Under the pieces are notes generated by a model. That model saw nothing but the letters and a program-made list of their open reading frames with translations. It had not been told where the DNA came from and searched no databases. From an uncultured Microthrixaceae bacterium (GTDB taxonomy: Bacteria; Actinomycetota; Acidimicrobiia; Acidimicrobiales; DATDAH01), in assembly GCA_963845425.1 (NCBI GenBank), contig CAWJSC010000010.1:451968-515967 (forward strand): a stretch of 64,000 nt of DNA, read 5' to 3'. Made by a program: the position numbers and the translations under genes. Shown in pieces: positions 1 to 64,000 of the stretch. Each line of letters opens with the position of its first letter. Positions within the stretch are counted from its first letter, which is position 1.

Positions 1-149
1 GCCAGGGGCATCAGGGCGACCACAGCCACGGTCTTGACGAGCGACGCGATCGAGTACTGGGAACCGCGGGTCAGGAGCCATCGTGAGGCGTCCGAGCCCG
101 CCGTGACCGGGCCCTCATCACCCGTCACGGCTGTCCGATTGAAGTCCAT
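1..149 (-). CDS. 5' end of a divergently transcribed membrane protein, possibly a Wzx/MurJ-like polysaccharide flippase; partial, runs off the window
   Basis: The minus-frame ATG at 149..147 (alternative GTG at 128) reads MDFNRTAVTGDEGPVTAGSDASRWLLTRGSQYSIASLVKTVAVVALMPLA and stays open to the window edge, ending in a hydrophobic helix. It is absent from the ORF track because there is no stop in the window. GC3 cannot separate it from the + frame because the two frames share third positions. Confidence 0.35.
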   Translation of the reverse strand, partial: MDFNRTAVTGDEGPVTAGSDASRWLLTRGSQYSIASLVKTVAVVALMPL

Positions 150-1179
150 GTCCGTCGCCGTCGCCGCGCTCGTGTCCGTCCCCGACGAGATCGCCGAGGA
201 GCCGACGGTCACCGTGGTCGTGCCCACCCTCGACGAGCGGCGGTTCATCCGGGATCTCCTCGACTCTCTCGACCGGCAGGACTACGGGAACGTCGTCCAG
301 GTGTTGGTGGTGGACGGTGGCTCGACCGACGGCACCCGGGAGATCGTCGAGCGTCACGGCGGGACCGTGGCGCTCGTCGACAACCCGGGGGTGACGGCGG
401 CGTCTGCCATGAACATCGGCATCACCCGGGCCCGAGGTGAGGTCATCGTCCGATTCGACGCCCACGCCCAGTACGCCGCCGACTACATCAGCCGCTGCGT
501 GCAGGTGCTCGGGGAGACGGGGGCTGTCAACGTCGGCGGGCCGATGCGACCGGTCGGCACCAACGCCTTCGGGCGGGCCGTCGCCACCGTCACCACCTCA
601 CCGATCGGGGTCGGCCCCGGTCGCTTCCACTACAGCGAGGACCGCGAAGAGGTCGACACGGTCTTCCTCGGCTGCTGGCGGCGGGAGGACCTCCAGCGCG
701 TCGGTGGCTTCGACCAGGACGCCATCCAGTGGGCGGCCGAGGACCACGAGCTGAACCTGCGCCTGCGCCAGCGGGGCGGCCGCATCGTGCTCGACCCCAC
801 CATCCGCTCGACCTACTTCCCCCGCGACACCCCCCGGGGGCTGGCCCAGCAGTACTTCAACTACGGCATGGGCAAGGCCTCGACGCTGAAGAAGCACCGG
901 CGGCTCCCCTCCCTGCGACCCCTCGCGCCCGCCGCCCTCGTCGCCCTCGCGGCGGCGAACCTCGTCGCCGCCCGGGGCCCGGCCCGGTTCACCGTGGTCG
1001 CCGCCCACACCGCGGCGGTCGGCGCCGCGTCACTCCACCTCGGTCGGGCTCGGGACACCGCCCCCCACCGGGTCGCCGCGGTCGTCGGGATCTGCCACTG
1101 GTCCTACGGCTTCGGCTTCTGGAACGGGATGTTCCGCGCCCTGCGGGGTCGGCCCTTCGACAGCCGCCGGAAGGTCTGA
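148..1179 (+). CDS. Family 2 glycosyltransferase with a C-terminal membrane segment
   Basis: The ORF is 34..1179. GT2 signature: TVVVPTLDERRFIRDLLDSLDRQDY...VLVVDGGSTDGT...RFDAHA...EDHELNLRL. ATG 148 sits about 20 aa before the VVVPT motif; TTG 34 is the alternative long form. Confidence 0.85.
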   Translation: MSVAVAALVSVPDEIAEEPTVTVVVPTLDERRFIRDLLDSLDRQDYGNVVQVLVVDGGSTDGTREIVERHGGTVALVDNPGVTAASAMNIGITRARGEVIVRFDAHAQYAADYISRCVQVLGETGAVNVGGPMRPVGTNAFGRAVATVTTSPIGVGPGRFHYSEDREEVDTVFLGCWRREDLQRVGGFDQDAIQWAAEDHELNLRLRQRGGRIVLDPTIRSTYFPRDTPRGLAQQYFNYGMGKASTLKKHRRLPSLRPLAPAALVALAAANLVAARGPARFTVVAAHTAAVGAASLHLGRARDTAPHRVAAVVGICHWSYGFGFWNGMFRALRGRPFDSRRKV

Positions 1180-1181
1180 CC

Positions 1182-2816
1182 GTGCCCCTCCCCGAGGCGG
1201 CCCGGATGGCCGAGTACTCGCGCAAGGGGCTCGAAGCCGGGCTGCGGACGATCGGTCAGGGCTCCGACCAACGTCAGGCCCGCCGGCTGGTGTCGGGCCT
1301 GACGGTGCGGCCCGCCGACGACGGTCCCCGCGTCCTCTTCCTGACACCCCGCGACTGGGCCCTGCACGTGCAACTCGAGGGCGTCCTGGCGACGGCCCTG
1401 CGCCAGCGCGGCGCCTCCGTGCGGTTCCTGCGCTGCGGTGGCGGCCTCGACATCTGTGACCGGGCCAACGTCCACGAGGCCCCGCCCATGCCGTGCCGCA
1501 GCTGCACGGCGTACGTGCGGCACTCCCTCGACGCGTTCGACCTCCCCCATGACACCCTCCGGGAGGGCTGGGAGGCCGAGGACCCCGGCCGCTGGGACGA
1601 GCTCGACGACCTGAGCCTCGACGAGCTGGCCGAGGTCACCGACGGGACCCTGGCCCTCGGTCACCTGATGGACATCCCCACCCGCTGGTTCCTGCTCTCG
1701 GCGCGACTCGGCCAGGACCCGCTGGGCCCGACGACGTTCCGGGCGTTCCTGACCACGGCCCGGCGCGTCGCGCTCGGGTTCCGGGCGGCCATCGACCGGT
1801 GGCGACCCGACACCGTGGTCATGCTCAACGGGCTCTTCGCCTTCGAGGCCGTCGCCCGGGCGATCTGCGAGGAGGAGGGCATCGACGTCGTCACCTACGA
1901 GCGGACCCACCGCGCCGAGTCCTTCGTGTTCGCCCGGAACGCGGCGGCGAACCGTTACGACCTCTCCGGCATCTGGCGTCGACGGCGGGATACGCCCCTC
2001 ACCCCCGACGAGGACGACGCTCTCGACGACTACCTCGACGGCCGCCGCCGCCAGGGGCACCCGCTCCTGGACATCTGGAGCGACGCGGTCGAGGAGCGCA
2101 TCGAGCGTCCGACCGCCGGACGCCTCGTGGCCCTGTTCACCAACGTGACCTGGGACTCCTCGGTGCTCGGCCGCGACCTGGGCTTCGAGTCGATGCACCA
2201 CTGGCTGGAGACCGTCGTCGCCTACTTCGCCGCCCATCCGGAGCACCGCCTGGTGATCCGGGCCCACCCCGCGGAGGCCAAGCGCCGCGGCAAGGAGAGC
2301 CGCGAGCCGGTGCTCGGCCACCTGCGGGAGCGGTTCCCGGTGCTCCCGGACAACATCCGGGTCATCGAGCCCGACGACCCGACCAGTTCCTATCCGATCA
2401 TGGCCGACGCCGACATCGGGCTGGTCTACACCTCCACGGTCGGCATCGAGATGAGCGTGATGGGCAAGCCGGTGATCCTGGGGGGCGTGTCCCACTACCG
2501 GGGCCTGGGCTTCACCCGCGATGCCACCTCCCCGCTCGACCTGCACCGCCGGCTCGACGAGACCCTGGCGGACCCGTCCCTCAGCGACGACGCGGTGACC
2601 CTCGCCCGCCGCTACGCCTACGCCTTCTTCTTCGACGCCCCGCTGCCCCTCCCGATGGTGGACGAGCCGATCCCGGGCCTCGCCCGCCTCACGGTCCGGG
2701 ACCCGGCCGAGCTCGCTCCGGGCCGCAGCGAGGAGCTCGACCGGGTGTGCGACGGCATCCTCGGCCTAGGTAGCGACCTGCAGAACCGGTACTTCCTCGC
2801 CCGCGACGCCGTCTGA
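1182..2816 (+). CDS. Capsule polysaccharide biosynthesis-like protein (KpsS/KpsC-type fold suspected) with a 4-Cys motif
   Basis: This is the 3' two-thirds of ORF 729..2816. The sensible start is GTG 1182 (overlapping the GT2 stop region) or ATG 1206 (MAEYSRKG). Motifs: CGGGLDICDRANVHEAPPMPCRSCTAY; LFTNVTWDSSVLG...RAHPAE...GLVYTSTVGIEMSVMGKPVI. Confidence 0.6.
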   Translation: MPLPEAARMAEYSRKGLEAGLRTIGQGSDQRQARRLVSGLTVRPADDGPRVLFLTPRDWALHVQLEGVLATALRQRGASVRFLRCGGGLDICDRANVHEAPPMPCRSCTAYVRHSLDAFDLPHDTLREGWEAEDPGRWDELDDLSLDELAEVTDGTLALGHLMDIPTRWFLLSARLGQDPLGPTTFRAFLTTARRVALGFRAAIDRWRPDTVVMLNGLFAFEAVARAICEEEGIDVVTYERTHRAESFVFARNAAANRYDLSGIWRRRRDTPLTPDEDDALDDYLDGRRRQGHPLLDIWSDAVEERIERPTAGRLVALFTNVTWDSSVLGRDLGFESMHHWLETVVAYFAAHPEHRLVIRAHPAEAKRRGKESREPVLGHLRERFPVLPDNIRVIEPDDPTSSYPIMADADIGLVYTSTVGIEMSVMGKPVILGGVSHYRGLGFTRDATSPLDLHRRLDETLADPSLSDDAVTLARRYAYAFFFDAPLPLPMVDEPIPGLARLTVRDPAELAPGRSEELDRVCDGILGLGSDLQNRYFLARDAV

Positions 2817-2820
2817 TCCG

Positions 2821-4155
2821 TCAGCGGCCGTCGCCGCCGATGACGCTGCGCAGGGTCCGGCCCACAATCCGCAGGTCGAGGCCCACGCTCTGACGCCGGA
2901 GGTAGAAGAACTCGTACTGGAGCTTCTCCAGGGCGTCCCGCTCGTCGCCGGCGTAGCCGTACTTCACCTGGGCCCAACCGGTGAGGCCGGGGCGCACCAG
3001 GTGCCGCATGCCGTAGAACGGGAGCTTCTCGCTGAGCTCCGCCACGTAGTGGGGCTGCTCGGGCCGGGGCCCGACCACCGACAGCTCGCCCCGGAGGATG
3101 TTGACCACCTGGGGCAGCTCGTCGAGGTGGCTGCGGCGCAGGACGTGACCGACGGGGGTGATGCGGGGATCGTCCTCGCCCGTCCATTCGTCGGGTAGGC
3201 CCTCGGGAGCCGGGCGCATGGTGCGGAACTTGAGGATCGAGAAGGTCTCGCCGTTCTTGCCCACCCGGGTCTGGCGGTACAGCAGCGGGCCCTGGTTGCC
3301 GACCTGGTTGGTCACCAGCACCACCGGGGTCACCAGGGCCAGCACGAGGGTCCCGGCGGCGCCCAGGGCCACGTCGACGACCCGCTTCACCCGGGTGTAC
3401 CGCTGCCGGTGGACCTCGCCGATGTCGAACATCATCGCCACCCGCTCCAGCTCGCCCACGGGCAGCTTGCCCAGCCACTCCTCGTAGAAGAGCGACAGGG
3501 TCCGGACCCGGATCCCGGCGGCGTGCAGGGCGGCGGCCTGGGCGACGACCGAGGGCTGGTCCTGAGCCGCCCGGTCGAGCACGAGGACGGTGGCGCCCTC
3601 GGCCTGGACCAGCTCGGCCAGCGGCCGGACCCCGGAGCCGCTCACCTCGGCCGCGGTCGGTTCCAACGTGGCCACCACCGCGGCGGCCGTCTCGGCGCCC
3701 CGGTCCAGCTCCACGCTCAGCTCGTGGCCGACGGCGGCGGCGTGCTCGGCCACGACCACCACCCGGTCGCGGCGCTCGTCGGAGGAGCGCCCGTCGAGGG
3801 CCAGGTTGACCGTGAGCAGGTACCAGGGGACCAGGAGCAGGGCGCTGCCGAAGACGACGAAGCGGGGCAGCAGGGCGTCGCCCACCAGGAGCTGGACGAC
3901 CGACATGCCCAGCGCCCCCGCGAGCGCGGCGGCCGCCGCGGAGATCACCGCAGTGCGGCGGTTCCGGGGGACGTCGGGCAGGCCGAGGCTGTAGGCGGCG
4001 ACCGCCAGGATGCCGATGTAGGCCAGGGACCAGGCGAAGCGCGAGGAGCCGCTGTAGTCGTAGGTGCCGAGTTGACTGGCGTGCAGCTTGCTCAGGCCGA
4101 TGACGGCGAGGGCGATCCCGCCGAACAGGGCTCCGGGCGCGAGTCGCGACAACAC
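2821..4155 (-). CDS. Polyprenyl-phosphate glycosyl-1-phosphate transferase (WbaP/bacterial sugar transferase family)
   Basis: C-terminal domain: [23 protein letters not shown]...[37 protein letters not shown]...[11 protein letters not shown]-terminal TM helices are present. The start is set at GTG 4155 because the longer ORF (to 4404) would overlap the uvrA 3' end. Confidence 0.88.
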
Positions 4156-4186
4156 CCGGCTCCTGTCGGCCGGGACCGGCCCGGTT

Positions 4187-7054
<2,868 letters not shown>

Positions 7055-7110
7055 GCACCGACTCTACCGGCGCCCCCCTACCCGAACACGTGTTTGCCCC
7101 GGAGTGGGGT

Positions 7111-8778
7111 TCACCCCTCCTGGAGCGTGATGACCGTCCAGCTCGACCCGCGCGTGACCCGCTCGTCGCTGAGGACCGTCCACCCCGCAAGCGACTCCCG
7201 GTCCTGCACCGGGTCCCGGGTGGCCAGGACCACGTCCCGATCGGCCTCCGCCAGCCGCTCGAGCCAGATCGGCAATGCGGCGGACTCGACGTACAACCAG
7301 TCCTCCCCGGTGAGCACCTGGCGCCAGGCGAAGCGGGCCGCGGCGCCCGCGGTGGCGACGACCACGGGGTCATCCCGTTGCGCCCGAGCGGCCTCGACCC
7401 GGATCACGAACTCGTCGGTGGCCTCCTCGGTGGTGACCACGGCCCGTCCACCGGCCACGGCGAAGGCGAGGCTGGAGACCACCATCGCCCCGGCCAACAG
7501 CCGGCGGGTCGAGTGGCCCACGCCGGCCAGCGCGTCCCGGAGGCCGATGACGACCAACGGGACGATCAGGGTCAGCCCGATGGCGAAGTACCGGCCTCCC
7601 CACTCCCCTGAACCACCGGAGGCGTATTGCGTCGCCAGCACGGCGGCGGCGAAGAGCGCGACGGTGGCGGCCAGCCAGCGGCGCTCCGGGTCTCGACCGA
7701 CCGTGCCGCCCAGCGCGGCCAGACCCGCCGTGACGAGCGGCGCGGCGACGAGCAGGCCCGGGGTGACCTGTGGCTCCATGAGGGCCCGGGCGACCGCGCC
7801 GACCGTGGCCAGCCCGGCGAACAGGGCGATGCCCGAACGGTCCTCGGGCCGTCGTCGGGCGATCACGACCGCGGCCAGCAACGAGGCGACGGCGAGCACC
7901 GTGACGAGGTCCCCGGGACCCAGCGACCCGTACGACGGCAGGAACAGGGTGATGAACGCCGAGGTCAGCCGGCCGACGACATAGCCGGGCTGGCCCACGC
8001 CGGCCGCGCCCTCGGCGCCGATGCCGCCGGTGACGCCGGAGGACAGCCAGCCGTCCAGCTCGTGGCCGATGACCGTGCCCGCCAGGACCGCCACGGCCGC
8101 GGCCGCCGTCAGCCACCGCCGGGTGTGCCACGCCAGCCAACCCGTGGCCAGGAGCAGGGCCGCCCCCATCAGGACGGCCTCGTTGCGCAGCAGGACGGCG
8201 CCGGCCATGGCGGCGACGACGGCCAGGAGAGGCGCCCCGGCCTCCCGACGATGGACCCGGAGCACGGACAACGCGGCGCCGGCGACCAGGGCCGCGCCGA
8301 GGGTGTGGGCGATGACGACCCAACTGTCGACGAACAGCGGCGTGGCCAGGCCGGTCACCCACAGGGCCGCAGGGCCCAGGCCCGGGGAGAGGCGAGACGT
8401 CAGCTTCGCGGCGAGGAGCGCGGCGAGCAGCGTGCCGAGCACCGAGGTCAGGACCATCCCGGTCGGGCCGCCCCAGCCGTCGGCGAAGGCGAGGAGGACG
8501 GCATAGGACGGGTGCTTGGCGAAGGGCGCGGACGCGGGCTCGCCGCCGGGTCGGTCGACGGGGTTCGACTTCTCGAGGGGGAACGCCTCGTTCGCCGGGT
8601 CGAGGTCCGCCAAGGGGTGATCGAGGGACCAGCCCCGGCCGTCGCTCAGGAGCCGGGCTTGGGCCATCGCCGCCCCTTCGTCGGCGGAGAACTGGCCGGC
8701 CCGCCCGAGGAGGGGAACCAGCGCCAGCAGGACCAGCGCCAGGGCGAGGACGTGGGCCCACAGCGGGGCGCGGAGCAC
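7111..8778 (-). CDS. Polytopic membrane protein, GT-C-like glycosyltransferase candidate (paralog A)
   Basis: About 555 aa from GTG 8778 (ORF 7111..9051). It has many TM helices. The first loop reads FSADEGAAMAQARLLSDGRGW. The motif EWGGRYFAIGLTLIVPLVV is shared with the upstream paralog. The C-terminal domain is soluble. Confidence 0.7.
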   Translation of the reverse strand: MLRAPLWAHVLALALVLLALVPLLGRAGQFSADEGAAMAQARLLSDGRGWSLDHPLADLDPANEAFPLEKSNPVDRPGGEPASAPFAKHPSYAVLLAFADGWGGPTGMVLTSVLGTLLAALLAAKLTSRLSPGLGPAALWVTGLATPLFVDSWVVIAHTLGAALVAGAALSVLRVHRREAGAPLLAVVAAMAGAVLLRNEAVLMGAALLLATGWLAWHTRRWLTAAAAVAVLAGTVIGHELDGWLSSGVTGGIGAEGAAGVGQPGYVVGRLTSAFITLFLPSYGSLGPGDLVTVLAVASLLAAVVIARRRPEDRSGIALFAGLATVGAVARALMEPQVTPGLLVAAPLVTAGLAALGGTVGRDPERRWLAATVALFAAAVLATQYASGGSGEWGGRYFAIGLTLIVPLVVIGLRDALAGVGHSTRRLLAGAMVVSSLAFAVAGGRAVVTTEEATDEFVIRVEAARAQRDDPVVVATAGAAARFAWRQVLTGEDWLYVESAALPIWLERLAEADRDVVLATRDPVQDRESLAGWTVLSDERVTRGSSWTVITLQEG

Positions 8779-8812
8779 CCGGGTCGCGGTCGCCGCGGGC
8801 GGGGCGATGACG

Positions 8813-10486
8813 TCAGTCGCGGACAAGGACCTGCACCTGCAGATCGCCGCCGAGGGCCGCCAACGGCCACGCGTCGGTGAGGCGGTAGCCGACGATCGAC
8901 GGCGCGCCCAGGGGCGTACCGTCCGTCGGTGGTCGCCGGACGACGGCGATCGTCGGCGGGGCGACCTCCCGGGCGAGGGCGACGACCGCCTCGAGACTGG
9001 CGTCGTCGGCGGAGAGCCAGCGACGATCGTCGTACCAGGCCCCGAGCTCACGGCCGAGGTGGGGCAGGTTCGTCACCACCACGGCGTCGGCCGGCAGTGT
9101 GTCGAGGGCCTCACCCTGGTCGGCCACCACGTCGGTGCGGTGGATGTGCCATCCCAGGCCGAGGGCTCCGACGGCGATCGTGACCCCCAGGAGGACCCGC
9201 GCCGCGAGCCGGCGGCGAACCGGGCCCTCGAGGGCGACGGCGGCGAGCACGAGGAGCAGGAGGGTGGGCACCAACAGGTAGCGGCCGCCCCACTGCAGGA
9301 TGTGGCCGCCCTTCCACTGCACCGCCCAGACCAGGGGTACCGCCCCCAGAGCGGTCCCGAGCAGGACCCTGACGGGCGGGGTCCGGGTCACGGTGACCGC
9401 CAGGACGATGACGGGGACGGCAGCCAGCACGCCGGGCACGTTGGCCCAGCCGTCGAGCAGGCGGACGCCGTACAGGGCCACGACCAGGGCCGTGACGCCG
9501 CGGGTCGCAGCGGGCGAGAGGTGAAGGCGGCCCGCCAGGGCGAGGGTGAGGACGAGGAGGGTGGCCGCCAGGACGAGGGCGACCGCAATCCCGGTGGCGG
9601 TCTCGTCGGCCAGGAGCCCCGCGCCCGTGACCACGGCATCGGTGGCCCGTCGGCCCAGCTCGGACCCCGCGTCCAGTGCCCCCGAGGAGGCCCGGGCATC
9701 CCGCACCCCCGCGTCGAGGAGCCAACGCTCGAGGACGGCATTGGCCAGGAGGAGGCTCCCGGCGGCGAGCACCCCGGCTCCCAGCAGCCCCGGGCGTCGT
9801 GTCCACCGACGCCGGACCTCACCCACGCACAGGCAGGCGACGGCGAAGCTGATGACCGAGGCCCCGACCTCCGCCCGCAGCAGCAGCGCCGCCGCGAGGA
9901 GGGCGCCCGCCGCCGCAGCGCGTGCCGGCCGGTCGGCCTCCAGGGCGAGGGCGATCCCCCACAGGGCGAGCCCGGCCGCGGGCGCGTGCTCCCAGGCGTC
10001 CACGGCGTAGACGGCGAGGGGGGACGCCAAGCCGACGATCCAGAAGGCGATGTCCCCTCGGGCCCCGAGCTGCCGGGCGAGGTGGCGAGCCGCCAGCGCG
10101 GCGGCCACCCCGCCGGCCACCGACAGGAGCGTGACGCCGAGCGGCCCGGCGACGGCCCAGAGCCCGGCGGTGGTCGCGGCGTAGGGCAGGCTCGTGGCCT
10201 GGACCCAGCGGTCCCCGACCCGAACGGTGTTGGCCAGGGGATGGAACCATCCGTCGGGGTCGAAGTCCTCGGCCCAGTAGCCGACATCCGGGGACAGCGT
10301 TCGGCCCTCGGCCATGACCCGGGCCGTGGCGAGCTTCCCGCCGGAATCCGAGATCAGGCCCGCCCGGGCGTCGCCGAGGGCGACGATGGCGAGGTAGACG
10401 GCGACGAGCACGGCCGTCGCCACCGCAGGGCGACGGATCCAGGCCGAGGGATGGTCAGGCCGCGCGCGGGTTGGGCTCGGCAACAC
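8813..10486 (-). CDS. Polytopic membrane protein, GT-C-like glycosyltransferase candidate (paralog B)
   Basis: About 557 aa from GTG 10486 (ORF 8813..11083; the longer form would run antisense through the SDR gene). First loop: ISDSGGKLATARVMAEGRTL. Shared motif: QWGGRYLLVPTLLLLVLAA. Confidence 0.7.
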   Translation of the reverse strand: MLPSPTRARPDHPSAWIRRPAVATAVLVAVYLAIVALGDARAGLISDSGGKLATARVMAEGRTLSPDVGYWAEDFDPDGWFHPLANTVRVGDRWVQATSLPYAATTAGLWAVAGPLGVTLLSVAGGVAAALAARHLARQLGARGDIAFWIVGLASPLAVYAVDAWEHAPAAGLALWGIALALEADRPARAAAAGALLAAALLLRAEVGASVISFAVACLCVGEVRRRWTRRPGLLGAGVLAAGSLLLANAVLERWLLDAGVRDARASSGALDAGSELGRRATDAVVTGAGLLADETATGIAVALVLAATLLVLTLALAGRLHLSPAATRGVTALVVALYGVRLLDGWANVPGVLAAVPVIVLAVTVTRTPPVRVLLGTALGAVPLVWAVQWKGGHILQWGGRYLLVPTLLLLVLAAVALEGPVRRRLAARVLLGVTIAVGALGLGWHIHRTDVVADQGEALDTLPADAVVVTNLPHLGRELGAWYDDRRWLSADDASLEAVVALAREVAPPTIAVVRRPPTDGTPLGAPSIVGYRLTDAWPLAALGGDLQVQVLVRD

Positions 10487-10539
10487 CGGTATCCATCGGC
10501 AGGAGGCAGCGCGGCCCAAGGGCGGCGGGCCGGCGGGGG

Positions 10540-11400
10540 CTACGGGCCGGCGAGCCTCGCCATCACGGCGTGCTTGGCCCGGTCGGGCAGGAGGCGGCTG
10601 AGCGTGCCCGCCACCTTGGCGTCGGGGCCGACCAGGTACCGGTGCTTCGGTCGCTTGGCGAAGAGGGCGTGGGTCACGGCGTCGGCCACCTTGTCGGCGC
10701 CGACGCCCTTGGTCTCGCTCTCCGCGATGCCGTCCCGGATCGACTGCATGCCCTTGGCGTAGCGCTCGAAGGCCTCGGCGGGCAGTTCCCGCTCCAGACG
10801 CTCGGTGGTGGCCCGACCCTTCTCCCAGATGGCGGTCCTCACCGCCCCGGGCTCGACCACGGCGACCCCGATCCCCCACTCGGCCAGGTCGTGGCGCAGC
10901 GACTCGGCCAGGCCCTCGATGGCGAACTTGGAGGAGCAGTAGGGGCCCATGAGCGTCGTGCCCACCCGGCCGCTGATCGAGCCCACGAACACGATGCGTC
11001 CCCGGGCGGCGCGCAGGAGGGGCACCGTGGCCCGGGTCACCGACACCTGGCCGACCACGTTGACCTCGAGCTGGTTCCGCCATTCGTCCAAGGGCAGGTA
11101 CTCCAGCGGTCCGCCCAGGGCGATGCCCGCGTTGTTGACCACGCCGGCCAGGCCCGCGTCACCGACGTCGTCGGCGATGCGCTCGGCGACGGCGGCCACC
11201 TGGGCCTCGTCGGTGATGTCCAGGATGACCGGGGTCAGGTTCGCGCCGCTCAACGCTTCGCCGTCGGCCGGCTGGCGGACGCCGGCGTAGACCGGGTTGC
11301 CCCGCGCCGCCAGCGACCGGGCCACGGCCTCGCCGATGCCCGTCGACGCGCCGGTGACCAGGACCGCCCCCCGGGCCGCTCGGGCCCCCGCTTCACTCAT
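10540..11400 (-). CDS. Short-chain dehydrogenase/reductase (SDR)
   Basis: [22 protein letters not shown]...NNAG...YCSSKFAIE (TGxxxGxG and YxxxK). Its ATG overlaps the uvrB TGA (ATGA at 11397..11400). Confidence 0.9.
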
Positions 11401-13418
11401 CCGGCTTCCCTCAGCTCTCGTCGTAGGTCGTTGATCTCGTCCCGTAGGCGGGCGGCGTACTCGAAGTTCAGTTCGGTGGCGGCCTCGCCCATCTCCTCCT
11501 CCAGGGTGGCGATGAGGCGGGCCAGCTCGTCCTTGGGCAGGCCCGCCAGCTCGCTGCGCTCGCTGAGGCTCTTGCGCCGCCGACTCCGGCCGGGCGTGGG
11601 CGTCGACTCGTCGGGCCGGAGTTGGGCCAGGATGTCGGTGACCGCCTTGCGGATGGTCTTGGGGTCGATCCCGTGCTCGGCGTTGTAGGCCTGCTGGAGG
11701 CCCCGCCGGCGGTTGGTCTCCGACAGCGCCCGCTGCATGGAGTCGGTGACCTGGTCGGCGTACATGACCACCTGACCCCCGACGTTGCGGGCGGCTCGGC
11801 CGATGATCTGGATGAGGGCCGTCTCGCTGCGGAGGAAGCCCTCCTTGTCGGCGTCGAGGATGGCCACGAGGGACACCTCGGGCAGATCGAGGCCCTCCCG
11901 CAGGAGGTTGATGCCGACCAGGACGTCGAACTCGCCGAGGCGGAGAGACCGCAGCAGCTCGATGCGCTCGATGGTGTCCACCTCGCTGTGGAGGTACCGC
12001 ACCCGGACGCCCAGCTCCAGCAGGTAGTCGGTGAGGTCCTCGGCCATCTTCTTGGTCAGGGTCGTCACCAGGACCCGGTCGCCCGCCTCGGTGCGGAGGT
12101 TGATCTGCTCCAACAGGTCGTCGATCTGGCCCTTGGTGGGCTTGACGATCACCTCGGGGTCGATGAGGCCGGTGGGACGCACGATCTGCTCGACCACCCG
12201 GGCCGAGCGCTCCAGCTCCCAGGCCCCCGGCGTGGCCGACAGGAACACCACCTGGTTGATCCGCGCCATGAACTCGTCGAAGCGCAGCGGGCGGTTGTCG
12301 GCCGCGGAGGGCAGTCGGAAGCCGTGCTCGACCAGGGTCTCCTTGCGGCTCCGGTCCCCCTCGTACTGGCCGTGGAGCTGAGGGATCATCACGTGGGACT
12401 CGTCCAGGACCATCAGGAAGTCGTCCGGGAAGAAGTCCAGGAGCGTGTTCGGTGCCTCGCCCCGGGCCCGGCCGTCGATGGGGCCCGAGTAGTTCTCGAT
12501 CCCGTTGCAGAAGCCGACCTCCTGCATCATCTCCAGGTCGTAGCTGGTGCGCATGCGGAGGCGCTGGGCCTCCAGCAGCTTGCCCTGCTCCTCGAACTCC
12601 TGCAGGCGCTCCTGGAGCTCCACCTCGATGCGCTGGATGGCCAGGCGCAGGCGCTCGTCACCGGTCACGTAGTGGCTGGCGGGCAGGATCATCAACTCGT
12701 CCACCACGTCCAGCTGCTCGCCGGTGAGCGGGTCCACCAGGACGATGCGCTCGATCTCGTCGCCGAACAGCTCGATGCGGACGGCGTGCTCCTCGTAGGC
12801 GGGGTGGACTTCGAGGGTGTCGCCCCGGACCCGGAACCGGCCCCGGGTGAGGTTGAGGTCGTTGCGCTCGTAACGGATGTCCACCAGCTTCCGCAGGATC
12901 GAGCGCATGTCGTGCTCCTCGCCCACCCGGACGTAGAGGAGCTGGTCCCGGTACTCCTCGGGCGAGCCCAGGCCGTAGATGGCCGACACCGAGGCCACCA
13001 CGATGGTGTCCCGCCGGGTGAGCAGCGAGGCCGTGGTGGCGTGGCGCAGCCGCTCGATCTCGTCGTTCACCGACGAGTCCTTCTCGATGTAGGTGTCGCT
13101 CGACGGCAGGTAGGCCTCGGGCTGGTAGTAGTCGTAGTAGGAGACGAAGTACTCGACCTTGTTGTTCGGGAAGAACTCCCGGAACTCGTTGGCCAGCTGG
13201 GCCGCCAGGGACTTGTTGGGCGCCATCACCAGGGTCGGCCGCTGGGCCTGCTCGATGGTCCAGGCGATGGTGGCGCTCTTGCCGCTCCCGGTGATGCCCA
13301 GCAGGGTCTGGAAGCGCTCCCCCTGGGCCAGCCCCTCGGTCAGGCCCGCGATGGCGGCGGGCTGATCCCCGGCCGGCGCGAAGTCCGACACCATCTCGAA
13401 GCGGTCGACACGAGCCAC
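11397..13418 (-). CDS. uvrB: Excinuclease ABC subunit B
   Basis: [24 protein letters not shown]...[14 protein letters not shown]...[16 protein letters not shown]...C-terminal UVR motif [15 protein letters not shown]. The start is GTG 13418 or ATG 13394. The annotated 862-aa ORF extension is Arg/Gly junk. Confidence 0.97.
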
Positions 13419-13502
13419 CGGGGAAGGGTACCGACGGGGGGTGACAGCGACCGGCGGGCCCGACGCCCTCACGGGCCGGTCGGCGCCGCCGACGGGAGCG
13501 CC

Positions 13503-15734
13503 GTGGCTCTGATCACCGGACCTGACCTCGACGCGCCGCCGGCGTCGAGGTCGGTCACCGCCCCCTCCTCGGGGCTCGGTCTGGTCGTGCTCTTCACCGT
13601 GGCCAGCTTCGTCGGCTCCACCCTGCTCTTCCTGGTGCAGCCGCTGGTGGCCAAGCTGCTCACCCCCTTGCTGGGCGGCACGCCCGACGTGTGGAACACC
13701 GCCATGGTGTTCTTCCAGGCCACCCTCCTCCTCGGCTACGGGGTCGCCCACCTCGGGGCCCGCCGGCTGCGCGGCCGCCAGATCCCGGTCCACGTGATCC
13801 TGGTGGCCGTCCCGCTGCTGGCCCTGCCGCTGGCCGTCCCCGCCGGCTGGCGCCTCCCCGACGGCACCGCCCCCGCCCTGTGGACCCTGCTCGTGCTGGC
13901 CGTCACCGTGGGCCTGCCCTTCCTCGCCCTGTCCACGGCCAGCCCGACCTTCCAGCGCTGGTTCTCCCTGAGCGGCCACCGCCACGCCGCCGACCCGTAC
14001 TTCCTCTACGCGGCAGGCAACGTGGGCAGCCTCCTGGCCCTGCTCGCCTACCCCCTGGTGCTCGAGCCCCGGCTGTCGACGTCGGACCAGAGCCGCCTGT
14101 GGAGCCTCGGCTACCTCGCCTTCGTGCTCCTGACGGGGGCGTGTGCCTGGGCTTTGCGGCGCCGTCCGGAAGCCGCCGCTGCCCTCGCGGCCGCCGAAGC
14201 GGGGCCGACCTCGCCTCCACTCGCGTCCCGTCTACGCCTCCGCCTCGTCGCTTTCGCCTTCGTCCCCAGCCTCCTGCTGTTGGGGGTGACCCGGCACCTG
14301 AGCACCGACATCGCCTCCATCCCCCTGCTCTGGGTCGTCCCGCTCGCCCTCTACCTCCTGAGCTTCGTCCTGGCCTTCGGGCGGTCCCCGGCCCGGCTCA
14401 TCGACCTCTCGGGCCGCACCGTCGCCCTCCTGGCGGTGCCCCTCGCCGCCTCGTTCGCGGCCACGTTCGACTCGGTCTGGCTGGTCCTGGCCCCCCACCT
14501 CGTCTTCTTCCTCGCCGCGGCCACGCTGGCCCACGCCCGGCTGGCCGAGCTGCGGCCGCCGGCCGACCGCCTGACCGAGTTCTACCTGTGGATCTCCCTG
14601 GGCGGGGTCCTCGGCGGCATCGCCGGCGCCCTGGTCGCCCCCGCCGTGTTCACCTCGATCCTGGAGTACCCGCTGGCCCTCGGCCTGGTCGTCGCCATGC
14701 GCCCCGCGGCCGCAGCCGTCCGCCGTCACCTCGACGCCCGGGGCGTCGCCGTGGCGGCCGCCCTGGCGATCGGCCTGGGCCTGGCCTGGCGGGCCACCGG
14801 CGCCGCGGCGACCCCCGAGGCGGCGCGCCTGCCCGTGCTCTTCCTGGCGCTGGTGGGCGCCGGCGCCTACGTGGCGCTCCGCTCGCCCCGCACCTTCGCC
14901 CTCGCCATCGGCGGGGTGCTCCTGGTCGCCGGCCTGGCCGAGCCCAACCCCACCCTGGACGCCGAGCGCACGTTCTTCGGCGTGCACCGGGTGTTCGAGG
15001 ACGACCAGGGCCGCCACGTCCTGGCCAACGGCACCACCACCCACGGCATGCAGGACCCCACCGACCCGGCCACGCCGCTGGGCTACTACCACCCGGACGG
15101 CCCCATCGGCGACCTGTTCACCAGCGGCGTCAACGCCCCACCGCGAGACGTGGCCCTGGTCGGCCTCGGCACCGGCGCCCTGGCCGCCTACGGTCGCCCC
15201 GGGGACACGTTCACCTACTACGAGATCGACCCCGCCGTGGCCCGCATCGCCTCGGATCCCGCCTACTTCAGCTACCTGGCCGACAGCGCCGCCGCCACCG
15301 ACGTCGTCCTCGGCGACGGGCGCCTGTCCCTGGAGCGCACCGACGAGGTCTACGACGTCCTCGTGCTCGACGCCTTCAGTTCCGACGCCATCCCCATCCA
15401 CCTGCTGACCGCGGAGGCCGTCGAGGACTACCTGGGCCATCTCCGGTCCGACGGGGTGCTGGCCATCCACATCTCGAACCGCTACTTCGACCTGGCCCCG
15501 GTGGTCAGCCGCCTGGCCGAGGCCTTCGGCCTCGCCGCGGTGGGTCGCCTCGATGCCCCCGCCTCCGGGGAGGTCGAGGCCGGCCACTGGTCCTCCACCT
15601 GGGTCGCCCTCGCCGCCGACCCCGCCGCCCTGTCCGGCCTCGGCGCCGAGGACGGCTGGGGCCTGTTGCCACCCGGTGAAGGCCGGCTCTGGACCGACGA
15701 CTACTCCGACCTGCTGGGCTCGTTCCGCTTCTGA
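13503..15734 (+). CDS. Fused polytopic membrane domain / spermidine-synthase-like (class I SAM-fold) protein
   Basis: This is the 3' part of ORF 11622..15734 (the 5' part is antisense to uvrB). It has more than 10 TM helices, followed by [14 protein letters not shown]...[12 protein letters not shown]...[23 protein letters not shown]...[13 protein letters not shown]. Confidence 0.8.
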
Positions 15735-15750
15735 GACACGGGTCTGGGCC

Positions 15751-15868
15751 GACCTGGTTCTGGCGCCTCATTGCGGCGTCCCGTGACCTCAATCGGGCGC
15801 CAGTACGACGAGACCTGGTTCTGGCGCCTCATTGCGGCGTCCCGTGACCTCAATCGGGCGCCAGTACG
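15751..15868. repeat. Perfect 57-bp direct repeat x2 with a 4-bp spacer (period 61 bp); each unit contains a stem-loop
   Basis: 15751..15807 and 15812..15868 are identical: gacctggttctggcgcctcattgcggcgtcccgtgacctcaatcgggcgccagtacg. Each unit has CTGGCGCC..ATTG / CAAT..GGCGCCAG arms (15760..15803 and 15821..15864). Confidence 0.95.
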
Positions 15869-15992
15869 GTGGCACGGCGGCTCGAATGCCCCGGATCACC
15901 CAGCGGCCCGACCGCACGCCCCCCATCCCTGCCTCGTTCTGCCGGGCGCGGGGGCCAGCCCGCCCCCGACACCCCCGGCCCGACGGGCGCCT

Positions 15993-16601
15993 TCAGTCAG
16001 CCGCCACGGGGGCTTGGGCCTGCATCCAGGGCCAGAGGGCGTCGACCTGGGCCAGGAGGTCCTCGACGGTCCCGCGGTTGTCCAGGACCCTGTCGGCCTT
16101 GGCCAGCCGGTCCTCGCGGGAGGCCTGGCGGCTGATCCGGGCCCGGGCGTCCCCCTCGGTGAACCCCCGGTGCTCGACCAGGCGGGCCACCGCCACCTCG
16201 GGGTCGAGGTCGACCACGACCAGTGCGGCCATGTCGTCCCGGCCCGACTCCACCAGCAGGGGCACGTCCAAGATCACGACGTCGTCGGTCTCGGCTGCGT
16301 CCGCCAACGCCTCGGCGATGCCGACCCCCACCGCGGGGTGGACGATGGCGTTCAGCGCCTTCAGCTCCTCGGGGTCGTTGAACACGATGGCGGCGAGCGC
16401 GGGACGATCCAGCGTCCCGTCCGCGGCGACGACGTCGGGGCCGAACCGCTCGACGATGGCGGCGAAGACTTCGGTGCCGGGCTGCTGCACGGCCCGGGTG
16501 ATGGCATCGGCGTCCACGACGCGGGCACCCAGCTCGGCCAGGCGGGCCGACACCGTCGACTTGCCCGAGCCGATGCCCCCGGTGAGGCCGATGAGGATCA
16601 C
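15993..16601 (-). CDS. coaE: Dephospho-CoA kinase
   Basis: ILIGLTGGIGSGKSTVSARLAELGARVVDADAI...IVHPAV...VLDVPLLVE. Confidence 0.93.
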   Translation of the reverse strand: MILIGLTGGIGSGKSTVSARLAELGARVVDADAITRAVQQPGTEVFAAIVERFGPDVVAADGTLDRPALAAIVFNDPEELKALNAIVHPAVGVGIAEALADAAETDDVVILDVPLLVESGRDDMAALVVVDLDPEVAVARLVEHRGFTEGDARARISRQASREDRLAKADRVLDNRGTVEDLLAQVDALWPWMQAQAPVAAD

Positions 16602-16655
16602 CCGGCCAACGTAGCGAGTGGTCCGATTGGTCTACAGATCCGTCCGCGACGGCCG

Positions 16656-18482
16656 ATGGAGACGGGTCCAAAGCACCACGAGGGGGACCGAGACGCCGCC
16701 GACATGCGCCTCAGCACCAAGACCCACAGTCGCTCCGACGACGAGGCGGCCCCGCGCCGCCGCTTCTCCCTCCTGCGCCGCACCGCGCGCCTGAACCGGG
16801 AGGGCGGGCTGCAGGACGCCCCCCTGGTGGTGGCCTCCGGCCTGGTCGACGACGTCGACCGTCTGACGGCCTTCGGCCCCGCCATCCTGGCCGTCCGCTG
16901 GGGCACTACGGTCCTGTCCGGGGCGCTGGCCGCCCCCGCCTTCATCGAGGCCGACTGGCGCACGGTGGCCTGGTTCGGCGTCCTGGTGGCCTACACGCTC
17001 CTGCGCACGGCCCAGCCCCTGAGGTACACGGGCGACACCAAGAGCCTGATCCTCGTCCTGGCCGAGCTGGTCCTGCCCATCCTGGCCGTGATCAACACGG
17101 GCTACTGGGACTCGCCGTTCGTCTTCTCGATCCTCACCGCGCTCACCATCGCCGGCTTCGCCCGCGGGTTCGGCTTCGGCCTCCGCCTGGCGGCCGTCGC
17201 CGCCCTCGCGGTGTCGCTGCCCGCGCTGGCCGAGACCGGCTATGACAACGAGTCGGTTCGCCTGGCCGCCCAGTGGGCCGCCGTGCTGCTGCTGGTCGCC
17301 ATGGTCGCCGGGTACGGCCGACGCATCTCCGGTGAGGCCGACCGCCAGCACTCGGTGGCCATCGAGCGCCTCGGCCGCCTGGCCGACGCCAACACCCTGC
17401 TCTTCTCCCTGCACCGGGTGGCCCAGACCCTGCCGGCGTCCTTCGACCTGGACGAGGTGCTGGACACCACGCTGAGCCGCCTCCGGGACCTGTTCGACAG
17501 CGACGCCCTGGCCATCATCCTGATGGACGACACCGACTCGCAGTGGCTGGTCATGCGCCGTCACGGCGTCCGCCTGCCCGACGCGATCCCCCACGAGGAG
17601 CTCCCCGCCGCCCTGCGGGAGGTCGTCGGCACCGGCGAGGTCGGCGGTGCCCCCAACCTGCTCGTCGGCGGCGGCCCCGGCCTGGCCCCCTCCATGGGCT
17701 CGGGCCTCTACGCCCCGCTGCGGGCCCGGGGCGCCATCATCGGCCTCGTCGCCATCGAGCACGGCACCCCCCACCGCTACACCCAGCGGGACGTGGAGTT
17801 GCTCACCGGCTTCGTGGAGCCCGCCGCCCTCGCCCTCGACAACGCCCGCTGGTTCGCCCGCCTGCGCACCGTCGGCGCCGACGAGGAGCGCACCCGGATC
17901 GCCCGTGACCTGCACGACCGCATCGGCCAGTCCCTGGCCTACCTGGCCTTCGAGCTGGACCGCATCGTCGACTCCGACGAGCGGGGCGACGACCTCGGAC
18001 CCTCTCTGGACCAGCTCCGCAACGACGTGCGCGGCGTGATCGGCGAGGTCCGCGACACCCTCTACGACCTGCGCACCGACGTCTCCGACGAGCAGGCCCT
18101 GGCCCCGGTGCTGGAGACCTTCGCCTCCCGGGTCGCCGAGCGCAGTGGCCTCGCCATCGAGATCCACTGCGACCGGGACATCCGCCTCCCCCTCCTCCAG
18201 GAGCGGGAGATGTGGCGCATCGCCCAGGAGGCCCTCGTCAACGTCGAGCGCCACGCCGAGGCCTCCAAGGCCCGGGTCGTGTGGCGCTGCAACGGCCGAT
18301 CCGCCGCCCTCGAGGTGCTGGACAACGGCAAGGGCTTCCCGTCCGGCACCGCCGGGCGGTTCGACTCCTACGGGATCCTCGGCATGCGCGAGCGTGCCTC
18401 CAGCATCGGTGCCACCGTCGAGGTGGCCTCCGCGTCCGGCCGGGGAACCCGGGTTCGCTGCCTCCTCCAACAGGGGAACTGA
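16656..18482 (+). CDS. Membrane-bound GAF-domain sensor histidine kinase (HisKA_3/NarX-type)
   Basis: This is the 3' part of ORF 15771..18482. It has N-terminal TM helices, a GAF-like block (DLDEVLDTTLSRLRDLF...GLVAIEH...), the H-box EERTRIARDLHDRIGQSL, and an ATPase region LVNVERHA...VLDNGKGF...GILGMRERA. The start is ATG 16656 or ATG 16704. Confidence 0.88.
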   Translation: METGPKHHEGDRDAADMRLSTKTHSRSDDEAAPRRRFSLLRRTARLNREGGLQDAPLVVASGLVDDVDRLTAFGPAILAVRWGTTVLSGALAAPAFIEADWRTVAWFGVLVAYTLLRTAQPLRYTGDTKSLILVLAELVLPILAVINTGYWDSPFVFSILTALTIAGFARGFGFGLRLAAVAALAVSLPALAETGYDNESVRLAAQWAAVLLLVAMVAGYGRRISGEADRQHSVAIERLGRLADANTLLFSLHRVAQTLPASFDLDEVLDTTLSRLRDLFDSDALAIILMDDTDSQWLVMRRHGVRLPDAIPHEELPAALREVVGTGEVGGAPNLLVGGGPGLAPSMGSGLYAPLRARGAIIGLVAIEHGTPHRYTQRDVELLTGFVEPAALALDNARWFARLRTVGADEERTRIARDLHDRIGQSLAYLAFELDRIVDSDERGDDLGPSLDQLRNDVRGVIGEVRDTLYDLRTDVSDEQALAPVLETFASRVAERSGLAIEIHCDRDIRLPLLQEREMWRIAQEALVNVERHAEASKARVVWRCNGRSAALEVLDNGKGFPSGTAGRFDSYGILGMRERASSIGATVEVASASGRGTRVRCLLQQGN

Positions 18483-18483
18483 C

Positions 18484-19191
18484 ATGTCCATGCAAACGCC
18501 CACCGAGCTCGGCCGGCCTACAGCCCCCCCGGCGCCCGGGGCCCCTGCCGTTCGCCTGATGCTGGCCGACGACCACCGGATGCTCCGTGAGGGTCTGCGG
18601 CGGTCGATGACCGAGCAGGGATTCAGCGTCGTCGGCGAGGCCGCCGACGGGGCCCAGGCGGTCGAGCTGGCCCACCGGCTGCGGCCCGACGTCGTCCTGA
18701 TGGACGTGACCATGCCCGAGCTGGACGGCGTGGGGGCGACGCGGGAGATCCGCTCGGCCCTGCCCGACGTGCGGGTGGTCATGCTGACCATGCACGCCGA
18801 CGAGGACGTGCTCGCCTCGGCCATCCGGGCCGGCGCCAGCGGCTACCTGGTCAAGGACTGCTCCACCCGGGAGATCGCCGAGGCCGTCCGCATGGCCGCC
18901 TCCGGCGAGACGATCATCTCCCCCAACCTGGCCGCCTCCATGCTCGACGAGGTCCGCAAGCTCGACGCCCCCGCCCAGACCGACGACCAGCGGGTCGTCA
19001 CCCGTCGTGAGGAGGAGGTCCTGCAGCTCATCGCCAACGGCTGCAGCACCCCCGAGGTGGCCGAGCAGCTGTACATCAGCCACAAGACGGTCAAGAACCA
19101 CCTGGCGTCCATCTACCAGAAGCTCGACGCCCGCGACCGCACCCAGGCCGTCCTCCAGGCCGTCCGCATGGGCATCGTCCACCTGGACTGA
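18484..19191 (+). CDS. NarL/LuxR-family response regulator
   Basis: ATG lies 1 nt after the kinase stop. Receiver: VRLMLADDHRMLREGL...DVVLMDVTMPELDG...GYLVKD. HTH: VTRREEEVLQLIANGCSTPEVAEQLYISHKTVKNHLASIYQKLD. Confidence 0.93.
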   Translation: MSMQTPTELGRPTAPPAPGAPAVRLMLADDHRMLREGLRRSMTEQGFSVVGEAADGAQAVELAHRLRPDVVLMDVTMPELDGVGATREIRSALPDVRVVMLTMHADEDVLASAIRAGASGYLVKDCSTREIAEAVRMAASGETIISPNLAASMLDEVRKLDAPAQTDDQRVVTRREEEVLQLIANGCSTPEVAEQLYISHKTVKNHLASIYQKLDARDRTQAVLQAVRMGIVHLD

Positions 19192-19301
19192 AACCCCACC
19201 CGGCGGATCAACGGCTAAGGGTCCTTCGTCCGTGTGCCGATGATCGCAGGGAGCACCAGTCTCCGTCTTGGGGCGGGTGCCGGGACAACCGAGGAGATCC
19301 G

Positions 19302-19490
19302 ATGACTGTGACCAGAAGCCACTCACCCCCTGGGGTGCGGGCCCGTGACGAGCGGGCGGCCAGCCTCGTCGAGTACGTGATGATGATCGCCCTGATCGCC
19401 TTCGTGTGCATCACCGCGATCACCTACTTCGGTAGCGAGAACGCCGGCAGCGTGAACGACTCCGCCAGCGAGATCGTCGTCGCCGGCTGA
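19302..19490 (+). CDS. flp: Flp/Fap-family type IVb pilin
   Basis: 62 aa. Motif DERAASLVEYVMMIALIAFVCITAITYFG (Flp motif xxxxEY plus a hydrophobic helix). GAGGAG Shine-Dalgarno sits 5 nt upstream of the ATG. Confidence 0.8.
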   Translation: MTVTRSHSPPGVRARDERAASLVEYVMMIALIAFVCITAITYFGSENAGSVNDSASEIVVAG

Positions 19491-19506
19491 GCCGGGTTTC
19501 CACTGA

Positions 19507-19538
19507 CACGGGGCGTCCCCTCCGGGGGGCGCCCCGTG
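19507..19538 (+). terminator. GC-rich hairpin 17 nt after the flp stop
   Basis: cacggggcgtcccc-tcc-ggggggcgccccgtg, a near-perfect 13-14 bp stem. Confidence 0.6.
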
Positions 19539-19698
19539 CCGCGTCCGGGGGACCGGCCTCCGGGGCGTTCGCCTTCCCGGGCGATTCGGCCTGGATCGGC
19601 CGGCAGAAACGACGCGACCACGGGGGCGTGGCGACACGCTGGAGCGGTCGGGGACACGTGAGAGCCCTGATCTCACTCCTGGTGGTCCTGCCGCCGGC

Positions 19699-19741
19699 CT
19701 CGAGGCAGTACCTGTCGGATTCCGACAGGTACTGCCTCGAG
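19699..19741. repeat. Perfect 43-bp palindrome (21-bp arms around a single central T)
   Basis: ctcgaggcagtacctgtcgga-t-tccgacaggtactgcctcgag. I verified by hand that the reverse complement is identical apart from the centre base. The element is locally GC-poor for this sequence. Confidence 0.97.
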
Positions 19742-19874
19742 AGTTCCGGGATCGGGGGCACGAGTCGGGCTTGCCCAGGGAGTGGCCACAGAGCGTGGGA
19801 TTCCGGTGCCGAGGAGGAGCCGCAGCCCGACCCGCCGCCCCATGGTTGCGATCGGTTGCGTTCCCGGAGGGGCG

Positions 19875-21314
19875 TCAGGCGGGGACGACGAGGAGCCAGT
19901 TGTCGTCCTCGTAGGCGACCTGCCAGGTGGAGGAGGCGGTGAGCTCCTCGGCCAGGTCGGCGTCGGTGTTCCAGAGGACGGCGTCGGCGTCCCAGCGCTC
20001 GGCGATCTGCTCCCAACCCTCGTCGCCCTTCATCAGGGTGCGGTAGTCGTCGATGACCTCGACGGGGAACATGTCGTAGCGGTCGTCGATGAAGACGGGC
20101 ATGTCCACGTAGCGGGCCTCGAGGTAGTTACCCACGAAGTCCCGGCTGATGACCCGGACGTCGGGGCCGACCAGGTCGTGGGCCTCCATCCAGTCCACGG
20201 CCTCGGTCGGGTAGAACGCCAGGTCGGCCTGGGGGCCCCGCAGGGCGCCCAGGGCGACGAGCAGGGTGAGGGCCCCGAGCCCGATGCCCACCGTCCGGAA
20301 GACCGGCCGGCGCTCGTGGCCCAGGTCGCTCCCCAGGCCCGCCAGGGCGGGGGCCACGGCGGCCATGACGATGATCCCTGCGGGGGCCACGTTGCGGGCG
20401 CTGGTCAGGGCCAGGCCGGTGAACACCAGGAGGGGCAGGAAGGCCCGGAACCGGCGGTGGCGGGCCAGCAGGGCCAGCACGGACAGCCCGGCCATCAGCA
20501 CGAGCAGGCGGGGGGCCAGGTCGCCGTAGTCCGGCGGCCGCCACTCGTCGATGAAGCGCAGGGTGTCGGCCTTGCCGAGCAGCTCGATCGGGAACACGAG
20601 CAGCTTCGGGCCGATCGGGTTCACCGCACCCAGCAGCAGGCCCAGGCCGGCCCAGGCGGACACCCGCAGCTCCCGCCGGGCGGATTCCCGGTCGAGCCAG
20701 CGGCCGACCACGAGGGTGCCCAGGAGCACGAGACCCATCGGGAACGAGCCGTGGGTGTTCACCCAGACCCAGAGCAGCGGTGCCGCCACCCAGGTCGGTC
20801 CGGCCCCGTTGGCCAGGACGTACAGGGCGGCCAGGCCGACGAAGCCGAAGAGCATCGGGCGTTCGGCCCAGCCCTCGGTGCCCATCAGCAGGATCGGCAG
20901 GATCAGCGCGGCGCGCACGACCACGGCGCCGGCGGGCTCGGTCAGGCGCCACAGGAGGTGGGCCAGGAGGGCTGTGGTCAACCCGATCACGATCCGGACC
21001 CCCCCCAGACCCCCGACGGCCTCGGCCACGGCGTAGAGGGCGGAGGCCAGCCACGACTGCACCGTCCAGGGCTCCCCTGCGGCCGTGAAGCTGTAGGAGT
21101 CGGCGGCCGGGATGCCGCTGTCCAGGATGAGGCGGCCCGTCGCCAGGTGGGTGAAGAAGCTGTTGTCCGACAGGCGCTGGAGGCCGATGAGCAGGCCCGC
21201 CAGGGTGACGACGAGGCCGACCAGGGCCTCCAGGGAGAGGCCCCGGGCCTCGTCGGACGCGGAAGCGTCCCCGGTGGGCGTCGCCGCCGACCGGGGACGC
21301 TGGATCGTCGCCAC
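19875..21314 (-). CDS. Polytopic membrane protein (GT-C-like), last gene of the Tad operon
   Basis: 479 aa. It starts 20 nt after the tadC stop. First loop: LSDNSFFTHLATGRLILDSGIPAADSYSF. About 10 TM helices. C-terminal soluble domain: FYPTEAVDWMEAHDL...FIDDRYDMFP. Confidence 0.7.
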   Translation of the reverse strand: MATIQRPRSAATPTGDASASDEARGLSLEALVGLVVTLAGLLIGLQRLSDNSFFTHLATGRLILDSGIPAADSYSFTAAGEPWTVQSWLASALYAVAEAVGGLGGVRIVIGLTTALLAHLLWRLTEPAGAVVVRAALILPILLMGTEGWAERPMLFGFVGLAALYVLANGAGPTWVAAPLLWVWVNTHGSFPMGLVLLGTLVVGRWLDRESARRELRVSAWAGLGLLLGAVNPIGPKLLVFPIELLGKADTLRFIDEWRPPDYGDLAPRLLVLMAGLSVLALLARHRRFRAFLPLLVFTGLALTSARNVAPAGIIVMAAVAPALAGLGSDLGHERRPVFRTVGIGLGALTLLVALGALRGPQADLAFYPTEAVDWMEAHDLVGPDVRVISRDFVGNYLEARYVDMPVFIDDRYDMFPVEVIDDYRTLMKGDEGWEQIAERWDADAVLWNTDADLAEELTASSTWQVAYEDDNWLLVVPA

Positions 21315-21334
21315 GGCCGTCGCCGTCCCGGAGC

Positions 21335-22249
21335 TCAGAAGCTCCGGGAGATGTTGATCATGGCCGGTCCGATGACCACCACGAACAGCGCCGGGAAGAT
21401 GCAGAACACCATCGGGATCAGCATCTTGACGGGGGCCTTCTGGGCCTTCTCCTGGGCCAGCTGGCGCCGCTTGATGCGCATCTCGTCGGCCTGGGCCCGC
21501 AGGACCCGGCCGATGGACACGCCGAAGGCGTCGGCCTGCAGGATGGCCAGCACGAAGGAGCGGATCTCAGGGACGTTGGTCCGGGTCTCCATGGCCCGCA
21601 TGGCGTCGGCCCGGGACGAACCGGCCCGCAGCTCGCCCAACATGCGGGCGAACTCGTCGGAGAGCGGCCCGGGCACCGAGCTGACGGTCCGGTCGACGGC
21701 CTGCTCGAAGCCGAGGCCGGCCTCGACGCTGATGGTCAGCAGGTCGAGGATGTCCGGCAGCTTGCGCTGCATGGTCACCTGGCGCTCCTCGACCCGGCGG
21801 TTCAGCACCGAGTCGGGGCCGAGGGCCAGGACGGCACCGCCGAGGCCCAGCAGGCCGAGGCGGAGGATGCCGTCGACGGGCAGGAACACCGTGACGATGA
21901 TGAACCAGAACGGGATCGCCACCACGGTGATGACCCGGATGGCCAGGAACCGGTCCACCCCGTCCGCACTGATGCGGCCGGCGTAGATGAACTTCTTGCG
22001 CACGGTGTCGACGTAGCCCACCGGCGTGAAGCGACCGCCCAGGGCGGTCAGGCCCTTGAAGACCGGAAGCAGCGCCCGCTGGTAGAACGGGATCAGCAGC
22101 TCCTGGTCACGGACGTCCTGGACCTCGTAGCCCTCCAGCTGGCGCAGGGAGGACCGGACGACGGCCTTCTCCTCGGCGTCACTGAGCAGCGTGTAGACGA
22201 CGAAGCCGACGACCCCGGCGATCAGGGCGAGGGCGAGATAGAGCAGCAT
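21335..22249 (-). CDS. tadC: Type II secretion system F-family platform protein (TadC)
   Basis: 304 aa. DILDLLTISVEAGLGFEQAV...LAILQADAFGVSIGRVLRAQADEMRIKRRQLAQEKAQKAPVKMLIPMV. Confidence 0.85.
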   Translation of the reverse strand: MLLYLALALIAGVVGFVVYTLLSDAEEKAVVRSSLRQLEGYEVQDVRDQELLIPFYQRALLPVFKGLTALGGRFTPVGYVDTVRKKFIYAGRISADGVDRFLAIRVITVVAIPFWFIIVTVFLPVDGILRLGLLGLGGAVLALGPDSVLNRRVEERQVTMQRKLPDILDLLTISVEAGLGFEQAVDRTVSSVPGPLSDEFARMLGELRAGSSRADAMRAMETRTNVPEIRSFVLAILQADAFGVSIGRVLRAQADEMRIKRRQLAQEKAQKAPVKMLIPMVFCIFPALFVVVIGPAMINISRSF

Positions 22250-22261
22250 CAGTCAGGCCTC

Positions 22262-24208
22262 TCAGACATCGATCTCGATGAGCTTCTTCATCCACCAGAA
22301 GCCGAATCCGGCCAGGAGCCCGGCACCGATCAGCATGATGTTGCCGAGCCGCTCGCTGAACAGGACCCCGATGTACTCCGGGTTGATGACCCACATGGCG
22401 GCGCCCAGGCCGATCGGCAGGAAGCCGAGGACCATGGCCGACACCTTGCCCTCCGCCGTGAGGGCGTCGACGTCGCGACGCAGGCGCTCCCGGGCCACCA
22501 TCGTCTCGGCCACGGTCATCAGCAGTTCCGCCAGGTTCCCGCCGACTTCGCGCTGGATCCCGATGGCCATGACGGCCCACCGGAAGTCCGCGCTGCCCAT
22601 CCGGTCCGCGGCGGCATCGAGGGCTTCCTCGAGCGGGCGGCCCAGACGGGACTCGGTCACGACCCGACGCAGCTCGTAGCCGATCGGGTCCTCCACCTCC
22701 CGGGACACGGCCTCGACGCCCTGCATGAGCGAGTAGCCGGCTCGCAGGGTCCCGGAGAGGAGCGAGAGCATGTCGGGGAGCTGGGCGTTGAACTTCTTCA
22801 GGCGGCGCTTGGCCTTGAAGTTGAGCGCGGCCGACGGGAGCATGATCGCCAGGCCGGTCAGGAGCGCCGTGCCCACGAGGCTGCGGGTCAGGACCAGGCT
22901 CAGCAGCCCCACCACGCCGACCATGGCGGCGTAGAAGAAGAGGGCCTCCGCCGCCCGGAGGGGCATGTCGGCCCGCTCCAGCTTGGCCTCGACGCCGGCC
23001 AGGAAGCCCTGGCGGTCGGCGAAGTCCTCCGTCATCTCCACTGCACGCTGGATCAGGGCGGTCTTGACCAGGCCGCCGTCCTCGTCCTCGTCGCGGATCG
23101 TCTCGTCGACGAAGCCCTCCGAGTACGGCTGCAGGACGTTGGTCAGGTGGCTGTCGTCCCGCTGGGTCAGCATGATCAGGGCGAAGGCCCCGAGGCCGGC
23201 GGCGAACAGGATGAGGAAGACGCCGACGTACTTGGCCAGGTCACTCTGCAACAGGCCGTCGCCGCCGCTGACCACGGTCTGGGCGAACAGGTCCGCCGGC
23301 TTGACCGTCTGGGACCCCCGCACGAAGGTGGCCGTGGTCGTGGCGTCACCGACCTGGAGCTGGATGTCGGCCACCGCACCGGCGTCGTCGCCGGTCGGTG
23401 GGTCGTAGGCCAGCACGTACTGCTGGTCGATGCTCTGGGCCACGGTGGTGCCCAGCTCGTCGAGCTGCTCGGAGTCGGGCGTGGTGACCAGTTGGCCACC
23501 GGCCCGCGCCACGACGTCCTCGAGGCCGCCGGTGTCGAGGCGCTCGCCCTCCAGGCCGATGGCGTACACGGGCGCCCCGACGTTGCGCAGGGTGCCGACG
23601 GCGTCGCCCGCCGTGGTCAGGGAGGCGAAGCTGCCGCTCCCGGTGATGACGACGACCGTGGGCTGGGCCTCGGGGTCGGCATCGGCGTCGAGGACGCCGG
23701 CGGCGCCTTGGATGCCGTTCCACAGCACGCTCTCGCCGTTGGCCTGGAGCTCGCTGATGCTCTCCAGCACCCGCTCCCGGTCGGTGGTGAGCGGCCGCAG
23801 GGGTACGAAACGGTCCGAGAAGGTGACGATGCCCACCGGGGTGTCCGCGGGCAGGCCCTCCACCACGGCGGTGACGCCGTCGCGGATGTCGGCCATCACC
23901 GGGTCCATGGCCTCGGACGTGTCCACGGCGATGACCACCGCACGGCTGCCGCCGGCGGCAGCCAGGGGGACGACCTCGCCCACCAGGTCCCGCTCGACGC
24001 CGTTGTCGGTGATGACCGCGTCGGCCACGTCGGCCTCGTCGCCGCCGTAGGCGAAGGTCACGCGCACGACGTCGCCGCCCGTGGCGTCCACCCCGCGCAC
24101 GGCGAGGAAGGGCGCGGCGGTGTCCTCGTCGGCGGCCCGGGCCAGGCCCGGCACGACCAGGACGAGGCCGGCCAGCAGCATCGCCAGGGCGACCCGCACG
24201 ACCTTCAT
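22262..24208 (-). CDS. tadB: Signal peptide + vWA domain fused to a TadB-type platform domain
   Basis: 648 aa. Signal peptide: MKVVRVALAMLLAGLVLVVPGLARA. vWA/MIDAS-like segment: AVVIAVDTSEAMDP...GIVTFSD. C-terminal T2SS-F domain: DMLSLLSGTLRAGYSLMQGV...AVMAIGIQREVGGNLAELL. Its ATG overlaps the cpaF stop (ATGA). Confidence 0.85.
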   Translation of the reverse strand: MKVVRVALAMLLAGLVLVVPGLARAADEDTAAPFLAVRGVDATGGDVVRVTFAYGGDEADVADAVITDNGVERDLVGEVVPLAAAGGSRAVVIAVDTSEAMDPVMADIRDGVTAVVEGLPADTPVGIVTFSDRFVPLRPLTTDRERVLESISELQANGESVLWNGIQGAAGVLDADADPEAQPTVVVITGSGSFASLTTAGDAVGTLRNVGAPVYAIGLEGERLDTGGLEDVVARAGGQLVTTPDSEQLDELGTTVAQSIDQQYVLAYDPPTGDDAGAVADIQLQVGDATTTATFVRGSQTVKPADLFAQTVVSGGDGLLQSDLAKYVGVFLILFAAGLGAFALIMLTQRDDSHLTNVLQPYSEGFVDETIRDEDEDGGLVKTALIQRAVEMTEDFADRQGFLAGVEAKLERADMPLRAAEALFFYAAMVGVVGLLSLVLTRSLVGTALLTGLAIMLPSAALNFKAKRRLKKFNAQLPDMLSLLSGTLRAGYSLMQGVEAVSREVEDPIGYELRRVVTESRLGRPLEEALDAAADRMGSADFRWAVMAIGIQREVGGNLAELLMTVAETMVARERLRRDVDALTAEGKVSAMVLGFLPIGLGAAMWVINPEYIGVLFSERLGNIMLIGAGLLAGFGFWWMKKLIEIDV

Positions 24209-25569
24209 CGAGCGGAGCCGATCATCTGGTGACCGCCGCGGGGCTCGGGCTGGAACACCTCGGGACCGAGGCGGATGCCCAGGTCCTGGAGCTTCTCGGT
24301 GAACTTGGGCCGCACACCGGTGGCCTTGAGGTGGCCGCGGAACTTGCCCCGCTCGTCCACGCCTGCGCCGTAGTCGAAGAGGAACACGTCCTGGAGGGTG
24401 ATGACGTCACCCTCCATGCCCTGCACCTCGGTCACGTGGGTGATGCGCCGGGTGCCGTCCCGCAGGCGGGTCAGCTGGACGATGCAGTCCAGGGCACTGG
24501 CCATCTGCTCCCGGATGGCCCGGATCGGCAGGTCGAAGCCCGCCATCAGGGTCATCGTCTCGATTCGGGAGAGGGTGTCCCGAGGCGTGTTGGAGTGGAT
24601 GGTGGTGATCGAGCCGTCATGGCCCGTGTTCATGGCCTGGAGCATGTCCAGGGCCTCTCCGGCACGACACTCCCCGACCACGATCCGGTCGGGACGCATG
24701 CGCAGGGCGTTCTTGACGAGGTCACGGATGGTGACCTGGCCCCGGCCCTCGATGTTGGGGGGCCGGGCCTCCAGGGCCAACACGTGGTCCTGGTGCAGCT
24801 GGAGCTCCTTGGCGTCCTCGATGGTGACGATGCGCTCGTCGGCGGGGATGAACGAGGAGAGCACGTTCAACGTCGTGGTCTTACCGGTACCGGTACCGCC
24901 GGCGACGATGAGGTTGAGGCGACCGACCACACAGGCCTGCAGGAAGCGGGCCGACGCCGCGTTCAGCGTGCCGAAGCGGATCAGGTCGTCGATCTGGAAC
25001 GGGTCCTTGGAGAACTTCCGGATGGTGAGGAACGGGCCGCCGATGGCGAGGGGATGGATCACCGCGTTGACGCGGGAGCCGTCCGGGAGCCGGGCGTCCA
25101 CCATGGGGCTGGACTCGTCGAGACGGCGTCCGACCTCGCTCACGATCTTGTCGATGATGCGCCGGAGGTGCTCCTCGTCGACGAAGCGGGCGTCGGTCTT
25201 CTCCAGCTTGCCGGAGCGCTCGATGTAGACCGAGGACGGGCCGTTGACCATGACCTCGGTGAGCTCCTCGTCGTTGAGGAGGCGGTCGATGGGCCCGTAG
25301 CCGAGGATGTCGTCGGAGACGTCCTGGATGAGCTGGGCCTTGTCGGCGGCCGACAGCGGCGCCCGCTCCTGGGCCAGGGCGGCGTGGAGCTGCTCGTGGA
25401 CCCGACGGCGCAGGTCCTCCTCGGAGATCCGCTTGTCGTAGAGGATGGGACCCAGCTCGTCGATGAGGACGTGGTGGATCTTGTGCCGCAGCTCATCGAG
25501 CACGGGGTCCCGGAGACCGGGCTGGCCGGCGGGGGTGCCTCCGTCCTGTAGACGCTTGTACAGCGACAT
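24205..25569 (-). CDS. cpaF: CpaF/TadA secretion ATPase
   Basis: 454 aa. Walker A [58 protein letters not shown]. Confidence 0.95.
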   Translation of the reverse strand: [454 protein letters not shown]

Positions 25570-25598
25570 CTGCTTCTCCTCGGCGGTCGGGCGCTCGC

Positions 25599-26933
25599 TC
25601 AGCGAGCGGTGTTCTCAGCGGTCAGGAACGTGTCGGCGAGTTGCTCGATGGCCCGGGTCACCGCCGCCTTCGGGGCGGCGAGCACCACGGGCATGCCCTT
25701 GTTCACCGACTGGGGCACGACGACGTCACTGGGGATCAGGGCGTCGGCCTTGACCTGCAGCGTCTTCTCGACCTCGCTCACGTCGAGCTTCACCTTGGAG
25801 TTGGCCCGGTTGAGCACGAGGCGCAGCTTGGACATCGGGGTGTCGAGCAGCCGCAGGGTCTGCAGGCCGATCTTCACGTTCTTGATGTTCGGGATGTCCA
25901 TCCCCGCGACGAGCAGGACGTCGTCACTGATCTCGATGAGGCCGAGGACGACATCGTTGAAGTACGCGGGCGTGTCGATGATCACGTGGCTGCAGAAGGA
26001 GCGCAGGAGCTCGACGATGCGCACCATCTCCTCGCCCCGGATCTGGTCGGCGAAGGCCGGCTCCAGCGGGGCGGGCAGCACGTACAGGCCGGAGGCCTCG
26101 TGCTGGACCAGCAGGCTCTGCAGCATCGACGAATCCAGGCCCCGGTCCAGGGAGCTGACGGCGTCGACGATGGTGTGCTGGGGGGCCAGCTTCAGCATGA
26201 CGGCCACGTCGCCGAACTGCAGGTCCGCGTCGACCAGCGCCACGGGGCGATTGCTCTTCTTGGCCAGGCGCACGGCCACGTTGCAGGCGATCATCGACTT
26301 GCCCGCCCCACCCTTGGTGGAGAAGACGGTGATGACCTGGCCGTCGGTGGTGGGCTCGGGAGCGCCCACCACGTAGCCCGGATCCATCGGGGCCGGGGTC
26401 TGCGAGCCGGAGGCCAGCATGTCGCCCACCCGCTTGACGGTCATGGCCAGCTGCGACAGGTCCTGCAGCGGGAGCACGTCGCGCACGCCGGCCCGCAGGG
26501 CCTGCTGGAGCACGTCGGTGGTCAGCTGCTCGGCGATGAGGATGGCGCCGACCTCGGGCCGGGGCCGGGTCAGGCGTTCGACGACGACGAGCTGATCCGG
26601 CGAGGCCATCGACGGGCCGAGCACCACCACCAGGGGGGTGCCGTTTAGCTTGGCCGCCAGGGCCTCGATCGAGGGGAACGGGATGGCGTGGGCGCCCAGC
26701 TGCACGGCCAGCTGGTTCCGGGTCATCTCGTCGGCGTCGACGGTGGCCAGGGGCAGGTGGCTCAGATCCGGGGCCGCCGACAGCGGCTCGAGGCCCAAGG
26801 TCCCGTTGTCGCCGAAGGGCTCCCCTCCCGCGTAGCCCGTGGGCACCGACACCCCGATGGGCGCCAGCTCCACGCCCGCAGCGCCACCGAACGAGTCGGT
26901 GCTGCCGAGGGGGTCAGAGTACAGGTTGCTCAT
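25599..26933 (-). CDS. cpaE: CpaE/TadZ-like ParA/MinD-type ATPase with an N-terminal receiver-like domain
   Basis: 444 aa. Deviant Walker A STKGGAGKSMIACNVA. Pseudo-receiver block: VVVLGPSM...ILIAEQLTTDVLQQALRAGVRDVLP. Confidence 0.85.
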   Translation of the reverse strand: MSNLYSDPLGSTDSFGGAAGVELAPIGVSVPTGYAGGEPFGDNGTLGLEPLSAAPDLSHLPLATVDADEMTRNQLAVQLGAHAIPFPSIEALAAKLNGTPLVVVLGPSMASPDQLVVVERLTRPRPEVGAILIAEQLTTDVLQQALRAGVRDVLPLQDLSQLAMTVKRVGDMLASGSQTPAPMDPGYVVGAPEPTTDGQVITVFSTKGGAGKSMIACNVAVRLAKKSNRPVALVDADLQFGDVAVMLKLAPQHTIVDAVSSLDRGLDSSMLQSLLVQHEASGLYVLPAPLEPAFADQIRGEEMVRIVELLRSFCSHVIIDTPAYFNDVVLGLIEISDDVLLVAGMDIPNIKNVKIGLQTLRLLDTPMSKLRLVLNRANSKVKLDVSEVEKTLQVKADALIPSDVVVPQSVNKGMPVVLAAPKAAVTRAIEQLADTFLTAENTAR

Positions 26934-26984
26934 GGCTCAGGCTCCGGTGCGGGTGTAGGACGGTCGGGGGTCAGGACCGGACGG

Positions 26985-27824
26985 CTACTGCGGGCCGTCG
27001 GGGCCGTAGGGGGTCAGGGTCCCGAAGCGGGTGCGGGAGTCGGTCTCACCGGGCAGGTCATCGACCTCGCTGAGGTCGATCCGGGGGATCGGCAGGGCCT
27101 GGTAGTCGGGGCCGGTGAGGGCGAGGCTGAGGATGCCGGGCTGGGAGGCGATGAGCTGGGCGGCCTCGACCGGCAGGTCCAGGGTGATCAGGCCGCTGCT
27201 CACCGGCGCCGCGGCCGCGGCGTCGTCCGCCGCCGCCTGCTCCCCGGGCTGGGGTGCGGCCTGGGTGCCGATGGCCAGGATGCGGACCTGGTGGTAGAGG
27301 AGCCGGGAATCGCGGCCATAGAGGTCGTTGTCGGAGGTGTTGACGACCGTGCCGTCACCCGGCTCGGTGCTCATGAAGATGTCGACGAGGTCGCCGGGGA
27401 CCAGGAGGCCGGCCACCGCGTTCGCGCTGTCCACCGAGATCGTGTAGGCGACGTGGTTCTCCTCGAGCCGCTGGCCGAAGCCGATCGAGCTCGTGGTCGG
27501 GTCCACGAACATGCCGTCGACCAGCACCTGGTTGGCCGCCAGGTTGTTCAGGGCGACCTTGCCCGAGATCTGGTCCGGGTCGGTGATGCGGGTGGCGGGC
27601 AGGAACTCGCGGGCGATCTCGTCCTCGACGATCAGGCCCTCCGCCATGGCCTGTTCACCCGGCACCCCCTGGGGGATGTCGGCCCGGACGACGAGAACCG
27701 GCACGCGCTCGGCGTCCCCGTTCGCCCGGTCCTCGACGCCGCTCACGTAGTTGAGCACGACGAATGCGGCGATGCAGCCCACGGCGATCGCCGCGATGAG
27801 AATCATGGTCCTGCGAGAGCTCAC
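26985..27824 (-). CDS. cpaB: Flp pilus assembly protein CpaB/RcpC-like
   Basis: N-terminal TM ILIAAIAVGCIAAFVVL, followed by SAF/RcpC-like repeats. The start is set at GTG 27824, preceded by AAGAGG; the ORF track starts at TTG 27848. Confidence 0.82.
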   Translation of the reverse strand: MSSRRTMILIAAIAVGCIAAFVVLNYVSGVEDRANGDAERVPVLVVRADIPQGVPGEQAMAEGLIVEDEIAREFLPATRITDPDQISGKVALNNLAANQVLVDGMFVDPTTSSIGFGQRLEENHVAYTISVDSANAVAGLLVPGDLVDIFMSTEPGDGTVVNTSDNDLYGRDSRLLYHQVRILAIGTQAAPQPGEQAAADDAAAAAPVSSGLITLDLPVEAAQLIASQPGILSLALTGPDYQALPIPRIDLSEVDDLPGETDSRTRFGTLTPYGPDGPQ

Positions 27825-27946
27825 GTCCGACCTCTTTGTTTGCGCCAATGCCGGTGGGATCCCGGCGGTGTCCCTCCATTGGTCGGCCGGACCATGCCCG
27901 TGCTTAGCGATTGCCCGCGATGCCCGCGATGCCGGCCGAGAACGGC

Positions 27947-27976
27947 GAACGCCCCCCGGCGGACCGGGGGGCGTTC
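27947..27976 (-). terminator. Hairpin terminator downstream of rpsA
   Basis: gaacgccccccgg-cgga-ccggggggcgttc, a perfect 13-bp stem located 34 nt after the rpsA stop on the minus strand. Confidence 0.7.
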
Positions 27977-28009
27977 GGGGGATCGGTTCCCGCTCGGGGC
28001 GGGCGGCAA

Positions 28010-29572
28010 TCAGGCGCCGGCGTCGTCCTCCGCCGGGGCGTCGGGAGCCTCGGCACTAGCCTCGGGAGCCTCGGGGGCCTCGACCTCGACCTCGGCGTCG
28101 GGAGCCTCAGGGGCCTCGACCTCGGCGTCGGCTTCTGGTGCGGCCCCGGGCTCCGCGCCGGCCAGGCCGGCATCGGCCAGGGCCGCGGCCATGGCCCCGT
28201 TGCCGTCCCCGGGGGCGGGCTCGGGCTCGGCCGGGGTCTCGACCACCTTCGGCTGGCCCGTGGCCGGATCCAGACCGGCTTCCTCGTAGTACTCGGCCCA
28301 GGCCTCGTCGATCTCGCCCGACGGGCCGACGTAGTTGCCGGACTCGTCATAGGCGTGCTCGCCGAAGTGCTCCTGGTACTCGGCGGCCACGACACCACCC
28401 TCGGCGGCCTGCTTGATCGACAGGCTGATGCGGCGACGCTGGAGGTCGAGGTCGATGACCTTCACCCAGAGCTCCTCACCGGGGGTGACGACCTGCTCGG
28501 GCAGCTCGACGTGGTGGGCCGACATCTCCGAGATGTGGACCAGGCCCTCGATGCCATCGCCCACCTGGACGAAGGCGCCGAAGGGCACCAGCTTGGTGAC
28601 CCGCCCGTAGACGAGCTCGCCGACCCGGTGCCCGGACGCGAACTCCTCCCACGGATCCTGCTGGGTGGCCTTGAGCGAGAGGCTGATGCGCTCGCGGTCG
28701 AGATCGACCTCGAGGACCTGCACCTCGATCTCGTCGCCCACCGCCACGACCGAGCTCGGATGGTCGACGTGCTTCCATGACAGCTCCGAGACGTGTACGA
28801 GGCCGTCCATGCCGCCGAGGTCGACGAAGGCGCCGAAGTTGACCACCGAGGACACCACACCGGTACGGCGCTCGCCGGGCTTGAGGTTCTCGAGGAACTC
28901 CTCACGCTGCTCGCGCTGGGTCTCCTCCAGCCACGCCCGGCGGGACAGGACCACGTTGTTGCGGTTCTTGTCCAGCTCGATGATCTTGGCCTCGAGGACC
29001 TTGCCGACGTAGGGCTGCAGGTCGCGGACCCGCCGCAGCTCCACCAGGGAGGCGGGCAGGAAGCCCCGCAGGCCGATGTCGAGGATGAGGCCACCCTTGA
29101 CGACCTCGATGACCGGGCCGGAGACCATGCCCTCGGCCTCCTTGATCTCCTCGATCTTGCCCCAGGCCAGCTCGTACTGGGCCCGCTTCTTGGACAGGAT
29201 CAGGCGGCCGTCCTTGTCCTCCTTGGTGAGGACCAGCGCATCCAGGCTGTCGCCCAGGGACACGATCTCGGAGGGGTCGACGTCGTTACGGATCGACAGC
29301 TCCCGGCTGGGGATCACCCCCTCGGACTTGTACCCGATGTCCAGGAGGACCTCGTCGTGGTCCACCCGCACCACCGTCCCGGAGACCAGCTGGCCGTCCT
29401 TGACCTCGACCATGGTGGCCGAATAGGCGTCGTCGAGGCCGGCGCCGAGATCGTTCTCGACGATCTCGCGGGGGTGGTAGTTGCCCTCCGCATCGAAGGT
29501 CCCGAACGGGGACTCGTCGGCGGCAGGGGGTTCGGCGACTGCGGTCGCCGAGGAGGTGGGGGCGTCGGACAC
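28010..29572 (-). CDS. rpsA: 30S ribosomal protein S1 with an acidic Ala/Pro/Glu-rich C-terminal tail
   Basis: 520 aa with four S1 repeats (GQLVSGTVVRVDHDEVLLDIGYKSEGVIPSRELS; GMVSGPVIEVVKGGLILDIG; GERRTGVVSSVVNFGAFVDLG; GELVYGRVTKLVPFGAFVQVG). Tail: APEADAEVEAPEAPDAEVEVEAPEAPEAS. Confidence 0.96.
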   Translation of the reverse strand: MSDAPTSSATAVAEPPAADESPFGTFDAEGNYHPREIVENDLGAGLDDAYSATMVEVKDGQLVSGTVVRVDHDEVLLDIGYKSEGVIPSRELSIRNDVDPSEIVSLGDSLDALVLTKEDKDGRLILSKKRAQYELAWGKIEEIKEAEGMVSGPVIEVVKGGLILDIGLRGFLPASLVELRRVRDLQPYVGKVLEAKIIELDKNRNNVVLSRRAWLEETQREQREEFLENLKPGERRTGVVSSVVNFGAFVDLGGMDGLVHVSELSWKHVDHPSSVVAVGDEIEVQVLEVDLDRERISLSLKATQQDPWEEFASGHRVGELVYGRVTKLVPFGAFVQVGDGIEGLVHISEMSAHHVELPEQVVTPGEELWVKVIDLDLQRRRISLSIKQAAEGGVVAAEYQEHFGEHAYDESGNYVGPSGEIDEAWAEYYEEAGLDPATGQPKVVETPAEPEPAPGDGNGAMAAALADAGLAGAEPGAAPEADAEVEAPEAPDAEVEVEAPEAPEASAEAPDAPAEDDAGA

Positions 29573-29658
29573 GGGTAGAGGGACCTTGGTAGAGGGATGG
29601 GACGGAACGGTCGGGGGCGCTCCCCCCAGGACCGGCTCTGAAGGCTAGCGACCCCGGC

Positions 29659-30372
29659 TCAGGACGACTCGTCCGAGGCCCGGGCGACCACCAGGAACTC
29701 CGGTGACTCGATCGTGGCCGGATCCGCCGCATAGCGCCCGGGGCGCACCGACCAGAGGTGGTCCACGGCGAAGCCCGAGCGGCCGAGGAGCAGGCGCAGC
29801 TCCCGGGGCGTGTAGCAGGTGGTCCAGAGGTCCTGGTCGGCGGGCCGGCCCTCCTCGTCGTGGACGACCGTGGCCTCGTGCAGGACCCCGGCCGACGCGT
29901 CGAAGTCCTCGCCCTCCCCCGGGTCCCGCACGGCGAAGTAGGCCGAGAAGGCCGTGAGGGCGAGACGGCCACCGGGACGCAGGACCCGGGCCAGCTCGTC
30001 GAGCACCACCTGGTCGGGCTCGATCCCTGCGGCGAGGCCGGCGGCGGCCGGTCCCCCGGTCAGTCCGAAGCCCCCCTGACAGAGCGAGACGGCCGCGTCG
30101 ACCGAGGCGTCCGCCAGGGGCAGGCGACGGGCATCGCCCCGCACGAACGGCTGGTCGGGGGCGGCGGCGGCGGCGACCTCCAGGAACCGGGCCGATACGT
30201 CGAGGCCGACCGGGGCCAACCCGTGGCCGGCGAGCGCCCGGACGTGACGGCCGGTGGCACAGCCCAGGTCGAGGACCCGGGATCCCGCGGCCAGCTCGAG
30301 GTGGTCCACGAGGAACGCCGCCTCCTGGGCCGTGCCCTTGGTGAAGGAGTAGCGCTCGTAGGCCGCTCCCAC
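29659..30372 (-). CDS. Class I SAM-dependent methyltransferase
   Basis: Motif I: RVLDLGCATGRHVRALAGHGLAPVGLDVS. The ORF track starts at ATG 30492, but that extension overlaps a better-supported small ORF and shows relaxed GC3. GTG 30372 is preferred; the start remains uncertain. Confidence 0.75.
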   Translation of the reverse strand: MGAAYERYSFTKGTAQEAAFLVDHLELAAGSRVLDLGCATGRHVRALAGHGLAPVGLDVSARFLEVAAAAAPDQPFVRGDARRLPLADASVDAAVSLCQGGFGLTGGPAAAGLAAGIEPDQVVLDELARVLRPGGRLALTAFSAYFAVRDPGEGEDFDASAGVLHEATVVHDEEGRPADQDLWTTCYTPRELRLLLGRSGFAVDHLWSVRPGRYAADPATIESPEFLVVARASDESS

Positions 30373-30415
30373 GTGGTCGGCCAGGGGCTCGAACCAGTGG
30401 GTGGCGACGGGCCCG

Positions 30416-30598
30416 CTACCGGCTGGAGCACTCCCAGTGGGGCGGGAACGGCTGCCAGGTCTTGGGGCCGTCGAGTCCGCCGTCACAGGCATCGGAGGTG
30501 GCCACGGCCAGGCTGGCCGAGACGATGACGTACACCGCCAGCAAGAGCGAAAGGATGAACCACACGCTCGATCGGGTCTCTCGTTTGCTGGTCATCAT
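30416..30598 (-). CDS. Small single-pass membrane protein (60 aa)
   Basis: MMTSKRETRSSVWFILSLLLAVYVIVSASLAVATSDACDGG...WECSSR. GC3 is very high, and a CAGGAG Shine-Dalgarno sits just upstream of the tandem ATGs. Confidence 0.5.
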   Translation of the reverse strand: MMTSKRETRSSVWFILSLLLAVYVIVSASLAVATSDACDGGLDGPKTWQPFPPHWECSSR

Positions 30599-30649
30599 CG
30601 GCTCCTGCCTCTTGCATCGGCCGCGCGGGTGCCGCGATGAAGGACCAGT

Positions 30650-33331
30650 TCACGCCTTTGCCGCCGCCCAACTGTCACCGAATGCCAGATTGACCTCGAG
30701 CGGGACCCGCAACGCCGCCGCGCCGGAGAGGATCGACGTCGTCATCTCGGTCATCGCGTCGTGCTCCGCGGGGTCCACCTCGAGGAGGACCTCGTCATGG
30801 ACCTGCAGGATGAGACGGCTCCGGTGGTCACCGGCCAGGAGCGCGTGGTCGAGACCCACGAGGGCCACCTTGAAGATGTCGGCGGCCAGGCCCTGGATGC
30901 CGGCGTTCATGGCCTGCCGCTCCCCCGCCTGGCGGACCCGGAAGTTACTCGAGCTCAGCTCGGGGATGGGCCGGCGTCGGCCGAACAGCGTCTCGGTGTA
31001 GCCCCGTTCCCGGGCCTCGGCCACCGTGCGGTCCATGTAGTCCCGCACGGCCGGGAAGGCCTCGAAGTAGGCGTCGAGGATCGCGGCCGCCTCCTCGGTG
31101 GGGATCGAGAGGCGCTGGCCGAGGCCGTAGGCCTCCATGCCGTAGGCCAGGCCGTAGGAGACCATCTTGGCCTTCGACCGCTGCTCGCCGGAGACCTCCC
31201 CAGGGGCCACCGAGAAGATCCGCGAGGCCGTCTCGGTGTGGATGTCCCGGCCGCTCTCGAAGGCGTCGACCAGGCCCGGGTCCTCGGCCAGGTGGGCGAT
31301 GCAGCGCAGCTCTATCTGGTTGTAGTCCGCCACCAGCATCTCGAAGCCGGGGGCGGGCACGAAGGCGGTGCGGAACTCCTTGCCCGCCTCGCGGCGCACC
31401 GGGATGTTGTGCAGGTTCGGAGCGTCGGAGCTGAGGCGGCCGGTACGGGCCACGGTCTGGTTGAAGGTGGCGTGGATGCGGCCGTCGGGGGCGATCTCGG
31501 CCAGGAGGCCCTCCCCGTAGGTGCCCCGCAGCTTCTCGACCTCGCGGTAGCGCAGGAGGTGCTCGATGATCGGGTGCTGGCCGAGCAGCTTCTCGAGGCT
31601 GGCGGCGTCGGTGGAGTAGCCGGTCTTGGTCTTCTTCTGCGGCGTCAGGCCGAGCTTGTCGAAGAGGATCTCCCGCATCTGCTTGGTGGAGTTGACGTTG
31701 AACGCCTCGCCCGCGTCCTCGACGATCTGGGCGCTGAGGGCATCGCACTCGGTGACCAGTTGCTCGTGGATGCCCTCCAGCACGGCCCGGTCCACGGCGA
31801 TGCCCACCGCTTCCATGCGGGCCAGCACGCCGACCAGGGGCACCTCGATCTCGTCGAAGAGCTGCCGGACGCCGTTGGCCTCCAGGGACGCCTGCAGGGG
31901 GCCGACCAGGCGGTCCACCGCCAGGGCCTCCCGGGCGGCCATGAGCGACGGCGAGGTGGCGGTGTCGTCCAGGTCCAACTGGCCCTCGGCGGTCGCCGAC
32001 TGCTCGGGCAGCTGGAGCTGGGCGTAGCGGACCAGCAGCTCCTCGAGCAGGTAGCGGGACTCAGCCGGATCGAGGAGGTAGGCCGCCAGCATCGTGTCGA
32101 CGCCGAGGCCGGCGTCGACGCCGAGGTCGGTGAGGCTGCGCAGCAGGGCCTTCGCACCGTGGGCGGCCAGGTGGCGGCCCTCGGTGGGGGCGACGGCCGC
32201 GAGAGCGTCCCGCACGTCGGCCTCGGCGAGCAGGGCGGCGGGGAGCCAGGCCACCTCAGCGCCCGCCGGGTCGGTGACGAAGGCGATGCCCTGCAGGGAA
32301 CTGCGCCCGGGAGCCCCCGACCACGCCCCGGCGACCGCCACCGTGCCCTCGACGTCGACCAGGGCGGCGAGCGCCGTGACGGCATCGTCGCTCGTGGCGA
32401 CCTCGGCGACCTCGGCCTCGAGGACCTCGGTGCCGCCCAGCGACGGTCCGAGGTCGTTGTCGAAGGCTTCGGCGAGACGGTCGAAGAGCGTGCGGAATTC
32501 GAGGAAGTCGAAGAGCTGACGGACCTCCTCCGTGTCGAAGGCCTCCATGGTCAGGTCGTCGAGGTCGGTCTCGAGGGGGATGTCCCGGAGCAGGACCATG
32601 ACCTCGGCGTTGAGCCGGGCCTGGGCCTCGTGCTCGGTCAGGTTCTGACGCAGCTTGGGGGTCTGCTCGTCGACGTGGGCGAAGATGCCGTCGAGGTCGC
32701 CGTAGGTGTTGACCAGCTTGGCCGCCGTCTTCTCCCCCACCCCCGGGACGCCCGGCAGGTTGTCGGAGGGGTCGCCGCGCAGGGCGGCGTAGATGACGTA
32801 GTCGGTCGGCGCGACGCCGGTGCGCTCCTTGATGCCCGCCTCGTCGTAGTCGGCGTAGTCCGAGACGCCCCGCTTGTTGTAGATGACCCGGACGTAGGGG
32901 TCCTCCACGAGCTGGTAGGTGTCCCGGTCACCGGTGACGATGAGGACCTCGTCCTTCTGGTCGCGGGCCCGAGTGGCGAGGGTGGCCAGGATGTCGTCGG
33001 CCTCGAAGCCGGGGGCTTCCAGGATCGGGATGCGTAGCGCCTCCAGCACCTGGCGGACCAGGCCCATCTGCTGGCGCAGGATGTCGGGGGCCTCGTTGCG
33101 GGTGGCCTTGTAGGTGTCGATCCGCTCGTGGCGGAACGTGGGCTCGGGCCGGTCGAAGGCGACCACGACCTTGGTCGGCTTGTGGTCGCGGAGGAGGTTG
33201 ATCATCATCGAGGTGAAGCCGAAGACGGCGTTGGTCACCTGCCCGGAGGCGGTGGCCATGTCGGTGGGGAGGGCGAAGAAGGCCCGATACGTCAGCGAGT
33301 TGCCGTCGACCAGCATCAGCTTGTCGGGCAT
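30650..33331 (-). CDS. polA: DNA polymerase I
   Basis: 893 aa. 5' nuclease: LMLVDGNSLTYRAFFALP...LPGVPGVGEKTAAKL. Polymerase motifs: DYSQIELR-like ADYNQIELRCIAHL and QVHDEVLLE. Confidence 0.98.
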   Translation of the reverse strand: MPDKLMLVDGNSLTYRAFFALPTDMATASGQVTNAVFGFTSMMINLLRDHKPTKVVVAFDRPEPTFRHERIDTYKATRNEAPDILRQQMGLVRQVLEALRIPILEAPGFEADDILATLATRARDQKDEVLIVTGDRDTYQLVEDPYVRVIYNKRGVSDYADYDEAGIKERTGVAPTDYVIYAALRGDPSDNLPGVPGVGEKTAAKLVNTYGDLDGIFAHVDEQTPKLRQNLTEHEAQARLNAEVMVLLRDIPLETDLDDLTMEAFDTEEVRQLFDFLEFRTLFDRLAEAFDNDLGPSLGGTEVLEAEVAEVATSDDAVTALAALVDVEGTVAVAGAWSGAPGRSSLQGIAFVTDPAGAEVAWLPAALLAEADVRDALAAVAPTEGRHLAAHGAKALLRSLTDLGVDAGLGVDTMLAAYLLDPAESRYLLEELLVRYAQLQLPEQSATAEGQLDLDDTATSPSLMAAREALAVDRLVGPLQASLEANGVRQLFDEIEVPLVGVLARMEAVGIAVDRAVLEGIHEQLVTECDALSAQIVEDAGEAFNVNSTKQMREILFDKLGLTPQKKTKTGYSTDAASLEKLLGQHPIIEHLLRYREVEKLRGTYGEGLLAEIAPDGRIHATFNQTVARTGRLSSDAPNLHNIPVRREAGKEFRTAFVPAPGFEMLVADYNQIELRCIAHLAEDPGLVDAFESGRDIHTETASRIFSVAPGEVSGEQRSKAKMVSYGLAYGMEAYGLGQRLSIPTEEAAAILDAYFEAFPAVRDYMDRTVAEARERGYTETLFGRRRPIPELSSSNFRVRQAGERQAMNAGIQGLAADIFKVALVGLDHALLAGDHRSRLILQVHDEVLLEVDPAEHDAMTEMTTSILSGAAALRVPLEVNLAFGDSWAAAKA

Positions 33332-33334
33332 GGG

Positions 33335-33919
33335 TCAGCTCGCTTCCGGTGCCAGTTCCCCGTCGATGATGTCCTGGGCCACACGCTTCATCGTGTGGCG
33401 GCGGTGCATGGCGGTCTTCTGGATGAAGGCGAAGGCGTCGGACTCGCTCATCTTCTCGCGGTCCATGAGCTGGCCCTTGGCCCGGTCGACGACCTTGCGG
33501 GTCTCCAGCTGCTCCTCGAGGGACTCGGCCTGCTCGTGCAGGGCCCGCATCTCCCGGAACCGGCCGAGGGCCACCTCGAGCGCGGGCACCAGCTCGCTGC
33601 GCTGGAACGGCTTGACCAGGTAGGCCAGCGCGCCGGCGTCCCGGGCCTTCTCGATCAGGTCCCGCTGGCTGAAGGCGGTGAGGATGAGGACCGCGGCCCG
33701 ACGCTCACCGGCGATCTCCCGGGCGGCGGAGAGGCCGTCCAGGCCCGGCATCTTGATGTCGAGGATGGCGATGTCGGGCTCGAGCTGCTTGACCAGGTCG
33801 ACGGCCTCGTCACCCCGGCCGGTCTCGCCCACGACCTCGTACCCCTCCTCCTCGAGGGTCTCCTTCAGGTCCAGGCGGATGATGGCCTCGTCCTCGGCGA
33901 TGACGACTCGCGTGGACAC
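33335..33919 (-). CDS. pdtaR: ANTAR-domain response regulator (PdtaR-like)
   Basis: GTG 33919. Receiver: VVIAEDEAIIRLDLKETLEEEGY...DIAILDIKMPGLDG...AYLVKPF. ANTAR: RKVVDRAKGQLMDREKMSESDAFAFIQKTAMHRRHTMKRVAQDII. The stop lies 3 nt before the polA ATG. Confidence 0.9.
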   Translation of the reverse strand: MSTRVVIAEDEAIIRLDLKETLEEEGYEVVGETGRGDEAVDLVKQLEPDIAILDIKMPGLDGLSAAREIAGERRAAVLILTAFSQRDLIEKARDAGALAYLVKPFQRSELVPALEVALGRFREMRALHEQAESLEEQLETRKVVDRAKGQLMDREKMSESDAFAFIQKTAMHRRHTMKRVAQDIIDGELAPEAS

Positions 33920-34025
33920 GGTGGCAGGGCTCCTCGGGTGGCTCGATCTCGCGAACCGGCGACTGTACTGGCCGATGCCCGCCGGGCCGCTACGTGCTTT
34001 TCGGGACTGGTGGCGGGGCCGATCC

Positions 34026-34313
34026 TCAGGCCGGGCCGAGCTGGTCGAGGAGCCGGTCCTGGTCCCGTTCCAGCCGCTCGATCTCGACCTCGACCTCGGC
34101 CCGGTGGCGGGACAGGGCGGCGGCGTGGCGCTCCGCGTCATGGTGCTCGCGCTGGGCCAGTGCCGTCTCGGAGACCATCGCCCGGATGCGGGCGTCCTCC
34201 GCCTCCTCGCCCAACTGGTCCATCTGCTCGGCGGTGACGCCCAGCTCCTCGCGGAGGCGCTGGAGGCGGCGGGAGTTGTCCCTGAGCCGTCGCTCGACGG
34301 TCGACCGGCGCAC
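34026..34313 (-). CDS. Small coiled-coil protein (95 aa), function unknown
   Basis: GC3 is uniformly high. The sequence is heptad-like and charged: RLQRLREELGVTAEQMDQLGEEAEDARIRAM...EVEVEIERLERDQDRLLDQL. Confidence 0.6.
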   Translation of the reverse strand: MRRSTVERRLRDNSRRLQRLREELGVTAEQMDQLGEEAEDARIRAMVSETALAQREHHDAERHAAALSRHRAEVEVEIERLERDQDRLLDQLGPA

Positions 34314-34371
34314 CCCCCGAGCCTACGGGGCCGACTGGCGCGGACCGGGGACGCCCCGGCATGGTGGCGGG

Positions 34372-34848
34372 GTGCGTCGGCTGCTCGTGGTCCTGTTCCT
34401 GGCGGCCGGCCTGGCCGCCTGTGGGGGCGACGACGAGGTCGCCTGCGGGCCGGTGACCCGGGAGGCCCTCGACCCCAACTCGGGCCTGCACGTGCTGCCC
34501 GACCAGGAGGTCCCGGAGTACACGACCCAGCCGCCGACCTCGGGGGCCCACTACTCGCTGCCACCCCCGACCGGTGCCGTGTCCGACCCGATCGACCCTC
34601 CCCTCCAGGTGACGGCGCTGGAGGGCGGCATGGTGCTCGTCCAGTACCAGGACCTGTCCGACGCCGACGTGGCCGAGTTGGAGGACCTCGGCTCCGACGT
34701 CGTGATCGTGGCCCCGAACCCCGACCAGGCCGAACCGGTCGTGTTGACCGCCTGGATCACCAAGCAGACCTGCTCGGGCGTCGACCTCGACACCATCGAG
34801 ACCTTCATCAAGGACCAACAAGGCCGCGGCCCCGGCACCGACTTCTGA
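34372..34848 (+). CDS. DUF3105-like lipoprotein
   Basis: GTG 34372. Lipobox: VRRLLVVLFLAAGLAAC. PPTSGAHY motif. The upstream part of ORF 33994..34848 is antisense to the coiled-coil gene. Confidence 0.75.
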   Translation: MRRLLVVLFLAAGLAACGGDDEVACGPVTREALDPNSGLHVLPDQEVPEYTTQPPTSGAHYSLPPPTGAVSDPIDPPLQVTALEGGMVLVQYQDLSDADVAELEDLGSDVVIVAPNPDQAEPVVLTAWITKQTCSGVDLDTIETFIKDQQGRGPGTDF

Positions 34849-34922
34849 CATGGCCGAGGTGTCACACCCCCTCATCAGAATGGGGCATGACCCACAGTGC
34901 AGTCGGTAGCCTCGCCCTCAGA

Positions 34923-35007
34923 GCGGCGATGGTGGAATGTATACACGCGGCCCTCAAAAGGCCGTGGCCCTCGGGCCATGCGGGTTCGAATCCCGCTCGC
35001 CGCACCA
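34923..35007 (+). tRNA. tRNA-Leu (anticodon CAA), class II with a long variable arm; CCA encoded
   Basis: Hand-folded. Acceptor: gcggcga/tcgccgc. Anticodon stem cggcc/ggccg with loop cuCAAaa. Variable arm ggcc-cucg-ggcc. T arm gcggg-ttcgaat-cccgc. Discriminator A followed by CCA. Confidence 0.9.
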
Positions 35008-35014
35008 CTGACTG

Positions 35015-35818
35015 ATGCGACCGACTGCCGACATTCGTCGGGCACAGGTCCTCGTTGAGGCCGGGTGGCCACTCCTGCGTGTGGCCGAGGAGCTTGGCCT
35101 AGCCAGGGCGACAATTCGGAACTGGCGGGACGCGGGCTTCAACCGCTTGATTGCGTCGCGACATGAGACGCACCCGAATGCTGATCTACGCGGTCACCCA
35201 AGTCGGTTGGACGTCGGTGCGCCAGGCACACATCCGTGCGTCGCTCCATCGCTCGCCGAGGCGGTACCGGCGGCGTACGCGTACCTCCTCGGGCAGTACC
35301 TCGGCGATGGAACCGTCAGTCTCATGCCGAAGGCCGTCTACAAGGTCCGGATCTTCTGCTGCTCGCACTACCCCGGGATCATCGGGCGTTGTGTCGCCAC
35401 CGCCCGCGCTGTGCTCCCGCGCAAGGTCGGTACCTACAAGGTGCCCGACGTGAACATGGTGACGGTCACGTCCCACTGGAAGCACATGCGCTGCCTCTTC
35501 CCCCAGGACGGGCCAGGGCGCAAGCACGACCGCTTGATCATCCTGGACGACTGGCAGAACGAGATCGTGCTCGCCCACCCGCAGCGGTTCCTACGGGGCT
35601 TGATCGAGTCGGACGGTTGTCGGGTCATCAACCGGGTCAACGGCGGGGAGTACCCGCGGTACATGTTCAGCAACGCCTCCACCGACATCATGGCGCTCTG
35701 CGTCCGGACCATCGAGCAGCTCGGCCTCCACTGGACGACGGCGAACAGCCGCAACATCGCCATTTCTCGGCGAGCCGACGTCGAGTGCCTCGACTCCTTC
35801 ATCGGGCCGAAGTGGTAG
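35015..35818 (+). CDS. Free-standing LAGLIDADG-type (two-motif) homing-endonuclease-like protein with an N-terminal HTH
   Basis: 267 aa. HTH: LLRVAEELGLARATIRNWRDAG. Motif 1: AYLLGQYLGDGTV. Motif 2: FLRGLIESDGCRV. Codon usage is visibly less GC3-biased than in neighbouring genes (ATT, CGT, GTT, CTA, ACA, AAT). The ATG lies 7 nt after the tRNA CCA. Confidence 0.7.
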   Translation: MRPTADIRRAQVLVEAGWPLLRVAEELGLARATIRNWRDAGFNRLIASRHETHPNADLRGHPSRLDVGAPGTHPCVAPSLAEAVPAAYAYLLGQYLGDGTVSLMPKAVYKVRIFCCSHYPGIIGRCVATARAVLPRKVGTYKVPDVNMVTVTSHWKHMRCLFPQDGPGRKHDRLIILDDWQNEIVLAHPQRFLRGLIESDGCRVINRVNGGEYPRYMFSNASTDIMALCVRTIEQLGLHWTTANSRNIAISRRADVECLDSFIGPKW

Positions 35819-35831
35819 GTACGGTGAGGTC

Positions 35832-35939
35832 GTGGGTTGGCTGATCGGGGTCCTCGGGGTGGCGGCGGTGGTCGCGGCGGTGCGTGAGGCGCGGATCCGG
35901 TCGTTGGAGAAGCAGCACGATCCGGACCGGACACCCTGA
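35832..35939 (+). CDS. Possible 35-aa hydrophobic micropeptide
   Basis: Hand translation: VGWLIGVLGVAAVVAAVREARIRSLEKQHDPDRTP. It is below the ORF-track length cutoff, and only composition supports it. Confidence 0.2.
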   Translation: MGWLIGVLGVAAVVAAVREARIRSLEKQHDPDRTP

Positions 35940-36004
35940 GCCGGGATGAAACCAACACCGCCTCTCGCCGGTCTGACCGGCATGGCAGCGCCCGGTAGGC
36001 CGGC

Positions 36005-37180
36005 ATGATCGCGTTCACCTTCCCGGGACAGGGCTCCCAGAAGCCGGGCATGGGCGAGCCCTGGAAGGACCATCCCTCCTGGGAGCTGGTCGAGGAGGCC
36101 TCCACCGTCGCCGGTCGGGACGTGGCCGAGCTGCTGCTCACCGCGGACGCCGACGAGCTGCGGGAGACCCGCAACGCCCAGCTCGCCACCTACGTCGCCA
36201 GCCTCGTCGTCCTCGACGCCGTCGAGCGCCTCGGCGTCGATCCTGCACGCGTCGCCGGGCACAGCCTGGGCGAGTACACGGCCCTGACCGCCGCCGGGGT
36301 GATGTCCTTCGCCGACGGCATCCGTCTCGTCACCGAGCGGGGCGAAGCCATGCAGGTCGCCGCCCGCGAGCGGGCGGGGACGATGGCCGCGGTGATCGCC
36401 CTCGACGACGACGACGTGGCCGTGGCCTGCGCCACGACCGACGGTGACGTCTGGCTGGCCAACCACAACGCGCCCGGGCAGGTCGTCATCGCCGGCGCCC
36501 CCGAGGCCATCGAGGCCGCGGGCGAGCACGCCAAGGAGCTGGGCGCCCGCCGGATCCTGCCCCTCGAGGTCGGCGGGGCCTTCCACACCCCGTTCATGGC
36601 CTCGGCCCGCGACCGGCTCCGCAAGGCGCTGGCCAAGGCCGACCTCCGCGACGCGGAGCTTCCCGTCCTCGCCAACGTGGACGCCCGCGCCCACACCACC
36701 GCCGCCGAGTGGGAGAACCTCCTCGCCGCCCAGCTCTGCTCTCCCGTGCGCTGGCGCCAGATCCTGCACACCCTCGGCGAGCAGGGCGTCTCCCTCCTCG
36801 TCGAGCTGGGCCCCGGCACGGTGCTGAGTGGCATGGCCAAGCGGACCCTCGAGGGCGTCACCACCCTCTCTGTGGGCGTGCCCGACGACCTCGACAAGCT
36901 GCTCAACACGCTCTCGGAGCCGCGCTCGGCCGACTGGGCCCACGAGCCCGGCGAGCACCTGTTCGTGACCGAGCGCCTCGTGGTCAGCCCCGGGGCCGGC
37001 CTCTTCCGTCCCGAGCCGGGCGTCGGCGCGGGCTCCGTCGTCGAGCCCGGCACCGTGGTCGGCCACGTGGGCGCGCTCGAGGTCCGCTCCGCCTTCGCGG
37101 GCGAGCTGGTCGACGTCCTCGCCGTGGACGGCGAGCGCCTCGCTCCCAGCGAGCCCGTCGCCTGGCTCCGGAGCGCCTGA
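36005..37180 (+). CDS. fabD: Malonyl-CoA:ACP transacylase with an extra C-terminal biotinyl/lipoyl-like domain
   Basis: FTFPGQGSQKPGMG...GHSLGEYTALTAAG...GAFHTPFM. About 80 extra residues follow: LVVSPGAGLFRPEPGVGAGSVVEPGTVVGHVGALEVRSAFAGELVDVLAVDGERLAPSEPVAWL. Confidence 0.92.
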   Translation: MIAFTFPGQGSQKPGMGEPWKDHPSWELVEEASTVAGRDVAELLLTADADELRETRNAQLATYVASLVVLDAVERLGVDPARVAGHSLGEYTALTAAGVMSFADGIRLVTERGEAMQVAARERAGTMAAVIALDDDDVAVACATTDGDVWLANHNAPGQVVIAGAPEAIEAAGEHAKELGARRILPLEVGGAFHTPFMASARDRLRKALAKADLRDAELPVLANVDARAHTTAAEWENLLAAQLCSPVRWRQILHTLGEQGVSLLVELGPGTVLSGMAKRTLEGVTTLSVGVPDDLDKLLNTLSEPRSADWAHEPGEHLFVTERLVVSPGAGLFRPEPGVGAGSVVEPGTVVGHVGALEVRSAFAGELVDVLAVDGERLAPSEPVAWLRSA

Positions 37181-37182
37181 GC

Positions 37183-38112
37183 GTGGGCTCGACGATCACG
37201 GGCTGGGGTGCGTCGCTCCCCGAGAAGGTCCTCACCAACGTCGACCTCGAGGGCTGGCTGGACACCACCGACGAGTGGATCCGTGAGCGCACCGGCATCG
37301 GCGAGCGCCGGGTCGGTGGTGTCACCTCCGATCTGGCGGTCGACGCCGCCCAGAAGGCGTTGGTCCGGGCCGGGGTCGGTCCCGAGGACGTCGACGTCCT
37401 CGTCGTGGCCACCACCACCCCGGATCAGACCGTGCCCGCCACGGCCTCGACGGTCCAGGAGGGGCTCGGCCTGGACTGCGGCGCCTTCGACCTCAACGCC
37501 GCCTGCTCCGGCTTCGTGTACGCCCTCGTGGTGGCCCACGGCCTCCTGGCGATCGGTCACCGCTGCGCCCTCGTCGTGGGCGCCGACGCGCTGAGCCGGA
37601 TCACCGACTGGGAGGACCGGGGCACGGCCATCCTCTTCGGCGACGCGGGCGGCGCCGTGGTCCTCCAGGCGGCAACCACCGACGGCCTGCTGGCCTGGGA
37701 CCTGTCCTCGGACGGCTCCGGCCGCAACCTGCTCTACGCCGACGTGGGCGACACCATGAAGATGGACGGCCGTGAGGTCTACCGCCGAGCCGTGCGCATC
37801 ATCGTCACCAGCGCCGAGCGCACCCTCGAGCGGGCCGGCGTCGACGTCGACGACCTCGCCCTGCTCGTCCCCCACCAGGCCAACCAACGGATCATGGACG
37901 CCGCCTGCCGCCGCCTCGGCGTGCCCGACGAGCGGGTCATGTCGGTCCTGGAGCGCACCGGCAACACCTCCGCCGCCTCCATACCCTTCGCTCTGGCCGA
38001 AGCCGCCGACGCCGGGCGCCTGGCCGAGGGCGACCTCGTCCTGCTGGTCGGCTTCGGGGCCGGCATGACCGGGGCCAGTGCCCTGGTGCGTTGGGGCGGG
38101 TCCCCCGCGTGA
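37183..38112 (+). CDS. fabH: 3-oxoacyl-ACP synthase III
   Basis: GTG 37183, 3 nt after the fabD stop. ITGWGASLPEKVLTN...DEWIRERTGIGERR...NAACSGFVYAL...PHQANQRI...GNTSAASIP. Confidence 0.93.
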   Translation: MGSTITGWGASLPEKVLTNVDLEGWLDTTDEWIRERTGIGERRVGGVTSDLAVDAAQKALVRAGVGPEDVDVLVVATTTPDQTVPATASTVQEGLGLDCGAFDLNAACSGFVYALVVAHGLLAIGHRCALVVGADALSRITDWEDRGTAILFGDAGGAVVLQAATTDGLLAWDLSSDGSGRNLLYADVGDTMKMDGREVYRRAVRIIVTSAERTLERAGVDVDDLALLVPHQANQRIMDAACRRLGVPDERVMSVLERTGNTSAASIPFALAEAADAGRLAEGDLVLLVGFGAGMTGASALVRWGGSPA

Positions 38113-38164
38113 GTGGAGCGGGGGCCCGAGCGGCCCGGCGGCGCAGCCGCCAGGAGCGGACAGC

Positions 38165-38884
38165 GTGAGCGACGGACGCGTCGCCCTCGTCACCGGGGGG
38201 AACCGGGGCATCGGCCTGGCCTGTGCCCGCGCCCTCGCCGACGCGGGGAACCGCGTGGCCATCACCTACCGCGCGGAGCCGCCCGACGAACCCGGGCTGC
38301 TCCCCGTCCAGTGCGACGTCACCGACAGCGCATCGGTCGAGGCCGCCTTCGCCGCAGTGCAGAACGAGCTCGGCCCCGTCGAGATCCTCGTGTCCGCCGC
38401 CGGCCTGAACGCCGACACCCTGCTGCTCATGATGAAGGAGGACGACTTCACGCGGGTCCTGGACGCCAACCTCACCGGCGCATTCCGGGTGGCCAAGCAG
38501 GCCGCCAAGCGCATGCTGCGGGGACGCTGGGGCCGGATCATCTTCGTCGGCTCGGTCGTGGGCCAGATCGGCTCCGCCGGCCAGACGAACTACGCCGCCA
38601 GCAAGGCCGGGCTCCTGGGCTTCGCCCGCTCGCTGGCCCGTGAGCTCGCGCCTCGCTCGATCACGGTGAACGTGGTCAGTCCCGGCCCCGTCGACACCGA
38701 CATGCTGCGGGCGCTGAACGACGACCAGCGCGCCCTGCTCACCTCGATCGTGCCCCTCGCCCGCGTCGGCCGACCTGAGGAGGTGGCCGCCGCGGTGGCC
38801 TTCCTCGCGTCCGACGACGCCGCCTTCGTGACCGGCGCGAACCTGCCGGTCGACGGCGGCCTGGGCATGGGCGTGGGAAGCTGA
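38165..38884 (+). CDS. fabG: 3-oxoacyl-ACP reductase
   Basis: RVALVTGGNRGIGLACARALA...NYAASKAGLLGFARSLARE...VNVVSPGPVDTDM. Confidence 0.92.
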   Translation: MSDGRVALVTGGNRGIGLACARALADAGNRVAITYRAEPPDEPGLLPVQCDVTDSASVEAAFAAVQNELGPVEILVSAAGLNADTLLLMMKEDDFTRVLDANLTGAFRVAKQAAKRMLRGRWGRIIFVGSVVGQIGSAGQTNYAASKAGLLGFARSLARELAPRSITVNVVSPGPVDTDMLRALNDDQRALLTSIVPLARVGRPEEVAAAVAFLASDDAAFVTGANLPVDGGLGMGVGS

Positions 38885-38941
38885 GCCCCACAGCCGCGAT
38901 GATCCGACGAAGGCAAACCCCGATACAGGAGAAGACCCCCC

Positions 38942-39178
38942 GTGAGCGATGATCTGTTCGAGCGCTTCAAGGGCCATGCCGTGACGGTGCTGGCCGTGGA
39001 CGCGGACAAGGTGACCCTCGAGGCCAACTTCGCCGATGACCTCGACGCCGACAGCCTCGACCTCGTCGAGCTGGTCATGGCCCTCGAGGACGAGTTCGAC
39101 GTCAGCATCGAGGAGGAGGAGCTGGAGGGCATCGCCACGGTCGCCCAGGCCGTCGACCTCGTGCGCTCCAAGCTCTGA
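38942..39178 (+). CDS. acpP: Acyl carrier protein
   Basis: 78 aa. Phosphopantetheine site: DDLDADSLDLVELVMALEDEF. Confidence 0.95.
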   Translation: MSDDLFERFKGHAVTVLAVDADKVTLEANFADDLDADSLDLVELVMALEDEFDVSIEEEELEGIATVAQAVDLVRSKL

Positions 39179-39180
39179 GC

Positions 39181-40365
39181 ATGCAGCGACGACGCGTCGT
39201 CGTCACCGGCACCGGTGTGGTGTCCCCCATCGGCCTCGGCGCGCCAGCGTTCTGGGCCGCGCTCCTCGGGCCGGCGGACGAGGGCAAGACCCGCGAGATC
39301 CACGACTGGGACCCCGGCCCGTGGTTCGACGGGCCCAAGGACGCCCGCCGGGCCGACCGGTTCACCCAACTGGCGGCGGGAGCGGCCGGCCTGGCCCTCG
39401 AGCAGTCCGGCGATCCCAGCGGGGACCCCGACCGCACCGGGGTGCTGGTGGGCACGGGCATCGGGGGCCTCCACACCCTGGAGGACCAGGTCGAGGTCCA
39501 CCGCGTCCGCGGTGCGGCCCGGGTGTCGCCGTTCCTGATCCCCATGCTGATGCCGAACGCCGCCGCGGCGCGCGTCTCCATGCGTCACGGCTTCCGGGGC
39601 CCCTGTGAGACCACGGTGACGGCCTGCGCGGCCGGCACCCACTCGATCGGCAACGCCGCCCGCCTGATCGTCACCGGGCGCTGCGACGCCGTGATCACCG
39701 GCGGCACCGAGAGCGCCATCACCCCGACCGGGGTCGCCGGGTTCGAGAACATGACCGCGCTGTCGACCTCAGGGGTGTCCCGCCCGTTCGACAAGGACCG
39801 CGACGGCTTCGTCATGGCGGAAGGGGCCGGGGTCCTGGTGCTCGAGGAGCTCGAGCACGCTAGGGACCGTGGCGCGGTGCCGTTGGCCGAGGTGCTCGGC
39901 TCCGCCAGCACGGCCGACGCCCACCACATCACCGCACCCTCCCCCGGTGGCTCCGGTGCGGTCGCCTGCATGGAGCTGGCCCTGAGCGACGCCGGGATCA
40001 ACCCCGACGAGGTCGTCCAGATCAACGCCCACGGCACGTCCACTCCACTGAACGACGCGGCCGAGGCCGAGGCCATCGTGAAGGTGTTCGGGGCGAAGGG
40101 CCCGGCGGTCACCTCCATCAAGGGCGTCACCGGCCACAGCCTGGGCGCCGCCGGCGCCCTCGAGGCGGCGGCCGTGGTGTTGTCGATGCAGCACGGCCTG
40201 ATCCCGCCCACGGCCAACCACGTGGAGGCCGAGGACGACCTCGCCCCCATCGACGTGGTCACCGGCGACGGCCGGGACTGGGTGGCGGGCCCGACCCTGT
40301 CGAACTCCTTCGGTTTCGGCGGCCACAACGGCTGCCTGGTGTTCGGGCCGCCACCGGAGGCCTGA
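39181..40365 (+). CDS. fabF: 3-oxoacyl-ACP synthase II
   Basis: RVVVTGTGVVSPIG...TACAAGTHSIG...ADAHHITAP...NAHGTSTPLND...SNSFGFGGHN (Cys-His-His triad). Confidence 0.95.
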   Translation: MQRRRVVVTGTGVVSPIGLGAPAFWAALLGPADEGKTREIHDWDPGPWFDGPKDARRADRFTQLAAGAAGLALEQSGDPSGDPDRTGVLVGTGIGGLHTLEDQVEVHRVRGAARVSPFLIPMLMPNAAAARVSMRHGFRGPCETTVTACAAGTHSIGNAARLIVTGRCDAVITGGTESAITPTGVAGFENMTALSTSGVSRPFDKDRDGFVMAEGAGVLVLEELEHARDRGAVPLAEVLGSASTADAHHITAPSPGGSGAVACMELALSDAGINPDEVVQINAHGTSTPLNDAAEAEAIVKVFGAKGPAVTSIKGVTGHSLGAAGALEAAAVVLSMQHGLIPPTANHVEAEDDLAPIDVVTGDGRDWVAGPTLSNSFGFGGHNGCLVFGPPPEA

Positions 40366-40369
40366 TCCC

Positions 40370-40807
40370 TCAGCCCCCCGGCAGCTCCGAGCGGTTCACC
40401 GCCAGGAAGAACAGGCCGGCCTCACACGCCAGCTCGCCGTCCACCGTCGCCCGGCCGCGGGCCTTGCCCGCCCGCTGCGAGCGCTGGGTGATCTCGACCT
40501 CGATGTCGACCCGCTCCCCGGGACGGACCTGGCGGCGGAAACGGGCCTTGTCGATGCCCCCGAAGAACGGTATGTCGCCGTCACGGCCATCTGAGACCAG
40601 TGCGCCGACGGCCCCGACCTGGGCGATGGCCTCGACCAGGAGCACGCCGGGCACGACGGGGTACTCGGGGAAGTGGCCGGCGAAGAAGGGCTCGTCGGCC
40701 GACGGGCGCCACCGACCACACGTCCTCGCATCGAGGACGATCTCGGTGATCTCATCAACCAGCAGGAAGGGCGGTCGGTGCGGGATCACGTCCTCGGGAC
40801 GCGGCAT
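40370..40807 (-). CDS. fabZ: 3-hydroxyacyl-ACP dehydratase (FabZ-like hotdog)
   Basis: ATG 40807. IPHRPPFLLVDEITEI...FFAGHFPEYPVVPGVLLVEAIAQVG. Confidence 0.85.
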   Translation of the reverse strand: MPRPEDVIPHRPPFLLVDEITEIVLDARTCGRWRPSADEPFFAGHFPEYPVVPGVLLVEAIAQVGAVGALVSDGRDGDIPFFGGIDKARFRRQVRPGERVDIEVEITQRSQRAGKARGRATVDGELACEAGLFFLAVNRSELPGG

Positions 40808-40836
40808 CGGGTCGCCGGGCGACCACCGCGGGCCGG

Positions 40837-41304
40837 TCACGACGCCAGCGCCGCCAGGAACTTGGTGGGCGTGTCCTTGGGGCTGACCTTGTACCAGGCC
40901 TCCTGGATCTTGCCGTTCGTCCCGACCAGGAACGACGAGCGGATGATGCCCATGTAGGTCCGCCCGTAGTTCTTCTTCTCCCCCCACACGCCGTACGCCT
41001 CGGCCACGCGGTGGTCGGGGTCCGACAGCAGGGTGAAGCCCAGCCCGTACTTCTCGTCGAAGGTGGCCAGCTTGGGCGGCAGGTCGGGGCTGATGCCGAG
41101 GACCACGGCCTCGCCGATGTCGCCCAGCACGTCCCGCAGCCCACAGGACTGCGTCGTACAGCCGGGTGTGTCGGCCTTCGGGTAGAAGTAGACGAGCACG
41201 GGCCGGCCCTTGAAGTCCGACAGCTTCACCTTCTCGCCGTTCTGGTCCAGCAGGGCGATGGGCGGGGCCTTGTCGCCCGCCTCGAGTCGTGTGGGATCAG
41301 CCAT
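40837..41304 (-). CDS. bcp: Thiol peroxidase / peroxiredoxin Bcp
   Basis: VLVYFYPKADTPGCTTQSCGLRD. Confidence 0.92.
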   Translation of the reverse strand: MADPTRLEAGDKAPPIALLDQNGEKVKLSDFKGRPVLVYFYPKADTPGCTTQSCGLRDVLGDIGEAVVLGISPDLPPKLATFDEKYGLGFTLLSDPDHRVAEAYGVWGEKKNYGRTYMGIIRSSFLVGTNGKIQEAWYKVSPKDTPTKFLAALAS

Positions 41305-41328
41305 GCGGCGCAACGTAGTCGCCGCCGG

Positions 41329-42816
41329 TCACCCCGCCCCGCCCCTGAAGGCAGCCCATGCGGCGGCCAGCCGGGCCACGCCCTCCCGCAGCTCGTCCGG
41401 GGGCCCGGCGAAGGACAGGCGTAGCCGGTCGCGATGGGCGCCGGTGACCGACAGGGCCTCGGCGGTGGCCACGGCCACGCCGTGACGGAGGGCGACTTGG
41501 GCGTAGGCCTCGGCCACCGGGCCCGGCAGGCGGACCCAGACCGAGAGGCCGCCCTGGGGCTCGGTCCAGGACCAGTCGGGCACCGCGTCACGCAGCGCCC
41601 GGACCAGGACGGCGTAGCGCCCCTGCAGTTTGGCGCGGCGGTTGGCCAGGAACGCCGTCAGCCCGGGTGAGGCCAGGAGGCGCTCGGCCAACAGCTGGCT
41701 GACCACGGAGGAGCCCAGGTCGTGGGTGGCCTTCACCCGGGCGAAGCGCAGGGCCACCGGCTCCGAGGCCCGGACGAACCCGAGGCGCAACCCTCCCCAG
41801 AGCAGCTTGCTCAGGGAGCCCACCACCGCGGTGGGGTGATCCGGCACCAGGGCCGCCAGCGGCGGCGGACCCGGCGTCCAGGCCAGGCCGACCAGCGCGA
41901 GGTCCTCGACCAGCGGCACCCGGGAGGCGACGAGCAACTCGGCGAGGTCGCGACGCCGAGCCCCCGGCAGCACCAACCCCGTCGGGCTGTGGGGGCCGGA
42001 CTGCAGGTAGGCCATCGCGGGGTGGGCGCCCAGCGCCTCGGCCAGGCCCTCGGGCCGGGGACCACCGTGGTCCACCGGCATCCCGAGGAGCTCGGCTCCC
42101 GCGGCCGTGAAGGTGGACAGCGCCCCCGGGTAGGTCGGGTCGTCCAGCGCCACCCGGTCGCCGGGCCGCGCCCAACACGAGGCGGCCAGGCTGAGGGCCT
42201 GCTGCGCGCCGTTGGTGATCACGATCTGCTCCGGCTCCGACGGCAGCCCCCAGGCCCCGAGCAGCTGGGCCACCGCTCGCCGCAGGGCCAGACGACCCCA
42301 TGGCCCGTACCCGGTGTCGGGTGCCGCGGTCAGCAGGTCCGCCGTCGTCACCCCCGCTTCGGGCAGGCCGGCGCCGTCGTGGAGCACCGAGATGGAGAGA
42401 TCCACCAGGTCCAAGGATGGCTCCGCTGACCGGTCGACCAGGCGGGCGACCAGGGCCGAACCCTCCCGACCCGCCGGCAGGCCGACGCCGGCCGAGCCGA
42501 CGACGAAGCTCCCGCTACCGACCCGCCGCTCCACCAGGCCGTCGGCCACCAGCAGGTCGTAGGCCGTCACCGCGGTCCCCCGGCTGACCTGCAGCGCGCC
42601 CGCCAGACCCCGTTCGGAGGGCAGACGGGCCCCCGGTACCACCGCGCCCCGCTCCATCGCCCGACTGAGGGCCAGGGCCAGGCGGCGGAACAGGGGCCCG
42701 CCGCCGACCGACCAGTCGCCCAACTCGTCCACCACGCGCCGGACCTCGGCCGCCCGCGTCCGCCGGTCACCGGGCAGGGTCTGGTCCACTACCCCGAAAG
42801 TGGCTCTGTTGCTCAT
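41329..42816 (-). CDS. MocR/PdxR-family regulator (GntR HTH fused to an aminotransferase-like domain)
   Basis: GARLPSERGLAGALQVSRGTAVTAYDLLVADGLVERRVGSGSFV, followed by a fold-type I aminotransferase-like domain. 495 aa. Confidence 0.9.
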   Translation of the reverse strand: MSNRATFGVVDQTLPGDRRTRAAEVRRVVDELGDWSVGGGPLFRRLALALSRAMERGAVVPGARLPSERGLAGALQVSRGTAVTAYDLLVADGLVERRVGSGSFVVGSAGVGLPAGREGSALVARLVDRSAEPSLDLVDLSISVLHDGAGLPEAGVTTADLLTAAPDTGYGPWGRLALRRAVAQLLGAWGLPSEPEQIVITNGAQQALSLAASCWARPGDRVALDDPTYPGALSTFTAAGAELLGMPVDHGGPRPEGLAEALGAHPAMAYLQSGPHSPTGLVLPGARRRDLAELLVASRVPLVEDLALVGLAWTPGPPPLAALVPDHPTAVVGSLSKLLWGGLRLGFVRASEPVALRFARVKATHDLGSSVVSQLLAERLLASPGLTAFLANRRAKLQGRYAVLVRALRDAVPDWSWTEPQGGLSVWVRLPGPVAEAYAQVALRHGVAVATAEALSVTGAHRDRLRLSFAGPPDELREGVARLAAAWAAFRGGAG

Positions 42817-42851
42817 GGTCCACTTGTGACACAGTCCAAGACCATGAGCAA
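42809..42851. promoter_or_regulatory. 12-bp inverted repeat embedding both divergent ATG codons; overlaps a 9-bp direct repeat with 34-bp period
   Basis: ttgctcatggtc (42809..42820) is the reverse complement of gaccatgagcaa (42840..42851). tggtccact occurs at 42782..42790 and again at 42816..42824. Confidence 0.6.
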
Positions 42852-44034
42852 GTCCCCGAGCGTCCTGACCTCGCCCCTGCCCTCCTCCGGCGCGGCGGAG
42901 CGGGTGGGCTCCTCAGCGATCCGTGACCTGCTGGAACTGACCCAGCGGCCCGAGGTGATCTCGCTGGCGGGCGGCCTGCCATCGCCGGAGGCCTTCCCGG
43001 TGGAGGCCATCACCCGGGCCGGCGCTGAGGTGCTGGCCGACGGGGCCGAGGCCGCCCTGCAGTACTCCACGACCGAGGGCCATCCCGGCCTCCGAGCCTG
43101 GGTGGCCCACCGGTGCCCCCGGCCCACCGATCCGAACCAGGTCGTGATCACCCACGGGTCACAGCAGGCCCTGGACCTGCTCGTCCGGGCCACCGTCCGA
43201 CCGGGCGACACCGTCGCCCTGGCCGATCCCGGGTACGTGGGCGCCCTCCAGGTCTTCCGACTGGGCCGGGCCGACCTCGCCGGCTTCCCCGCCGACGGCG
43301 AGGGCCTGCGGGTCGACGTCCTCGCGGCTCGGCTCGCCGCGGGCCTCCGACCGGCCCTCGTCTACGTCGTGGCCGACTTCGACAACCCGTCCGGGGTGAC
43401 CCTCAGCGCCGAGCGGCGCCGGGAACTGGCCCGCCTGGCCGACCACTACGGCTTCCTGATCGTCGACGACGATCCCTACGGCGCCCTCCGGTGGGCCGGC
43501 CCCCGGCCCCCGGCCCTCAGCACGCTGTCGGACCGCGTCGTGACCCTGGGCACGACCTCCAAGATCCTCGCTCCCGGCCTCCGGGTGGGCTGGGCGGTCG
43601 CCCCGGCCCCGCTGGCGGCCCGTCTGGTGGTGCTCAAGCAGGCCGCCGATCTCCACACGTCCAGCCTCAACCAGGCCATCGCCGCGACCGTGCTCACCCG
43701 ACCGGGGTTCCTCGAGCCGCACCTGGACGGCCTCCGGGACCGCTACCGCCGCCAGAGCCAGGCGCTACAGGACGCCCTACGAGCCCACCTGAGCGATCGG
43801 ATCGCCTTCCACGCCCCCGAGGGCGGCATGTTCCTCTGGGCCCGGCTGAGGGACGAGACCGACACCGCGGCCCTGCTCCCGCACGCCCTCGCCGCCGGCG
43901 TGGCCTTCGTGCCCGGTGCCGCCTTCTCGGTCCAGGATCCCCATCGGTCGGGGCTCCGCCTGTCCTTCGCCACCGAGGGCCCCGCCGCCCTGACCGACGC
44001 CGCCCGTCGCCTGGCCATCGCGCTGGCCGCCTGA
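42844..44034 (+). CDS. PLP-dependent aminotransferase (class I/II, 2-aminoadipate/aromatic aminotransferase-like)
   Basis: SSAIRDLLELTQRPEVISLAGGLPSPEAFP...TSKILAPGLRVGW. ATG 42844 is preferred because it is symmetric with the MocR ATG; GTG 42826 is the alternative. Confidence 0.88.
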   Translation: MSKSPSVLTSPLPSSGAAERVGSSAIRDLLELTQRPEVISLAGGLPSPEAFPVEAITRAGAEVLADGAEAALQYSTTEGHPGLRAWVAHRCPRPTDPNQVVITHGSQQALDLLVRATVRPGDTVALADPGYVGALQVFRLGRADLAGFPADGEGLRVDVLAARLAAGLRPALVYVVADFDNPSGVTLSAERRRELARLADHYGFLIVDDDPYGALRWAGPRPPALSTLSDRVVTLGTTSKILAPGLRVGWAVAPAPLAARLVVLKQAADLHTSSLNQAIAATVLTRPGFLEPHLDGLRDRYRRQSQALQDALRAHLSDRIAFHAPEGGMFLWARLRDETDTAALLPHALAAGVAFVPGAAFSVQDPHRSGLRLSFATEGPAALTDAARRLAIALAA

Positions 44035-44046
44035 GCCCGGGCGCGC

Positions 44047-44076
44047 CACGGGGGCGGCCCGGAGGCCGCCCCCGTG
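44047..44076. terminator. Bidirectional hairpin between the convergent aminotransferase and hup genes
   Basis: cacgggggcggcc-cgga-ggccgcccccgtg, a perfect 13-bp stem. Confidence 0.7.
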
Positions 44077-44092
44077 AGCTGGAGTCGTGGCG

Positions 44093-44368
44093 TCAGCCCT
44101 TGGCGGCAGCCTTGAGCTTGGAACCCGCCGAGACCTTGGCCGCGTTCGTGGCCGCGATCTGGATGGTGGCTCCCGTCTGGGGGTTCCGACCCGTTCGGGC
44201 GGACCGGAAGGTCTGCTCGATGGAGAGGAACCCGGGGATGGTGATCTTGTCCCCGGCACCGACCGCCCCGTAGGCGACTTCGGCGAAACCGTCGAGCACT
44301 GCCCCCACATCCGACTTGCTCAAGCCACTCTTCGCAGCGATGGCGTCGATCAACTCACTCTTGTTCAT
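44093..44368 (-). CDS. hup: HU-family nucleoid protein (short form)
   Basis: MNKSELIDAIAAKSGLSKSDVGAVLDGF...RSARTGRNPQTGATIQI. AGGAGGG Shine-Dalgarno upstream. Confidence 0.95.
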   Translation of the reverse strand: MNKSELIDAIAAKSGLSKSDVGAVLDGFAEVAYGAVGAGDKITIPGFLSIEQTFRSARTGRNPQTGATIQIAATNAAKVSAGSKLKAAAKG

Positions 44369-44455
44369 TGCACCCTCCTGGGCTTCGTCGGACGATCGGG
44401 TCGGTCCCGAAACGAACCGTCAGAAGAGCATGCGAGTCGATTTGACCCCCCAAAG

Positions 44456-45277
44456 TCAAGCATTTCCGGCTTCGAGGCCCTTTCGGAAGCCGGCGACGAG
44501 GCCTGCCGCCTCGGCGGGGGTCGCCCCCTCGATGATCCGCCGGACGAGGGCGGAGCCGATCACCACCCCGTCCGCGACCGTGCAGGCCTCGACCGCCTGG
44601 GCGGGGGTGGAGATCCCCACCCCGATCAGCACGGGCTTGTCGGTGACGGCCTTGAGTCGCCGAGCCACCTCCACGGCGGTCGCCGCCAGGGCGTCCCGCT
44701 CGCCGGTGATCCCCAGGAGCCCCACGCCGTAGACGAAGCCGCGCGAGCGGGCGCAGATCCGCACCAGGCGCTCGTCGGGGGTGGTCGGCGCGGCCAGCAG
44801 CACCGTCTCGACCCCCGCCTGGTCGGCCGCCCGGGCCCAGTGGCCGACCTCGTCGAGGGGCAGGTCCGGCAGGATCGCCGCGGCCACACCCGCACGGGCC
44901 AGCTCGTCGGCGCACCGCTGGTGGCCCCACCGGAAGACGAGGTTGTAGTAGGTCATCACCGCCACGGGGACGGCGGTCTCCCGCTCGGCCAGCTCGGCCA
45001 CGATCGAGCGGGGCGTGGCCCCGGCCGCGAGGGCACGTTCGGAGGACGCCTGGATGACCGGGCCGTCCATCACCGGGTCGGAGAACGGGATGCCCACCTC
45101 GATGGCGTCGGCCCCGGCCTCGGCCAGCGGGTCGAGCAGGCCCGTCCAGCCCGGCAGGCCACCGGTGATGTACGGCACCAGGAGCTTGCGCCCTGTGTCC
45201 CGACCCGCCCGGAGCGCGGCCTCCAACGAGCCGACGGCCTCCGGTGCCGGCGGGACCGGCACCACCACCTCACCCAC
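44456..45277 (-). CDS. trpA: Tryptophan synthase alpha chain
   Basis: [12 protein letters not shown]...[22 protein letters not shown]...[13 protein letters not shown]. The start is one of several GTGs at 45262..45277 overlapping the trpB end. Confidence 0.93.
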
Positions 45278-46445
45278 GGCGCAGTTCGGCCACCTGGGCC
45301 ACGTCCTTGTCGCCTCGGCCCGACAGGTTGAGCAGGATGGTCCGTCCCGCCAGGCCGGCCCGTTCCCGGGCGACCCAGGCCAGCGCATGGGCCGACTCCA
45401 GAGCCGGGATGATCCCCTCCGTGCGGCCCAACAGGAAGAAGGCGTCCAGGACCTCGTCGTCGCTCACCGCCTCGTAGCGGGCCCGGCCGATGTCGGCCAG
45501 GTGGGCGTGTTCGGGACCGACGCCCGGGTAGTCGAGCCCGGCGGACACGGACTGGGCCTCCTGGACCTGGCCCGCCTCGTCCTGGAGCAGGAAGGAAGTG
45601 CTGCCGTGCACCACCCCGGGCACGCCGTGGCCCACGGCGGCCCCACCGGCGGGCTCGACCCCGACCAGCTCCACCTCGGGGTCGTCGACGAAGCCCGAGA
45701 AGATGGCGATGGCGTTCGAGCCCCCGCCGACACAGGCCACGACCACATCGGGCAGGGCCCCGGTCCGCGCCAACATCTGGGCCCGGGCCTCCTCGCCCAC
45801 CACCCGGTGCAGCTCCCGCACCATCCACGGGTACGGGTGGGGGCCCATGACCGAACCGAGGCAGTAGTGGCTGGTCTCCACGGTGGCCACCCAGTCCCGC
45901 ATGGCCTCGTTGACGGCATCCTTCAGGGTCCGGCTGCCAGAGGTGGCCGGCCGGACCTCCGAGCCCAGCAGTTGCATGCGGAAGACGTTCAGCTCCTGGC
46001 GGGCGATGTCGACCTCACCCATGTACACCAGGCACTCCATCCCGAGGAGGGCCGCGGCAGTGGCCGTGGCCACCCCGTGCTGGCCGGCGCCGGTCTCGGC
46101 CACCAGACGGGTCTTGCCCATGCGCTGGGCCAGCAACGCCTGGCCCAGCACGTTGTTGATCTTGTGCGAGCCGGTGTGGTTCAGGTCCTCCCGCTTGAGG
46201 AAGACCCGACAGCCCAGCTCCTCGCCGAGGCGTTCGCACTCGGTGAGGATCGAGGGACGACCGGCGTAGTCGCGGAGCAGTCCGTCGAGCTCGGCCCGGA
46301 AGGCGGGATCGGCCCAGGCTTCCGTGAAGGCCGCCTCCAGCTCCTCGCAGGCGGGGATCAGCGTCTCGGGCACGAAGCGCCCGCCGAACCGGCCGAACCG
46401 GCCGTCCGGGCCCGGCGTGGGCATCAGGGAGGGGGTGTGGGTCAC
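45270..46445 (-). CDS. trpB: Tryptophan synthase beta chain
   Basis: [15 protein letters not shown]...[16 protein letters not shown]...GGGSNAI. GTG 46445 overlaps the trpF stop (GTGA); ATG 46424 is the alternative. Confidence 0.96.
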
Positions 46446-47110
46446 CAGCCCGTCTCCGCTTCCCAGTCGTAGATGCCCCGACCGCTGCGGTCCTCGTAGT
46501 CGTCCTCGGGGGCCGCCGCCCGCGCCGCCTTGACGAAGGACCGGACCTTGGTCGGGTCCTTGCGCCCCGGCGAGGCCTCGACCCCGCTGGACACGTCGAC
46601 GCCCCACGGGCGGACGGCGGCGATGCCGTCGGCGACGTTCTCGGGGGTCAGCCCGCCCGCCAGGATCACCTTCCGGTTCAGGGGGACGCCATCGGCCAGG
46701 GACCAGTCGAACACCTCGCCCGAACCGGGGCGCGGGGCGTCCAGGAGCAGGGCGTCGGCGCCGTACTCGTCCCACTGCTCCAGCGCCGGATCCCCGGCCG
46801 GGAGGCCCTTGATGACCAGGCCGACCCGGTCCCGCACCGCCCGGGTGACCTCGGGGCTCTCCCGGCCGTGGAGCTGGGCCGCCTTCAGCCCGCAGGTCTG
46901 CACGGTCTGGATCACCTGCTGCTTGGAACTGTCCTTGAACACCCCGACGGTGAGGATCTCCGGCGGCAGGCGGGCGGCGATCTCGCGGACCTTGTTCGGC
47001 GCCATCTGCCGGGGAGAGGGGGCGAAGACGAAGCCCACGGCGTCGGCGCCCATGGCTACGGCCAGCAGGGCGTCCTCTTCGCTCGTGATCCCGCAGATCT
47101 TGACGAACAC
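46442..47110 (-). CDS. trpF: Phosphoribosylanthranilate isomerase
   Basis: [35 protein letters not shown]...[11 protein letters not shown]. Confidence 0.9.
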
Positions 47111-47120
47111 GGCCGGGACG

Positions 47121-47927
47121 CTACCCGTCGCCGTCGGCGCCGCTGCGGCCGGTTCCGGCGGCCACCAGGCCCGCCGTCGCCGCCGTCGGGTCCCCCGAGG
47201 TGATCAGGGTCTCACCCACCAGCACCGCGTCGTAGCCGGCCTCCGCCAACACCCCGACGGCGGCCGGGCCGGTGATGCCCGACTCCGCCACCCGGACCAC
47301 CCCGGCCGGGAGGTCGGCGGCGAGGTCCAGCGCCCGTTCCGTGTCGACCGCGAAGGTCCTCAGGTCGCGCTGGTTCACCCCGATCAGGTCGGCGCCCGCC
47401 GCCAGGGCCCGCTCCACTTCGGCCGCGTCGTGGACCTCGACCAGGGCCGCCAGGTCGAGCTCGACCGCGAGCTGGGCGAAGGCCCGGAGCTCGCCGTCGT
47501 CGAGGGCGGCCACGATCAACAGGACGGCATCGGCCCCCATCAGCCGGGCGTCGCACACGTCGATCTCGTCGACGGTGAAGTCCTTCCGCAGCACGGGCAG
47601 GCCGACCGCGGCCCGGGCGGCCGCCAGGTCCTCGGCCGAGCCCCCGAAGTGCGCTTCGTCGGTCAACACCGACAGGCAGGTCGCGCCGCCGGCCTCGTAC
47701 TCGCCGGCCATGGTCGCCGGATCGAGGCCCGGGGCGAGGTCCCCCTTCGAGGGCGACCGACGCTTGACCTCGGCGATGACCGCGACCCCGGTTGCCGCGG
47801 CGAGGGCCTGCCGGAACGGCCGCGGTGACGGCGCCTGCCGGGCCGCGTCCAGTACCTCGCCGCGGGACCGGGGGTCGGCCGCGGTCCGCCCCCGGTGGGC
47901 GGCGACGATGCCGTCGAGGTAGGTCAT
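47121..47927 (-). CDS. trpC: Indole-3-glycerol phosphate synthase
   Basis: ATG 47927. VIAEVKRRSPSKG...LSVLTDEAHFGGS...LRKDFTVDE...IGVNQRDL. Confidence 0.93.
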   Translation of the reverse strand: MTYLDGIVAAHRGRTAADPRSRGEVLDAARQAPSPRPFRQALAAATGVAVIAEVKRRSPSKGDLAPGLDPATMAGEYEAGGATCLSVLTDEAHFGGSAEDLAAARAAVGLPVLRKDFTVDEIDVCDARLMGADAVLLIVAALDDGELRAFAQLAVELDLAALVEVHDAAEVERALAAGADLIGVNQRDLRTFAVDTERALDLAADLPAGVVRVAESGITGPAAVGVLAEAGYDAVLVGETLITSGDPTAATAGLVAAGTGRSGADGDG

Positions 47928-48760
47928 CGGGTGGTCGCCTCCAGGATCCGCACGGGCGTGTCGGCCACGGCGCCCGAGGCCGGGGGCTCGACGGCCCGGC
48001 CGACGTAGGCCAGGGCCACCGCCGGCCGACCGTTCCCGGCGGGCGCCGAGGAGGTGACCTCGCCCACGACCTGGCCGTCGACGACCACCGCACCGCCTAT
48101 GGGCAGGGCGCCGGGCCCGTCGGCCTCGAGGCGGCGCAGGTGCCGGGGGACGTTGCCGCCCCGACTGTCGATCCGGGCGACCAGCTCCTGGCCGGTGAAG
48201 CAGCCCTTGGTGAAGCTGACCGAGCGCTCGACCACGCCGGACTCGGCCGGGATGGTGCGGTCGGTGAGCTCGCGGCCCATGGCGGGCACGCCCGCCTCGA
48301 TGCGCAGGCGCTCGAGGAACTCGGTGGACGCCGTCGCCATGCCCTCGGGGACCCGATCGGTGCCGAGCAGGTCCACCCCCTCCACCCCCGGCCACGCGGG
48401 GTCGAGGGCGGGCACGACGGCCCCGGGCACGGTGGCCGTCCCCCGGACGGCGACCATCGGCTCGGTGCTGAGCACCAGCTCGGCCTTCGTGCGCAGCAGG
48501 AAGCGCTGCAGGCGGGCCAGGAGCGCCGCACCATGACCGGCCTCGATGTCAGCCCGGAACGCCTCGTCGCCGGCCCGGGTCAGGCGGAGCCAGGCGTCGA
48601 CCTTGCCCTGGGGCTGGAGGACGAAGGTCCAGGCCGAGCCCCCGACCGCCAGGCCGTCCACGTCCTGACTGAGCTGGCCCTGCAGGTAGGCGCCGGCATC
48701 GGGGCCTTCGACGGTGACCACGTCGCGCTCGACCACCACCGCCACCGGCGAGTCAGGCAC
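47924..48760 (-). CDS. YgfZ/CAF17-type folate-binding protein (GcvT-like fold)
   Basis: GPDAGAYLQGQLSQDV...VSFTKGCFTGQELVARIDSRGGNVPRHLRRL. Overlaps the trpE end by 8 nt and shares an ATGA junction with trpC. Confidence 0.8.
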   Translation of the reverse strand: MPDSPVAVVVERDVVTVEGPDAGAYLQGQLSQDVDGLAVGGSAWTFVLQPQGKVDAWLRLTRAGDEAFRADIEAGHGAALLARLQRFLLRTKAELVLSTEPMVAVRGTATVPGAVVPALDPAWPGVEGVDLLGTDRVPEGMATASTEFLERLRIEAGVPAMGRELTDRTIPAESGVVERSVSFTKGCFTGQELVARIDSRGGNVPRHLRRLEADGPGALPIGGAVVVDGQVVGEVTSSAPAGNGRPAVALAYVGRAVEPPASGAVADTPVRILEATTR

Positions 48761-50288
48761 GGTTCGCCTCCGCGGCTCGCCGGGCTGCGGTCATCCGCCG
48801 GGCCGACGGGATGGCCGCCAGGACCGCCCGGGCCTTGGCGTGGCACTCGGCGTCCTCGCCGGCCGGATCGCTGTCGAAGACGATCCCCGCGCCCGCCTGG
48901 ACCGAGGCCCGGCCGTCGGCACCGACCAGCAGGGTGCGGATGGTGATGGCGGTGTCGATGTTCCCGGAGAAGTCGAGGTAGCCGACGATCCCGGCGTAGG
49001 GCCCCCGGCGGGTGGGCTCCAGGTCGTCGATGATCTCCATGGCCCGGACCTTCGGGGCCCCCGACACCGTCCCCGCGGGCAGGGTGGCCCGCAGGACGTC
49101 CACGGGGGTGCGGCCCTCGGCCAGGACGCCGGACACCTGCGAGGTGAGGTGCATCACGTGGCTGTAGCGCTCGAGGGTCATCCGCTCGTCGACCTGCTCG
49201 GTGCCGAACCGGACCACGCGGCCCACGTCGTTGCGGGCCAGGTCGAGCAGCATCACGTGCTCGGCCAGCTCCTTGGGGTGCTCCCGCAGCTCGGCCCCCA
49301 GGCGCCGGTCCTCCTCGTCGGTCACGCCTCGGGGCCGGGTGCCGGCGATGGGCCGGGAGACGACCCGCCCGTCACGGAGCTGGACCATCGGCTCCGGGGA
49401 CGCCCCGACCAAGGTGACCTCCGGGTAGCGCACGAAGTACATGTACGGGCTGGGATTGATCTGGCGCAGGACCCGGTAGACGTCGAACGGATCGGCGTCG
49501 AGGTCGACGTCGAAGCGCTGGGAGAGGACGACCTGGAAGATGTCCCCGGCGACGATGTGCTCCTTGGCCACCGCCACGGCGGTCTGGTAGGCCTCGGAAC
49601 CGAGCACCGAGCGGTACTCCGGCAGCGGCTCGTCCCGGCGGGGCGGCTCCAGCAGTGGCTCGTCCAGCGGCCGGGCACCGTCCCGGGCGAGGGCCTCGAC
49701 CCGGGCCACGGCGTCGTCGTAGGCGGCGTCGACGGCGGCGGCGTCGGCCCCGGGCGGGATGACGGCCGAGGCCACCAGGGTCACCTGCTGGTTCCAGTGG
49801 TCGAAGGCGGCGACCTCGCCGATGACCGAGACCATGGCGTCGGGGTGGCCCCGGTCGTCCTCGGGAGGCGCCGGGAGGTGCTCGACCTCCCGCACGACGT
49901 CGTAGCCCAGGTAGCCGATGACCCCCGCATGCAGCGGCGGCAGCTCCGGCAGCGGCGGGGTCCGATAGGCGCCGACCAGCCATTCGACGGCGGCCAGGAT
50001 CCCCTGGTCGACCGGGAGGCCGTCCGGGACCTGGCCGCGGACGTCGATGTCACCCTCGCGGGAGACCAGGGTCGTCAGCGGATGACGACCGACGAAGGAG
50101 TACCGGCTCCCCCGCTCGCCCCGGTCCACCGACTCCAGCAGGAAGCCGGGGCCGTCGCCGGCCAGGCGGGCGAACGCCGACACCGGGGTCACGAAGTCGG
50201 CCAGCAGCTCCCGCCAGACGGGGACCACGGTGTAGTCCCGGGCGAGGGCCCGGAACCGCTCACGATCCGGCTGGATCACCGAAGTCAC
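48753..50288 (-). CDS. trpE: Anthranilate synthase component I
   Basis: [18 protein letters not shown]...[12 protein letters not shown]...NPSPYMYF...[15 protein letters not shown]...[10 protein letters not shown]. The start is GTG 50288 or GTG 50279, overlapping the hisI 3' end. Confidence 0.93.
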
Positions 50289-50631
50289 GGAAGAAGCAGG
50301 AACGCTCGCCCGTGTGGCACGCCCCTCTGCCCTCCTGCTCCACGACGAAGAGGAGGGTGTCGCCGTCGCAGTCGTAGGCCGCCCGGCGCACGTACTGGCG
50401 GTCACCGGAGGTCTCGCCCTTGCACCAGTACTCCTGGCGGGAACGGCTCCAGAACCAGGTGCGACCGGTCTCGAAGGTCTTGGCCAGCGACTCCTCGTTC
50501 ATCCAGGCCAGCATCAGCACCTCGCCGGTGCCCTCCTCCTGGACGATCGCGGGCACGAGGCCGTCGGTGTTGTAGGTCACCGCCGCCAGCTGCTCGGGCG
50601 TGACGGCGAGGGGGGTCGAGATGGGGCTCAC
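50260..50631 (-). CDS. hisI: Phosphoribosyl-AMP cyclohydrolase
   Basis: [26 protein letters not shown]...[21 protein letters not shown]...DCDGDTLLF...[12 protein letters not shown]. Confidence 0.93.
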
Positions 50632-50672
50632 CCGGTCATCCTACGGACGGGTGCCGGGCCTCCCCCGGGCCA

Positions 50673-51050
50673 TTACAGGTAGAGACCGGCTCCGGATTCC
50701 TCGAGGCGGGTGGCGGCCACCGCATGGATGTCGCGCTCCCGCAGGATGAGGTAGTCGTCGCCGCCGACCTCGACCTCGTAGCGGTCCTCCGGATTGAACA
50801 GGACGTGGTCGCCGAGCTCCATGGCCCGCACGTTGGGGCCCACGGCGATGACCTCGGCCCAGGCCAGGCGCTTGCCCACCTGCGCGGTCGCCGGGATGAG
50901 GATCCCGCCCGTGCTGCGGCGCTCGCCCTCCTGGCGGTCCATGTCCACCAGGATGCGGTCGTTCAGCATCTTGATCGGGAGACGCTCCCGACCCCGCTGG
51001 TCCTTGCCGGTGGAGGTCGTGGCTGCGTTGCCGTTCGCCGAGTCGGCCAT
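50673..51050 (-). CDS. GroES/Cpn10-family protein (paralogue-like) with an N-terminal extension
   Basis: ATG 51050. [32 protein letters not shown]...AEVIAVGPN...[32 protein letters not shown]. Confidence 0.8.
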
Positions 51051-51076
51051 ACCGGCGACGGTACCGGCTGGGCCTG

Positions 51077-51838
51077 TCAGACGGGCCGGACGGTGATGCC
51101 CCGGGCGGCCATGACCGCCTTGGCCTCGGCCACGGTGTGCTCGCCGAAGTGGAAGATGCTGGCGGCCAACACGGCATCGGCCCTGCCCTCCAGGATCCCG
51201 TCCGCCAGGTGCTCGAGGGTGCCCACCCCTCCGCTGGCGATCACCGGCACGCCGACGGCGTCGCTCACCGCCGCGGTGAGCTCGAGATCGAAGCCGTCCC
51301 GGGTGCCGTCCCGGTCCATCGAGGTGAGCAGGATCTCCCCGGCCCCGAGCCGGACGACCTCCTCGGCCCAGGCCACGGCGTGTTGGCCGGTCGGCGTGCG
51401 GCCGCCGTGGGTGAAGACCTCGGGGGAGCCGTCCTCCCGGCGCCGGGCGTCGATGGCCACGACCATGCACTGGGCCCCGAACTCGGCGGCGATCGCCGAT
51501 ACGAGCGCAGGGTCGTCGACGGCCGCGGTGTTGACCGAGACCTTGTCGGCCCCGGCTCGCAGCAGGAGGCGGGCGTCCTCGACCTCCCGCACACCCCCCC
51601 CGATGGTGAAGGGGATGAAGACCTCCTCGGCGGTGCGCCGGGCCAGCTCGACGATGGTCTCGCGCTTGTCCGAGGAGGCGGTGATGTCCAGGAAGACGAC
51701 CTCGTCGGCGCCTTCGGCGTCGTAGCGGGCGGCCAGCTCGACGGGGTCGCCCGCGTCGACCAGGTCGACGAAGTTGACGCCTTTGACCACGCGCCCCGCG
51801 GTGACGTCGAGGCAGGGGATGACCCGGGCGACGTTCAC
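51077..51838 (-). CDS. hisF: Imidazole glycerol phosphate synthase cyclase subunit
   Basis: [19 protein letters not shown]...[11 protein letters not shown]...GGGVREV...VIASGGVG. Confidence 0.96.
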
Positions 51839-52545
51839 CGGCTCAGCACCGCCACGGCGTCGGCCACCGTCACCCGGTCCTCGTAGATCGCCCGGCCCAC
51901 GATCACCCCCTCGAGGTCGAGGGCGGTGAGGGCCTCGACGTCAGCCAGCGAGCCGACGCCACCCGAGGCCACGACCGGCGCGGTGGTCACGTCCAACACG
52001 GCGGACAGGCCGTCCAGATCAGGACCCGCCAGCATCCCGTCCCGACCGATCTCGGTGACGACCAGGGCGGCCACGCCCATCTCGCCGAAGCGGGTGGCCG
52101 CCTCCAGCAGGTCCCAGCCGGCGTCGGCCTCCCAGCCGTGGGCGGCGAGGGCCCGGCCCCGGGCGTCCAGCCCGACGGCGACGGCCCCGTCGGGGACCAG
52201 CTCGGCCACGAGCTCCGGCGTCGCGAGGGCCGCGGTGCCCATCACGACGCGAGCGACGCCGGCCCCCCAGAGGGCCTCGGCGTCAGCCCGGGAGCGCACG
52301 CCACCCCCGACCTGCACGGGCACGTCCACCGCGGCCACGATGCGGCCGATGACCTCCCGGTTCCGCGGCTCACCGCGGCGGGCGGCGTCGAGGTCCACGA
52401 CGTGGATCCAGGGGGCGCCGTCGACCGCGAACTGACGGGCCCGGCCGACGGGGTCCTCGTCGTAGTCGGTACGGCGGTCGTAGTCCCCCTGGCGCAGGCG
52501 GACACAGCGCCCGTCGAGCAGGTCGATGGCCGGGTAGAGGTTCAC
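51835..52545 (-). CDS. hisA: ProFAR isomerase HisA (PriA-like position)
   Basis: GTG 52545 overlaps the hisH stop. [21 protein letters not shown]...IHVVDLDAA...VQVGGGVRS...[12 protein letters not shown]. Confidence 0.93.
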
Positions 52546-53165
52546 GACGGGAGCCGGGCCAGGAAGTTGCCCAGGATCTGCTGACCCGCCGCGCCGGACT
52601 TCTCGGGGTGGAACTGCATCGCCCACACGTTGCCGTGCTCCACGCCGGCCACCACCTCCCCGCCGTAGTCGCAGGTCACGGTCACGCCCGTGCCGTCCTC
52701 AGGGGCGAAGGAGTGCACGAAGTAGACCCACGCGGGATCGGCCACGCCGGTCAGCATCGCCGGCTCGCCCCGGCGCCGGAGCACGTTCCACTGCATCTGA
52801 GGATGCTTCACCCCCTCGGGCAGGCGGCGCACCGTCTCGGGCAGGACGCCGAGGCCCGGCACACCGGGGTCCTCCTCCGACCCGGCGTAGAGCAGCTGCA
52901 TGCCCACACAGATGCCCAGGAAGGGCCGGCCCGAGGCCACGGCCTCGAGGCTCTGGTCGGCCAGGCCGGTGCGGTGCAGCGCGGCCATGCACGCGCCGAA
53001 CGCGCCCACGCCGGGCAGCACGACGCCGACGGCGTCCGCGATCAGCCCGGGATCAGCGGTGAGGCGGGCGTCGGCGCCCAGGTGCTCGAGCGCCTTCTGG
53101 GCCGAACGCAGGTTGCCGATGCCGTAGTCCAGGACCGCCACCAGGGGACGGCTCGGCTCGGTCAA
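52542..53165 (-). CDS. hisH: Imidazole glycerol phosphate synthase glutaminase subunit
   Basis: VAVLDYGIGNLRSAQKALEHLG...VLPGVGAFG...FLGICVGMQLL...QFHPEKS. The start is TTG 53165 (TTGA overlap with hisB) or GTG 53141. Confidence 0.93.
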   Translation of the reverse strand: MTEPSRPLVAVLDYGIGNLRSAQKALEHLGADARLTADPGLIADAVGVVLPGVGAFGACMAALHRTGLADQSLEAVASGRPFLGICVGMQLLYAGSEEDPGVPGLGVLPETVRRLPEGVKHPQMQWNVLRRRGEPAMLTGVADPAWVYFVHSFAPEDGTGVTVTCDYGGEVVAGVEHGNVWAMQFHPEKSGAAGQQILGNFLARLPS

Positions 53166-53767
53166 AGGGTCCCCTTGGTGGACGGGATGCCCGCCCCTTC
53201 CACCCGTACGGCGTCCCGCAGGGCGCGGGCGGTCGCCTTGAAGGAGGCCTCGATCACGTGGTGGGTGTTCCGGCCCCGGACCATGGTCAGGTGCAGCGTC
53301 CAACCCGCGGCGGTGACCAGGGCGCGCCAGAACTCCTCGGCCAGCTGGGGGTCGAACGGGGGGTCCCCCAGGATCTTCTCGCCCGGAGGCTCGATCTCAT
53401 AGACGAGGAAGGGCCGCCCGGAGAGGTCGAGAGCGGCCTCGACCAGAGCCTCGTCCAGCGGCACGGCCGACGAGGCGAACCGGCGGACGCCGGCTTTGTC
53501 GCCCAGGGCCTCCTTGAGGGCGCCTCCAAGGGCGATCCCCACGTCCTCCACCGTGTGGTGGGCGTCGATCTCGAGGTCGCCCGTAGCCGCCACGGTGAGG
53601 TCCAGGCCGCCGTGGCGACCGAGTTGGGCCAGCATGTGGTCGAAGAAGGGCAGGCCGGTCTCGACCGACGTCGTGCCGGTACCGTCGATGTCGACCCGCA
53701 GGTGGATGCGGGTCTCGGCCGTGGTCCGTTCGACGGACGCGGTGCGGGGGGCCTTCGCTTCGCTCAC
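53162..53767 (-). CDS. hisB: Imidazoleglycerol-phosphate dehydratase
   Basis: RTAETRIHLRVDIDG...GLPFFDHMLAQLGRHGGLDL...DAHHTVEDVGIALG...NTHHVIEASFKA. GTGA overlap with hisC. Confidence 0.95.
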   Translation of the reverse strand: MSEAKAPRTASVERTTAETRIHLRVDIDGTGTTSVETGLPFFDHMLAQLGRHGGLDLTVAATGDLEIDAHHTVEDVGIALGGALKEALGDKAGVRRFASSAVPLDEALVEAALDLSGRPFLVYEIEPPGEKILGDPPFDPQLAEEFWRALVTAAGWTLHLTMVRGRNTHHVIEASFKATARALRDAVRVEGAGIPSTKGTL

Positions 53768-54834
53768 AGGGTCTCCTCCAGGGCGGTCAGGAAGCGGTCG
53801 TTCTCCTCCGGCGTACCCACGCTGACCCGCAGGCAGTCGGCCAGGCGGGGCCACGAGGCGCAGTTGCGCACGAGCACGCCACGGTCGACGAGGCCCTGCC
53901 AGACGGCGTCGCCGCCGGCCGCCTCGGGCCGGAAGAGGATGAAGTTGGCCCCGGTCGGCCACTGACGCACGCCGAGGCGGTTCAGCCCGGCGACCAGGCG
54001 CTCGCGCTCGGCGACGATCTGCTCGACCCGGGCGCCCATCGCATCCGCGTACCTGAGGGCGAGGCGGCCGGCGAGTTGGGTGACGGCGTCGAGGTGATAA
54101 GGCAGGACGACCTTGGCCAGCTCGTCGACCATCCAGGACGGGCCGATGCCGTAGCCCAGGCGACCGGCGGCCATGGCCCAGGTCTTGGAGAAGGTGCGGG
54201 TCACCAGCAGGGGCCGGTCGTCAGCGACCAGGTCCAGGGCCGTGGAGGGCGCGAACTGGCCGTAGGCCTCGTCCACGACCAGCAGCGCTCCGGCGGAAGC
54301 GCACCGGTCGAGGACGGCGACGGTGGCCTCGGGGCCGGTCACCGCTCCGGTGGGGTTGTCGGGCGAGCACAGGAAGAGCACCGAGGGTCCGTCGGCCAGC
54401 ACCCGGTCGACCTCGTCGAGGTCGAGGGCGAAGTCGGCGCCTCGCTCCCCCTCCACCACCGCCGTGCCGGTGATGCGGGCCAGGTGACCGTGCACGGCGT
54501 AGGTGGGCTCGAAGGTGGCGGCCGACCGCCCCGCCCCGCCGTAGGCCAGGAGGACCGACTGGAGCACTTCGTTGGAGCCATTGGCACAGAAGACGCGGTC
54601 GGTCGTCGTGCCGTGGTGGTCGGCCAGCGCCGACCGCAGCGCCAGGGCCTCCCGGTCGGGGTACCGGTTCCAGGCCACCTCACCCAGCGCGCCGGCCAGT
54701 TCGTCCACCCAGGCCTCCGGGGGCCCGACCGGTGACTCGTTGGTGTTCAGGCGGACCGGGACGTCGAGCTGGGGCGAGTGGTAACCGGCCATGAGGGCCA
54801 GGTCGCCGCGGGGCTGGACGGGGGCGGCGGTCAT
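53764..54834 (-). CDS. hisC: Histidinol-phosphate aminotransferase
   Basis: ATG 54834 (ATGA overlap with hisD). VRLNTNESPVGPP...NRYPD...LCSPDNPTG...RTFSKTWAMAAGRLGY. Confidence 0.93.
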   Translation of the reverse strand: MTAAPVQPRGDLALMAGYHSPQLDVPVRLNTNESPVGPPEAWVDELAGALGEVAWNRYPDREALALRSALADHHGTTTDRVFCANGSNEVLQSVLLAYGGAGRSAATFEPTYAVHGHLARITGTAVVEGERGADFALDLDEVDRVLADGPSVLFLCSPDNPTGAVTGPEATVAVLDRCASAGALLVVDEAYGQFAPSTALDLVADDRPLLVTRTFSKTWAMAAGRLGYGIGPSWMVDELAKVVLPYHLDAVTQLAGRLALRYADAMGARVEQIVAERERLVAGLNRLGVRQWPTGANFILFRPEAAGGDAVWQGLVDRGVLVRNCASWPRLADCLRVSVGTPEENDRFLTALEETL

Positions 54835-56138
54835 GGGGCCGACGTCCGCCGGGCGGCGATGGAGGCAGCGTGCACAGGCAGGCCCTCGGCGTTGGCCAGC
54901 GTCTCCACGACGGGCCCGAGCCGGGCGAGGCCCGACTCGTCGGCGGTGACCACGTGGATCTGCTTCAGGAAGTCGAGCACCGAGAGGGCGCCGGCGAACC
55001 GGGCCGAGCCGAAGGTGGGCAGCACGTGGCTGGGCCCGGCGGCGTAGTCCCCGAGCGATGCGGGTGACCACGGGCCGCAGAACACCGCACCGGCGTTGCG
55101 TACCAGCGGCACCAGGGCCGCGGGGTCGGCGGTCATCAGTTGGAGGTGCTCGGGGGCGATGGCGTTGGCCACGGCGAGCGCGGCGTCCGGGCCGTCGACC
55201 AGGACCGTGTAGCCCCCGTCGGCCAGCGTGGCCTCGATGTCGGCCCGGCGCTCGGCCCCGGCCACGATGCGGGCCACGGCCTCGTCCACGGCATCGGCCA
55301 CGGCGTCGTCCCAGGTGACCAGCCAGGCCAGGCCACCGGGGCCGTGCTCGGCCTGGACCACGATGTCGGTGGCACACAGGGCCGCGGGCACCGAGGCGTC
55401 ACCCACGACCACCACCTCAGAGGGCCCGGCGAAGGCGGCGGGGACCCCGACCAGGCCGGTGACCTGGCGCTTGGCCTGGGCGACGTAGACGTTGCCCGGA
55501 CCGACGATGACGTCGACGGGGCGGACGCTCTCGGTGCCGTGAGCCAAGGCACCGATGGCCTGCGCGCCACCGATGCGGTACACCGCGTCGGCCCCGGCGA
55601 TGGCGGCCGCGGCCAAGGTCTCCAGGGGCACGTCGCCGTCGGGCCCGGGCGGGGTGACCAGCACGACCTCGTCGACGCCCGCGGCGCGCGCGGGGACCAC
55701 GGTCATGAGCACGGTGGACGGGTAGCGGGCCCGGCCGCCGGGCACGTAGCAGCCGGCCCGGGCCACGGGGACGTAGTACTCCTCGATGACCACGCCGGCC
55801 CGGTCGTGGCGCCGGGTCGGCGGCACCTGGCCGGCGTGGTAGGCCCGGACCTCGTCGGCGGCGCGCTCGAGGGCGTCACGGACGTCCGGCGCGATCCGGT
55901 CCAGTGCGGCCGTCACGGCCGCCGGCGGCACCCGCAGGTCGTCCAGGCGCACACCGTCCAGGCGCTCCGTGTGGTCGCGGACGGCCACGTCGCCCCGGTC
56001 GGCGACGTCGGCCAGGATCACCCGCACGGCCTCGACCGGCTCGTCACCACCCAGGGCAGGCCGCGGGAGGTCGGACGCGGGGTTCGCGGCGCCCCGGCGG
56101 TCGAGACGGGTCAGGAGGGGGGCGAGGACGGGCGCCAT
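54831..56138 (-). CDS. hisD: Histidinol dehydrogenase
   Basis: ATG 56138. GCYVPGGRARYPSTVLM...IGGAQAIGALAHG...IVGPGNVYV...QAEHGP...APEHL. Confidence 0.95.
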   Translation of the reverse strand: MAPVLAPLLTRLDRRGAANPASDLPRPALGGDEPVEAVRVILADVADRGDVAVRDHTERLDGVRLDDLRVPPAAVTAALDRIAPDVRDALERAADEVRAYHAGQVPPTRRHDRAGVVIEEYYVPVARAGCYVPGGRARYPSTVLMTVVPARAAGVDEVVLVTPPGPDGDVPLETLAAAAIAGADAVYRIGGAQAIGALAHGTESVRPVDVIVGPGNVYVAQAKRQVTGLVGVPAAFAGPSEVVVVGDASVPAALCATDIVVQAEHGPGGLAWLVTWDDAVADAVDEAVARIVAGAERRADIEATLADGGYTVLVDGPDAALAVANAIAPEHLQLMTADPAALVPLVRNAGAVFCGPWSPASLGDYAAGPSHVLPTFGSARFAGALSVLDFLKQIHVVTADESGLARLGPVVETLANAEGLPVHAASIAARRTSAP

Positions 56139-56199
56139 GACCGCCTCACGGTACCGGCGCCCCCCACTCGCTTCGGCGGGTTTGGGCCACACTGAGCGG

Positions 56200-56394
56200 G
56201 TGAGCCCCCACCACGCCCAACTGTCCTCGACCGCCTCGAGCCTCGACGACCTGATCAAGCGGGTGGTCGCCGCCGCGGACGACCTCGCCGGCGACCGTGA
56301 GGACCTGGCCAGCGACCTCTACGAGGTCGAACGCTCCCTGCGGACCGGGGCCCGGCGCCTGGCCACCGTGCTCCGCCGACTCGACGGCCGCTGA
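56200..56394 (+). CDS. Small hypothetical protein (64 aa), divergent from hisD
   Basis: GTG 56200. GC3 is very high. VSPHHAQLSSTASSLDDLIKRVVAAADDLAGDREDLASDLYEVERSLRTGARRLATVLRRLDGR. Predicted helical. Confidence 0.5.
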   Translation: MSPHHAQLSSTASSLDDLIKRVVAAADDLAGDREDLASDLYEVERSLRTGARRLATVLRRLDGR

Positions 56395-56452
56395 GTCACC
56401 CGACTCCTCGGAGGGCGGTCCCCCGATCGGGTGGACCACAGCCCGAACGCGG

Positions 56453-56479
56453 GGCCGGCGCCCACGAAGGGCGCCGGCC
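56453..56479. terminator. Bidirectional hairpin between the small ORF and the convergent nth
   Basis: ggccggcgccc-acgaa-gggcgccggcc, a perfect 11-bp stem. Confidence 0.65.
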
Positions 56480-56562
56480 GTGGGCGACCTCGGGCGGCGG
56501 ATCCCGATGGTCGCCAGTAGCCAGGTGGCGGGAACCTGGCAGGACGCCACCTTATCCCGAAC

Positions 56563-57204
56563 TCAGACCTCGGATGAGGGACAGAAGTCGTGCAGCACGC
56601 AATCGCCGCAACGCGGCCTACGGGCCGGACAGACCCGCCGGCCGTGCAGGATCAGCCGCAGGCTGAACCGGCCCCGCTCCGCCGCCGGGATCATGGCGTT
56701 GAGCTCCGTCTCGACCTTCACCGGATCCTCCTGCTCGGTGAGGCCGAGGCGGCGGGACAGGCGGCCGACGTGGGTGTCCACGGGCAGGCCGGGCCGGTCG
56801 AGGGCCACCGAGCGGACAACGTTGGCCGTCTTGCGCCCGACCCCGGCGAGCGCGGTGAGGTCCTTCATCCGGGAGGGCACCTCGCCGTCGTGGTCCTCGA
56901 CCAGGCCGTGGGCCATCCCGATGAGGTTGCGGGCCTTCGAGCGGAAGAACCCGGTCGAGCGGACGATCTCCTCCAGTGCGGCAGGATCGGCCTCGGCCAG
57001 GTCCTGCGGGGTCGGGTAGCGGGCGAACAGGTGGGGGGTGACCATGTTCACCCGGGCGTCAGTGCACTGGGCCGAGAGGATCGTGGCCACCAGGAGCTGG
57101 AACGGGTTCTCGTGGTCGAGCTCGCAACGGGCGTCGGGATACTCCTCGATCAGCCGTCGCATGGTCTCCCGCGCGCGTCCGGCAGGCGTTCGGGGGCGGG
57201 CCAC
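56563..57204 (-). CDS. nth: Endonuclease III
   Basis: NPFQLLVATILSAQCTDARVN...LAGVGRKTANVV...VDTHV...CPARRPRCGDCVLHDFC (HhH-GPD plus a 4Fe-4S cluster loop). The start is GTG 57204 or ATG 57162. Confidence 0.93.
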   Translation of the reverse strand: MARPRTPAGRARETMRRLIEEYPDARCELDHENPFQLLVATILSAQCTDARVNMVTPHLFARYPTPQDLAEADPAALEEIVRSTGFFRSKARNLIGMAHGLVEDHDGEVPSRMKDLTALAGVGRKTANVVRSVALDRPGLPVDTHVGRLSRRLGLTEQEDPVKVETELNAMIPAAERGRFSLRLILHGRRVCPARRPRCGDCVLHDFCPSSEV

Positions 57205-57211
57205 GTCGTTA

Positions 57212-57895
57212 GTGTGCCGCGCCGTGACGACGGTGGCGCTCGACCTCGTCCTCGACGAAACGGACGACCCGGTCGCCTTCGGCGAGGGCCCCTTACGGGC
57301 CGCCGCGGTCGCCGGCGGCCCGCAGACCGTGTGGTGGGTGCACGGCACGACCGCCCGCCACGAGGAGGCCGCCGCCCGCGCCGGCCTCACGGCGTCGAGG
57401 CGACTCCTCCAGATGCGGTGCGCCCTCCCCCTGGCGGCCACGACGGACCTCGCCACTCGCCCCTTCTGTCCGGGCGAGGACGACGAGGCGTGGCTGGCGG
57501 TGAACAACCGGGCGTTCTCGTGGCACCCCGAGCAGGGGGGCTGGGACACTGCGACCCTCGCCGGCCGCCTGCAGGAGTCGTGGTTCGACGCCGAGGGCTT
57601 CCTCCTCCACGAGGAGGGTGACCGCCTGGCCGGGTTCTGCTGGACCAAGGTCCACCCCGCCAACGGGGCCGATCCCGCCCTCGGCGAGATCTACGTCATC
57701 GCCGTCGACCCGGACTTCGTCGGCCGCGGCCTCGGACGGGACCTCACCATCGCCGGGTTGGCGCACCTCGCCGACCAAGGCCTCAGGATCGGGATGCTCT
57801 ACGTCGAGTCGGACAACACGCCCGCCGTCTCCCTCTACCGCTCCCTCGGCTTCCACACCCACCAGACCGACACCGCCTTCACCCCCACCCCTTGA
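57212..57895 (+). CDS. mshD: Mycothiol synthase-like GNAT (MshD-like) with a shortened N-terminal domain
   Basis: RPFCPGEDDEAWLAVNNRAFSWHPEQGGW...GFCWTKVHP...LGEIYVIAVDPDFVGRGLG...MLYVESDNTPAVSLYRSLGF. Candidate starts are GTG 57212, 57224 and 57233. The upstream part of the ORF is antisense to nth. Confidence 0.75.
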   Translation: MCRAVTTVALDLVLDETDDPVAFGEGPLRAAAVAGGPQTVWWVHGTTARHEEAAARAGLTASRRLLQMRCALPLAATTDLATRPFCPGEDDEAWLAVNNRAFSWHPEQGGWDTATLAGRLQESWFDAEGFLLHEEGDRLAGFCWTKVHPANGADPALGEIYVIAVDPDFVGRGLGRDLTIAGLAHLADQGLRIGMLYVESDNTPAVSLYRSLGFHTHQTDTAFTPTP

Positions 57896-57909
57896 TGTTG
57901 GGGGGCGGG

Positions 57910-58629
57910 CTAGGTGGAGACGCCGACGGCGGCGCCGATGCCGTAGGTGACGGCGCCGGCGAGGACGGCGATGGTGACGTAGCGGATCGCCAGGCGGACC
58001 CGGGAGCCCATCGTGAAGGCGGCCAGGGCCACGCCGAGGCCTGCGGCGCCGAGCACGCCGAGGACCACGGAGGCCACGATGGCCGCCGTCCCGGTCATGA
58101 AGAACCAAGGCAACAGGGGCAGTATCGCCCCGGCAGAGAAGGCCACGAAGGACGACCCGGCGGCGCGCACGGGCGAGCCGAGAGCGTCAGGGTCGATGCC
58201 CAACTCCTCCCGGGCGTGGGCCCGCAGCGCGGTCTCCGGGTCGACCATCACCCCCTGGGCCAGTTGGCGGGCCAGCTCGGGGTCCACCCCGCGGGACTGG
58301 TAGAGCTGGGCCAGCTCCACCGTCTCGACATGCGGGTTGCGCGCCAGCTCCCGACGCTCCATCGCCAGCTCCCGCTCCAGGAGCTCCTGCTGGGCCTTCA
58401 TCGAGCCGTACTCGCCCGCCGCCATCGACACGGCACCGGCGATGAGGCCGGCCAGGCCGGCGAGGCGGACCACACCGGCGCCGGGGTCGGCCCCGGCGAC
58501 GCCCAGGATCAGCGAGACGTTGGAGACGAGGCCGTCACTGGCGCCGAAGACCGCCGCCCGGGCGACCCCGCCCTGCACATCGCGGTGATGGCGCTCGTTC
58601 ACCGGCGGGTTCGGTCGGTGATCGGGCAC
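57910..58629 (-). CDS. VIT1/CCC1-family iron/manganese transporter
   Basis: FGASDGLVSNVSLILGV...AGAVSMAAGEY.S...ELE.E (metal-binding helical domain), plus 5 TM helices. Confidence 0.88.
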   Translation of the reverse strand: MPDHRPNPPVNERHHRDVQGGVARAAVFGASDGLVSNVSLILGVAGADPGAGVVRLAGLAGLIAGAVSMAAGEYGSMKAQQELLERELAMERRELARNPHVETVELAQLYQSRGVDPELARQLAQGVMVDPETALRAHAREELGIDPDALGSPVRAAGSSFVAFSAGAILPLLPWFFMTGTAAIVASVVLGVLGAAGLGVALAAFTMGSRVRLAIRYVTIAVLAGAVTYGIGAAVGVST

Positions 58630-58651
58630 GGGCCAACCGTACGCTTCGGAT

Positions 58652-59686
58652 GTGTCGAGTCGCTACGACCTGGACCGGGGCGGCCTGGAGGCCCTCCTGG
58701 AGGGCCAGCCGCGGTACCGGGTCGACCAGGTGTGGGACGGCCTGTACCGCCAGGGAAGGGACCCCGAGGCCATCACCACCCTCCCCCTCGCCCTCCGGTC
58801 GACCCTGGCCGAGCACCTGCCCCTGGCGCTGCAGGAGGTGGCCCGCCGCACCAGCGACGGTGGCGAGACGGTGAAGTGGGCCTGGGCCGTCGACGGCGGC
58901 CACACCATCGAGACGGTGCTGCTGCACTATCCCGACCGCAGCACCGTGTGCGTGAGCACGCAGGCCGGCTGCGCGATGGCGTGCGACTTCTGCGCCACTG
59001 GGCAGGCCGGCTTCGCCCGGCAGCTCACCGTCGGCGAGATCGTGGAGCAGGTCGTCCACGCCCGGCGGGAAGCCGATGATCGCCGCGTCTCCAACATCGT
59101 CTTCATGGGGATGGGCGAGCCGCTCGCCAACTACGACGCCACCTGGGGCGCCGTCGAACGCCTTCACGCCGACCTCGGCATCGGGGCCCGGGGGCTCACG
59201 GTCTCGACGGTCGGCATCGTGCCGGGCATCCGCCGCCTGGCGGCCGAGTCACTCCCGGTGAACCTCGCCGTATCCCTCCACGCCGCCAACGACGAGTTGC
59301 GTGACGCCCTGGTGCCCGTCAACCGGCGGTACCCACTCGCCGACCTCGAGGCGGCGTGTGCCGAATGGCAGGCGGCCAAGGGCCGGCGGCTCAGCTTCGA
59401 GTGGGCCATGATCGCCGCCACCAACGACCGGCCCCAGGACGCCGACGAGCTGGCCGTCATCGCCCGCCGCCAGCGGGCCCACGTCAACCTCATCCCGCTG
59501 AACCCGACCCCCGGCTTCGGCCCCCAGGGCTCGTCCCCCGCCGCCGTCGAGGCGTTCCGCCTCCGCCTCCGCGGGGCCGGGGTCAACGTCACCGTCCGCC
59601 AGAACCGCGGCGCCGACATCGATGCCGCGTGCGGCCAGTTGGCCGGCACCGCGGTCAGCGCACCAGGACGGTCCCCCGGGCGCTGA
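58652..59686 (+). CDS. rlmN: 23S rRNA/tRNA m2A methyltransferase RlmN (radical SAM)
   Basis: CVSTQAGCAMACDFCATGQAGFARQLTVGEIVEQV...IVFMGMGEPLAN...NLIPLNP...DIDAACGQL. Confidence 0.93.
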   Translation: MSSRYDLDRGGLEALLEGQPRYRVDQVWDGLYRQGRDPEAITTLPLALRSTLAEHLPLALQEVARRTSDGGETVKWAWAVDGGHTIETVLLHYPDRSTVCVSTQAGCAMACDFCATGQAGFARQLTVGEIVEQVVHARREADDRRVSNIVFMGMGEPLANYDATWGAVERLHADLGIGARGLTVSTVGIVPGIRRLAAESLPVNLAVSLHAANDELRDALVPVNRRYPLADLEAACAEWQAAKGRRLSFEWAMIAATNDRPQDADELAVIARRQRAHVNLIPLNPTPGFGPQGSSPAAVEAFRLRLRGAGVNVTVRQNRGADIDAACGQLAGTAVSAPGRSPGR

Positions 59687-60419
59687 ACCGGATCGCGTCG
59701 ACCAGGACCTCGTCCGGACCGACCACTGCGTCCTCCCAGCACACGCTGCGCACCACCCTTCCCGCGACCCGCGCGCCCGGGGACACGACAGATCTGCCTC
59801 CCGACGCCGCGAGGTTGGCCGCCAGGTACGCCGCGGGTGTGCCGCAGTCCACGAACGGGCCGTCCTGGGCGACGGTCTCGAGCCGGCCGGTCCCGACCGC
59901 CTCCCGCCAGACCGCCTCGTAGAGCCCAGAGGGCACGGCGGCGAGGTGCCGCGCGAGGTCCCACGGCAGCAGCGAGCCGGCGATCAGGGACCGGGTCCCC
60001 AGCGGGCCGCCCCCGGGGACCAGCACCCGCACCCGCTCGCCGTCCCAACCGTCCACGAGAGCGTCCATGCCTCCGCCGTACCACGCATCGGCGTTGACGA
60101 TCACGGTGGGTCGGCCGTCGATCCAGCCTCGCAGCGCCCCGACGGCTCCCGCCGTGCCGAGGGCGACCGGCTCCTCGACCGAGACGTGGACCCGGTCACC
60201 CAGATGGGCCAGCAGAGCATCCCGGCCGTGGTGGACATTGACCGCGACGTCGTCGACCACCGAGCGCACCCGGTCCACCGCCAGGTCGACCAGCGGGACC
60301 CCGTCCACCGGGCACAGGGCCTTCGGGCGCCCGGCGGTGAGGGGGCGCAGGCGGGTGCCCGCTCCGGCGGCGAGGACCAACCCGGCAAATCCCCTGCGCC
60401 CTGCCAGACTGTCGCTCAT
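59655..60419 (-). CDS. Sugar-phosphate nucleotidyltransferase (NTP_transferase family)
   Basis: GLVLAAGAGTRLRPLTAGRPKALCPV.G.PLVD...LGTAGAV. Confidence 0.8.
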   Translation of the reverse strand: MSDSLAGRRGFAGLVLAAGAGTRLRPLTAGRPKALCPVDGVPLVDLAVDRVRSVVDDVAVNVHHGRDALLAHLGDRVHVSVEEPVALGTAGAVGALRGWIDGRPTVIVNADAWYGGGMDALVDGWDGERVRVLVPGGGPLGTRSLIAGSLLPWDLARHLAAVPSGLYEAVWREAVGTGRLETVAQDGPFVDCGTPAAYLAANLAASGGRSVVSPGARVAGRVVRSVCWEDAVVGPDEVLVDAIRFSARGTVLVR

Positions 60420-60780
60420 GGAGACCCGTCGCTGGACGAACCCATCGCAGCCCCAGACCCTCCAGGTCGCGGTCTTCCTGCTCTACATCAACGCCGTGTT
60501 CAGCGTGCTGCAGCCGTACACGGTGTTCCTCACCCTCAGCGCGCTGGCCGGGGCAGTCGGAGCGTACGGCATCGCCAACAGCCGCCGGTGGGGCTACCGG
60601 CTCGGCGTCGCATCCTCGGCCATAGAGGTCGCCCTTCTCGCCGTCCTCCCCCTGCTCGACATCGGCCCCGAGCTGCTGTTCAGCCTCCGCTTCCTGCTGC
60701 TGATCATCTTTCCGGTGGCGCTCTTCTGCGCGCTGCTGCACCCCGAGAGCCGCGAGCACCAGCGCATCTGGTTCGACTGA
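60418..60780 (+). CDS. Small polytopic membrane protein (120 aa)
   Basis: METRRWTNPSQPQTLQVAVFLLYINAVFSVL...LLLIIFPVALFCALLHPESREHQRIWFD. 3-4 TM helices. Its ATG shares the CATG with the divergent nucleotidyltransferase ATG. Confidence 0.65.
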   Translation: METRRWTNPSQPQTLQVAVFLLYINAVFSVLQPYTVFLTLSALAGAVGAYGIANSRRWGYRLGVASSAIEVALLAVLPLLDIGPELLFSLRFLLLIIFPVALFCALLHPESREHQRIWFD

Positions 60781-60798
60781 GCCCGCCACACTGCAGGC

Positions 60799-60996
60799 GT
60801 GGACACCGGTGACCTGGTCCGAGACGCGTTCGAGCTGCTCATCGTCATCGCCCTCGGCGGGATGGTGTGGTCGGTCATCACCCGCCTTCGCCGGGGCCAG
60901 CTCCCCGTGCCCCGCTGCCCCGAGTGCGGCGGCCCCGCCTCCCGGGCCTACCCCCAGTGCCGGCACTGCGGGACGACGCTCCCGGAGGGCCGCTGA
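60799..60996 (+). CDS. Single-pass membrane protein with a C-terminal zinc ribbon (65 aa)
   Basis: LLIVIALGGMVWSVI, then CPECGGPASRAYPQCRHCG (CxxC...CxxC). High GC3. Confidence 0.55.
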   Translation: MDTGDLVRDAFELLIVIALGGMVWSVITRLRRGQLPVPRCPECGGPASRAYPQCRHCGTTLPEGR

Positions 60997-60997
60997 A

Positions 60998-61675
60998 GTG
61001 ACCAGCCCCGAGGCGCCGTTCCCCCACTACTACGCCCTGCTCGACCGACTGCACGAGCACCTGCGGCCCCGGGGCTACGTCGAGATCGGCGTGGCCGACG
61101 GTCACAGCCTCGGGCTCACCCGCCCCGGCACCGTCGCCGTGGGGGTGGACCCCGCCCCCGGGCCCGAGGTCGGCGAGCGGGCCCCGGGCCGACGGGTCGT
61201 GGCCACGACCAGCGCGGCCTTCTTCGCCGACCACGACCGCGCCGACGTGCTCGGCGACGCCCCACTGGATCTGGCGTTCGTCGACGGCCTCCACCTGTTC
61301 GAGGCCGCTCTCGCGGATCTCGCCGCCCTCGAGGCCTGGGCCCACCCCGGCACCGTGATCCTGCTCCACGACTGCCACCCCACCGATGCGGCGATGGCGG
61401 CCCGTGAGCGCACGACCGTGGCCTGGGCCGGCGACGTCTGGAAGGTGGTGGCCGCCCTGCGGTCGGATCGGCCGGACCTCACCGTCACCACCGTCGACGT
61501 GGGTCCGACCGGCGTGGGGGTCATCACCGGTCTGGGCGCCGGCTTCGCCGACCTGCAGGGCTCGATCGAGCGCCACCGGGACCTCGACTACGCCGTGCTG
61601 GACGACGACCCCCCGGGCCTGCTCCACCTCGTCCCGCCCGCCTGGGACGCCGTCCTGCCGCTCCTGCCGGGATAA
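60998..61675 (+). CDS. Class I SAM-dependent methyltransferase (Methyltransf_24-like)
   Basis: GTG 60998, 1 nt after the preceding stop. YVEIGVADGHSL...LAFVDGLHLFEAALADL...VILLHD. Confidence 0.72.
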   Translation: MTSPEAPFPHYYALLDRLHEHLRPRGYVEIGVADGHSLGLTRPGTVAVGVDPAPGPEVGERAPGRRVVATTSAAFFADHDRADVLGDAPLDLAFVDGLHLFEAALADLAALEAWAHPGTVILLHDCHPTDAAMAARERTTVAWAGDVWKVVAALRSDRPDLTVTTVDVGPTGVGVITGLGAGFADLQGSIERHRDLDYAVLDDDPPGLLHLVPPAWDAVLPLLPG

Positions 61676-61715
61676 ACGGCCCATTGCGCCCGAGGAGGGG
61701 CCCTAGCGTCAGGCC

Positions 61716-62933
61716 ATGCGCGCCCGGGCCGAAGGCTTCACCGTCCGGGAGGCCACCCCGCCGGACCACGAGGGGATCATCGCCCTGTGCCACGAGGTCT
61801 TCAGCGCCCATGAGGGCGCGACCGTGCGCCACCTCCTCCGTGGTGAGGGCTACGGGCCGGGTCGGTGGACGGTGGCGGTCGACGCCGACGACGCCGTCGT
61901 CTCCTGCTGCACGCTGCTCCCCCACCGCCTCCGGTACGGCGCCGTCGAGGTGCCCGCGGCGCAGATCGAGTTCGTGGCGACCAAGGCGTCCGCCCGCCGG
62001 CGGGGCCTCGTGCGGGCCCAGTTCGACCTCCACCACCAGTGGGCCGAGGAGCAGGGTGCCCTCGTGGTGATCATCACTGGGATCCCCTACCTCTACCGCC
62101 GCCTCGGCTACGGCTACGCCATCGAGTACTCCGGCCAGTACCGGGTGCTCGACGTACCCGATGCCCCCGAGGGCTGGACTGTCGAGCCGGCGACACCCGC
62201 CGACCGACCCGCCCTCGACGACCTCGAGCGAGCCGCCAAAGCCCGTCAGGACCTCACCCTGGAATGGCCCGACGGCGGCTGGGACTGGGTCCTCTCCGGA
62301 GCGTCGACCTGGGGCGAGGAGATCCTCGTCGCCCGGCGGGACGGCGAGGTGGACGGCTTCGCCTACATCCAGCGCCGTGTGGAGGAGGACCACGTCGAGG
62401 TCGGCGGCACCGCCCGGACCGAGGGCGCGGCCCAGGCCCTCGTGGCCGCCGCCGCGACCCGGGCGGGCGACCTGAAGGTGTACCTCGTCGCCCGTGAGGG
62501 AGATCCTTGGGCCATCGTCGTGGAGCGGGCCGGCATCCGGGACCCCGCCTGGTTCAACGCCGTCTACGCCCGCGTCCCCGACCCGGCGGCCTTCCTCGAC
62601 CACGTCAAGGACGAACTGACCCGCCGCCTGGCCGTCTCGGCCTTCGCCCATTCGTCGACCGAGCTGGCCCTGTCCTTCTACGAGGACGGGGCGGTGCTCT
62701 CCGTCGCCGCCGGCGTGGTCACGGGGGCGCGCCGGGACCCCGAACCCGACCTCGACCCCATGGACGACGACAAGGCCGGCATCGCCCCCGACGCCCTCCC
62801 GGCCCTCCTGCTCGGCCGGTTCGCCGCGGAGGAGCTGGAGCTGCGCTACGACGACGTCGGTTACGTGGCCGACCGGGCCCTGATGGCGGTCCTCTTCCCC
62901 AAGCGGTCCTTCGACGTGTGGGCGCCGATCTGA
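61716..62933 (+). CDS. Eis-like GNAT N-acetyltransferase (GNAT plus C-terminal SCP2-like region)
   Basis: 405 aa. QIEFVATKASARRRGLVRAQFDLHH...GIPYLYRRLGYGYA. Confidence 0.82.
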   Translation: MRARAEGFTVREATPPDHEGIIALCHEVFSAHEGATVRHLLRGEGYGPGRWTVAVDADDAVVSCCTLLPHRLRYGAVEVPAAQIEFVATKASARRRGLVRAQFDLHHQWAEEQGALVVIITGIPYLYRRLGYGYAIEYSGQYRVLDVPDAPEGWTVEPATPADRPALDDLERAAKARQDLTLEWPDGGWDWVLSGASTWGEEILVARRDGEVDGFAYIQRRVEEDHVEVGGTARTEGAAQALVAAAATRAGDLKVYLVAREGDPWAIVVERAGIRDPAWFNAVYARVPDPAAFLDHVKDELTRRLAVSAFAHSSTELALSFYEDGAVLSVAAGVVTGARRDPEPDLDPMDDDKAGIAPDALPALLLGRFAAEELELRYDDVGYVADRALMAVLFPKRSFDVWAPI

Positions 62934-62962
62934 CCTCGGGCGACGGTCCGTACGCTGCGGAC

Positions 62963-63658
62963 ATGGCCACGACCGCCACGCCCCTCCCACAGGGGACCGA
63001 GAAGGCGACCGCCGTGCGCGGCATGTTCGACGCCATCGCCCCCCGCTACGACCTGGTGAACCGGGTCATGACCTTCGGCCTCGACCGGAGCTGGCGGCGA
63101 ACGACCGTGGCCGAGCTCGGCCTGCCCGCCGGGTCGGTCGTGCTGGACCTCGCCACCGGCACCGGCGACCTCTGCGCCGAGGCCGAGCGTCAGGGCCTCA
63201 TCCCGATCGGCATCGATCTCGCTCTCGGGATGCTGCAGGCCAGTCACGCCTCCGCCCCCCGGGCCCAGGGTGACATCACCCGGCTGCCGCTGCCCGACGA
63301 GGTGGCCGACGGTGCGGCGTGCGGGTTCGCGCTCCGCAACGTCGTCTCTCTCGACGCCCTCTTCGCCGAGCTGGCCCGCACCCTCCGCCCCGGCGGCCGC
63401 ATCGGCCTGCTCGAGGTGGACCGGCCCGACAACCCGGTCGTCCGCTTCGGCCACCACCTCTACTTCGACCGGATCGTGCCCGTGATCGGCGGCCTCCTGT
63501 CGGACCGGGACGCCTACCGCTACCTCCCGGCCTCCACGGCCTACCTCCCGCCCCGCCTCGAGCTGCTGGAACGCCTCGGCGCCGCCGGCTTCGAACACAT
63601 CGAGCATCGCCGCTTCCTGCTCGGTGCCTCCCAGCTCATCACCGCCACCCGGAGCTGA
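62963..63658 (+). CDS. menG: Demethylmenaquinone / ubiquinone methyltransferase
   Basis: VRGMFDAIAPRYDLVNRVMTFGLDRSWRR...VLDLATGTGDL...FALRNV...LRPGGRIGLLE...YRYL. Confidence 0.9.
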   Translation: MATTATPLPQGTEKATAVRGMFDAIAPRYDLVNRVMTFGLDRSWRRTTVAELGLPAGSVVLDLATGTGDLCAEAERQGLIPIGIDLALGMLQASHASAPRAQGDITRLPLPDEVADGAACGFALRNVVSLDALFAELARTLRPGGRIGLLEVDRPDNPVVRFGHHLYFDRIVPVIGGLLSDRDAYRYLPASTAYLPPRLELLERLGAAGFEHIEHRRFLLGASQLITATRS

Positions 63659-63664
63659 CCGCCC

Positions 63665-64000
63665 GTGAGCCTCGTCGCCCGGACCCGGCGCCTCGACCAC
63701 GACGTCGACCTCCTGGCCGTTGCCGGTGTCGACGGCGTCCTCCTGGCCCGCGACGGCGTGGGTCTGGCCGGGCGCGGGACGGCGCTGGAGATCGAGGTCG
63801 ACGACGTCCGGGCGGCCCAGGCCGAACTGGCCGCCATCGAGGTCGACGACGAGGTCGGCGGTCCTGGCGCCGGCGCGGTCGCCTTCGGGGCCTGGCCCTT
63901 CCTACCCGCCGCACCCCGGCGCCTGCGCGTCCCCGAGGTCATCGTCGGCCGCGACGACCGAGGGAGCCGCTGGGTCACGACCGTGAGCGACATCGACCCC
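63665..64000 (+). CDS. menF: Probable isochorismate synthase N-terminus (partial, runs off the window)
   Basis: Hand translation from GTG 63665: VSLVARTRRLDHDVDLLAVAGVDGVLLARDGVGLAGRGTALEIEV...AFGAWPFLPAAPRRLRVPEVIVGRDDRGSRWVTTV. High GC3. The product is inferred mainly from position next to menG and the general N-terminal pattern. Confidence 0.5.
   Translation, partial: MSLVARTRRLDHDVDLLAVAGVDGVLLARDGVGLAGRGTALEIEVDDVRAAQAELAAIEVDDEVGGPGAGAVAFGAWPFLPAAPRRLRVPEVIVGRDDRGSRWVTTVSDIDP

Follow-up and report, generated by a model that had tools for sequence, protein, structure and literature searches.

A free-standing LAGLIDADG gene beside tRNA-Leu(CAA) that probably encodes a homing endonuclease specialised on the tRNA-Leu locus

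According to our analysis, the open reading frame (ORF) next to the tRNA-Leu(CAA) gene in a 64,000-nucleotide stretch of an uncultured Microthrixaceae genome (the whole stretch is referred to as the window) probably encodes a free-standing homing endonuclease that has specialised on the tRNA-Leu locus, which would make it the LAGLIDADG counterpart of SegB of phage T4. Cleavage, target site, and mobility are what we infer for this nuclease; it probably spreads by cutting the tRNA-Leu locus, and this may be the reason why an essential tRNA gene differs so strongly among related species. Most work on free-standing homing endonucleases concerns phages and organelles, and in bacteria LAGLIDADG enzymes have been encountered chiefly within inteins and introns. 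The family described here, with more than 1,100 clusters, is found in bacterial chromosomes, adjoining one tRNA gene that resisted deletion in Streptomyces coelicolor. The features of the window locus are collected in Table 1.

Table 1. Features of the tRNA-Leu(CAA)-nuclease-fabD region, in window coordinates
Feature	Position	Strand	Basis
tRNA-Leu(CAA), type II (long variable arm), encoded CCA	34923..35007	+	ARAGORN; Rfam RF00005, 56.5 bits
7-nt spacer, tRNA 3' end to ATG	35008..35014	+	Sequence
Free-standing HTH-LAGLIDADG endonuclease gene (probable), 267 aa + stop	35015..35818	+	ORF, Pfam, alignment, AlphaFold2, Foldseek
N-terminal four-helix HTH domain, residues 4-50	35024..35164	+	HTH_23, E=1.9e-4 (residues 9-39); model helices
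LAGLIDADG domain 1, residues 85-161	35267..35497	+	Alignment, AlphaFold2, Foldseek
Motif YLLGQYLGDGTV, residues 90-101	35282..35317	+	Within LAGLIDADG domain 1
Predicted catalytic D98 codon	35306..35308	+	Alignment; domain 1
Family-specific interdomain motif FPQDGPGRKHDR, residues 162-173	35498..35533	+	Family alignment
LAGLIDADG domain 2, residues 179-260	35549..35794	+	Pfam, alignment, AlphaFold2, Foldseek
Motif FLRGLIESDGC, residues 192-202	35588..35620	+	Within LAGLIDADG domain 2
Predicted catalytic D200 codon	35612..35614	+	Alignment; domain 2
35-aa micro-ORF, fabD upstream region	35832..35939	+	ORF call; conservation poor

A reading made earlier from the DNA of the window (the sequence-only reading) had described the gene as free-standing, and the ORF positions confirm this: it lies outside any intron or intein, directly after the conserved tRNA gene and alone between it and fabD, which starts at 36005. 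The tRNA-to-ATG spacing is similarly short, 7 to 10 nt, at the related loci L241, L242, and L244, and measures 4 to 16 nt in the phage copies L248 and L250. Since the 7-nt spacer is too short to hold a promoter or a Shine-Dalgarno sequence, the nuclease gene is presumably co-transcribed with the tRNA. Promoter and terminator searches gave no match in 34700 to 36100, and Rfam detected the tRNA alone, with no further RNA element between it and fabD. A stem that could bracket the tRNA (34899-34913 with 35014-35028) lacks conservation in relatives and was put down to chance. The micro-ORF which had also been pointed out does exist as an ORF; it is kept in the nearest relative, L241 (88.6%), partial in L242, and undetected in L244, and, being conserved in L241 only, it is probably not a gene.

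The protein had been credited with two LAGLIDADG motifs, each retaining its acidic residue, and with an N-terminal helix-turn-helix (HTH), and on this point alignment and structural model agree. The HTH (LLRVAEELGLARATIRNWR) corresponds to residues 20-38 of the 267-aa protein. Pfam reported HTH_23 (E=1.9e-4) and LAGLIDADG_3 (E=4.8e-4), both slightly under their gathering scores (the LAGLIDADG match reaches 20.8 bits where 22.5 are required), while at E<=1e-3 LAGLIDADG_3 was matched in 29 of 61 family members (best 6.3e-7) and HTH_23 in 42 of 61. Searches of the PDB by sequence alone returned marginal matches, with I-AniI at E=0.0035 when a profile was used, and the fold was therefore settled through structure prediction. 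The AlphaFold2 model (pLDDT 90, pTM 0.73) consists of a four-helix N-terminal domain (helices 4-15, 20-27, 31-40, and 42-50), a disordered linker, and two alpha-beta-beta-alpha-beta-beta-alpha units arranged as the pseudo-dimer that the sequence-only reading had expected of a LAGLIDADG fold. The best 50 Foldseek matches listed for the PDB are all LAGLIDADG proteins and include I-Tsp061I (the best, E=4.5e-8), I-AniI, PI-SceI, I-DmoI, and the N-terminal domain of WhiA (3hyj, E=1e-5). Both LAGLIDADG helices (85-98 and 189-200) end in an acidic residue, D98 in YLLGQYLGDG and D200 in FLRGLIESDG, and the two aspartates are invariant in the alignment of 61 homologs. Within the FPQDGPGRKHDR motif, which is shared with phage relatives, P163, Q164, G166, G168, K170, H171, and R173 are also invariant. 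The dN/dS of the nuclease gene, 0.18-0.25, is indicative of purifying selection. By alignment and model, then, this is truly a LAGLIDADG protein with two motifs, which carries an HTH and has kept its catalytic residues.

With the monomeric enzymes I-AniI, I-DmoI, I-SceI, I-Tsp061I, and the endonuclease domain of PI-SceI, the protein shares the pseudo-dimeric fold and the acidic residue ending each LAGLIDADG helix, although sequence identity to the window protein is only 8-20%. The genes of those enzymes lie within introns, of group I or archaeal, or within inteins, whereas the present family is free-standing and adds the N-terminal HTH and the invariant PQxGPGxKHxR interdomain motif.

The family to which the protein belongs is unannotated and comprises 1,159 clusters at 50% identity; Pfam, NCBIfam, and PHROGs hold no dedicated model for it, and our literature searches found no published description. 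In 79 of 80 genomic loci a tRNA-Leu gene lies within about 310 nt (<=312 nt) of the nuclease gene, the partner being tRNA-Leu(CAA) at 77 of the 80 and tRNA-Leu(CAG) at 2, and such loci span Streptomyces, Kribbella, Micromonospora, Acidimicrobiia, Thermoleophilia, and Dormibacterota. At L062 and L176 the nuclease gene is present and no tRNA was detected nearby; a 613-aa frame in L176, considered as a fusion protein, was rejected as a high-GC artefact. The gene occurs on either side of tRNA-Leu and in either orientation, all four geometries being seen, which suggests that the relevant partner is the tRNA gene itself. More distant relatives on phage contigs (22-38% identity, GC 31-44%) sit in tRNA arrays: a tRNA adjoins all 13 examined, and in 9 of these it is a tRNA-Leu. 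These phage copies were found in IMG/VR only, and tblastn gave no match in PLSDB or INPHARED for plasmid or deposited-phage copies. The family matched no known defence or anti-defence family, and PADLOC gave no hit.

Among Acidimicrobiia related to the window, the gene is missing at 78 of 80 pdtaR loci. Comparing the tRNA-fabD interval, as had been suggested, gave a gap of about 80-240 nt in some 35 Acidimicrobiia loci, whereas that of the window measures 997 nt. Compared with most relatives the window therefore carries an insertion, and this consists of essentially the one ORF. In the sub-clade that does carry it, nuclease identities of 84, 70, and 65% accompany fabD identities of 96, 90, and 84%, that is, in the same rank order as the host genes, which fits vertical descent combined with fast evolution. 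The copy in the window is intact and under purifying selection, and it belongs to a Microthrixaceae-like genome of the Acidimicrobiales, a group where the family is rare. The relaxed codon usage noted earlier was also found: the nuclease ORF has a GC of 0.652 and a GC3 of 0.84, against 0.935-0.959 for the neighbouring polA, pdtaR, DUF3105, fabD, fabH, and fabG-like genes. Neither a missing LAGLIDADG fold nor a gene present in all relatives with host-like codon usage, the two outcomes named beforehand as speaking against an acquired element, was found.

The sequence-only reading had regarded the 3' ends of tRNA genes as places where foreign DNA classically inserts. On such a rationale the locus could be a generic islet integrated there by site-specific recombination, with the LAGLIDADG gene as incidental cargo; the position immediately 3' of a tRNA and the low GC3 would suit this. 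We deem it highly improbable. No integrase is present, the 3' end of the tRNA is not repeated within 34700 to 36200, and an integrase/att-type island was rejected on these grounds; plasmids and deposited phage genomes gave no copy, the insert amounts to little beyond a single ORF, and across many lineages members of the family are found both 5' and 3' of tRNA-Leu and in both orientations, a linkage specific to this tRNA and not to its 3' end. As for composition, the nuclease has a lower GC3 than either flank in 47 of the 50 loci from Streptomyces, and values of 0.78-0.85 in the relatives of the window; low GC3 is thus a family-wide trait and for that reason is no sign of recent acquisition.

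The fate of the gene could be followed in Streptomyces, using one genome per species for 80 species, where it occupies the slot pdtaR-tRNA-gene-pyk. The 80 loci comprise 53 full-length copies (one with an internal stop), 7 fragments, and 20 without a hit, with tRNA-to-pyk intervals of 880-940 nt for intact, 460-710 nt for fragmentary, and 67-170 nt for empty sites, some of the "empty" ones retaining the ends of the nuclease ORF. Intact, decaying, and deleted copies are in this way seen to coexist at one syntenic slot. Empty sites share no conserved 3' trailer, and the target is not deducible from their junctions. No species pair has a nuclease more similar than its flanks (nuclease DNA at most 85% identical, flanks 85-96%), so that this one-genome-per-species sample gives no indication that the gene has moved horizontally in the very recent past.

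The tRNA gene at this slot is itself hypervariable when set against pdtaR DNA, the only benchmark used: 59 alleles in 80 species, of both type I and type II, the two types sharing one syntenic position and each being linked to its own nuclease clade. Identity between tRNAs is uncorrelated with pdtaR identity (r=0.016), and nearest-neighbour hosts have the same tRNA type in 53% of cases, where 49.5% would be expected by chance (P=0.32). The identity between nucleases does track tRNA identity (Mantel r=0.56, 0 of 2000 permutations), tRNA type is associated with nuclease clade (Fisher p=5e-11), and the tRNA allele lineage predicts whether the gene is intact (P=0.007). By these measures the tRNA allele goes with the nuclease clade and not with the host background, and neither the tRNA nor the nuclease is linked to the flanks. 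Mosaic patches occur at the tRNA, in which identity of about 58% is limited to roughly -40 to +48 of the tRNA while the flanks are 90-98% identical. The link between clade and allele could nevertheless reflect only tight physical linkage (about 100 nt) in an old recombining polymorphism. A phage origin of type I tRNA was considered and set aside, the best phage-to-Streptomyces tRNA identity of 71% being too weak.

WhiA/DUF199 is a domesticated LAGLIDADG scaffold with an HTH which serves as a developmental regulator in actinobacteria and other Gram-positive bacteria; its HTH is C-terminal, its catalytic residues are lost, and it is, as far as is known, universally conserved. Maturases are likewise not known to retain the catalytic acidic residues. 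The present protein could by analogy be a domesticated factor with no role in mobility, binding the tRNA-Leu(CAA) gene or its promoter so as to tune UUG decoding, or binding the pre-tRNA as a maturase-like chaperone. The WhiA-like architecture in Actinobacteria, the structural match to 3hyj, the purifying selection, the tight juxtaposition and presumed co-transcription with the tRNA, and the lack of a recent-transfer signature would all suit such a factor, and co-variation of protein and tRNA could represent co-evolving recognition. We nonetheless regard it as unlikely, given that both catalytic aspartates are invariant, that the gene is dispensable (27 of 80 Streptomyces loci are decayed or deleted, besides its absence from most Acidimicrobiia), that its side and its orientation with respect to the tRNA both vary, and that a regulator of host tRNA would hardly be expected to have relatives in the tRNA arrays of phages. 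Membership in WhiA/DUF199 itself was rejected, as the family retains the catalytic Asp, has its HTH at the N terminus, and shows a patchy and decaying distribution.

The closest functional precedent is SegB of T4, a free-standing endonuclease in a tRNA cluster which cuts inside tRNA genes and drives their preferential inheritance, and which co-localises widely with tRNAs and drives rearrangement of the tRNA region (PMC13096335, PMC2988022). Like SegB of T4 and T6, the present family is free-standing and lies beside or between tRNA genes, including in phage tRNA arrays; that it also cleaves is our inference. The two differ in that SegB is a GIY-YIG enzyme of unrelated fold and catalytic chemistry, in that SegB accompanies many tRNA isotypes whereas the present family keeps mostly to tRNA-Leu, and in that most of the members found here are on bacterial chromosomes, beside a single-copy tRNA that resisted deletion in S. 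coelicolor. With no GIY-YIG domain and a LAGLIDADG fold, the protein was rejected as a member of the SegB family and is SegB-like in action at most. SegB also drives segmental amplification of tRNA loci, evading Septu, OLD, and ToxIN (PMC13096335), and the nuclease might accordingly be a remodeller of tRNA loci kept for its benefit to host or phage and not purely selfish, whose breaks promote tRNA amplification or allele exchange and thereby escape from tRNA-targeting toxins or defence. The occurrence in phage tRNA arrays is in keeping with this, as are the extremely diverse tRNA-Leu(CAA) alleles, some of which have lost the variable arm; tandem tRNA amplification, however, was seen in none of roughly 250 loci examined, known defence and anti-defence families gave no match, and the frequent decay speaks against a sustained benefit, so that we hold such a role to be quite improbable. 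In mechanism it overlaps with homing and differs only in the beneficiary.

For the preferred homing endonuclease, the following course can be envisaged. The gene would share a transcript with the tRNA, and processing of the tRNA 3' end would leave a near-leaderless message for translation. The HTH would anchor the protein on DNA, and the pseudo-dimeric LAGLIDADG core would make a double-strand break by means of D98 and D200, the putative target being in or beside a tRNA-Leu(CAA) allele without the nuclease gene. Repair off a gene-bearing template, incoming or resident, would then copy the nuclease gene and the adjacent tRNA allele, in the manner of the intronless homing with co-conversion that is described for the seg genes of T4. 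Since both would be copied together, the cassette would spread independently of host background, a pattern which is observed in Streptomyces and of which this may be the cause. After fixation the nuclease gene would decay and then be deleted, and both states are found among the Streptomyces loci.

More tentatively, we think it possible that this chromosomal LAGLIDADG family has been in long conflict with an essential tRNA gene, where cutting and repair from a foreign template repeatedly replaced the tRNA-Leu(CAA) allele and so generated the allele lineages, the orientation flips, and the coexistence of type I (without the long variable arm) and type II in Actinomycetota, with phage tRNA arrays as a second reservoir. 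An active nuclease would show that allele turnover in a core component of translation can be driven by a selfish element throughout a phylum, and the family would supply natural meganucleases that are compact (about 250 aa), carry an accessory HTH, and presumably differ in specificity. Acidimicrobiia, however, show tRNA type dimorphism and orientation flips though the nuclease gene is rare there, and a force other than the nuclease may therefore drive tRNA turnover.

The same tRNA gene and its type I/II dimorphism in Streptomyces were the subject of Zeng et al. (NAR 2019, PMC6614811); excerpts of that article describe type I tRNA-Leu(CAA) as functional, charged by ScoLeuRS, and resistant to deletion in S. 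coelicolor, and state that some Streptomyces are without it and that an explanation for this had yet to be put forward. Neither the excerpts nor a term search of the article connect the tRNA with an endonuclease gene next to it or with the horizontal replacement of alleles. What our loci add to that part of the account is the common slot of the two forms and the tie of each to a nuclease clade, and, if the nuclease is active, this would provide a testable explanation of why Streptomyces species differ in type I versus type II tRNA-Leu(CAA) (PMC6614811).

According to our analysis, the gene following tRNA-Leu(CAA) in the window does encode a two-motif LAGLIDADG/HTH protein, as the sequence-only reading had claimed, and we favor, with moderate confidence, the view that it is a free-standing homing endonuclease gene that is partnered with, and probably targets, the tRNA-Leu gene. 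The locus has the order polA(-), PdtaR-like(-), DUF3105 protein(+), tRNA, nuclease ORF, and fabD-fabH-fabG (see the table), and the start of the nuclease ORF is upheld by homologs which open with the same MRP...DIRRAQ. The window PdtaR finds its best matches in Acidimicrobiales (Aquihabitans, 83%), and the nuclease subclade of the window is carried, among species representatives, only by two Microthrixaceae MAGs. The 35-aa micro-ORF at 35832..35939, previously listed after the nuclease, is not supported as a gene. The 95-aa ORF has counterparts of 90 to 95 aa in the same place in the closest relatives of the window (L241, L242, and L244), with no Pfam match on record. The window FabD exceeds typical malonyl-CoA:ACP transacylases by about 80 to 90 aa, and its C-terminal extension (...VVSPGAGLF...GTVVGHVGALEV...) is unchanged in length in the same three relatives.

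Features of the window locus and tRNA partners of the distant relatives on IMG/VR phage contigs
Feature	Position or contig	Strand	Basis or remark
Type II tRNA-Leu(CAA), CCA encoded	34923..35007	+	ARAGORN, Rfam
Nuclease ORF, 267 aa, ATG 7 nt past tRNA	35015..35818	+	ORF and sequence
PdtaR-like ANTAR response regulator	33335..33991	-	
95-aa charged, coiled-coil-like ORF between pdtaR and the DUF3105 gene	34026..34313	-	
fabD, 391 aa	36005..37180		Acyl_transf_1 only domain recorded
Phage copies at tRNA-Leu(UAA)	L248, L249, L250, L252		
Phage copies at tRNA-Leu(CAA)	L251, L256-L259		
Phage copies at tRNA-Met	L253-L255		
Phage copy at tRNA-Ala	L247		

The window nuclease matched the Pfam families HTH_23 (E = 1.9e-4) and LAGLIDADG_3 (E = 4.8e-4), both slightly below the cutoffs; 42 and 29 of 61 homologs, respectively, matched them at E ≤ 1e-3, and no specific model for the family was found in NCBIfam, PHROGs, or PADLOC. 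An AlphaFold2 model built on the 61-sequence alignment is confident (pLDDT 90) and predicts a four-helix N-terminal domain (residues 4 to 50), a disordered linker, and the two alpha-beta-beta-alpha-beta-beta-alpha units that had been anticipated for this protein. The 50 best matches listed by Foldseek against the PDB are LAGLIDADG proteins only, among them I-Tsp061I, I-AniI, bI3 maturase, PI-SceI, I-DmoI, I-SceI, I-OnuI-type enzymes, and the WhiA N-terminal domain. The acidic residues closing each LAGLIDADG helix, D98 and D200, are invariant across the 61 homologs, as is a family-specific interdomain motif, PQxGPGxKHxR. The dN/dS ratio against the three closest relatives is 0.18 to 0.25, and the gene therefore codes for a protein under selection; that this protein is a domesticated regulator or chaperone we hold to be unlikely but retain as a serious alternative. 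In the family alignment A1, several homologs, not including the window protein, carry a CxxC (CPxC) in the otherwise variable HTH-core linker (window residues ~51 to 80), which might be the remnant of a zinc knuckle.

A word-indexed search returned 443 homologs, nearly all labeled "hypothetical," and an exhaustive profile search returned 1,159 clusters at 50% identity (E ≤ 1e-30), nearly all of stand-alone proteins of 240 to 270 aa. Scanning one genome per species yielded at least 570 loci; in the best 80 of these, the nuclease gene lies no more than 312 nt from tRNA-Leu(CAA) (77/80) or tRNA-Leu(CAG) (2/80). No tRNA was found near the gene in the remaining one of the 80, the short contig L062, or at L176, an Acidimicrobiia locus sampled through pdtaR. 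Most loci, the window among them, have the tRNA upstream on the same strand; it is upstream but on the opposite strand in L028 and L032, downstream on the same strand in L020, L024, L025, L043, and L077, and downstream on the opposite strand in L013, L027, L045, and L065. The flanks vary by lineage: Streptomyces has pdtaR and pyk, the group of the window has DUF3105 and fabD, and other lineages have other genes. In two Solirubrobacterales loci (L026, 5902..5985; L079, 5907..5989), the nuclease stands 12 to 16 nt from tRNA-Leu(CAG) instead of CAA, with a tRNA-Glu(CTC) close by on the other strand.

Neither deposited phage genomes nor plasmids contained a match to the family. IMG/VR viral contigs contain distant yet unmistakable relatives (22 to 38% identity) that share the motifs YxYLLGxYLGDG, FPQHGPGKKHxR, GLIHSDGC, and FIGPK and the N-terminal HTH; the genomes bearing them have a GC content of 31 to 44%, tRNA arrays, and tmRNA genes. 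All 13 of the 13 phage relatives examined adjoin a tRNA, and the start codon aligned to that of the window lies 4 nt (L248) or 16 nt (L250) past the tRNA 3' end, mirroring the spacing of 7 to 10 nt in the clade of the window. Since the association is kept across high-GC chromosomes and low-GC phages, it cannot stem from one ancestral insertion. The interpretation in the sequence-only reading, a selfish or domesticated cassette, was partly right: the selfish-type LAGLIDADG cassette stands as the favored view, while the reason given for its position, that tRNA 3' ends are classic insertion points for foreign DNA, was wrong. In the phage contig L251, a 74-nt tRNA(CAA) at 3893..3966 separates the stretch that codes for the HTH from the LAGLIDADG core in the homolog (3704..4504), whose frame runs uninterrupted through the tRNA (translated ...WRFDSS...); either the gene is split by the tRNA or the open frame is coincidental.

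Presence and absence were assessed in loci picked by the neighboring pdtaR and not by the nuclease, from 80 Acidimicrobiia loci and 80 Streptomyces species. This comparison with relatives, which had been suggested from the sequence, found the gene in only 2 of the 80 Acidimicrobiia loci, intact in L176 and as a 63-aa remnant beside the tRNA in L214. About 35 Acidimicrobiia loci have the order fabH-fabD-tRNA...pdtaR-polA with a tRNA-fabD gap of 80 to 240 nt; in the window this gap is 997 nt, of which the nuclease ORF occupies 804. An integrase island is effectively excluded, the insert amounting to about one ORF. The Streptomyces slot is fixed as pdtaR(-)/tRNA(+)/gene(+)/pyk(-), and the 80 species comprise 53 with a full-length gene (one with an internal stop), 7 with fragments, and 20 without a match, the tRNA-to-pyk distance falling into three classes (880 to 940, 460 to 710, and 67 to 170 nt). 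Some aligned "empty" sites keep the first or last nuclease codons (...GPKY*) and have therefore arisen by internal deletion; others are clean. This series is that expected of a homing endonuclease cycle of invasion, decay, and loss. The relaxed codon usage noticed earlier holds, with a GC content of 0.652 and a GC3 of 0.84 for the nuclease gene versus a GC3 of 0.935 to 0.959 for six neighboring genes. It is no sign of recent arrival, however, because the deficit recurs in the relatives of the window (0.78 to 0.85 versus ~0.95) and in Streptomyces (mean 0.851; flanks, 0.946 and 0.932), where 47 of 50 loci show a lower GC3 in the nuclease than in either flank.

The tRNA itself is highly variable. 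At the single slot of the 80 Streptomyces species, we found 59 distinct tRNA(CAA) sequences in at least eight lineages and two architectures, type I (74 to 77 nt, 5-nt variable loop) and type II (83 to 86 nt). With pdtaR DNA as the sole yardstick, the median pairwise identity is 0.69 for the tRNA versus 0.88 for the adjacent pdtaR, and the two show no correlation (r = 0.016); the tRNA type differs in 7 of the 14 pairs whose pdtaR identity is 95% or more. Nearest neighbors by flank identity (mean, 93%) share the tRNA type in 53% of cases versus 49.5% permuted (P = 0.32), and whether the gene is intact does not follow host relatedness either (P = 0.19). Nuclease identity, instead, follows tRNA identity (Mantel r = 0.56, 0/2,000 permutations) and pdtaR identity only at r = 0.11; the two main nuclease clades divide 20/0 and 4/29 between type I and type II (Fisher p = 5e-11), and tRNA lineage predicts intact nuclease presence (P = 0.007), with no nuclease match in 8 of 10 loci of the S. 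coelicolor-like 74-nt lineage. In species pairs with flanks that are 90 to 98% identical, a patch of ~58% identity begins ~40 nt before the tRNA and ends at ~position 48 inside it, identity being regained over the T-arm; this pattern is a mosaic with breakpoints within the tRNA gene. According to Zeng et al. (PMC6614811), the tRNA-Leu(CAA) of S. coelicolor is type I, is LeuRS charged, and could not be deleted; they also point out that the type I form is missing from some Streptomyces species and state that nobody had offered an explanation. The picture drawn here for the nuclease family, which is new within the literature searched, ties directly to this open question about type I tRNA-Leu.

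In Acidimicrobiia, tRNA dimorphism and orientation flips are present though nearly all loci lack the endonuclease gene: at the fabD/pdtaR/polA locus (L161 to L240), tRNA-Leu(CAA) faces fabD in some genomes and pdtaR in others, and 11 loci (Ilumatobacter group) have a short type I form. The tRNA-Leu(CAA) genes of L241 (2992..3078), L242 (3907..3991), and L244 (3775..3861) show a predicted U30-U40 anticodon-stem mismatch and differ from that of the window at many D-arm and anticodon-stem positions, despite a fabD protein identity of 84 to 96%.

The homing reading builds on an active-looking LAGLIDADG nuclease strictly associated with tRNA-Leu in unrelated genomes, on the presence, decay, and absence series, and on a nuclease-tRNA cassette apparently inherited independently of the host background. 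We hold our confidence at a moderate level because we infer cleavage, target, and mobility; because no pair was found in which the nuclease gene is more similar than its flanks; and because in the subclade of the window it diverges in step with host genes, but faster. Its synonymous divergence there is 1.7 to 2.8 times that of the flanks, which could result from weak codon bias or deeper coalescence, and the nuclease-tRNA linkage could be mere physical linkage inside an old recombining polymorphism. The Acidimicrobiia dimorphism and flips, the two loci without a tRNA, and the reliance on pdtaR weigh in the same direction. Among documented systems, T4/T6 SegB comes nearest, a free-standing GIY-YIG enzyme of a phage tRNA cluster that cuts inside tRNA genes and gives preferential inheritance of the tRNA region, with tRNA colocalization over 296 phage genomes (PMC13096335, PMC2988022). 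The nuclease family would at most work like SegB, and its different fold sets it outside the SegB family; that it is a beneficial remodeller of the SegB kind is an alternative we also retain, though it appears slightly less probable even than domestication.

Directly 3' of the Streptomyces tRNA-Leu(CAA), ~3 to 25 nt past its end (e.g., L121 and L143), a hairpin CCTTGG-nnn-CCAAGG with a somewhat variable stem occurs in both occupied and empty aligned sites (L081 to L160, tRNA forward). In L131, L139, L143, and L150, all of them occupied or relic sites in the alignment, another hairpin follows that resembles a terminator and has a T-run; in sites with an intact gene, this second hairpin stands before the ATG of the endonuclease. 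The tRNA slot of Streptomyces and Acidimicrobiia may gather other insertions too: the tRNA-to-pyk interval reaches 2.2 to 3.0 kb in L098, L108, L119, L130, and L141, and 1.39 kb separates fabD and the tRNA in L162, the extra DNA accompanying the endonuclease gene in the first four of these loci and in place of it in L141 and L162.
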